The position numbers were made by a program, and so were the translations under genes. Shown in pieces: positions 1 through 27,540 of a stretch of DNA of 27,540 nt; positions within the stretch are counted from its first letter, which is position 1, and every line of letters starts with the position of its first letter. Source of the DNA: Candidatus Bruticola sp. GTDB taxonomy: Bacteria > Vulcanimicrobiota > Xenobia > Xenobiales > Xenobiaceae. Location: positions 1 through 27,540 of the forward strand of contig JBJEGD010000041.1 in assembly GCA_051874735.1 (NCBI GenBank). The letters are read 5' to 3'. Below the pieces are notes generated by a model that saw only the letters and a list, made by a program, of their open reading frames with translations, was not told where the DNA came from and made no database searches.

Positions 1-738
1 TATTCCCATAATTACCCAAAAATACACGTTGTATCTTACAAAAATAGCAGCAGAAAAGTTCCAATAAACTAGCCCATATATTACAGCAATTGAGCAAAGC
101 AAACCGCCCCAAAAGCCAGCCCAAGTTTTACCTGGACTCAAGGGTGACAATTTAGCGCGTCCCATAGTCTTGCCGAAAAAATAGGCGCCGACATCGGAAG
201 CTATGCATATAGCTACTAAAAATATCACTATAAAAATATGGATACCGCGCATGAAACATAAAAGCGAAGGCAAAAATCCGCAATAAATTACAGCAAAGCA
301 ATTAACAGCACTATCAACAATAAAAGATTGTCGCTCTTTGTGATTCAAAACATTATCCAAAGCTGAACAAAACAGGCACCATGAAACAATGGCCATGTAC
401 ATCCAACCGATCACAGCAGCTTGCAATCCAGAACTGCCTACGACAATCATAGCGGCAGAGCAGACAGCGCACAGAATAATATTGGGCTTAAATCCTTTAT
501 TCTGCACCAGACTACAGTACTCATAAGTAAGTCCAAGGCTTATGATAGCAGCCAAATAGCTAAAGCACCATCCACCTTGATAAATGGCCCAACCAGCCAC
601 CAACACCATAACTAAAGCCGAAATTGTTCTAATCAATAAAGGATGATTTTTGTTTACCGATTCAGACGGAACTGCTGACTCACTTTTATTTACAGCATCC
701 TGATTTTGCATCGACTGAGCTTTATTATCATTAATCAT
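1..738 (-). CDS. cdsA: Phosphatidate cytidylyltransferase (CDP-DAG synthase), 3' part runs off the window
   Basis: Manually translated open frame from ATG at 738 to position 1: MINDNKAQ...LLIRTISALVMV..., multiple hydrophobic segments, and the CdsA signature ASDVGAYFFGKTMGRAKLSPLSPGKTWAGFWGG. Absent from the ORF track because there is no stop in the window. Start codon uncertain. Confidence 0.9.
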   Translation of the reverse strand, partial: MINDNKAQSMQNQDAVNKSESAVPSESVNKNHPLLIRTISALVMVLVAGWAIYQGGWCFSYLAAIISLGLTYEYCSLVQNKGFKPNIILCAVCSAAMIVVGSSGLQAAVIGWMYMAIVSWCLFCSALDNVLNHKERQSFIVDSAVNCFAVIYCGFLPSLLCFMRGIHIFIVIFLVAICIASDVGAYFFGKTMGRAKLSPLSPGKTWAGFWGGLLCSIAVIYGLVYWNFSAAIFVRYNVYFWVIMGI

Positions 739-998
739 TTTTGTTTACATCAGAACTCCCCTCAGTGAAACTTCCTGCGCTTCGCCATAAGGAGCAGAAA
801 CCTTTTATAACAGAACTGATACTACAATATTACTAACGAATTCAAAAAATTTCAGAAAAAAATTGCTGCTCGCATTCGGGTAGTTCCCCAACAATAGGGA
901 CAGTAAAAGTCGCTTAATAGGCGTTCTTCTGCTTAATTAACATCTGTAAATATAGATATGAAGGATAGCTAAATAGGGCTATCGAACTACGAGGGACA

Positions 999-2210
999 AT
1001 GCGTGTGGCAATTTTTACAAATGCTTATCGTCCTATTGTTAGCGGCGTAGTTAATTCAGTTTATCTTATAAGAGAAGGACTACTGCGTACCAACAACACT
1101 CCTTTTGTGTTCGCCCCCAAAGTGAGTGGCTATAAAGAAGAACACAGCGGTGTCTGGCGCTTTAATTCGCTTAATTTAACCCGCAAAGTTGAGTTTCCCA
1201 TAGCAATTCCTTACTCTTCTCATCTTTTTGCCCTAATTGCAAGCATGGGGTTAAACGTTATTCACACTCACCATCCGTTTCTTTTAGGCGATGTAGGCGC
1301 ACATTTTGCTAAATTTTTAGGAATTCCCTTGGTGTACACTTTTCACACTCAGCTGGAAAAGTATGCTCATTACGTTCCCTTGCCCAATAAGCTTGTCTGT
1401 AAAGCGGCTAGGGAAGCGGTATACAAGTACACTAGCCGATGCGATTGTGTCATATGTCCTTCTCCCAGCATAAGAGGACTGCTCGATGACTACGGCGTTA
1501 CTTGCAGGGTTGAAGTGCTACAAAATGCCATTGATGTACGTTCTTTCGCAAAAGCCGACGGACAGGCTGTGCGCAAACAGTTAGGGTTAACTCCTGATCA
1601 TGTGCTCTGTATTTTTACCGGCCGTATGGGGTTGGAAAAGAATTTAAGCTTCCTGCTGCGCACCTTCCAGCGCGTACACAGCAACCAACCTCAGGTACGC
1701 CTTATGCTGCTAGGTGACGGACCAATCCTCGAAGATCTGAAACAAGAAGCGGACGATTTAGGAGTAGCTCCCTACGTCTTCTTCCCCGGGCGAGTAGGTT
1801 ATACTGAAATTCCTTCTTACTATAAGGCGGCCGATCTTTTCGTTATGACCAGCACTACCGAAGTAAAACCTTTGGCTGTTTTGGAAGGTATGGCGGCCGG
1901 TCTTCCGGTGATAGCTGTCGACGCCTGCGGCACCGGAGACACCGTGACAGACGGACGAGATGGATTGCTTTGCAGCTGTGATGAAGACGCCTATACAAAC
2001 ATATTGACAAAAGCCGTTGCCGAAAGTGAACAACGACTAGCTATGGGGCGCAACGCTGTGCAGACAGCATCCACCTATTCTTTAGAAAATTATATGGAGA
2101 AACTGCTCAAAATTTACCGCGAAGTCGGAGCTAAAGATACACCGCGCAATAAAGCAGCCAATATTTTCAATTCAGGAGAGCTGTCTAAACGCATTTTAGG
2201 ACTGAAGTAA
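999..2210 (+). CDS. GT4 glycosyltransferase, 1,2-diacylglycerol 3-alpha-glucosyltransferase-like
   Basis: MRVAIFTNAYRPIVSGVVNSV N-terminus, HTHHPF, YTFHTQLE, GRMGLEKN and the E-X7-E motif EVKPLAVLEGMAAGLPV; RBS GAGGG upstream; divergent from cdsA. Confidence 0.88.
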   Translation: MRVAIFTNAYRPIVSGVVNSVYLIREGLLRTNNTPFVFAPKVSGYKEEHSGVWRFNSLNLTRKVEFPIAIPYSSHLFALIASMGLNVIHTHHPFLLGDVGAHFAKFLGIPLVYTFHTQLEKYAHYVPLPNKLVCKAAREAVYKYTSRCDCVICPSPSIRGLLDDYGVTCRVEVLQNAIDVRSFAKADGQAVRKQLGLTPDHVLCIFTGRMGLEKNLSFLLRTFQRVHSNQPQVRLMLLGDGPILEDLKQEADDLGVAPYVFFPGRVGYTEIPSYYKAADLFVMTSTTEVKPLAVLEGMAAGLPVIAVDACGTGDTVTDGRDGLLCSCDEDAYTNILTKAVAESEQRLAMGRNAVQTASTYSLENYMEKLLKIYREVGAKDTPRNKAANIFNSGELSKRILGLK

Positions 2211-2228
2211 AAACAAGTTTACTTTGGC

Positions 2229-2248
2229 AGGCCCATTTATAAGGGCCT
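2229..2248. terminator. Short hairpin between convergent genes, possible weak terminator
   Basis: AGGCCC-atttataa-GGGCCT; no strong U-tract. Confidence 0.3.
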
Positions 2249-2298
2249 CTCGCTATAGCTGCAGTCGTTTAAGTATCTGTTAGAAACGGCGCTTTCAA

Positions 2299-3417
2299 CT
2301 AAGCAGTATGGTTGTCTAACTTGACCAAGAGAACTTTTAAGCGCCTTTCCATAATTCCGAAAGCCGTCTCTAGAGCACCGTCACTCCAAATTAAAAAAAG
2401 TGAAATAAAAATCATAGTATAAACCCACAAACGCGAGACCTTTACTCGAGTAGAAAAAGTGGGCCAATGCGGATTGCTAACTATTTCCAGCAAAGTGCCT
2501 AAACCTATAGCTACTGGCCACACCGTAGACAAACGCAGTAACCATGCTTTCTTAGGCGTCTTTTTTATATAAATAAGTGCATAGCGGAAATGCTCCACCG
2601 CTTTAAAAATCCAGGGGGTTAACTGAGTCTTAAAATGGGCTAAATTTACATCTGATTGGTCCTCATTTTTCAAGAACTCGGTCAAACCTGAACAAGGAAT
2701 ATAAAGGCGGCCGCATTTTAAATCTTTGGGTAAATCGCGAAGCACATTTACATACTGAAGCGCTTTGCCGAAACTTACGCCAAATTTTTCCATAGCAGGA
2801 AGTTCCTCAGGACTAATTACCCCTAGGTAGTGAGCATTAATACGACTCCAAAATTGCCCGACACAGCCGGCTACTAAATAAGTGTAATTTTCTAACTGAG
2901 CATCAGTACTGAAAGCACCTGGGAAGAAAGATAAATCGAGTTTCATGCCTTTAATCAAAGTGGAGACTACTGACAAGACCTCTTGCTGAGCAAAATTGTC
3001 TAATTCTAAATATAATTGATACGCATTAGCTAGACGCAACAGAAGACGTCTTTCCCCTTCAGTAATTCCTCCAACAGCTAAACCCGCCGCTTTAGGAGCA
3101 AAGGTAATTTTTTTACTCTGCTCAACATAAGCACTCAAGTAGTTCCAGAAATCTTCGTAAGCAGAAACCGCTTTTTTTTCCTTCAGGATAGATAGCCATT
3201 TTTCTAAATCGGTTAAGCGTGTTCCAACCTCAGCGCAAGGATTATCGGCTAAAGTATCTGCAGCTCTAGCCAATAAATACGCCAAACTGATAGGCTCCCG
3301 AACAGCCTCAGGTAATATACGAATACTCAGATAAAAAGCACGAGAAACATCTGCTAAAACGTTTTGCAGAAGTTGCTTTTTGGGCTCTTGAGTTAAATGC
3401 TCTTCCATTGTAGACAA
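2299..3417 (-). CDS. Squalene/phytoene synthase family protein (head-to-head trans-isoprenyl diphosphate synthase, SQS-like)
   Basis: VSRAFYLSIRILP, YLLARAADTLAD (first Asp-rich motif), YTYLVAGCVG, FGKALQYVNVLRDLPKDLKCGRLYIP (second motif). True start may be ATG 3408. Confidence 0.88.
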   Translation of the reverse strand: MSTMEEHLTQEPKKQLLQNVLADVSRAFYLSIRILPEAVREPISLAYLLARAADTLADNPCAEVGTRLTDLEKWLSILKEKKAVSAYEDFWNYLSAYVEQSKKITFAPKAAGLAVGGITEGERRLLLRLANAYQLYLELDNFAQQEVLSVVSTLIKGMKLDLSFFPGAFSTDAQLENYTYLVAGCVGQFWSRINAHYLGVISPEELPAMEKFGVSFGKALQYVNVLRDLPKDLKCGRLYIPCSGLTEFLKNEDQSDVNLAHFKTQLTPWIFKAVEHFRYALIYIKKTPKKAWLLRLSTVWPVAIGLGTLLEIVSNPHWPTFSTRVKVSRLWVYTMIFISLFLIWSDGALETAFGIMERRLKVLLVKLDNHTA

Positions 3418-3458
3418 CGCCTTTTGCTGCTTATGAGGAAATAAAATACAACCTCAAT

Positions 3459-5024
3459 TTACTGCTGCAGCCAACTAAGTTCGGAAGCTTGTTTAGCTAA
3501 AATAGTTCTGGTGGTATCAACTAATTGCCAAGCTTTCTCTGGTGAATCGGCTATGCATGTGCCAGAAAGGCGTCCATACTGGGAAAGTGCTCCCATCATG
3601 TGAAAAACGACTCCGCAGCAGGTCGCCGAATTATAATGCAATCCATACTCTGTAACGATATCGATTATATCGTTGGGGCAAAGTCCCTTAGCTTCAGGAG
3701 GGGCAATATTTGAAAAAGATACATAGTAAATTTTACGCCCAGATGGAGTCTTGAAAGAACCGCTGTCTGTAGAGTACTTTCCTCCAGTTAAAAAACTAGT
3801 GGCATTTAAAGGGTGAGTCGTGCCACCACGCCGCAAATTAATTTCTACAGCATAAAGCTCGTAATCACCGCGACTGTAAACGACACCATCAATCAGCCCT
3901 TTATTCTTGTTAGTTTTTCTTGGAATGGCAATAAAATCTATGGAAACTGGTCCCACATATCCTAAACGAACTAACTCACGGCCAATTTCTTTGCCTAAAT
4001 GATGCAGAGCCTGCACATATTCAGCTTTAGCTGGCAAAGAACAGCCTATATATTCTAGGCCGGAACGCCCTCCCAACTGCTGCTCATGTGTAGAATCTAC
4101 GTTAATTTCTCCCAAAGGATTTATAAAAATTTGAACCGTCGGCGAAGTCTTACCAGGAGCATCAATAAAAGCTTCGACTACACCTCCCTGATCAGCTAAA
4201 ACTTCTTTAAAAGCTTTGCAGGAGACCTCACCACAATTTCCATCAGAAAGATTTTCTAGATAATCAGCTATTTCTTCTTTAGAAGATATACTCCCCATAT
4301 CGGCTAACTTGACCAAGATATTGCCAATACCAGAAAAGCCCTCATTAAGTTTAATCACCACGCCCTCTAGATTAGGACATACCGAGCGCAAATCGATAAT
4401 CGCTTGAGCAGCTTCACGCATACTAAAAATTGAGCCCCTCCCTTTGGGATGAGCAATGTCCAACTTTTTAAATATATCTCTGGAGCCCGACTTGCCTCCC
4501 CAATATCGTAAATCACCTGAAGAGCCGTATATAGGAATGCCTAATTTTACGGCCAACTCATGCTCTAGATCGGTGTTATAGTAAACTTCCATATATGAAA
4601 GGGCAGGATTAGTAATTGCTCTTTTTATACGCTCAATAACGGCCGGACGTTCTAAAATTTTTTGAGTTAAAGGGATATCGCTGCGATCCATCAGCGAAAT
4701 TAAGTGGAGGCGTTCTCTGGCATGAGAGAAAGTAACTCCCGGAAGGAACTGTAAATAGTAAGAAATAACGTCGTCGGGAATACGCAAAGCACTCAAATAA
4801 ACTACTTGAGTTTTAGGCATACCCAACAAGGTGAGAAAAGAGAGCAACCGCTCTTCATAATGAACAGAGCCTTGGACTTTGGCCAACTCTAAAGGAGCCA
4901 AAGATATTGAAGGTAGCACAACTACAGTACGTTCACAGTTAGGATCGCTGCGAACACTCTGCCAAGCTGCAGGTAATCTTTTCTGCAAAGACTCAAAATC
5001 TATTTTCCAATTTGCTTCAGCCAT
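3459..5024 (-). CDS. ATP-grasp peptide/amine ligase, PGM1-related family
   Basis: N-terminal RTVVVLPSISL...HYEERLL, ATP-grasp elements VIKLNEGFSGIGN, VVEAFI, EINLRRGGTTHP, and C-terminal GVVFHMMGALSQYG resembling PGM1-related ligases. Confidence 0.75.
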   Translation of the reverse strand: MAEANWKIDFESLQKRLPAAWQSVRSDPNCERTVVVLPSISLAPLELAKVQGSVHYEERLLSFLTLLGMPKTQVVYLSALRIPDDVISYYLQFLPGVTFSHARERLHLISLMDRSDIPLTQKILERPAVIERIKRAITNPALSYMEVYYNTDLEHELAVKLGIPIYGSSGDLRYWGGKSGSRDIFKKLDIAHPKGRGSIFSMREAAQAIIDLRSVCPNLEGVVIKLNEGFSGIGNILVKLADMGSISSKEEIADYLENLSDGNCGEVSCKAFKEVLADQGGVVEAFIDAPGKTSPTVQIFINPLGEINVDSTHEQQLGGRSGLEYIGCSLPAKAEYVQALHHLGKEIGRELVRLGYVGPVSIDFIAIPRKTNKNKGLIDGVVYSRGDYELYAVEINLRRGGTTHPLNATSFLTGGKYSTDSGSFKTPSGRKIYYVSFSNIAPPEAKGLCPNDIIDIVTEYGLHYNSATCCGVVFHMMGALSQYGRLSGTCIADSPEKAWQLVDTTRTILAKQASELSWLQQ

Positions 5025-5170
5025 GCCTTACAATCAATGCCTCTCTCAATAAATCGACCTGCATTTCCTCACAGTCAGCTACAGCCCTTTTTTATAGCTG
5101 CAGCTTAATTGCACAAGAACTCTAGCTAAAGCAGGCCGCCACCATAACAGCAGAGAACTGTCGACAAGTT

Positions 5171-6349
5171 ATGTTGTGTTTTTTTGATGGTCACAATGAC
5201 TCTTTTGTAAAGTGTTATCCGCCCCGTCATCTGCGAAACGGAGCCTCTCCTCTGCAAGCCCATGCTTTTGTAAACGGAACTACTAACACTCACATAGACT
5301 TGCCGCGAGCCTTAAAAGCAGGCTACCTAGGAGCGCTCTGCGCTGTATTTATAGACCCACCCTTAGGCGATGACAGCACTTGTTTGCAAGCTCACAGCCG
5401 CGAGGTGCCTGAAGGCCGCCACCCTAATTTAGAAATTCCCATAGATCATCAGCTAGCCTTAAAGGCAACTTTAGAAGTCATGAGCCGCATTTTTCAAGAT
5501 GAACGTATCTCTGACGGTTTTAAAATTACGCGTTCTTATAAAGATTTGACTGATACAATTAGCCAACATAAGTTAGCTGTTGTTATCCATTTAGAGGGCT
5601 GCGAAGCTATAGATGTAAACCTTGACAGCTTGGAAGTGCTCTATCAAGCTGGGGTGCGTTCTTTAGGTATTTGCTGGAGTCGTCCTAATATCTTTGGAAC
5701 TGGCGTACCTTTCGCTTACAAGGTGCCCCCCGACACAGGTCCTGGACTAACTGGCGCAGGCTTATCTCTAGTAAAACGCTGCAATGAATTGGGTATACTG
5801 CTCGATGCGGCCCACTTAAATGCCCAAGGCTTCTACGATTTAGCGGCAGCGTCTAGAGGGCCTTTAGTAGTGTCGCACAGTAGCGCTTTCACTCTCTGTC
5901 CTGCTTCTAGGGCCCTTACTGATCATCAGCTGCAAACGGTAGCTGAGCATCGCGGCTTAGTCGGCGTTACTTTCCACGTTCCTGATCTCATTGGTCCGCG
6001 AGCTCAGGAAAGTCCTTACATTCCCCAGGCTGCTGAACTGTACAGCAATTTCAAAGAAGTAAAAAAATCTCTTCAATCTAGGCAGCTTCAGCCGCGCTCT
6101 TGCAGCGAATTAGAGGCAATAATCGCCCATATTGTCTATATAGGCAAACAGATCGGTTTCGATCATGTGGCTATAGGCTCTGATTTTGATGGATGTCTGA
6201 TACCTGATCAAATCAAAGATGTTTCCGACATACATTTAATATATGAAGGACTGCGCGCAGCCGGCCTAAATGAAAAAGAATTGGATAAGGTACTTTACAA
6301 AAATTGGCTGCGCGTTATACAAGAGAGTTGGGAAGTAAACAAAAATTAA
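5171..6349 (+). CDS. Membrane dipeptidase family (peptidase M19)
   Basis: FDGHND, HLEG, LDAAHLN, VSHS and GSDFDG metal/catalytic motifs; C-terminal NWLRV. Confidence 0.92.
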   Translation: MLCFFDGHNDSFVKCYPPRHLRNGASPLQAHAFVNGTTNTHIDLPRALKAGYLGALCAVFIDPPLGDDSTCLQAHSREVPEGRHPNLEIPIDHQLALKATLEVMSRIFQDERISDGFKITRSYKDLTDTISQHKLAVVIHLEGCEAIDVNLDSLEVLYQAGVRSLGICWSRPNIFGTGVPFAYKVPPDTGPGLTGAGLSLVKRCNELGILLDAAHLNAQGFYDLAAASRGPLVVSHSSAFTLCPASRALTDHQLQTVAEHRGLVGVTFHVPDLIGPRAQESPYIPQAAELYSNFKEVKKSLQSRQLQPRSCSELEAIIAHIVYIGKQIGFDHVAIGSDFDGCLIPDQIKDVSDIHLIYEGLRAAGLNEKELDKVLYKNWLRVIQESWEVNKN

Positions 6350-6463
6350 ATTTCTGACAATTTTGTGATACTTTTAAAGGCAGCTTCAGCTCTGGAGACT
6401 TCCTTTTGGATCTCGGATCAAGTAGTATTCAAGAGGATGTTATCTTTAGGGCCCAATAGATAA

Positions 6464-7708
6464 GTGCAGACTATGAACAGTATAAGTTCTTCTTCAATAA
6501 ATACGAATATTGTCCACGTAGCGCCTCCAGCTGCTACGGTCAGCAAGCACCCAGATGGTGAATCTGCCTCTGTTCAGAGAATATCTCGGGATAGTGCAGT
6601 TTTAGAGGTAATCTCTCCTCAGGATACTCTCTCTGTAACTTCATCATCCGCTCAAACGAAAGATCATACGCCTTGTACATCCACAGAGTCGAATGTAGAA
6701 GCCCCCACCAAAAAGCAAAACAAAAGCAAGAAAAGCCCTAAAAAATTGGTCAAAAAGGGGATCAGCTTATATAAAGAAGCTCGCCACTCTCCTTTAACCT
6801 TTGTAAAAGATCACGCTAAGAAAGGTGTGCCTGCGGCTATTGCTTTAGGAGTAGGCGCTGCAGTTCTGTGCGGAGAAGCTTTCGACGACGAGTGCATCAG
6901 CGACATAAAAGATCTGGCGGAGAATGCAGTCACCAAGGGTGGCGGCATAAATAAAAATCTGAAATTTTTTAACCAATTATCCGAATTTTCTGGTGTCAGC
7001 GCCGACATATGCTGCGGCACTGGAGGGGCGATACTGGCAGGACAAGGGCTGTACAAAACGGGAAACGGCGTAGTAAAAACTATTAAAGCCGTTAAAAAGA
7101 AAGATAGTCACGCTGTATTAAGCGGCTTGCGAACAACTGTGGCAGGCGTGCGCAAAACTTTAAACGGAGCGGTTGTGGGCACTATAAGTCTGGAAGGCAA
7201 GCCAGAAAAAGCGGCCAAATTTATCAAAAAAACCGTACTGCCTCCCCTGCGCAAAGCGGCTGCAGCCCTTAACATAGGTGTTGGTATAAAAAGCATCCAA
7301 AAGGGCATCAAAGCTAAAAGCAAAACTAAGGTTATAAATGGTGCTCTTGATCTGGCCTATGGTTCTGCAGTGGTCGTTTCTATTGCTGTAGGTGGCCCCG
7401 TAGCGGCAGCAGCTTGCACAGGTTTGTTAGCTGTCAAAACCGGCTGGTCATGGACAAAAAAAATCAGCCGCTGTGTTAGACGCGATCAGGAAATTCAAGA
7501 GCAGCGTCAGGCTGAACGCAGTCAAAGAGTTCAAAATCCGGAGTTGCCAGAAGAGTCAAATAAAGCGGGAAAAGTTCCCAACAACAGTAAGGCCCTCCCT
7601 GCTGAGCAAAGTAAAAAACTAGCTAAGGCCAACAAAGCTAAAAAAGCAGTGCTAAAATTTATTGCCGGTATTACATCCGACGAAAAATTACCCAAAAACA
7701 TCATTTAA
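6464..7708 (+). CDS. Hypothetical Lys-rich protein with Ser/Thr-rich N-terminus and Gly/Ala-rich hydrophobic helices
   Basis: 414-aa ORF filling the gap between dipeptidase and hemW; hydrophobic stretches GVPAAIALGVGAAVLCG and LAYGSAVVVSIAVGGPVAAAACTGLLAV. Start may be ATG 6473. Confidence 0.7.
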   Translation: MQTMNSISSSSINTNIVHVAPPAATVSKHPDGESASVQRISRDSAVLEVISPQDTLSVTSSSAQTKDHTPCTSTESNVEAPTKKQNKSKKSPKKLVKKGISLYKEARHSPLTFVKDHAKKGVPAAIALGVGAAVLCGEAFDDECISDIKDLAENAVTKGGGINKNLKFFNQLSEFSGVSADICCGTGGAILAGQGLYKTGNGVVKTIKAVKKKDSHAVLSGLRTTVAGVRKTLNGAVVGTISLEGKPEKAAKFIKKTVLPPLRKAAAALNIGVGIKSIQKGIKAKSKTKVINGALDLAYGSAVVVSIAVGGPVAAAACTGLLAVKTGWSWTKKISRCVRRDQEIQEQRQAERSQRVQNPELPEESNKAGKVPNNSKALPAEQSKKLAKANKAKKAVLKFIAGITSDEKLPKNII

Positions 7709-7792
7709 ATATTAGCTTATAGAAACTAATTAAGCAGCACTAAGTCTCAGTTTTCGTGCACTACCAGATGTTATCTGCTCATCTTGAGCGGG

Positions 7793-9043
7793 TCAGCATA
7801 ACGGAAACTGAGACTTATTTTGTGGCAAATTTTTCTGGCAAAATACCCTGTCAAATGGTGAGAATTCTAACAAGCGTACAAAAATTTCGTTAGAAAGATC
7901 GCGTCCTCGTCCAGTTAAGCGCAAATGATAGCCGCAACGGGAAAAAAGCTCATCGGGAATTTGGTGCCAAAACTCTTCGTTGGCCCGCCTTAAACCACGC
8001 CTAAATTGCGGGGGAAACTTTTTAAACACCCGATCAAACGAGATACCGCGTCGGCAACGCAGCTGAAGCATAAAATCTTCACGTAGCCGAGCTGCCCACC
8101 CTAAACGCTCTGCGCTCTCTAAAATTTCTGTTCCCTGGCGGACAGCCTGACTGTACCAGCTAGGATTCGATAGACGTCGAAAGCGCCATCCTCTATAATA
8201 GGAAACAGCCCCAGCCCCTAAACCTAAATAAGGCAAATTAGCCCAATAAACTTTATTGTGAAAGCATTGATATCCGCGGCGGGCCCAATTAGAAATTTCA
8301 TAGTGTGCAAAATCGGCTTGGCGCAGTAAACGCTTTAATACTGTTTCCATCTCTGCCACTTCATCTTCAGAAGGCAGTTTCATTAAACCTTTGTCCAGAG
8401 CACGCTGCAGTGGCGTTCCCTCTTCAACAGAAAGGGCATAACAAGATATATGCTCAGGATGGAAAGATAAAAGTCTCTCTAAGGTATTTTTCCATATTGA
8501 TACACTTTGACCAGGCAAACCGTAAATAAGATCGATATTAATATTGCGGAAACCAGCTTGACGAGCCCAGTTTAAACAATTCTCGACATCCTGCGCACTA
8601 TGCACACGTCCTAGCTGCTCCAGCAACTTATCGTCGAGCGATTGTACGCCTAAAGAAAGACGGTTAATGCCGCAGCGTCTCATTTGATGCAATTTTTCTA
8701 AGCTGAGAGTGGCAGGATTAGACTCTGAAGTAATTTCTGCCTCTTTAGCTAGGCCGAAACTTTCTCTAACTTGACTGATAACCTCAACAAGCCAATCTGA
8801 TGGCGCTAGGGTCGGCGTACCACCTCCCAAATACAAACTGCGCAATCCACTCGAACAAATTTTTACCTGTTTAGCACTTAATCTAATATCTTGAAGCAGG
8901 CTTAAATGATAAACCCGGCGCTGCTCCAGAGAAATTCCTCCCAGAGTGTTAAAATCGCAGTAAATACAACGACGACAGCAAAAAGGAAAATGTATGTAAA
9001 GTGAAAAGAGCCCGTCGGCTCTTTTAGGTAAATCGTCAGCCAT
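7793..9043 (-). CDS. hemW: Radical SAM heme chaperone HemW (HemN-like)
   Basis: SLYIHFPFCCRRCIYCDF (CxxxCxxC), GGGTPT, NRLSLGVQS, DLIYGLPGQ, YEISNW and HNKVYW (HNxxYW typical of HemW). Confidence 0.88.
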   Translation of the reverse strand: MADDLPKRADGLFSLYIHFPFCCRRCIYCDFNTLGGISLEQRRVYHLSLLQDIRLSAKQVKICSSGLRSLYLGGGTPTLAPSDWLVEVISQVRESFGLAKEAEITSESNPATLSLEKLHQMRRCGINRLSLGVQSLDDKLLEQLGRVHSAQDVENCLNWARQAGFRNINIDLIYGLPGQSVSIWKNTLERLLSFHPEHISCYALSVEEGTPLQRALDKGLMKLPSEDEVAEMETVLKRLLRQADFAHYEISNWARRGYQCFHNKVYWANLPYLGLGAGAVSYYRGWRFRRLSNPSWYSQAVRQGTEILESAERLGWAARLREDFMLQLRCRRGISFDRVFKKFPPQFRRGLRRANEEFWHQIPDELFSRCGYHLRLTGRGRDLSNEIFVRLLEFSPFDRVFCQKNLPQNKSQFPLC

Positions 9044-9052
9044 ATCCTCAGA

Positions 9053-9631
9053 CTACTTGTAACGCCCACGCGCCCCATAATCGATATAGCGGCGACTATT
9101 CCCTCCCAAGTTGTTATCTTCGCGGACTTTGCTATCGGAAGAAGAATCGCCGTCCAATCCACTCAAAGCAGAGACGTTTTTCTCAGAATCGGGATGGTAA
9201 GAAACTTTAACTTCGTTGGGATAGCACAAAATAACTGAATCGGTAATTTTGGCTAAACAGCCATTAGTACAGTATAAAATTCCTGAAAGAAAATCTAGCA
9301 TGCTCCTTCTAAGCTCTTTACTAGTCTCCTGAAAGTTAATTATCACACACTTTTCTTGCTTAATAGCATTAGCAATAGCGACACACCAATTTGACTTATC
9401 GTTAGGTTCTATACAATATACATTTATTATGACTATTTCTAAATTTTTCGCTAACTTTGATACCTGTTCCGACATTGAATCTGCATTACCAGTAATAGCT
9501 CCGCGCACTTCAGTCGCCTTATTTTCTGATCCAACATCACTCACAGCAGCTTCTAAGGTTTCTTCTGTATCTTCAATATGTCCGCTACCTACAAAAGCAC
9601 GCACCAACCTACCCATAAAGCTGCTAGACAT
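9053..9631 (-). CDS. sepF: Cell division protein SepF
   Basis: VIINFQ...RRSMLDFLSGILYCTNG.LAKITDSVILCYPNEVKV matches the SepF core; start moved to ATG 9631 behind a GGAGGAG RBS, giving an amphipathic N-terminus MSSSFMGRLVRAFVG; directly downstream of yggS. Confidence 0.82.
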   Translation of the reverse strand: MSSSFMGRLVRAFVGSGHIEDTEETLEAAVSDVGSENKATEVRGAITGNADSMSEQVSKLAKNLEIVIINVYCIEPNDKSNWCVAIANAIKQEKCVIINFQETSKELRRSMLDFLSGILYCTNGCLAKITDSVILCYPNEVKVSYHPDSEKNVSALSGLDGDSSSDSKVREDNNLGGNSRRYIDYGARGRYK

Positions 9632-9650
9632 ATCACTCCTCCGCCAATTT

Positions 9651-10421
9651 TTAAACAGATTGGAAGCCGTTTTCTCTATTGCCAAAAATAGCTCTGCCTA
9701 CCCTTACAAAAGTAGCTCCTTCTTCAATAGCTATTCTGTAATTGCAGCTCATTCCCATTGACAGTTCCTGACCATCCCAAAAAGAATACCTGCGAGCTAA
9801 CACTTCCTGAAGCAGTTCCCGCATACAGCGAAAATAAGGACGACTGCCTTCAGAATCAGAAGTTGGCGGAGGAATAGTCATCAATCCCACCAAACGAAGA
9901 TGTTTAGGCTCATAAGACTTCAAATCGTCTAACAAAGCAAAAAGATTTTCAGGATCGACGCCACTCTTTGTAGCCTCCCGACCTAAACGGATCTGAATAA
10001 GTCCGGAAATAACACGGCCACGTTCTGCACATCGCCTATCAATGTGCTTAATAATATCAGCTGAATCTAGAGAGTGGATAACGGCTGCCAGATCCGCAGC
10101 AGCATTTGCCTTGTTTTTCTGGATATGGCCTATCAAATGCCAATTAACTGAGGGAAGCTGCTCCGCTTTAACTTTAGCTTCCTGTATATAGTTTTCTCCA
10201 AAATCACGCAGCCCTAAACGAGCGGCTAATTCCAAAACCTTGAGAGGCTTTGTTTTTGAGACCCCAATCAGCACAACTGAATTGGGGTCTCTGCCGCATG
10301 ATAGACAAGCACACCTAATAGAATCGCGCACTTGAACCAAACGGGCGCGCAGAATTTCGGGTGAGAAATCAGCTTCTGCCACAGAAATTTCTGAATTCAA
10401 GACTCCGAATCTGCCGTCCAT
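9651..10421 (-). CDS. yggS: PLP homeostasis protein YggS/PLPBP
   Basis: GVSKTKP (PLP Lys), FGENYIQE, WHLIGHIQKNK, LSMGMS, GATFVRVGRAIFG. Confidence 0.95.
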   Translation of the reverse strand: MDGRFGVLNSEISVAEADFSPEILRARLVQVRDSIRCACLSCGRDPNSVVLIGVSKTKPLKVLELAARLGLRDFGENYIQEAKVKAEQLPSVNWHLIGHIQKNKANAAADLAAVIHSLDSADIIKHIDRRCAERGRVISGLIQIRLGREATKSGVDPENLFALLDDLKSYEPKHLRLVGLMTIPPPTSDSEGSRPYFRCMRELLQEVLARRYSFWDGQELSMGMSCNYRIAIEEGATFVRVGRAIFGNRENGFQSV

Positions 10422-10425
10422 ACTT

Positions 10426-12633
10426 TTATAACCAGTTCATGATAGTATCGTTGTCGCTAATTTCCGAGTTATTCTGTTCTTGCAGATGGATTTCAGTATC
10501 CACAACAGGGAAATCTTGTACAGCAGTCTCTTCATGGAACTGCTCTTCGTCTTTAGAAATTAAACCACGGGAATAAAGAGCACCCATGGACTGGTTAAAG
10601 CTCTGCATACCTTCAACAGCACCCTGCTGCAAGTAAGCGGCTAAGCCGTCCAAATTATCGTTCAAAATCGAATCAGAGACGGCCATATCCACTACCAGAA
10701 CTTCAACTGCAGGTACACGTCCCTTATCATCTGATCGGGCAATGAGTTTCTGAGATATCACACCACGCAGACAACTGGCCAAGAGCAAGCGGAACTGCCT
10801 CTGAGTTTCTCCGGTAAAGGTTGACAACATACGGCGCACCGCCTGAACGGTATCAGGCATATTCATAGCTGCCACTACCAAATACCCTTTCTCAGCTGCA
10901 GTTGTAGCAGTCATCAAGGTATCTGCATCTTTGATGTCACTGATAACTAAAACATCGGGATCCTGACGCATAGCCATATTGATAGCGTCATTGAAACTTT
11001 GGGTATCAGTACCAACTTCACGCTGAGTAATTAAAGAATTGACCGTCTTGTGATAATACTCTATGGGGTCTTCTACCGTTACGATATGGCATTTACGGTT
11101 ATTGTTAATATAATCAACAATTGAGGCCATAGTAGTAGACTTACCAGAGCCTGTGGGACCAGTAATGATAATCAGACCGCTTTGGTACAGGGAAAGCTTC
11201 TTCAGAATTGGAGGCAACCCTAATACGTCGAAATCTAATACATCAGTGCGCTGCATATGGAAATTAGCACTTAAATTGCCTCTCTCCAAGAAAGCGTTGA
11301 CGATAAAACGGGTTCCATCAGAAGCGACATGAGCGAAGGAAACTTCATGCCCTTTCCTGACTTCTCTCCTCTGTTCACGAGTCATGGCAGGGTAGACCAA
11401 GGCCTTAGTATCATCTTGAGCCAACTTAGTATCGCCGACAGGAACAAGATCGCCACTCAAACGAACAGTAGGAGTATTACCTACCTGCAGGTGCAAATCT
11501 GAAGCCCGATGGCTGATCACAACCTGGAGAATATCATCGAGATCGTAGCCAAGATTTTCAGTAATAGCAGGGATAGCTTCATCTTCTTCAACAGGCTCAG
11601 CTACAGTCTTAGGAGCGACAGTACCGACAGAAGCAGCAGCACTAGCAGCCTGAGCTACAGTAGCAGCAATCTGAGGAGCAGCTTCCACTGCACTAGCTGC
11701 GGCCACAGTAACAGCTTCAGCACTCTTGCCGATATCGCGCACACGCTCATCAAGCTGTTCAACTAGACGCATGGCCATTTTAATAGCACTCAAATGCTTG
11801 TCTATTTCACTCTGAGATTCTTCAGCCTTAGCTATAGCATCTTCAAATTTCGGAGCATATCCTTCAAGCTTGCTCTGCAGAGCTTCTACGCCATCACTAA
11901 CAGCTTTAAGCTTATCCGCAGCCTGATCAGCGCCGTTCAAAGACTCACGTAAAGAATCGAGAGAAGATTTGAGCTCAGCGACTTCGAGCTTAAGTGAATC
12001 TATATTTTCCTCGACTTTCTCTTCGAGAGCAGTCGATTTCTTTTCAGTCTCACTGTTAAGCTCTTCTTTTAATAGATCAAAACTGGTTTTCAATTCGATC
12101 GATTCAGTCTTGATGCGCTCTTCCATAGCCTCAGCGGCGGCGAGCTGCTCTAATTTGTAGTTCTCAAAATCTTCATTTCTAGTAAAGGTTGAAGCTTGGC
12201 TAACCTCTTCTTTAAGGGCATCGAGACGCTCACCAAAAGAAACTTCTAAAGCAGCTAACTTCTCTGCTGCACCACTGCTGACAGCACCTAAATTATCTAA
12301 TTCAGTACGGACAGCCTCATTATTGGCAGCGAACTCATTGCTTTTAGCCTCCAAAGCCTCTTCAACGACCTTGAAACGCTCCCCCATTTCATCGAGAGAG
12401 CCTTGCACTTGAGCTAAGTCTTCAGCCGAAGCTCCTTCAGCTATTTCATCAAAGTCCGCTGAGAGACGTTCGAAGCGACCACTTAGTTTCAAAATTTCTT
12501 TACTAGTTGTATCGCCTACTAAGGAAATATCTTCCAGTCCGGCCTCTAACCTAGAGAGGCGGCCTTCTACTGACATATCAACATTGCTATCTAATAAATC
12601 GCTATCTGATTTGCTACGAGGTCTTCTGGCCAA
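10426..12633 (-). CDS. PilT/PilU-like ATPase domain (degenerate) fused to a long N-terminal coiled coil
   Basis: C-terminal half: ASDLHL, GPTGSGKST, TVEDPIEY, QREVGTDT, RQDPDV, GMQSFNQ. N-terminal ~300 aa is Glu/Leu/Lys/Ala heptad-like, followed by an Ala-rich linker. TTG start behind GGAAGGA RBS. Confidence 0.85.
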   Translation of the reverse strand: MARRPRSKSDSDLLDSNVDMSVEGRLSRLEAGLEDISLVGDTTSKEILKLSGRFERLSADFDEIAEGASAEDLAQVQGSLDEMGERFKVVEEALEAKSNEFAANNEAVRTELDNLGAVSSGAAEKLAALEVSFGERLDALKEEVSQASTFTRNEDFENYKLEQLAAAEAMEERIKTESIELKTSFDLLKEELNSETEKKSTALEEKVEENIDSLKLEVAELKSSLDSLRESLNGADQAADKLKAVSDGVEALQSKLEGYAPKFEDAIAKAEESQSEIDKHLSAIKMAMRLVEQLDERVRDIGKSAEAVTVAAASAVEAAPQIAATVAQAASAAASVGTVAPKTVAEPVEEDEAIPAITENLGYDLDDILQVVISHRASDLHLQVGNTPTVRLSGDLVPVGDTKLAQDDTKALVYPAMTREQRREVRKGHEVSFAHVASDGTRFIVNAFLERGNLSANFHMQRTDVLDFDVLGLPPILKKLSLYQSGLIIITGPTGSGKSTTMASIVDYINNNRKCHIVTVEDPIEYYHKTVNSLITQREVGTDTQSFNDAINMAMRQDPDVLVISDIKDADTLMTATTAAEKGYLVVAAMNMPDTVQAVRRMLSTFTGETQRQFRLLLASCLRGVISQKLIARSDDKGRVPAVEVLVVDMAVSDSILNDNLDGLAAYLQQGAVEGMQSFNQSMGALYSRGLISKDEEQFHEETAVQDFPVVDTEIHLQEQNNSEISDNDTIMNWL

Positions 12634-12760
12634 AGCTTAATTCCTTCCATCCCTTGAGATTGCAGGCGAAACGTTCTGTAAATTTCAACTCTTTACCTGC
12701 AGAATATACCCTGCTTTAAATGCATTAAAACTTGTCTTATACGGCAGTTAAAGTACAGTG

Positions 12761-14338
12761 CTATTCCAAGACGCCTACAGCCTCCTCAACCTCATGAAGG
12801 ATAGAACCGCTGCTAATCAGTTGACGGGCAAATTCAATGTCACGGTACGGCGGACGATCAAACTCTAAAGGAGCCACTACTTGACGCACGGCGCGAAAAG
12901 CCGCTTCTGTGCCGGGGCCAAAACTGATAGGACGGCGTTCTTCTAAGGCCTGAGCCGCACAAATGAGTTCACAAGCCAGAATAGTTTCCAAATTATCAAC
13001 TATTTTGGTTAATTTATGAGCAGATGTAGGCCCATGACTGTTATGATCTTCTTGACCTCCTGAAGTAGGCACAGTATCAACACTAGCCGGATGGGCCAAC
13101 ACTTTATTTTCATTAACTAAAGAAGCAGCCGCATATTGAACTATCATATACCCAGATTCAACACCTGGAGCAGAAGCCAAAAACGCCGTTAAATGATCGG
13201 TACCGCAAACTAATTTGTCGCAGCGACGCTCGGAGATAGTACCAATCGGACACATGGCGATACAAGCAGTATCTAAAGCCATTGCTAAGGGGGCACCGTG
13301 GAAATTTCCAGCACTTAGAATCAGGCCGTGAGGATGTTCTATTTTATCTTTTTCTTCCAAAAATTCTTCAGGAATAACCAAAGGATTATCAGTGACAGAA
13401 TTCATCTCTCGCTCTAAAACTTCAGAAGCGAAACGCCACCCTTCTCTGGCAGCTCCATGAACCTGAGGCAGACACCGCAGCGAATAAGGATCTTGCACTT
13501 TATCACAATTTTTATGGGAAAGCACTAAGCTGGAGCCCTCAGTGATGCGACGCACGTTGCGGGCTGATTGTGCTTGACCTAAATGAGGGCGCAACTTCCC
13601 GACCATAGGATGCAAATTAGCAACCGTACCTAGCATAGCCTCCACGGTTATAGCTCCAACAATATCGGCTATTTTTAACAGGCGGCCGGCCCTGTTCATA
13701 GCCAAACTGCCCACAGCATTCATAAACTGAGTACCGTTAATTAAAGCCAGACCTTCCTTAGCAGCTAATTGAAAAGGCTTGAGACCAGCTGCAACCATAG
13801 CCTGCGATGCCTCCATTATCTGCCCTCGATATAAAACCTCTCCTTCACCAATTAACCCTAAAGCGACGTGGGATAAAGGAGCGAGATCTCCGCTGGCTCC
13901 TACAGAGCCATGTGAAGGCACTCTAGGCAAGACGCCAGCATTAGACATGTCTATTAAAGCCTGCAGCAGCTCAGGACGACATCCTGAAAACCCCTTAGCC
14001 AAAGCATTAACTCTAAGAGCGATCATAGCTCTGACTACCGCATTGCTGACGTAGTCGCCAACTCCGGAAGAGTGGCTGAGTATTAAATTCCGCTGCAAAT
14101 TACGTAAATTTTCAGGATTAATTTTTACATTAGCTAAACGGCCGAATCCGGTATTAATACCATAAGCCGTATCGCCGCTGTCAATAAGATCTTCCACCAC
14201 TTGGCGAGATTTTTTGAGAGCCGGCCTTACCTTGTCACTCAAAACTAAAGGCGCCCCTAAAGCGGCTCTCTCCACCTGGGCTAGAGTTAAACTTTCCCCA
14301 TCAAGAACTAAAGGCTGATCCAAATCAATCTGCCCCAC
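12761..14338 (-). CDS. hutH: Histidine ammonia-lyase
   Basis: YGINTGFG, LILSH (His-specific SH), GSVGASGDLAPL (MIO-forming ASG), KEGLALING, QDPYSLRC, GNFHG, QEDH. Confidence 0.93.
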   Translation of the reverse strand: MGQIDLDQPLVLDGESLTLAQVERAALGAPLVLSDKVRPALKKSRQVVEDLIDSGDTAYGINTGFGRLANVKINPENLRNLQRNLILSHSSGVGDYVSNAVVRAMIALRVNALAKGFSGCRPELLQALIDMSNAGVLPRVPSHGSVGASGDLAPLSHVALGLIGEGEVLYRGQIMEASQAMVAAGLKPFQLAAKEGLALINGTQFMNAVGSLAMNRAGRLLKIADIVGAITVEAMLGTVANLHPMVGKLRPHLGQAQSARNVRRITEGSSLVLSHKNCDKVQDPYSLRCLPQVHGAAREGWRFASEVLEREMNSVTDNPLVIPEEFLEEKDKIEHPHGLILSAGNFHGAPLAMALDTACIAMCPIGTISERRCDKLVCGTDHLTAFLASAPGVESGYMIVQYAAASLVNENKVLAHPASVDTVPTSGGQEDHNSHGPTSAHKLTKIVDNLETILACELICAAQALEERRPISFGPGTEAAFRAVRQVVAPLEFDRPPYRDIEFARQLISSGSILHEVEEAVGVLE

Positions 14339-14373
14339 TGTGTCACACCTTTCTAAATAGAACTTTTGCCTGT

Positions 14374-15114
14374 TTATTGCAAAAGTTTGACCATCTGCAC
14401 CCGTTCATTCTGATATCCGGCTTCTCGATATAAACTAATAGCGCCGGTATTACAACAGGTTACAGTCAGTCCGATATGCGTCAGTCCTCGCTCTAAAGCA
14501 GAAGCTTCGACAGCTGCAATCAATCGATTGCCCACACCGCGACGACGATATTCAGGTTTTACCGCTAAATCGAAAATCCAGGCTTGCTTTTCTCCTGTTA
14601 AAAAATCGGTCACATCTAGATTAGCTGCGATATGGCCTACAATTTGACCAGCCTTATTTTTAGCCACAAAAACGGTAGCTATTTCCTTAGCTATCTGCCA
14701 GTCCAGATTTCGCATATCTTCTCGCCTAATACGCGCAGCCAAAATAATATTTCTGCGTCGTAAGGGCGACATTGAACTTCCCACCGAAGCTGCGGAAAGA
14801 TCTATGATTTCTGGTAAATCTGATCTCTCAGCTCGGAAAATTTTTATTTCTTCCAGTTCACCGCTTATTGATTCAGTTGTACTGCGCAAGCATTTGCGAT
14901 CGCCCGCCTTAGCCTGGCTTGCCTGAGATTTAAGAGGATAATTTGGAATAAATTCTTTTTTTTTCATTTTGTTTATATCCGACTGCAACCGCACCGCTAA
15001 ATTTTCTTGCTGAACGTTACTTTCAGCAAGAAAATTATAGACGCTTTCATGTGCGGAGGAGCAGACCTCGATCGAGGGATAGGGTAGCTGCTTATTCCCG
15101 AACTCCCTGCTCAC
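14374..15114 (-). CDS. GNAT family N-acetyltransferase with N-terminal extension
   Basis: WIFDLAVKPEYRRRGVGNRLI (acetyl-CoA motif A), LTV..CNTGAISLYREAGY. Start uncertain. Confidence 0.85.
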   Translation of the reverse strand: MSREFGNKQLPYPSIEVCSSAHESVYNFLAESNVQQENLAVRLQSDINKMKKKEFIPNYPLKSQASQAKAGDRKCLRSTTESISGELEEIKIFRAERSDLPEIIDLSAASVGSSMSPLRRRNIILAARIRREDMRNLDWQIAKEIATVFVAKNKAGQIVGHIAANLDVTDFLTGEKQAWIFDLAVKPEYRRRGVGNRLIAAVEASALERGLTHIGLTVTCCNTGAISLYREAGYQNERVQMVKLLQ

Positions 15115-15670
15115 GCTTTATAAATGCATAAGAATCGAACTCGAGATTGCGCCCATTCATTTCATCCTCAAAAGTATTGACTAAGAAATAAAGGCTGCCA
15201 AGCCAACTGCGAATGTCCTCAAAAGCTTTATCAGAAAGGGTTGACTGACCCTTACCGACATGTTCTTGGGCAACGGTCAAATCTTTATAAAGCATGCACC
15301 ACAAAACTGCTATATTGTGATGGTTCCTCTTTAATACTTCATCTTCATAATTGGACAAGGAACGTTGTCCGCCCCGAATTTCTCCCTCAACCGTTTGCCA
15401 AGCTTTAATAACTTTTTCATAGCGTTTATAAAAACGAGTGTCTTCGCTTCTAGAACTGCTGTTGCTTTCCACATTAACTTGCTCGTTAGTGACTTCAGAG
15501 TCATTAGTAGCTGTTTTTCCGGCAGATTTAGGATAAGCTGAAGCCTTAGGATAATACTGACCCGCTTTAGGATAATTCTGGGCCTGAGCTGAATCCGACA
15601 TAAAGCTCAGGGGCACGGCGCAGACACCGGCGAATAAAGCAAGAGCTACAAACTTGCGCATATTGTTCAT
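15092..15670 (-). CDS. Hypothetical secreted protein with three YPK repeats
   Basis: ATG 15670 behind AAGGAG; signal peptide MNNMRKFVALALFAGVCAVPLSFMSDSAQA (AxA); NYPKAGQYYPKASAYPKS. Confidence 0.72.
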   Translation of the reverse strand: MNNMRKFVALALFAGVCAVPLSFMSDSAQAQNYPKAGQYYPKASAYPKSAGKTATNDSEVTNEQVNVESNSSSRSEDTRFYKRYEKVIKAWQTVEGEIRGGQRSLSNYEDEVLKRNHHNIAVLWCMLYKDLTVAQEHVGKGQSTLSDKAFEDIRSWLGSLYFLVNTFEDEMNGRNLEFDSYAFIKREQGVRE

Positions 15671-16016
15671 AAAAGCGTACTCCTTCTCGGGGCGCATTCA
15701 TTTTCAACCTCAGCGGAAAGCGATTTGCAAGCAAGAGATCGGTTAAACCGATGGACTTAAATTTATCCGCAGGTCTTTTAGAATGGACAGCGCCGCCTCC
15801 ATACAGTTTTAAATTGTTCAGGACGGGAAATTCTTCAGCTTTCTCCGTTGGCCTCCCCAACCTGCTAAACAGAATAAGAGTTTGTATATTTGTGCACTTC
15901 AGGACAACCCCTATACAAACTAGATAGACATAGTTATAATTTTTTATCAAATAAAAGACTTATCAGTTGCTCTGCTTAACATGATACATCGAACAAAACT
16001 TACAATCTCCCTAAGT

Positions 16017-16418
16017 TTACTGCAGTAACACCTTGAGAGGCTTGAAATTTAAAGAACGGCGGCGCATTTCCGGCTCTAGTTTTTTAGCAATTCGATAATT
16101 AATACGTTCACATTGTTGAGCCTTTATATGTATATTTTTATCGGGCAAAAGATCTTTTTGGCTGGTCAAACTATGGCAAAACTCAACAGCTTCTACACTG
16201 AGGTTGTAAGTATCTAACAGTTTTTGGTTACTCATAGAACTTATTTTTTCAGGGGTCAGCTCTTTATATCTGTCTTTACCGCACTTAGTAAAACGCTCAA
16301 GGTCTTTTTCTAAATTCCCCTCATTACTCCATACGGGCAAATTAGAACCTATTATCAGCAAAATGACAGAAAATAAAGTTAAGAACAGGGATCTCTTCAA
16401 AAATTTTTTACTGTGCAT
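16017..16418 (-). CDS. Hypothetical secreted protein
   Basis: Basic N-terminus plus hydrophobic signal (SLFLTLFSVILLIIG); GGAG upstream; C-terminal EPEMRRRSLNF resembles the neighbouring gene's C-terminus. Confidence 0.65.
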   Translation of the reverse strand: MHSKKFLKRSLFLTLFSVILLIIGSNLPVWSNEGNLEKDLERFTKCGKDRYKELTPEKISSMSNQKLLDTYNLSVEAVEFCHSLTSQKDLLPDKNIHIKAQQCERINYRIAKKLEPEMRRRSLNFKPLKVLLQ

Positions 16419-16741
16419 GATATTTTTATCGCTCCAAAAGATGTAATTTAAAATAAATGTAATTTACCGGAGCTCCGTCTATGAAACCGACGCCCAGCCA
16501 TTAAGACGGTGGGCGTACCTGACAGGCATATTCCACCGCTCAGAGCATTATTTGCCAATTTTAGGGTTAATACTCCTGTCGTATAACTGCAGGCCGGTAG
16601 CTGATTGACCTAGAAAAATCGCCAGTTGCTACCCGCATAACATATGCGTAAATATTATATAAAAAAGACAAATATTTACAATAATGTCACCAAAACTAGA
16701 CACTTATACTCTTTAATTAGGTAGATGCAGGAGGTTATACA

Positions 16742-18979
16742 ATGGGAATTAGTTCAATATTTAATGTAGGCGCCTATCAAGTTAATCGTCAAGCTGTTAA
16801 TCCTGCTCTCATCCGAAATATGGCTAACAGCGCCGGTAACATCAAAGTAGAGGGAAATGCTACCCCTGAGGCGTGGAGTGAGCTAGCCGATCGCGTCGAG
16901 GCTAACGACTGTATCTCGAGAGACGATCTTCGTCAAATACAAGATCTGGGGCGTGCCTGCTTTAAATATCATAGAGAGCTGCATACTGAGTACAAAGCCA
17001 GCGGTTACAAAGATCAAGCTATAAAAGCTGAATTGGCCGACGTACACGTATTTCGCTCTGGGAGCGACCAGATCCGCGAGTCTTTAGCTCTATCCCAGGC
17101 GCAATTAGCCGTTGATGCAGCAGCTGGAGCTTCTTTCGGGCCGACTTCGCTGGTAGTAAATTACGCGGCTTACTCTGACTTGCAAAAGAGTGCTCTAGAG
17201 CCACTAGTTGACAATATTCAAGGACTGCGCGACGGCACTAGCCCCAACCTGTATCAGGGCAACAGTATTGAATCTTTCCACGGAGCTGAAATTTGGAAAG
17301 AAATGAACAACATGCTCGACGACGCCGTCACCCAGGCTAAGGCGGGCAATCCTCAAGAGATCGACGCTCAGTACTACGAACTAACCAGCCCTGAAATTGT
17401 AGGCAAATTAGCCAAGGCTGCAGAAGCTGGCAACAAAGTGCGCGTCAATGTCGATCCGGGACGTCTGGTCGCCTTTGCCGGAGATCACGTGGTTATCGAT
17501 GAAGTGCCGGATAAGTTAAAAACTCTTATCCAGCTCTCTCAAGTAGACGGCGACGTCGCAGTTTCAACTTATCCTATCGAGAAACAGCTTAAGAACCCTA
17601 GCAACTTGATGCATCGCAAAGGACTGCGTGTAGGCGATAAATTCCTGCTTTCCGGTATGAATGCCAATGCCGGTAGCGGCGAAAATATTGATGCCGGTTA
17701 CACTATTGAAGGCCCGGCGGCTAAGCGTTTAGTTCAAAACTTCCAGCGCGACGTCGGTTACTCTATTGGTGCTTCTAACGAAGAAATTTACGGAGTGAAG
17801 CCTCTAGCTGGATTTATGACAGGTGATATAAATATGGGCACTCGCGGTCTTATATCCATGTTCGACTGCGTTAGCGGACCTTCGCCTGCTGGCACAGAGA
17901 TGCCCAAAGCTGCAAACGCTCAACAACTATCCGATATTGCTGAATCAATGGGACAAAATTTAGCAGACTACACAGACTGCTCTATGGAAGAGATTGATCA
18001 GCGGATTAAAAACGGCCAAGATATACCTCTGTCTATTAAAGGCAAGGAAGCTTTTTTAGGTGTTGTCCAACGTGCTCTCGATATAACCCGCTCTCCTGAA
18101 AATGTAGCCAGGCTGCAAGATATTGATATCCCTAGCGGTGATCCTAAGGGGACTACAGCGATAGCTTTAGCAGATCTTCCTAACGATCGACGCGCGGCCA
18201 TGATCCAAACGATTCAAGACGCCGAAGAGTTTATATATGTGCCGGCCTTTGTCATGACCAAAAGCATCGCTTCAGTACTAGTAGCTAAACGCGACGAAAT
18301 GAAAGCTCAAGGTAAAGACATTGATATACGTGTTGTTGCCGACTCCGGAATTTACCCTGACGGCGGAACTCCTAACGAAGGCGGCATCAAATACTTAGAA
18401 GATCATGGCATCGACGTTCACTGGACCTTGCTTCCTCGTAGTTCCAGCCATGACAGAAAAGTTCATGCTAAAGAAATTCTCACCGACAAAGGGGAGTTTT
18501 TTGGCAGCACGAATTTCTCCAACAAAGGTATGGGAGTTAACTGGGAGCATTCCGGATACGTTAAATTCAATCCCGACGACGAAGCTTCTATTTCTCAGCG
18601 CGAAAGTGCCAAAGCTCACTTCCTTAACTTGTGGGACAACGAATCGTTTGGTCTCAACACAAAAGAAACGGCGGCTCAACGTAAAGAAAGAGCTAAGGGA
18701 CAGATCGATTACGAAGTTCAGGTGGAGGAAGCCCGCAGCGGCGTAGTTCGTGAGACGATACGTGGCATCCAAAATTTTGAGAAGGCCAGTGCTGAGTTCG
18801 TCAGTAATTTAATTGCTTCCGATCCTCAGGCTAACGCCCGTATCGACGAATTGGTAATGCAAGGTTACGATCAAGGCTCGGCAACGCTTATGGCTGCCAA
18901 AGAAAAAATGGGTGATGAAGCCTTCTATAGTGCTTTGCATAGTCTACCAGCTTACGAGAGTCTCCAGCAGATAAAATAA
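16742..18979 (+). CDS. Phospholipase D superfamily protein with two HKD-type motifs and N-terminal extension
   Basis: HRKGLRVGDKFLLSGMN (variant) and HAKEILTDKGEFFGSTN (canonical HxKxxxxD...GSxN); strong RBS AGGAGG. Confidence 0.85.
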   Translation: MGISSIFNVGAYQVNRQAVNPALIRNMANSAGNIKVEGNATPEAWSELADRVEANDCISRDDLRQIQDLGRACFKYHRELHTEYKASGYKDQAIKAELADVHVFRSGSDQIRESLALSQAQLAVDAAAGASFGPTSLVVNYAAYSDLQKSALEPLVDNIQGLRDGTSPNLYQGNSIESFHGAEIWKEMNNMLDDAVTQAKAGNPQEIDAQYYELTSPEIVGKLAKAAEAGNKVRVNVDPGRLVAFAGDHVVIDEVPDKLKTLIQLSQVDGDVAVSTYPIEKQLKNPSNLMHRKGLRVGDKFLLSGMNANAGSGENIDAGYTIEGPAAKRLVQNFQRDVGYSIGASNEEIYGVKPLAGFMTGDINMGTRGLISMFDCVSGPSPAGTEMPKAANAQQLSDIAESMGQNLADYTDCSMEEIDQRIKNGQDIPLSIKGKEAFLGVVQRALDITRSPENVARLQDIDIPSGDPKGTTAIALADLPNDRRAAMIQTIQDAEEFIYVPAFVMTKSIASVLVAKRDEMKAQGKDIDIRVVADSGIYPDGGTPNEGGIKYLEDHGIDVHWTLLPRSSSHDRKVHAKEILTDKGEFFGSTNFSNKGMGVNWEHSGYVKFNPDDEASISQRESAKAHFLNLWDNESFGLNTKETAAQRKERAKGQIDYEVQVEEARSGVVRETIRGIQNFEKASAEFVSNLIASDPQANARIDELVMQGYDQGSATLMAAKEKMGDEAFYSALHSLPAYESLQQIK

Positions 18980-19079
18980 CTTATCTCTGTGCAGAATAGT
19001 TGTACTGTAGTCTCTCTGACACTTTGATTGCCCTTGCTCTTCTGAGCTTGAAGTGTCGGAGTGCCTTACGGGCCAACCT

Positions 19080-19125
19080 GGAAGCGTTTCTGTTTTGTAA
19101 GAAAGAGGAACGCTTCCGTTTTTTT
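19080..19125 (+). terminator. Rho-independent terminator downstream of the PLD gene
   Basis: GGAAGCGTTTCT...AGGAACGCTTCC stem with a GTAA loop, followed by GTTTTTTT. Confidence 0.75.
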
Positions 19126-19178
19126 CTAAGCTGTCTTTTTTTGTTATTAAAAAAACAGGAGCTCCTCCCTAATAACTT

Positions 19179-19790
19179 ATGAAAATAAAAAATGTCCAAT
19201 TTATAGTTAGTGCCCCAACTATCAAAGAAGCCCCTCCGCCTTCATCAAGACCAGAAATAGTTGTAGTAGGACGTTCTAATGTCGGAAAATCCTCTTTTAT
19301 CTGTAAGCTAACTAGTCGCAAAATTGCCAAAGTCAGTGCAACTCCAGGCAAGACCAGAATGATCAATTATTTTTTGATTAATGATGACTGGTATCTAGTA
19401 GATCTGCCGGGCTACGGTTTTGCTAAAGTTTCTAAAGCGGAAAAAGAACGATGGGGACGAGCTTTAGAAGAATATTTAGCTCAAAGAGAAAATATTTGCT
19501 TAGCGATTCTGTTGGTAGACTGCAGACATGAAATAAAAGATTCAGATTTGCAAATGTACGCTTGGCTCAAAGAAAATAATTTGAACACAGCTATAGTATT
19601 GACTAAAAGCGATAAACTCAGCCGCAGTCAGCTTATCCAAGCAGAAGCCAGATTAGCTAGAGCTTTTAATTTATCAACTAACGAAATTTTTACCGTTTCC
19701 TCTCAAACTGGCTACGGGTTCGATATATTGGGTAGCTTCCTAGATAACATCCTCATTAAAGCTAAAGCTATCGCTACCTTCAAACTTTAA
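19179..19790 (+). CDS. engB: Ribosome biogenesis GTP-binding protein EngB/YihA/YsxC
   Basis: GRSNVGKSS, SATPGKT, DLPGYGFAK, TKSDK. Confidence 0.95.
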   Translation: MKIKNVQFIVSAPTIKEAPPPSSRPEIVVVGRSNVGKSSFICKLTSRKIAKVSATPGKTRMINYFLINDDWYLVDLPGYGFAKVSKAEKERWGRALEEYLAQRENICLAILLVDCRHEIKDSDLQMYAWLKENNLNTAIVLTKSDKLSRSQLIQAEARLARAFNLSTNEIFTVSSQTGYGFDILGSFLDNILIKAKAIATFKL

Positions 19791-19856
19791 TTTGCTATTG
19801 TCATCCTCTTATCTTTAGCCGTCGGCTTATGCTAATTAGATTTGTTCAGTTTTAAC

Positions 19857-19907
19857 TAACTAAAAAAAGTCCGCAGCTTTACCTCAGCTGACGGACTTTT
19901 TTAGTTA
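19857..19907. terminator. Bidirectional rho-independent terminator between engB and valS
   Basis: TAACTAAAAAAAGTCCGCAGCT-loop-AGCTGACGGACTTTTTTAGTTA; A/T tracts on both sides, between convergent genes. Confidence 0.85.
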
Positions 19908-19922
19908 TTGAAAATCAGGGCT

Positions 19923-22562
19923 TTAAGCTTCTTCTGGCAAATTCTCCACCAGTTCTACATCAATTTCGAAGTGTTCTCCGTTATTGATTTCAGCTTCTTC
20001 CTTCACTACCTGAGCGTCTTCAGCACTTCCAGCCAAAAGGACATCTGAAAGTGACAGTTCTAAAGCTTTTAAATCGGCAGCACTGCCCTTAATAGTTAAA
20101 GTTTTAACTGGCCAGCGCAGTTTTTTCTGAGCTTTAGTTTTTGCCTGACGAATTTTAGAAAGGACCTCTACCGCACAGCTGTAAATATTTTCAGACTCAG
20201 GCTCGGCAGCCCCAAGTTCTTCTACCGTAGGCCAAGGTGAAGTGTGAATAGAGCGCTCTCGGCCCGTTTCAGAAGCGAAGAGCCAAGACCAAACTTCTTC
20301 AGTTATGTAAGGCAAATAAGGAGCGAAGAGACGCAGCATCGTGCGCAAGGACAAATAGAGAGAAGCCATAGCTGAACGACGGCCCTCACTATCCTCTGCC
20401 TCATAAGAGCGCCGTTTGACTAACTCTACATAATCGTCACAAAAGTTCCAGAAATCACCCTCGACGGCTTTTAAAGCAGCAGCATACTCAAACTTGTTAA
20501 AATCATCGGATGCCTCTTTGACTATAGCGCGCAATCGAGCCAGCAAAGCCTGATCGAGAGGCACGGTCACATTCTCTTTTGTCCAGTGTTCTTTAAAATT
20601 GAGATTGGTGCTCAATTGACCAATAACAAAACGACTGGCATTGAAAAGTTTGGTTACTAGTTTGCGTCCCAAATCAAAAAGTTTAGTATCGAAAATGGTA
20701 TCAGTGCCTAAACTGGCTCGAGAAGCCCAATAGCGCACAGCATCGGCGGAATATTCTTCCAGGAAAGGCTTAGGAGTGACCACATTGCCTTTAGATTTTT
20801 CCATCTTCTTGCGATCGGGATCTAAAATCCAACCGCTAATTACCACATGCTTCCAGGGAATAGAATTTTCATGCATCCAGGCTTTGACTATAGTATAGAA
20901 AGCCCAAGTGCGGATAATTTCGTGGGACTGAGGACGCATGTCCATAGGGAACAACTTAGCATGACGATCAGGATCGCTACCCCAACCACTAACTATTTGT
21001 GGAGTTAAGGAAGAAGTAGCCCAAGTATCCATAACGTCGGGATCCCCAATAAAGCCGCCAGGAATACCGCGCTGAGTTTCAGTAAAACCGGGCGCAGGCT
21101 GGCTTAACGGATCGACTGGCAGCATAGAGCTATCCGCGAATATAGGATTTTGATAGTCGGCTACCCCATTTTCATCTAAGCGATACCAAACAGGGAAAGG
21201 CACACCGAAGAAACGCTGACGACTGATACACCAATCATACTGTAAGCCCTCAATCCAGTGTTCAATACGACTGCGCATAAACTCAGGGTGCCACTGAATT
21301 TTGCGAGCCTGTTCCATAATTTGTTCTTTGACGTCGAGAATGCGAATAAACCACTGCCTGGTTGTCACAAACTCTAAGGGGAACTCGCCTTTTTCGTAAT
21401 ATTTGACAAACTGTTTAGTGGGGCGAGGCTCTCCTAACAGATCACCGCTCTCGCGCAACAATTCGACAATTTTAGTTCTAGCTTGCTTCACAAAGAGGCC
21501 TTCCAACTGAGCGTGAGCAGCATTGGCTTTTTCCGGCTCTAAGCTTTGGAACGGTTCCTGAGTATAATCGGCATGGCCTATTTTTCCATCACGGCCTATT
21601 AACTGGCGCAAAGGCAGATTAGACTTGCGCCAATACTCAACGTCGGCAGTATCACCGAAAGTACAAACCATTAAAATACCGGTGCCCTTTTCCGGATCGG
21701 CATGCTCAGCTGGGAGAATAGGAACTAAAGCTTTGAAAATCGGGGTAATGGCCTTTTTACCAAATAAATGTTGGTAACGTTTGTCATCGGGATGAGCAAC
21801 TACAGCTATACAAGCTCCCAGAAGTTCTGGGCGAGTAGTAGAGATAGTAAATTCACTTCCGTCATCAACGCGGAAACGCAAATCATGGAAGCGGCCTTCA
21901 CCCTCTTTATCTACCATTTCCGCTTGCGCTACAGCAGTACCGAATCCTGTATCCCAAGCGGTAGGAAGCTCAGCGTGATAAACACGCCCCTTCTTTACTA
22001 AATCGAGGAAAGAAAGTTGGGAAGCCTTACGACAAGCATCGTTAATAGTACTGTAAGCTAAGTTCCAATCAACGGACAACCCCAAATGACGCCATAAATC
22101 TTCGAAAGCCTGCTCATCCTCTTTAGTTAAAGCTGTACAAGCTTTTATAAAGTTAGGACGAGAAACTTCCCGCTGAGGAGTGAGGTTTTTCTTTTTACTA
22201 TTGGCAACAGGCTGTTTTTCTAACTTAAAATCGGGATCATAGGGTAAATTAGGATTACACTTAATGCCGAAAACATTCTGCACACGCCTTTCTGTGGGCA
22301 GACCATTGTCATCCCATCCCATAGGATAGGCAATATTTTTACCTAACATGCGCTGATAGCGCACAATTAAATCTTGATGAGTGTAAGAGAAGACATGACC
22401 TATATGTAAAGAGCCAGATACAGTGGGAGGCGGACTATCTACTACAAAAGTTTCTTCTCTAGGGCGGGAAGAATCCCAATTATAAATTCCCCATTCTGTC
22501 CAATTCTTTGTCCATTCAGCTTCCGCTGAGGCAAAGTTATATTTTTTGGGAATCGTCTTCAT
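19923..22562 (-). CDS. valS: Valine--tRNA ligase, type 2 (actinobacterial/archaeal-like)
   Basis: PPPTVSGSLHIGH, GWDDNGLPTERRVQ, DWCISRQR, DVMDTWATSS, RPQSHEIIRTW, KMEKSKGN. ATG 22562 is preferred over TTG 22574, which lies only 1 nt from the GGAGG RBS. Confidence 0.95.
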   Translation of the reverse strand: MKTIPKKYNFASAEAEWTKNWTEWGIYNWDSSRPREETFVVDSPPPTVSGSLHIGHVFSYTHQDLIVRYQRMLGKNIAYPMGWDDNGLPTERRVQNVFGIKCNPNLPYDPDFKLEKQPVANSKKKNLTPQREVSRPNFIKACTALTKEDEQAFEDLWRHLGLSVDWNLAYSTINDACRKASQLSFLDLVKKGRVYHAELPTAWDTGFGTAVAQAEMVDKEGEGRFHDLRFRVDDGSEFTISTTRPELLGACIAVVAHPDDKRYQHLFGKKAITPIFKALVPILPAEHADPEKGTGILMVCTFGDTADVEYWRKSNLPLRQLIGRDGKIGHADYTQEPFQSLEPEKANAAHAQLEGLFVKQARTKIVELLRESGDLLGEPRPTKQFVKYYEKGEFPLEFVTTRQWFIRILDVKEQIMEQARKIQWHPEFMRSRIEHWIEGLQYDWCISRQRFFGVPFPVWYRLDENGVADYQNPIFADSSMLPVDPLSQPAPGFTETQRGIPGGFIGDPDVMDTWATSSLTPQIVSGWGSDPDRHAKLFPMDMRPQSHEIIRTWAFYTIVKAWMHENSIPWKHVVISGWILDPDRKKMEKSKGNVVTPKPFLEEYSADAVRYWASRASLGTDTIFDTKLFDLGRKLVTKLFNASRFVIGQLSTNLNFKEHWTKENVTVPLDQALLARLRAIVKEASDDFNKFEYAAALKAVEGDFWNFCDDYVELVKRRSYEAEDSEGRRSAMASLYLSLRTMLRLFAPYLPYITEEVWSWLFASETGRERSIHTSPWPTVEELGAAEPESENIYSCAVEVLSKIRQAKTKAQKKLRWPVKTLTIKGSAADLKALELSLSDVLLAGSAEDAQVVKEEAEINNGEHFEIDVELVENLPEEA

Positions 22563-22847
22563 ATTAACGAACAAGCCTCCAAAGTATATTAACTGCGTGC
22601 TCAGTTAAGAGCAAATAATTTTATTGCTAATCTTGTAAGCAAACTTTTGAGCCTAAACCTGCAGATCCTTGTTTGCTCTACTTACTTTTCCGGACATAAA
22701 TAAGCTGCAATAAGCTAAAAACCTCCTTCAGCAAATAGAACAATCGGCAGAACTTTTTTGAACTTAATATTAAAAAGAACTAAGACAGCCCTGTTAATTA
22801 AATACAAAAAGGAAAGGAGAAAAAATCTGCGGAAAAAGCAGACAGAT

Positions 22848-23297
22848 ATGATTCAAGATAAATGCAAAAATTCTCTAAATTCACCAAAATTTCAAAAAGA
22901 CATACGTAAACAGGCCTACGCTGCCTCAGGTGAAGCTGGATTGAGCTGTTTAAAAGTTCAAAAGCTGGAACCTGCTATGCAGGATTTCTTTGCTTCCCTT
23001 ATTTTAAATTACTTGAATAGAGAACTGCCGAATCTCAACTGGCAAATAAAAATAAAAAGTAACTTTTTCAGCTTGAGCTGGATAGTGAAAGGACAGCGAA
23101 AAGAATGGCTGCAGCTGCGTTTTGCCCCTCGCTTTAGCCGCTGGATGATTGTGCGACGAGGTGGTTTAAAAGTAAGGTCCGATTTACACGGAAGCGTTTG
23201 GTTTCCGCATAATCCTGACAGACCATGTCTTTCTCTCAGTGATTGGCTAGGACAAATACGCAAACTGCTCACTAACCGTTTCGTTGCTCCCCAATAA
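22848..23297 (+). CDS. Hypothetical basic, Trp-rich protein
   Basis: Open frame 22758..23297; ATG 22848 chosen; no recognisable motif. Confidence 0.45.
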   Translation: MIQDKCKNSLNSPKFQKDIRKQAYAASGEAGLSCLKVQKLEPAMQDFFASLILNYLNRELPNLNWQIKIKSNFFSLSWIVKGQRKEWLQLRFAPRFSRWMIVRRGGLKVRSDLHGSVWFPHNPDRPCLSLSDWLGQIRKLLTNRFVAPQ

Positions 23298-23326
23298 GCT
23301 AATCAGGTTCAAGTGCGCTTCTTTTT

Positions 23327-24574
23327 ATGCTGCCGATTCATTATTTATCAAAATTTGCTCATCATATACGCAACTTTTTTAAACTAAAAGATGCTCAAGG
23401 CCGCCATTCAGCCTCACGATGGCTGAGGAAATTAGCCATAACCCCTTCGCCTACAGCTCTAGCGGTGCGCTTTTTTCATAATGAAATGGTCTTTTGCCTT
23501 GCCGCTGCTGCCGCAGCGGCAGCCGTTGTCTGGACAAAACCAAGCTTAAGCGACTGCCGCAACTACATAGATCTACGTGTCTTAGAGCTGCTATTTTCCC
23601 TAATAGCGGCAACGGCCGGCCTGCAGCGCGCCGGTTTATTCCAGTATTTAGCCGTCTCCCTCCGTAGCAAATGCCGCTCTGAATTTATCCTGGGCAACTT
23701 GTTAATTTTACTCTGTTTTTTTGCGGCTATGCTCATCACTAACGATGTAGCTTTAATTGTTTTTGTTCCTTTCACATTACAGGTTATGCGTGAGCAGAAG
23801 GCTCCCAAATTAATTTTCCTCATTGTTATGGAAACAATCGCCGCTAACTTGGGCAGCATGGTAACCCCTTTGGGCAATCCGCAGAATATTTTTCTCTGCT
23901 CTTTTTATAATTTGAGCCTAAGCCAGTTTTTTAAACTCACGATCCCCTGGGGCCTTATATCGTTATTTATAATAGAGCTCATCTTATTGATACATAAATT
24001 ACAAACAGATCAGTCCTCTGTTTTAAGTAACGACCATCCAAAACCGGAAAAACTGGATAAACCGCTGCTGACTCGTTACACCCTTTGTCTACTTCTTTGC
24101 CTTTTAGCAGTAGCTAAAATTATTTCTGCTCATATTTGCGCTATTTTAATTCTCATTTGGCTACTGATAGCAGACCGGCATTTACTCAAAAGTCTTGACT
24201 ACATTTTACTGCTGACCTTTGTCTGCTTTTTTCTATTTGTAGGTTGTGTTGCTCAACAGGATTCAGTAAGACTTTGGATTGGTCATTTGATCAACGGACG
24301 GGAGCTGTTGGCTGGAGCGCTTATATCTCAAATTATCAGCAATGTACCAGCAGCTGTTCTGCTAGCCCCTTTTACTAAAGAAAGTACTGCGTTAATTTTA
24401 GGAGTCAACTTAGGAGGCCTAGGCACTCTGATTGCTTCTCTAGCTAGCTTAATATCGTACAGGATGTATTCTCATATTCCTCAAGCCGATCATAAAAATT
24501 ATCTGCTGACTTTCACATGGCTGAATTTTCTTTTTCTGGCCGTATTACTGTTCTTGGCCTTCTTTCTAGGCTAA
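23327..24574 (+). CDS. Anion permease (SLC13/CitMHS/ArsB-NhaD, YbiR-like)
   Basis: Many TM segments; LITNDVALIVFVP, ETIAANLGSMVTPLGNPQN, SQIISNVPAA, GVNLGGLGTLIASLASLISY. Confidence 0.88.
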   Translation: MLPIHYLSKFAHHIRNFFKLKDAQGRHSASRWLRKLAITPSPTALAVRFFHNEMVFCLAAAAAAAAVVWTKPSLSDCRNYIDLRVLELLFSLIAATAGLQRAGLFQYLAVSLRSKCRSEFILGNLLILLCFFAAMLITNDVALIVFVPFTLQVMREQKAPKLIFLIVMETIAANLGSMVTPLGNPQNIFLCSFYNLSLSQFFKLTIPWGLISLFIIELILLIHKLQTDQSSVLSNDHPKPEKLDKPLLTRYTLCLLLCLLAVAKIISAHICAILILIWLLIADRHLLKSLDYILLLTFVCFFLFVGCVAQQDSVRLWIGHLINGRELLAGALISQIISNVPAAVLLAPFTKESTALILGVNLGGLGTLIASLASLISYRMYSHIPQADHKNYLLTFTWLNFLFLAVLLFLAFFLG

Positions 24575-24588
24575 CAAAAGCACTTTTT

Positions 24589-25218
24589 TTAGTGTTCAAC
24601 TTCACGCAAATAAAGCCTGTTCCAATACCAACGTGGCAAATTCCCTCCTTGCCTGACAAATAATCCCACTACGGCTAAAGCAAACAATATAGAAACAACA
24701 CCACATACCAAGCCTATCCAAGGGCACCAGAATATAGCTGCCAGAAGAGAACAGATAACTAAATCTTCAAGAGACGATATTAACAAAGTACCAACAAAAG
24801 TTAACCCAGGCACTAAATCGATCAGCCATAAGCGCACTAAAGGTTTAGCTAAATTCACTAACAATGATGTAAGACCGCCTACGGCAACCCCTGCAATAAC
24901 TAAACCTATCCAATATGAACAGGTAATTATAGAAAAGGCTAACCAAATGGCGATAGATGTACGCAGAACTAATCCAAAACTATCTAAAACGCGGCTAGAT
25001 ACGCCGAACTTATCAACGATTATCTCTATAACTGCTGCTAAAAACACTAAAGCTATAAAACGCCCGTCAGACATAAAGCTAAAATTGGGATCGAGCCAAA
25101 GCCAGCCCAAATGGGCCAGAATAGAAACTCCTAATAGACAGAGACCAGCTCTAGCTCCGCAGCAGGCTGAAACGCCGAAGCTAAAAAAGAAACTAAACCA
25201 AAAGGCAGTATCGGCCAT
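24589..25218 (-). CDS. DUF4126-like membrane protein
   Basis: FGVSACCGARAGLCLL, IEIIVDKF...LD and ISSLED resemble the DUF4126 pattern; ATG 25218 behind GGAGG. Confidence 0.65.
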   Translation of the reverse strand: MADTAFWFSFFFSFGVSACCGARAGLCLLGVSILAHLGWLWLDPNFSFMSDGRFIALVFLAAVIEIIVDKFGVSSRVLDSFGLVLRTSIAIWLAFSIITCSYWIGLVIAGVAVGGLTSLLVNLAKPLVRLWLIDLVPGLTFVGTLLISSLEDLVICSLLAAIFWCPWIGLVCGVVSILFALAVVGLFVRQGGNLPRWYWNRLYLREVEH

Positions 25219-25292
25219 TATTCCTCCCAACTAGCTTCTCAATAAACTAATAGGCATATTTCCGTAAATACTATAAAGATGCCTTTATATAT

Positions 25293-25327
25293 AAAGAAAA
25301 AGAACGTCTCTACAATGAGACGTTCTT
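25293..25327 (-). terminator. Rho-independent terminator for the 25408..26361 gene
   Basis: AAGAACGTCTC-tacaat-GAGACGTTCTT perfect 11-bp stem, followed by a T-rich tract on the minus strand. Confidence 0.8.
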
Positions 25328-25407
25328 CTATCCATGATAATAAATTTACACTATATTAGAATGCACACAAAGACTGTACACTACATATCTGCGATTTTAC
25401 TGTAAGT

Positions 25408-26361
25408 TTATATAGAATACTCTATAGATAAATCTTCTAACTGATAACCTTCAAAATTCTTGATTTTTTCCATCATTTGCTCACGCATGGAAGTAATTTG
25501 CTCCTGCATTTGAGCATTTAAAGCAGCAACCACAGCATATTCTTCACTATTGGCAACGTTATTTCTTGCAGTCTGCATATGCCCTTTGCAGTTACTGGCA
25601 AAATCATCGGCCAAATAATACAAATCTGGAGGCAGAGTCTGTTTCAGCTGCTCGGCAGCAGAATCGATAGAAGCATCTTGAGATTCAATATTAGCTCTTT
25701 CCATGAGAGACTGAAGGCGAGCCTGTCCTTCGGGAGTACTCATAACAGCGCTTAAATTATCGGAATTACTGTACAACTCCATTAATTCAGCACTGGCTGA
25801 ACCAGCTGGATAGCTCTCCTCTTTATCTAGAGCAGCTAACTGAGCCTGGTACTTAACTTCTTTTTCGTAATCGGCGCGGGCGGCACTACTTACTGCATCT
25901 TCAGGCACCCCGTAATTTATTTGAGGGCGACCATTTTCATCTAAAATTAAAGCGCCGTTTTCATCGACGGCATAACTATTTTTAGAGAAAAATTTGCTTT
26001 TCTCTACTTCTACATTATCTGCTTCTCTTTCAATCTCAATCTGAGCTCTCTTATTCTCTTTTTCTTCTAACTTACTCAGGTCTAATATAGCTGCTTGCAT
26101 ATTGTTCTGAGTACCGAACAAGCTAAAACTGCTAGAGTTTGGACTCTCAGGTACCTCAATACCACAAGCAGCCAGTTTTTCACGCATATCAGCTAAAGCT
26201 TGAGTATAATCTAGGCCTAAACTAGCTTGAGAAGAAGCAGCTCCATCGTTATTACCTACAGTTTGAGCACCAGGAGCGAACCCAGCGACCATAGAGACTA
26301 AAGAACCGAAATTAGGCAACCCAGTGCTGATCAGATTACCAGAAGCACCAATTCCATCCAT
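25408..26361 (-). CDS. Hypothetical acidic, helical protein; 5' end abuts the putative prophage end
   Basis: 317-aa ORF with its own terminator; no Shine-Dalgarno upstream of the ATG. Confidence 0.7.
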   Translation of the reverse strand: MDGIGASGNLISTGLPNFGSLVSMVAGFAPGAQTVGNNDGAASSQASLGLDYTQALADMREKLAACGIEVPESPNSSSFSLFGTQNNMQAAILDLSKLEEKENKRAQIEIEREADNVEVEKSKFFSKNSYAVDENGALILDENGRPQINYGVPEDAVSSAARADYEKEVKYQAQLAALDKEESYPAGSASAELMELYSNSDNLSAVMSTPEGQARLQSLMERANIESQDASIDSAAEQLKQTLPPDLYYLADDFASNCKGHMQTARNNVANSEEYAVVAALNAQMQEQITSMREQMMEKIKNFEGYQLEDLSIEYSI

Positions 26362-26415
26362 GACAGATATAAGGGATCGGATGTTTTAAGAGAAAGCCCA
26401 TTTTTTAGATCTCCT

Positions 26416-26690
26416 TAAAATTCCGTAATTTCGGGCTTTTTCCTTCATTGGCTTCCCAGATGGTTTGCAAGAATTTTTTCCATCAGATCCGCTTTTTTAC
26501 AATTTAACGCCCTTTCAAGACCTATGAAATAGGAGCTGAAGGGGCGTTTTTTATTGTCGTTTAGGGGCTTAAAAAGCCTGAAAAAAGCGGATCCGTGCGG
26601 ATTTTTGTATTTTTTAAACTCCCAATTTTTTATCCGATCCAAAATTCCAAAAATTCATTTTAATAAAATCCCGAATTTTCGGCGTTTTTC
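26416..26690 (+). repeat. Imperfect 27-bp direct repeat pair (26416-26442 and 26664-26690)
   Basis: TAAAATTCCGTAATTTCGGGCTTTTTC vs TAAAATCCCGAATTTTCGGCGTTTTTC, 22/27 identical, each with a CCG-N6-CGG dyad. Confidence 0.6.
26486..26593. repeat. Nested inverted repeat / long hairpin with terminator-like core
   Basis: GATCCGCTTTTTT (26486-98) pairs with AAAAAAGCGGATC (26581-93); inner AACGCCCTTTCA/TGAAGGGGCGTT and CCTAT/ATAGG; T-tract follows the inner stem on the + strand. Confidence 0.65.
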
Positions 26691-26726
26691 TTGATTTAGC
26701 AAACGATCCAAGCGATCAATACGATC

Positions 26727-27053
26727 CTATTTTTTTTTCTTGTATTTAGGAATTTCTTTTAAGTCATTAAGATAATCTACGACTTTACTGCGACCAAGAG
26801 CATTTAGCTCGTCCATCGATTTCTCGATATCGCTTGTTGCTTGATCTCGTTCATCAAAAAACCAACTCACAGGGTGCCCTGATAATTCCGATAGCTTAAA
26901 AATCTGTTGCAACCTAGGTAAAGACGCGCCATTCTCCCATCTATTTACTGTGATTTCAGTTACATCCATCATATCAGCGAGTTGCGCTTGCGTTATTTTT
27001 TTCTGAGAACGAAATAGTTCTATCTTATAAGCCAAAATTTTTGAATCTTTCAT
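26727..27053 (-). CDS. XRE-family HTH phage repressor (no S24 peptidase domain)
   Basis: ITQAQLADMMDVTEITVNRWENGASLP HTH; 108 aa; divergent from the Cro-like gene. Confidence 0.85.
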   Translation of the reverse strand: MKDSKILAYKIELFRSQKKITQAQLADMMDVTEITVNRWENGASLPRLQQIFKLSELSGHPVSWFFDERDQATSDIEKSMDELNALGRSKVVDYLNDLKEIPKYKKKK

Positions 27054-27060
27054 GGGGCGT

Positions 27061-27142
27061 TATTAACATTTGCTGTTAATATTCCCTATTGACTTAACAT
27101 TATTCGATGTGTTTTAATATGAAAGTAAACATTTAATGTTAA
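27061..27142. promoter_or_regulatory. Lysis/lysogeny switch: operators and divergent promoters
   Basis: TATTAACA-N5-TGTTAATA (27061-81), TAAACA-N5-TGTTAA (27126-42), half-site TTAACA (27094-99); rightward -35 TTGACT (27089-94) and TGn-TTTAAT -10 (27113-18); RBS GAGGAG before 27161. Confidence 0.7.
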
Positions 27143-27160
27143 TCTAGCAGAGGAGTTCAC

Positions 27161-27379
27161 ATGAAAGGCTTACCTGGATTACGGCAATATCGTCAGAAGA
27201 AAAATCTTTCTCAGCAAGCGCTCGCCAAAGCACTTGGAGTTAGTCCAATTACGATTTGCCGTTATGAATGTGGAGCCGCTGATCCTAGGTTAAGTATGGT
27301 GGAAAAGATAGCTGATTATCTTGGCATATCAGAACGAGAATTGCTTTTCCCGGAACCAGAGGCTCATAGTGCTGATTAG
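27161..27379 (+). CDS. Cro/Ner-like XRE HTH regulator
   Basis: LSQQALAKALGVSPITICRYECGAADP HTH; 72 aa; RBS GAGGAG. Confidence 0.88.
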   Translation: MKGLPGLRQYRQKKNLSQQALAKALGVSPITICRYECGAADPRLSMVEKIADYLGISERELLFPEPEAHSAD

Positions 27380-27540
27380 TACCGCTGAAGCATCTGAATT
27401 ACTCGGCGTATCTGTTAGAAGAATCCAGTTGAATGCGAAATCTGGGAAGTATATTGCCCAAAGAATAGGTTCTGGTGCTAGAGCTAAGTACGAGATCGCC
27501 CTTGAATCCTTGCCTAAGGAAGCGCAGGAGCGGTACTGGG
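27369..27540 (+). CDS. MuA-like transposase N-terminal DNA-binding domain (partial)
   Basis: Manual translation from GTG 27369 (RBS AGAGG): MLISTAEASELLGVSVRRIQLNAKSGKYIAQRIGSGARAKYEIALESLPKEAQERYW; the Y.I..SLP.EAQ pattern resembles the Mu I-alpha winged HTH; overlaps the cro stop codon. Confidence 0.65.
   Translation, partial: MLISTAEASELLGVSVRRIQLNAKSGKYIAQRIGSGARAKYEIALESLPKEAQERYW

Follow-up and report, generated by a model that had tools for sequence, protein, structure and literature searches.

A PilT-family protein with an often degenerate active site and a near-invariant C-terminal tail is encoded beside yggS and sepF in the class Xenobia

When a PilT-family gene stands directly ahead of yggS, sepF and hemW, does its product, here called PilT*, tie a pilus motor derivative to cell division, or has the protein taken on another role? 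We addressed this in the genome of an uncultured gut bacterium (a Candidatus Bruticola-like MAG of the class Xenobia, Eremiobacterota/Vulcanimicrobiota), analyzing a window of 27,540 nucleotides, that is, the whole stretch of DNA examined. The open reading frames placed pilT*, yggS, sepF and hemW co-oriented on the minus strand, separated by exactly the 4, 19 and 9 nt reported in the initial annotation (10422-10425, 9632-9650 and 9044-9052, respectively; Table 1). YggS matched TIGR00044 with 189.9 bits (cut-off 106.25); HemW matched TIGR00539 with 270.6 bits (cut-off 205.4) together with PF04055 and PF06969 (HemN_C), and it carries the C-x3-C-x2-C motif within PFCCRRCIYC. The sepF reading frame spans 9053-9685, and the ATG at 9631 is most likely its true start. 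Beyond hemW, an ORF at 6464-7708 is convergent with it. A consensus scan for promoters and terminators returned background levels (12 where 14.8 were expected and 12 where 8.6 were expected, respectively), and the spacing and kept gene order suggest that GNAT-hutH-pilT*-yggS-sepF-hemW is probably a co-transcribed string with the four genes at its downstream end.

Table 1. Features of the conserved gene string and of PilT* in the window.
Feature	Position	Strand	Basis
GNAT acetyltransferase with N-terminal extension; first gene of the conserved string	14374..15114	-	PF00583, 69.2 bits
hutH, histidine ammonia-lyase; separated from pilT* by 127 nt	12761..14338	-	TIGR01225, 629 bits
pilT*, 735-aa PilT-family protein, TTG start	10426..12633	-	ORF list, profile and structure matches
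PilT* arm, residues 22-303 (~280 residues), four long predicted alpha-helices, coiled-coil-like	11725..12570	-	AF2 DSSP
PilT* Ala/Val/Pro-rich disordered linker, residues 304-350	11584..11724	-	pLDDT 30-44
PilT ATPase core, residues 365-696	10546..11541	-	TIGR01420
PilT* Walker B segment DPDVLVISDIKD; catalytic Glu of GE(M/L)RD replaced by Asp	10927..10962	-	Alignments to PDB PilT, orthologues and paralogues
PilT* His-box segment EKGYLVVAAMNMPD; H to Y, H to N	10852..10893	-	Same alignments to PDB PilT, orthologues and paralogues
PilT* C-terminal tail, DTIMNWL-COOH	10429..10449	-	W[LM] end common to 44/46 yggS-linked orthologues
yggS, PLP-binding protein, COG0325, 256 aa	9651..10421	-	TIGR00044
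sepF, 192 aa	9053..9631	-	PF04472; PDB SepF matches
hemW, radical-SAM haem chaperone, 416 aa; last gene of the string	7793..9043	-	TIGR00539

Synteny among relatives was scored by tblastn on fetched loci, counting only genomes with an assessable yggS locus. Adjacency of pilT* and yggS was found in 40 of 41 Xenobia-class genomes (17/17 in family f1, 5/5 in f2, 15/16 in f3, where the single exception is a truncated contig, and 3/3 in f4/f5); outside this class, 12 of the 27 genomes of the phylum that could be assessed showed it as well. Loss of synteny in relatives, which would have counted against the earlier claim, was not observed, and an arrangement found again across a whole class of genomes lies far beyond chance. 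The order GNAT-(hutH)-pilT*-yggS-sepF is conserved, with a GNAT match upstream of (hutH-)pilT* in most loci examined and hutH intervening in many genomes, several congeners lacking it. The arrangement (hutH-)pilT*-yggS was seen as well on two metagenome contigs with a relationship to a Xenobia homologue. Placement of hemW after sepF was restricted to family f1 and one f4 genome. Moreover, yggS and sepF remain adjacent without an upstream pilT gene in families f11, f15, f17, f18 and f20, indicating that SepF does not need PilT*. Gene order kept in related genomes does not count as independent evidence of function.

The initial annotation had described the operon as a hybrid, and an E. coli-like context and a Firmicutes/Cyanobacteria-like yggS-sepF context are indeed merged here; the simplest reading, however, is a retained ancestral neighbourhood rather than a new assembly, because pilT-yggS, yggS-sepF and yggS...hemW are each old and widespread. 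The neighbourhood is therefore old, and what is new is the PilT* protein itself. A possible but rather doubtful alternative is that the synteny is purely historical, such that PilT* would be an accessory or regulatory ATPase (cf. PilU or extra PilT) of one of the several T4P/T2SS-like systems of the genome, unconnected with division or with yggS and sepF. The pilT/yggS neighbourhood, which is present in E. coli and, according to the available part of one account, in phytopathogenic proteobacteria (PMC9605639), has no known division role there and is consistent with this possibility. Throughout the class, however, pilT* shares the orientation of yggS and stays 4 nt away from it, as opposed to the divergent arrangement in E. 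coli, and this argues against a purely historical link.

PilT is the textbook pilus-retraction motor, and PilT* runs from a basic N-terminus through a helical arm and a linker to a PilT core, followed by a C-terminal tail. The protein scored 357.5 bits against TIGR01420 (PilT/PilU; cut-off 319.1), its core matched solved PilT chains at E values of 1e-65 to 1e-73 with 34-38% identity, and Foldseek recovered the PilT two-domain fold in PilT4, PilT2, PilU and PilT (E ~1e-33 to 1e-38; target-normalized TM-scores of 0.65-0.78). That the coiled coil lies on the PilT protein itself, as had been claimed, agrees with the AF2 model, in which a ~350-residue N-terminal extension contains coiled-coil-like long helices at residues 22-65, 70-147, 154-233 and 236-303. 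Profile matches of the arm were weak and of SMC and apolipoprotein type, and Foldseek retrieved no PDB match for it. The linker is the least conserved segment (mean column identity 0.26). The N-terminus, MAR(K/R)PR or MARRRRRR, is kept among orthologues, mostly on TTG/GTG codons, and this conservation supports the TTG start of pilT*.

Among the catalytic motifs of PilT*, Walker A (GPTGSGKST) and the Asp box (VEDPIEY) are intact; Walker B reads SDIKD, with Asp at the position of the catalytic Glu, and the His box reads GYLVVAAMNM as opposed to GHLV..TLHT, with both histidines replaced. PilT* also lacks the PilT-specific motif AIRNLIRE, positioned here by alignment to PDB PilT: the solved PilTs read pairnlire/tairnlire where PilT* has MAVSDSILND. 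The motif was found in none of the 23 orthologues listed, and a close form, AVRNLIRE, occurs in two of the genome's own PilT paralogues. Among the 46 yggS-linked orthologues, only 16 keep all six scored catalytic residues and 30 have lost at least some; on the tree, at least four changes of catalytic state are needed, and the replacement residues differ between lineages. Since substitution of Glu by Asp is conservative and one congener (G002) keeps the Walker B Glu, PilT* might retain residual ATPase activity.

Because all catalytic residues seem functional in 16 of the 46 orthologues, an active motor may well be the ancestral state, and any scaffold role may be limited to some lineages. The canonical active site in these orthologues is also what an accessory ATPase with a merely historical gene context would predict, and five PilC-type platform genes in the genome offer many candidate machines for it; nevertheless, the catalytic residues have decayed repeatedly and independently while tail and N-terminus were strictly kept, which speaks against a motor role. 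The genome additionally encodes one PilM and other canonical PilT/PilU genes, which together with the PilC-type genes suggests that pilus retraction is covered elsewhere. The best reading of these sequences is that PilT* is not the pilus-retraction motor of the cell; it falls into a PilT clade of its own that is restricted to this lineage.

Phylogenetic analysis grouped the 46 yggS-linked proteins and five other tail-bearing paralogues in one clade (SH-aLRT 99), to which neither E. coli YggR nor the seven canonical PilT/PilU paralogues encoded in the same genome belong. The acidic-hydrophobic tail consensus, D(T/S)LM(N/S)WL, is near-invariant (in alignment A1, W734 and L735 each reach 90% conservation or more), ends only 2 of the 4546 ORFs of at least 80 aa in the genome, and is disordered in the AF2 model (pLDDT 27-38). 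A second tail-bearing paralogue lies at G000:C18:38916-40145. In all 17 of its orthologues examined, Walker A, the Asp box, Walker B and the His box are degenerate and the tail, ...PLM(S/N)WL, is invariant; across the order, 16 of the 17 loci have rpoZ next to the gene and 14 of the 17 have ftsK nearby. At the level of gene context, this paralogue is a second, independent link to division genes, and its own conserved division-gene neighbour is difficult to reconcile with synteny that is purely historical.

Hydrophobic tags at the C-terminus are recognized by ClpXP/Tsp-type systems, and C-terminal helices attach FtsA and MinD to the membrane. Rather than a docking peptide, the tail might be a signal for degradation or a short patch that inserts into the membrane, in which case protein level or membrane association would be the conserved property. 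We regard this as improbable: the tail end is hydrophobic (LMxWL-COOH), disordered in the model and common to two paralogues, which is compatible with such a function, but acidic residues precede it, unlike membrane-targeting helices, and gene context links no protease or adaptor to it.

The initial annotation had recorded neither the degenerate catalytic site, the missing AIRNLIRE, the invariant C-terminal tail nor the second tail-bearing paralogue beside ftsK. Taken together, these features shift the reading from a pilus motor derivative to a non-motor scaffold.

SepF itself matches its family profile and solved SepF chains (PF04472, 53.4 bits, cut-off 27, core residues 74-143; 8hzt/3zih, E 3e-7). 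From the N-terminus it comprises a segment resembling an amphipathic helix, an acidic linker, the core and a variable tail; its N-terminal sequence pattern, MSSSFMGRLVRAFVG, and the M..L(K/R)(K/R)FF of 33 orthologues are typical of what may be a membrane-targeting helix. The earlier proposal makes the coiled-coil PilT a polar/septal landmark that positions type IV pili relative to the FtsZ-SepF ring; such a landmark would be DivIVA-like in role and would bind the ring. Conservation of the pilT*-yggS-sepF order and the paralogue beside ftsK would fit such a landmark, as would a genome encoding FtsZ, FtsA, T4P parts and this protein as its sole SepF; a precedent is provided by the Clostridium perfringens pilT-ftsA-ftsZ operon, as far as the available text describes it (PMC6958937). 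However, the DivIVA domain PF05103 was not among the 18 Pfam families matching PilT* at E <= 0.01, the PilT* tail bears no resemblance to the genome's FtsZ C-terminal peptide, ...EFYEPAIRRRRPSVQ, and sepF stays beside yggS even where a family lacks the pilT gene, so that we consider a landmark of this kind unlikely and its pilus-positioning step especially so. The genome does have a weak DivIVA-like gene at another place, C2.

Building on the observed gene identities, synteny, motif states, tail conservation and clade structure, we favor, with modest confidence, the explanation that the ancestral gene order was retained and that PilT* is a non-motor, PilT-derived scaffold docking through its tail, near the division or envelope machinery. 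In this model, a PilT clade would have gained the basic N-terminus, the helical arm and the acidic-hydrophobic tail, losing catalytic residues repeatedly and keeping Walker A. PilT* would still form a PilT-type ring that binds ATP and hydrolyzes it poorly or not at all; as a scaffold or switch, it would use its arms and tails to dock to a conserved partner. The second paralogue, with the same tail, a degenerate site and a position beside rpoZ and ftsK, makes the division site or envelope machinery the most likely arena; it is gene context that hints at a possible tie between PilT* and the divisome. A more ambitious version, which seems to us a long shot, would make PilT a division-site hub in Xenobia: two pseudo-ATPases with a shared ...LM(N/S)WL docking tail, an armed one encoded with sepF and a short one beside ftsK, whose rings, perhaps mixed, would bind a common divisome or envelope partner and, with no motor work involved, coordinate septum formation, chromosome clearance and/or the placement of pili.

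Should the scaffold explanation be correct, a clade that keeps the ring fold, arm and docking-type tail while its active site decays would represent a secretion-type ATPase recruited as a scaffold. With both tail-bearing paralogues near division genes (sepF and ftsK), the long-noted but unexplained association of pilT and yggS with division genes, seen in E. coli, plant pathogens, cyanobacteria and C. perfringens, becomes testable. Even if the link is only historical, the ancestral pilT-yggS-sepF...hemW order still ties proteobacterial and Gram-positive/cyanobacterial contexts together. The signature of tail, N-terminus and missing AIRNLIRE also lets annotators avoid the label 'twitching motility protein PilT'.

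Compared with the PilT/PilU retraction ATPases (TIGR01420; PDB 3JVV, 2EWV, 6OJX and 5FL3), PilT* shares the fold, Walker A and the Asp box over its core and differs in its N-terminal arm and linker, its Walker B Asp, the loss of the His-box histidines and AIRNLIRE, its separate clade, and an extra ~40-residue C-terminal extension that ends in the tail. A type IV pilus ATPase whose C-terminus holds a small partner at the pilus base is known from cyanobacteria, where, in the portion of the report available, Hfq docks on the PilB1 C-terminus (bioRxiv 10.1101/2021.10.08.463751); PilB1, however, is an extension ATPase and not a PilT. A PF17209 search of the genome gave no Hfq match, and the same profile also misses the cyanobacterial control.

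With respect to gene neighbourhoods, the locus of E. coli K-12 bears out the earlier statement that yggR, yggS and hemW are neighbours: the PilT-like gene yggR adjoins yggS, with hemW a few genes on, but yggR is divergent from yggS-yggT-yggU-rdgB-hemW, has canonical motifs and no arm or tail, and yggT, yggU and rdgB occupy the place that sepF has here. The available text of PMC9605639 describes a pilT/yggS neighbourhood in phytopathogenic proteobacteria and yggS-sepF adjacency in Firmicutes and Cyanobacteria, as ylmE(yggS)-sepF in the Firmicutes/Actinobacteria division cluster and as pipY-sepF-proC in Cyanobacteria. In these loci, as here, sepF immediately follows yggS, whereas the window has no proC, yggT or divIVA downstream and instead places a PilT-family gene before yggS and hemW after sepF. 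The C. perfringens pilT-ftsA-ftsZ operon, for which co-transcription was demonstrated, likewise combines a co-oriented PilT-family gene with division genes; in the part of that study available, its PilT is taken as a working retraction ATPase partnered by ftsA and ftsZ (PMC6958937), whereas PilT*, a degenerate and extended protein, is encoded next to yggS and sepF.

The four genes pilT*, yggS, sepF and hemW are separated by intergenic gaps of 4, 19 and 9 nt when measured from their ORF coordinates, just as the initial annotation had claimed for its "hybrid operon", and they lie downstream of genes for a GNAT acetyltransferase and HutH in the string GNAT-hutH-pilT*-yggS-sepF-hemW. A scan of the window for consensus promoters and terminators returned counts at background level and was thus uninformative. 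The genome is a 2.47-Mb MAG in 42 contigs, of which the window is contig 41; NCBI files Candidatus Bruticola under Vulcanimicrobiota (Eremiobacterota), class Xenobia, homologues of PilT* are labelled Xenobia or Eremiobacterota, and we treated the host genome as that of a gut Xenobia.

Features of the gene string, the second PilT-like locus, and genes for division and pili (plain coordinates refer to the window; G000, host genome; C18, a contig of it; L116, a fetched locus)
Feature	Location	Strand	Remarks
ORF, 414 aa	6464-7708	+	unassigned; Lys/Ala/Gly-rich; convergent with hemW; no Pfam match
terminator-like hairpin	7681-7664		between the ends of hemW and ORF 6464-7708
hemW	7793-9043	-	416 aa; TIGR00539 profile
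sepF	9053-9685 (ORF)	-	likeliest start ATG 9631 (192 aa); PF04472 at residues 74-143; resembles solved SepF chains; sole SepF in genome
yggS	9651-10421	-	256 aa; TIGR00044 profile
pilT*	10426-12633	-	735 aa, TTG start; TIGR01420 at 357.5 bits (cut-off 319.1), residues 365-696 only
hutH	12761-14338	-	upstream of pilT*, gap 127 nt
GNAT acetyltransferase	14374-15114	-	upstream of hutH
ORF	15092-15697	-	unassigned; upstream, beside the GNAT gene
second PilT-like gene	G000:C18:38916-40145 (= L116:7917-9140)	-	407 aa; from the tail scan; Walker A, Asp box, Walker B and His box all degenerate; downstream of rpoZ, divergent from ftsK
FtsK piece 1	L116:10085-12193	+	702 aa; 4TM region
FtsK piece 2	L116:12210-16502	+	1430 aa; alpha, motor and gamma domains
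FtsZ	contig 38
FtsA	contig 26
DivIVA-like gene	contig 2		weak
PilC-type platform genes (five) and PilM	genome

To place this string among relatives, we retrieved the sequence flanking either yggS or the PilT-like gene in them and located the window's six proteins by tblastn. The synteny is robust. Conservation in relatives, on which the initial annotation's gene unit had been staked beforehand, was borne out, with pilT* and yggS adjacent in 40 of 41 assessable genomes of the class: all 17 genomes of family f1 with a yggS match, 5/5 in f2, 3/3 in f4 and f5 together, and 15/16 in f3, where the exception, G032, has a contig that ends at yggS. Neither gene was detected with these tblastn queries in two f1 genomes, G013 and G017. 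In most class genomes carrying the pair, sepF follows yggS; it was undetected by tblastn in G014 and G034, and contig ends placed its position beyond assessment in G012, G039 and G098. Two genomes of genus g8, G030 and G031, have yggS and sepF about 1.7 kb apart, and the spacing of ~1.6-1.8 kb in their loci (L053 and L058) points to a gene inserted within the usually tight pair. Upstream of pilT*, the GNAT gene and hutH were found in most genomes, although several members of the genus to which the window belongs have no hutH. Downstream, hemW followed sepF in 16 of the 17 genomes from f1 as well as in G040 (f4), and none was seen in this position in the fetched f2 or f3 regions.

Beyond the class, a PilT gene lies directly 5′ of yggS in 12 of 27 assessable genomes (f6-f10, f12, f14 and f19) and ~1.6 kb upstream of it in two f13 genomes. 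In f11, f15, f16, f17, f18 and f20, tblastn found no PilT gene upstream, and the adjacency of yggS and sepF is kept. Family f15 is a case in point: 0/45 genomes, many of them closed or nearly closed, match the PilT-like query at E ≤ 1e-45, and yggS-sepF is kept in all six examined. In locus L094 (G051, f16), GNAT-GNAT-hutH sits directly 5′ of yggS and no PilT gene intervenes, an order indicating that the hutH-yggS linkage survives without pilT. When metagenomes were scanned with P0053, a Xenobia homologue, only three loci were recovered, two of them with the same synteny: these lie on short contigs related to the homologue, one carrying hutH-pilT*-yggS and the other pilT*-yggS.

The catalytic motifs of PilT* were read from its alignment to solved PilTs, orthologues and paralogues. 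Walker A is preserved as GPTGSGKST and the Asp box as VEDPIEY. In Walker B, SDIKD replaces GEMRD, exchanging Glu for Asp, and in the His box GYLV..AMNM replaces GHLV..TLHT, so that both histidines are gone; the segment at the AIRNLIRE position reads AVSDSILND. In Pseudomonas aeruginosa, PilT loses its function when the Walker B Glu or the His-box His is mutated. By Foldseek, the core matches PilT4, PilT2, PilU and PilT. The full-length AF2 model, built from 30 homologues (mean pLDDT 68), places helices at residues 22-65, 70-147, 154-233 and 236-303, followed in order by a disordered Ala/Val/Pro-rich linker (303-350), the PilT core and a disordered final 40 residues. A separate model of residues 1-310 gave three long helices with low pTM, which argues for an extended N-terminal arm, not a globule. 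Judged by these long predicted helices and by weak SMC/apolipoprotein-type profile hits, the arm is a predicted coiled coil; the arm model had no PDB match at E ≤ 10 (Foldseek), and the best ESM Atlas feature score for residues 1-350, 0.80, was at chance level. Tandem double-PilT fusions dominated a homologue search with residues 352-735, which left the known range of the family unchanged. Such fusions are numerous (P0036-P0052 and P0121-P0213; ~710-770 aa), each chain having two full ATPase cores, with labels that include Lentisphaeria, Myxococcota, Pseudomonadota and Victivallaceae.

Across the phylum, six catalytic residues (the Lys of Walker A, a pair of Glu in the Asp box, the Glu of Walker B and a pair of His) were scored in 46 yggS-linked orthologues. 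All six are kept in only 16, and at least one is lost in the other 30, with replacements that vary by lineage: for example, SDIKD together with Y/F..N (genera g1 and g4), GDLRD together with K/R..S (f2), DPLPN (g8), and a Walker A Lys-to-Arg change together with L..T (g7). A quick maximum-likelihood tree, many forks of which are weakly supported, requires at least four changes of state. The termini, by comparison, are conserved. Trp followed by Leu or Met stands at the C-terminus of 44/46 yggS-linked orthologues, the usual ending being the tail D(T/S)LM(N/S)WL and the two exceptions both belonging to f12, and the N-terminus MAR(K/R)PR or MARRRRRR is conserved across the order. In alignment A1, whose 30 full-length homologues reach as low as 33% identity, W734, L735 and a few arm positions (e.g. 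E66-L73 and A287-D295) are at least 90% conserved. Most orthologues begin at a TTG or GTG codon (window 12631-12633 in pilT*), a conserved non-ATG start.

The 46 yggS-linked proteins and five other tail-bearing paralogues form one clade (SH-aLRT 99) that excludes seven canonical PilT/PilU paralogues encoded in the host genome as well as E. coli YggR, which has canonical motifs and lacks the tail. A related group of ~445-486-aa PilT proteins (P0054-P0070), 50-53% identical in the core and canonical in its motifs, terminates in an acidic-hydrophobic tail of another kind, ...(D/E)N(I/L)LD(L/M)L. The 684-aa protein P0086 fuses PF08501, PF03807 and PF01488 (shikimate-dehydrogenase, ProC-type NADP oxidoreductase) to a canonical PilT and could be a fusion-type link of pilT to the yggS-clustered genes of proC type.

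We searched all 4546 stop-to-stop ORFs of at least 80 aa for a C-terminus of the form [LMIV][LMIV]xW[LM]. The genome yielded just two hits, PilT* and a second PilT-like protein, encoded on C18, that ends in DTPLMSWL. This paralogue has orthologues across the order, with matches in 37/41 genomes at E ≤ 1e-60, a count that includes some cross-hits to PilT*; in a phylum-scale search its clear orthologues turned up only in families f1-f3, and the 45 f15 genomes gave no match at E ≤ 1e-45. In 17/17 orthologues examined, the Walker A motif reads GxPRxGK[IVLF]N, degeneracy extends to the Asp box, Walker B and His box, and the tail ...PLM(S/N)WL is kept (PLVAWL in one). The gene lies directly downstream of rpoZ at 16/17 loci and adjoins ftsK, mostly divergently, at 14/17, the three exceptions all being from genus g8. 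At L116, FtsK appears to be split over two adjacent ORFs, the longer piece having a very long variable middle; relatives give repeated partial matches at this locus.

Because the termini and the ring fold are kept while the active site decays repeatedly, a scaffold or switch is likelier than a motor, and on sequence and gene context we lean towards such a function for PilT*. Were this true, it would surprise a specialist in pili or in division. PilT* may instead be a pilus accessory whose linkage is only historical, which we consider unlikely. PilT* and the C18 paralogue each have a conserved division-gene neighbour, evidence from gene context in relatives that are non-independent samples. Still more doubtful is a true divisome role, whether as the polar or septal landmark positioning pili relative to the FtsZ-SepF ring that the initial annotation proposed or as a broader hub. 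SepF orthologues have the usual N-terminal M..L(K/R)(K/R)FF segment, and SepF is fast-evolving: between the host genome and the relative closest to it, identity is 46% for SepF but 91% for PilT*. Modelling of the SepF core dimer (60-150, alignment A2) with the PilT* tail (690-735, A1) reached 0.00 and 0.00, the mark being 0.32, and speaks neither for nor against contact. The idea that the tail copies the C-terminal peptide of FtsZ was dropped, the genome's own FtsZ ending in ...EFYEPAIRRRRPSVQ. For Hfq as tail partner, PF17209 matched nothing in this genome; as it fails on the cyanobacterial control too, the result is uninformative. The object of interest is the PilT* clade itself, a new PilT-family variant that combines an arm and a tail with an active site in decay and that has a short putative pseudo-ATPase sister beside ftsK.

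Our literature search on pilT/yggS/sepF and on type IV pili of Riflebacteria found no description of the PilT* family or of this arrangement, and no paper on pilT in Eremiobacterota. Precedents for its elements exist elsewhere. According to the available text of a preprint, cyanobacterial Hfq docks on the C-terminus of PilB1 (bioRxiv 10.1101/2021.10.08.463751), a precedent for docking via the tail of a pilus ATPase. In Clostridium perfringens, the accessible part of one report describes pilT as transcribed together with ftsA and ftsZ, for a reason unknown to its authors (PMC6958937). As to gene order, the available portion of a review places YggS/PLPBP-family genes in clusters alongside proC, genes for division and the cell wall, and genes for motility and secretion, and gives pipY-sepF-proC as the typical cyanobacterial order (PMC9605639). 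In E. coli K-12, yggR encodes a PilT-like ATPase and lies divergently to yggS-yggT-yggU-rdgB-hemW. The gene order in the window combines the E. coli-type context with those in that part of the review (PMC9605639), sepF occupying the place held in proteobacteria by yggT and the genes after it. The two contexts are thus joined in one order, as the term "hybrid operon" had implied, but an old order is favoured over a new merging, and the simplest reading of the string is an ancestral neighbourhood that has been retained.

Follow-up and report, generated by a model that had tools for sequence, protein, structure and literature searches.

In the window, a stretch of 27,540 nucleotides of a Candidatus Bruticola contig, one gene encodes a PilT-family protein that, judged from its sequence, is a selected pseudo-ATPase and neither a decaying gene nor an assembly artefact. 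The protein is the local orthologue of a lineage-wide PilT-like subfamily (ccPilT), whose members join a PilT core to an N-terminal coiled-coil stalk through a flexible linker and end in an x-L-M-N/S-W-L tail. No stronger molecular motors are known than the rings of the PilT family, which are normally annotated and regarded only as ATPases. The protein described here is probably a non-motor structural part, because its catalytic residues were replaced in one burst, yet it has since remained almost unchanged. On balance, we favour the view that it would turn over no ATP itself and would serve type IV pili as a structural adaptor or regulator.

Architecture and active-site residues

All 735 codons of the reading frame are open, an in-frame TAA immediately precedes the TTG start, and GGAAGGA lies 8 nt 5' of it (Table 1), in agreement with the intact frame and good ribosome-binding site described in the initial annotation. 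A TTG or GTG start codon at the (M)ARKPRS motif is kept in 16 of 18 orthologous loci examined; the exceptions are L022, which reads VARMSRPR, and L026, which is devoid of such a motif. Promoter and terminator scans gave counts not above those in shuffled sequences and are uninformative. A search of sequencing runs returned one DNA run with 0.09 of the words, and no RNA run among those listed.

Table 1. Features of the pseudo-ATPase gene, its product and the adjoining genes (positions in the window)
Feature	Position	Strand	Remarks
sepF cell-division gene	9053..9685	-	overlaps yggS end; Pfam SepF 3.8e-14
yggS-type PLP-binding protein gene	9651..10421	-	begins 4 nt past pseudo-ATPase stop
CDS, coiled-coil-PilT pseudo-ATPase (predicted)	10426..12633	-	735 aa; TTG start; stop 10426-10428
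Acidic tail, aa 701-735	10429..10533	-	ends in subfamily-wide D-T-I-M-N-W-L, 10429-10449
PilT C-terminal ATPase domain, aa 466-700	10534..11238	-	profile, HMMER alignments, motifs
AIRNLIRE-equivalent helix	10657-10686	-	AVSDSILND at about 10657-10683
His box KGYLVVAAMN	10861-10890	-	replaced
Walker B DPDVLVISDIKD	10927-10962	-	catalytic Glu to Asp
Asp box TVEDPIEY	11056-11079	-	intact
Walker A GPTGSGKST	11134-11160	-	intact
PilT N-terminal (N2) domain, aa 363-465	11239..11547	-	both Arg-finger positions replaced
Arg-finger site FH (H459)	11257-11262	-	R to H
Arg-finger site RFIVN (I444)	11296-11310	-	R to I
Ala/Pro-rich flexible linker, aa 318-362	11548..11682	-	pLDDT <50 at 317-350
Acidic coiled-coil region, aa 22-317	11683..12570	-	AF2 helices, heptad periodicity, alignment
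N-terminal basic stub, aa 1-21 (MARRPRSKSDSD...)	12571..12633	-	disorder predicted
Shine-Dalgarno-like GGAAGGA	12642..12648	-	8 nt upstream of TTG

From the N- to the C-terminus, the protein consists of a basic stub, an acidic coiled coil of ~300 aa and a linker rich in Ala, followed by the complete PilT/PilU fold and an acidic tail with MNWL at its end. The coiled coil and linker, both already noted in the initial annotation, are supported by helices predicted by AF2 (residues 22-65, 70-147 and 154-317), by heptad periodicity (z 5-8.6 at residues 85-140 and 197-336, vs -1.0 to 1.2 within the PilT part) and by an Ala content of 31% in the linker. The net charge is -56. Alignment of orthologues reveals two conserved turn motifs in the stalk, EGASAEDL (~aa 66-73) and ASTF..EDFENY (~aa 148-158), and a conserved junction helix, AIKMAMRLVEQLDERV; the linker differs between orthologues in both sequence and length. 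When compared with 1.84 billion representatives, the N-terminal region yields seven matches at E <= 0.001, five of which are family members or fragments. In Pfam, this part matches nothing but coiled-coil families such as DUF948 and Uso1, all below threshold, a protein atlas search with aa 1-355 gives a best score of 0.79, under the meaningful level, and PADLOC gives only weak P-loop or coiled-coil matches (best 1.6e-06, mad8) and no link to a defence system.

Assignment of the core to the PilT family is solid. The TIGR01420 profile matches aa 365-696 over profile positions 2-333 of 343 with 357.5 bits (cut-off 319.1; 359.7 bits in the whole-genome scan), and solved PilT chains match the protein with E values of 1e-66 to 8e-73 in HMMER. 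The two-domain PilT fold (N2 and RecA-like C-domain) is present in the AF2 model, with a core pLDDT mostly of 70-90, and Foldseek aligns this model with PilU and PilT chains at target-normalised TM scores of 0.74-0.82, including PilU 9n32 and PilT4 6ojy (E 1e-34, TM 0.75-0.82). A complex prediction for two copies of aa 356-735, run without controls, scored 0.00 and carries no weight for or against assembly.

As far as the available part of the source describes, Walker A and B, the catalytic Glu, two Arg fingers and the Asp-box Glu are completely conserved across PilT-like ATPases; the Arg fingers are spaced by 15 residues, and the gamma-phosphate is contacted by an Arg finger and the second His of the His box (PMC5424180). 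In HMMER alignments with 5fl3, 5zfq and 2ewv, GEMRD is replaced by SDIKD, TGHLV..TLHT by KGYLVVAAMN and RFR by RFI; at position 459, His (HMQR) occupies the column in which the solved PilTs show -R-. Positions 444/459/566/582/584/591 thus read I/H/D/K/Y/N vs R/R/E/T/H/H in solved PilTs: Ile444 and His459 stand at the two N-domain Arg-finger positions, 15 residues apart, and ISDIKD is found where the catalytic Glu follows the atypical Walker B (..VGEMRD). These alignments bear out the erosion of catalytic residues proposed in the initial annotation, and all the motifs quoted there (Walker A, Asp box, Walker B, His box, RFIVN, FH, AVSDSILND and TIMNWL) lie at the places it gave. An AIRNLIRE helix near the C-terminus is a feature of PilT sensu stricto, and the canonical PilTs of the same genome read AVRNLIREGK. 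The departure of AVSDSILND from this helix had been counted as erosion as well, which does not hold: it is mostly a trait of the whole subfamily, canonical members of which read PTISSLILEGK.

The protein thus clearly derives from an enzyme family but has lost residues that catalysis needs, as expected of a pseudoenzyme. Some residual hydrolysis may persist, because Asp still offers a carboxylate and, in one orthologue (L017 / P0015), the residue is Glu.

Single origin of the erosion and selection since

The ccPilT fusion occupies a conserved locus across Xenobia/Vulcanimicrobiota, and in most lineages it bears canonical catalytic motifs. Degenerate motifs are found in 12/12 long-form loci of two genera, the window's genus and one sister genus (g1 and g3), and canonical motifs in all 19 remaining tabulated WL-tail ORFs. 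The motif table omits L008 and L037, at which no ORF passed the text filter for Walker A plus Asp box; the L008 C3 ORF (own genome), when added back, is canonical at the Arg, Glu and His positions. Within the two-genus clade, the catalytic position is Asp in 11 loci and Glu in the one mentioned above, the Gly of GE is also lost in 11 of the 12, position 444 is I, V, L or M, and the His box is K-G-Y/F-L-V-x-x-x-M/L-N in every locus. The same substitutions occur in 21 protein clusters from independent assemblies, and 23 of the 37 WL-tail proteins in the protein database are without the GE context. Given this recurrence across loci and clusters, the substitutions are not due to chance. Fixed differences between the degenerate and canonical groups amount to 24 of 380 columns. 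In all 22 aligned sequences, the G/K/S of Walker A and the E..E of the Asp box are unchanged. The erosion is systematic, as stated in the initial annotation, and is limited to residues that act in hydrolysis and coupling.

The degenerate clade is monophyletic (SH-aLRT 100), and its stem measures 0.67 or 0.57 substitutions per site in two trees, vs 0.08-0.39 for sister stems, both trees being 'quick' IQ-TREE runs without bootstrap or AU test. The erosion arose once, on this single long stem branch. The coiled-coil fusion is much older than the erosion, because fusions with canonical motifs are present in sister genera and distant lineages. For the same reason, the objection raised in the initial annotation, that orthologues might retain GE and the His box, is valid for distant orthologues only and fails within the two-genus clade.

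Several lines of evidence point to strong purifying selection after the loss, which is likewise expected of a pseudoenzyme. Frames are intact in 12/12 genomes. For the PilT part, omega is 0.004-0.017 in 15/15 pairs from six genomes (dS 0.33-1.78), and the canonical 363-aa PilT from the same six genomes, used as a control, gives 0.000-0.009; the absolute values are rough because dS is at or above 1 in many pairs, and the unsaturated pairs (dS 0.33-0.7) agree. One pair (L011-L012) differs in the PilT part by 62 synonymous vs 1 non-synonymous codon changes. The coiled-coil region gives 0.017-0.098. This analysis, which had been suggested in the initial annotation, upholds its view that the gene is not decaying.

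Constraint has also shifted from the catalytic C-domain to the N-domain: the N-domain/C-domain divergence ratio, calculated from identities, is ~0.7-0.8 in the degenerate clade vs 2.0-4.5 in canonical pairs. Two segments that canonical long forms conserve, the AIRNLIRE-equivalent helix and HADQPTEFR.G.EGH in the tail, vary in the degenerate clade, which may indicate that the protein has lost its coupling to the pilus platform instead of retaining it.

Genomic context and possible functions

No pilus gene adjoins the pseudo-ATPase gene, and the apparent operon partners are yggS and sepF (Table 1), which counts against a role as a pilus adaptor. The gene and yggS are probably co-transcribed, because only 4 nt separate the stop of the former from the start of the latter. 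yggS adjoins ccPilT in 17/17 family-level loci and sepF is present in 15 of them; the order ccPilT-yggS-sepF is shared by 15/17 family-level loci and by four loci of more distant lineages (L026, L033, L036 and L037). In unrelated bacteria, pilT is commonly located beside yggS, without a known functional link.

The genome of the window, a draft of 42 contigs and 2.47 Mb, includes 13 PilT-family loci, five PilC-like genes, a PilM and two secretins; PilT paralogues thus take up an unusually large part of the small genomes of this phylum. Genomes of the degenerate clade are small (1.9-3.3 Mb), and the clade is possibly gut-associated. As to whether a canonical pilT exists elsewhere in the genome, a point raised in the initial annotation, eight canonical paralogues were found, in addition to two further degenerate ones. 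One of the latter is a short WL-tail pseudo-PilT of 407 aa (G000 C18:38919-40139), which belongs to the same subfamily clade (SH-aLRT 97) and has a PLMSWL-type C-terminus. As this short form is degenerate in 30/30 loci across the order, its loss is far older than that of the long form.

In the common ancestor of the two genera, and on one long branch, the residues for hydrolysis and coupling were replaced: the two N-domain Arg fingers, the catalytic Glu and its Gly, and Thr-x-His...His in the His box. Fold, stalk and WL tail were retained, as were the P-loop and the glutamates of the Asp box, and all of them have been under strong purifying selection ever since. In the proposed scenario, the product would be a putative nucleotide-binding, PilT-shaped ring borne on a long acidic stalk, which might give the type IV pilus machinery structural support as an adaptor, or regulate it. 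The eight PilT paralogues with intact catalytic residues in this genome would then do the motor work, making the protein a natural counterpart of the engineered ATPase-dead PilT that supports PilU-driven retraction.

Alternatively, the dead ring might act as a retraction brake, opposing active PilT paralogues at the pilus base in a fixed ATP-bound-like state and stabilising extended pili for adhesion. The pilT E204A mutant, predicted to bind ATP without hydrolysing it, is hyperpiliated with far fewer retraction events, as far as the part of the report available describes (10.1101/634048), the protein here keeps the P-loop and is without the catalytic Glu, and the small genomes of the clade, together with the name Candidatus Bruticola in the gut-microbiome papers as far as these were available, would be in keeping with this reading. 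We nevertheless consider a brake unlikely: with both Arg fingers gone, a closed state induced by ATP may never arise, the helix at the AIRNLIRE position has become relaxed within the degenerate clade, and docking at the pilus base is putative. A role outside the pilus, with stalk and ring forming a cytoskeletal, polar or division-site scaffold together with SepF and YggS, would fit the tight and conserved gene order, the ~300 aa coiled coil and an N-terminal region without relatives outside the family. It is distinctly unlikely, however, given how common pilT-yggS adjacency is, the resemblance of canonical subfamily members to working PilT motors, and profile searches of the protein that found no DivIVA or other division-protein domain. 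We attach equally little weight to a broader idea, in which the whole WL-tail subfamily would be a PilT-derived structural system and not pilus motors, its long and short forms docking via the WL peptide to one partner as a nucleotide-gated scaffold, incapable of hydrolysis, for the positioning of pilus machines or of the SepF/FtsZ division apparatus, with ATP hydrolysis dispensed with in the small-genome clade. If true, it would be the first case in nature in which the ring of a secretion ATPase became a cytoskeleton-like element.

That the protein is still an ATPase motor with a non-canonical site, using Asp566 as base and other residues for the Arg and His contacts, seems very unlikely. In its favour, each of the 12 loci has an acidic residue at position 566 (Asp in 11, Glu in one), the domain is very strongly constrained, and Walker A and the Asp box are preserved together with the Asp of Walker B. 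Against it, six residues were lost jointly, including both Arg fingers and the gamma-phosphate His, constraint has moved off the C-domain, and some members carry a weakened Walker A and Asp box (GKSA and VEEPIEY in L020, P0018 and P0019). The lost residues are completely or highly conserved across PilT-like ATPases, according to the part of PMC5424180 available. Gene decay or a chimeric assembly, which the many lost catalytic residues and the draft state of the genome might suggest, has a negligible probability. Besides the intact frames and low omega values, the start codon and synteny are conserved, and the same architecture occurs on independent NCBI, ENA, JGI and Logan contigs of up to 254 kb; these dozens of contigs dispose of the assembly artefact envisaged in the initial annotation. 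The pseudogene and chimera readings are thus ruled out.

All sources annotate the protein as 'PilT/PilU family type 4a pilus ATPase'. Literature searches found no paper describing a coiled-coil-PilT pseudo-ATPase, nothing on a PilT pseudo-ATPase or on catalytically inactive or degenerate PilT paralogues, and, among the papers listed on PilT with a coiled-coil N-terminal extension, an unrelated one on TfpC. A Xenobia/Eremiobacterota paper (PMC11484240), searched for pili terms, contains no PilT and one unrelated mention of pili. The subfamily, defined by its coiled-coil stalk and C-terminal WL motif, is previously undescribed and belongs to a barely studied phylum.

Comparison with known systems

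The solved PilTs used for comparison were T. thermophilus PilT2 (5fl3), G. sulfurreducens/metallireducens PilT4 (5zfq/6ojx) and the A. aeolicus (2ewv) and P. aeruginosa (3jvu) proteins. The protein shares with them the two-domain fold, at 33-38% identity to solved PilT/PilU chains over ~330-340 columns (Foldseek), as well as Walker A, the Asp box and the Walker B Asp, and, like genes of PilT retraction ATPases, its gene adjoins yggS. Unlike them, it is twice as long, with a stalk plus linker of 360 aa and a tail of 35 aa, and is devoid of the catalytic Glu, the Arg fingers, the His-box Thr/His/His and AIRNLIRE. Tandem PilT-PilT fusions of ~725 aa from other phyla are similar in length and belong to the same family, but contain two complete cores with two Walker A and GE motifs and have neither coiled coil nor WL tail. 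Such fusions make up 98 of 121 length-matched database matches; the ~725-aa matches at 37-40% identity are double PilTs and were rejected as orthologues. The short WL-tail pseudo-PilT of the same genome shares the clade, the WL motif and degenerate catalysis, but is without a coiled coil and has a broken P-loop of its own (G-x-P-R-x-G-K-I/F-N).

Canonical ccPilT orthologues (e.g., L021-L027, P0076, P0121 and P0125-P0137) are alike in architecture and locus, including the MARKPRS stub, the EGASAEDL turn, the junction helix and the WL tail, but read RFRVN, FRMLR, VGEMRD and TGHLVLSTLHT. Matched active and inactive orthologue pairs, whose cores are 52-55% identical, could reveal the structural role.

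A functional parallel is provided by V. cholerae pilT K136A and E204A, in which, according to the part of the study available, retraction is near-normal and PilU-dependent (10.1101/634048). In these mutants, as proposed here, a PilT ring dead in hydrolysis would have a structural role while another motor works (10.1101/634048; PMC6762196, each in part). The V. cholerae ATPase-dead PilT needs PilU, and a corresponding dependence on another motor is put forward here as a proposal only. Those are laboratory point mutants, whereas the changes described here are natural, affect multiple residues, are fixed in two genera and occur together with a stalk. A natural, fixed and strongly selected PilT, presumably disabled in hydrolysis, would thus back the laboratory finding that the structural role of PilT is separable from its ATPase activity.

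Gene structure and locus

The coiled-coil-PilT pseudo-ATPase is encoded in a single open frame. Its TTG start codon immediately follows an in-frame TAA, and GGAAGGA lies 8 nt 5' of it, in agreement with the intact frame and good RBS described in the initial annotation; every motif quoted there is found where it had been placed. At this start (window 12631-12633) and in orthologous loci, ATG is never used: TTG is present in 12/12 loci of the window's genus (g1) and its sister genus g3, and GTG in 4/5 loci of the other genera (g2, g4 and g5) having the ARKPR motif. The Val at VARMSRPR in locus L022 is likewise GTG-coded.

The protein matches the curated PilT/PilU model TIGR01420 at aa 365-696 (357.5 bits; cut-off, 319.1), and aligns end to end with solved PilTs (E 1e-66 to 8e-73). 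In the AF2 model, based on an input alignment of 22 sequences (mean pLDDT 66.8; core mostly 70-90), there are three long helices (22-65, 70-147 and 154-317), the Ala-rich linker (317-350) and the tail are disordered, and the two-domain core between them is complete; the TM of the core against PilU and PilT chains is 0.74-0.82. Heptad periodicity is significant (z 5-8.6) over two stretches, 85-140 and 197-336, and is absent from the core. These results bear out the coiled coil and Ala-rich linker that had been noticed before the PilT domain. The net charge is -56.

The yggS gene adjoins the coiled-coil-PilT gene (ccPilT) in 17/17 family-level loci, sepF is present in 15/17, and the ccPilT-yggS-sepF arrangement also occurs in five more distant loci. 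Elsewhere in the window, 16742-18979 (+) encodes a 745-aa protein whose sole Pfam match is a PLD-like domain (aa 487-603), and ORFs 6464-7708 (+), 15092-15697 (-) and 16017-16418 (-), of 133-414 aa, match no Pfam family at E <= 1e-5.

Features of the pseudo-ATPase locus and of related loci in the window's own genome (G000; contigs C18 and C31)
Feature	Coordinates	Strand	Remarks
Pseudo-ATPase CDS	window 10426-12633	-	single open frame, 735 codons
yggS-type gene			4 nt after pseudo-ATPase; overlaps sepF
Radical-SAM (HemW-like) gene			after sepF
hutH			upstream of pseudo-ATPase
Canonical PilT	C31:55003-56121 (L040:3004-4122)		immediately before degenerate PilT-like gene
Degenerate PilT-like gene	C31:56236-57267 (L040:4231-5298)		directly after canonical PilT
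Second WL-tail PilT-like protein	C18:38919-40139 (L039:5917-7140)	-	407 aa, downstream of rpoZ

Replacement of catalytic residues

Alignment with solved PilTs makes the substitutions proposed in the initial annotation at the catalytic Glu, both Arg and the His box directly visible. GEMRD is replaced by SDIKD, T-G-H-L-V-x-x-T-L-H by K-G-Y-L-V-V-A-A-M-N, and RFR by RFI; the conserved Arg 15 residues after the first lost Arg is His. As described in an excerpt of PMC5424180, Walker A and B, the catalytic Glu, two Arg fingers and the Asp-box Glu are completely conserved in PilT-like ATPases, and one His-box His is highly conserved. The same excerpt of PMC5424180 assigns Mg coordination to the Asp-box Glu, gamma-phosphate contacts to one Arg finger and the second His, and an interchain contact to the His-box Thr. 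By spacing, the GmPilB residues given there, R271/R286 (Arg), E395 (Glu) and T411/H413/H420 (His box), correspond to I444/H459, D566 and K582/Y584/N591 in the pseudo-ATPase. Because of this correspondence and the roles in the excerpted account, all residues required for nucleotide and Mg binding are retained, and all those required for ATP hydrolysis and its coupling to domain closure are replaced.

All database labels for the protein denote an ordinary ATPase, and a literature search found no paper in which PilT is linked to pseudo-ATPases, to inactive paralogues or to coiled-coil extensions. What is new here is a naturally fixed pseudo-PilT inside a coiled-coil/WL-tail subfamily (C-terminal x-L-M-N/S-W-L), itself previously undescribed.

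Distribution, origin and selection

A length-matched database search gave three kinds of match. Nineteen clusters (726-744 aa; 66-96% identity over the PilT region) have the same degenerate motifs; one (P0002) is the window's own protein, and one carries the name 'MAG: PilT/PilU family type 4a pilus ATPase [Candidatus Bruticola sp.]', its taxon being part of Vulcanimicrobiota, class Xenobia. Two full-length relatives (52-55% identity) have canonical motifs. Many matches of ~725 aa were rejected as orthologues, being double PilTs (98/121 with two Walker A motifs, nearly all of the 121 proteins being from the 120 length-matched matches listed). Such fusions of ~720-750 aa (e.g., P0021-P0025) carry Walker A and GE motifs twice each and are widespread in other phyla; sources include Victivallales, Armatimonadetes, Polyangiales and Bradymonadia.

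Among 201 genomes of the phylum group (including two unpublished genomes, G127 and G177, on which no claim depends), full-length matches are restricted to the window's family. In a motif table of 39 distinct ORFs, from which the motif text filter removed L008 and L037, degenerate motifs are found in 12/12 long forms of g1 (10, window included) and g3 (2). Canonical-type RFRVN / FR / GE(M/I)R(D/S) / TGHL(V/I)..TLHT, conservative variants counted, is found in 19/19 other members, from g2, g4, g5 and more distant families. The idea that orthologues share the substitutions thus holds within g1 and g3 and fails for the others, which keep the canonical GE and His box. A profile search added 14 full-length canonical clusters and two partly eroded long WL-tail ones: P0150 (746 aa) has ISDLPD with His box and Arg intact, and P0151 (781 aa) has VSELRD and, in place of the second His, Ser. 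This erosion, partial and unlike in the two, suggests that catalysis may have been relaxed repeatedly in the subfamily. Named sources of the profile-search clusters are Xenobia or Eremiobacterota without exception.

The coiled-coil-PilT architecture is conserved. The WL tail is common to the whole group of relatives, and the MARKPRS start (TTG or GTG in every case), the EGASAEDL turn and the junction helix A-M-R-L-V-E-Q-L-D-E are common within the window's family. The N-terminal 355 aa have no relatives outside the family among 1.84 billion representatives (E <= 0.001); the seven matches comprise five to family members or fragments and two weak ones to giant coiled-coil proteins. In L029 and L034 (genomes G007 and G020 of one distant family), a ~890-1030-aa form and, directly after it, a 416-417-aa WL/WI-tail PilT make up a tandem of long and short genes, both with canonical motifs.

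In both trees of PilT-like proteins (two quick IQ-TREE runs), the degenerate forms are a single clade (SH-aLRT 100), with a stem of 0.67 and 0.57 substitutions per site compared with 0.08-0.39 for sister stems, and short internal branches. The hydrolysis residues were lost in a single event, with retention of the nucleotide-binding residues. Fixed differences between degenerate (n=11) and canonical (n=11) forms occupy 24/380 core and tail columns, concentrated at the Walker B (560-568) and His-box (582-594) segments and positions 600-602.

Strong purifying selection, which the initial annotation had put forward for testing, has acted after the loss: omega, approximate because many pairs are near saturation (dS ~1) but with agreement from unsaturated pairs, is 0.004-0.017 for the PilT part in 15/15 pairs of six g1 genomes, 0.017-0.098 for the coiled coil, and 0.000-0.009 for a control, the 363-aa canonical PilT from these six genomes. 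The L011-L012 pair has 62 synonymous and one non-synonymous codon difference in the PilT part (dS 0.33). The N-domain/C-domain ratio of divergence rates, derived from identities, is ~0.7-0.8 inside the degenerate clade and 2.0-4.5 in canonical pairs; therefore, constraint has shifted from the catalytic domain to the N-domain. Conservation is relaxed in the clade at the AIRNLIRE-equivalent helix and the tail segment HADQPTEFR.G.EGH. A decaying gene and an assembly artefact are both excluded.

Paralogues and possible function

The 2.47-Mb draft genome of the window has 13 PilT-family loci, nine of them over the curated cut-off and two of them PilB/GspE-like ATPases, as well as five PilC-like genes, one PilM and two secretins; family relatives have 9-19 PilT-like matches per genome. 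The pilus-motor investment of this genome is unusually large. A canonical pilT does exist elsewhere in it: eight paralogues retain the canonical Arg, Glu and His residues, and the pseudo-ATPase thus coexists with many intact PilTs. The strongly degenerate gene on C31 has CGPKQSGKSN and SKLEG, lacks a His box and scores under the TIGR01420 cut-off (284.7 bits); judged from motifs, it and its neighbour would be a tandem of active and dead PilT genes. The C18 protein (tail DTPLMSWL, ending PLMSWL) has a broken P-loop (TGLPRSGKIN) and degenerate Asp (LEKPIQF) and His boxes, and falls in the same WL-tail clade as the pseudo-ATPase. Its type is degenerate in 30/30 loci over three families of the order, and is therefore an ancient pseudo-ATPase. 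As the long form is also degenerate, both WL-tail members of the genome are without a working active site.

The pseudo-ATPase probably no longer turns over ATP, and would still bind nucleotide, form PilT-like rings and act structurally. Residual ATPase activity may be present in this protein, and it may alternatively work together with SepF at the division site. By analogy with V. cholerae, the pseudo-ATPase would sit at the pilus base as an adaptor or regulator, of which a brake may be the main variant. In V. cholerae, as described in an excerpt of 10.1101/634048, ATPase-dead PilT still supports retraction provided that PilU is present, and PilT E204A causes hyperpiliation. This ATPase-dead PilT is the best-grounded model for the pseudo-ATPase.
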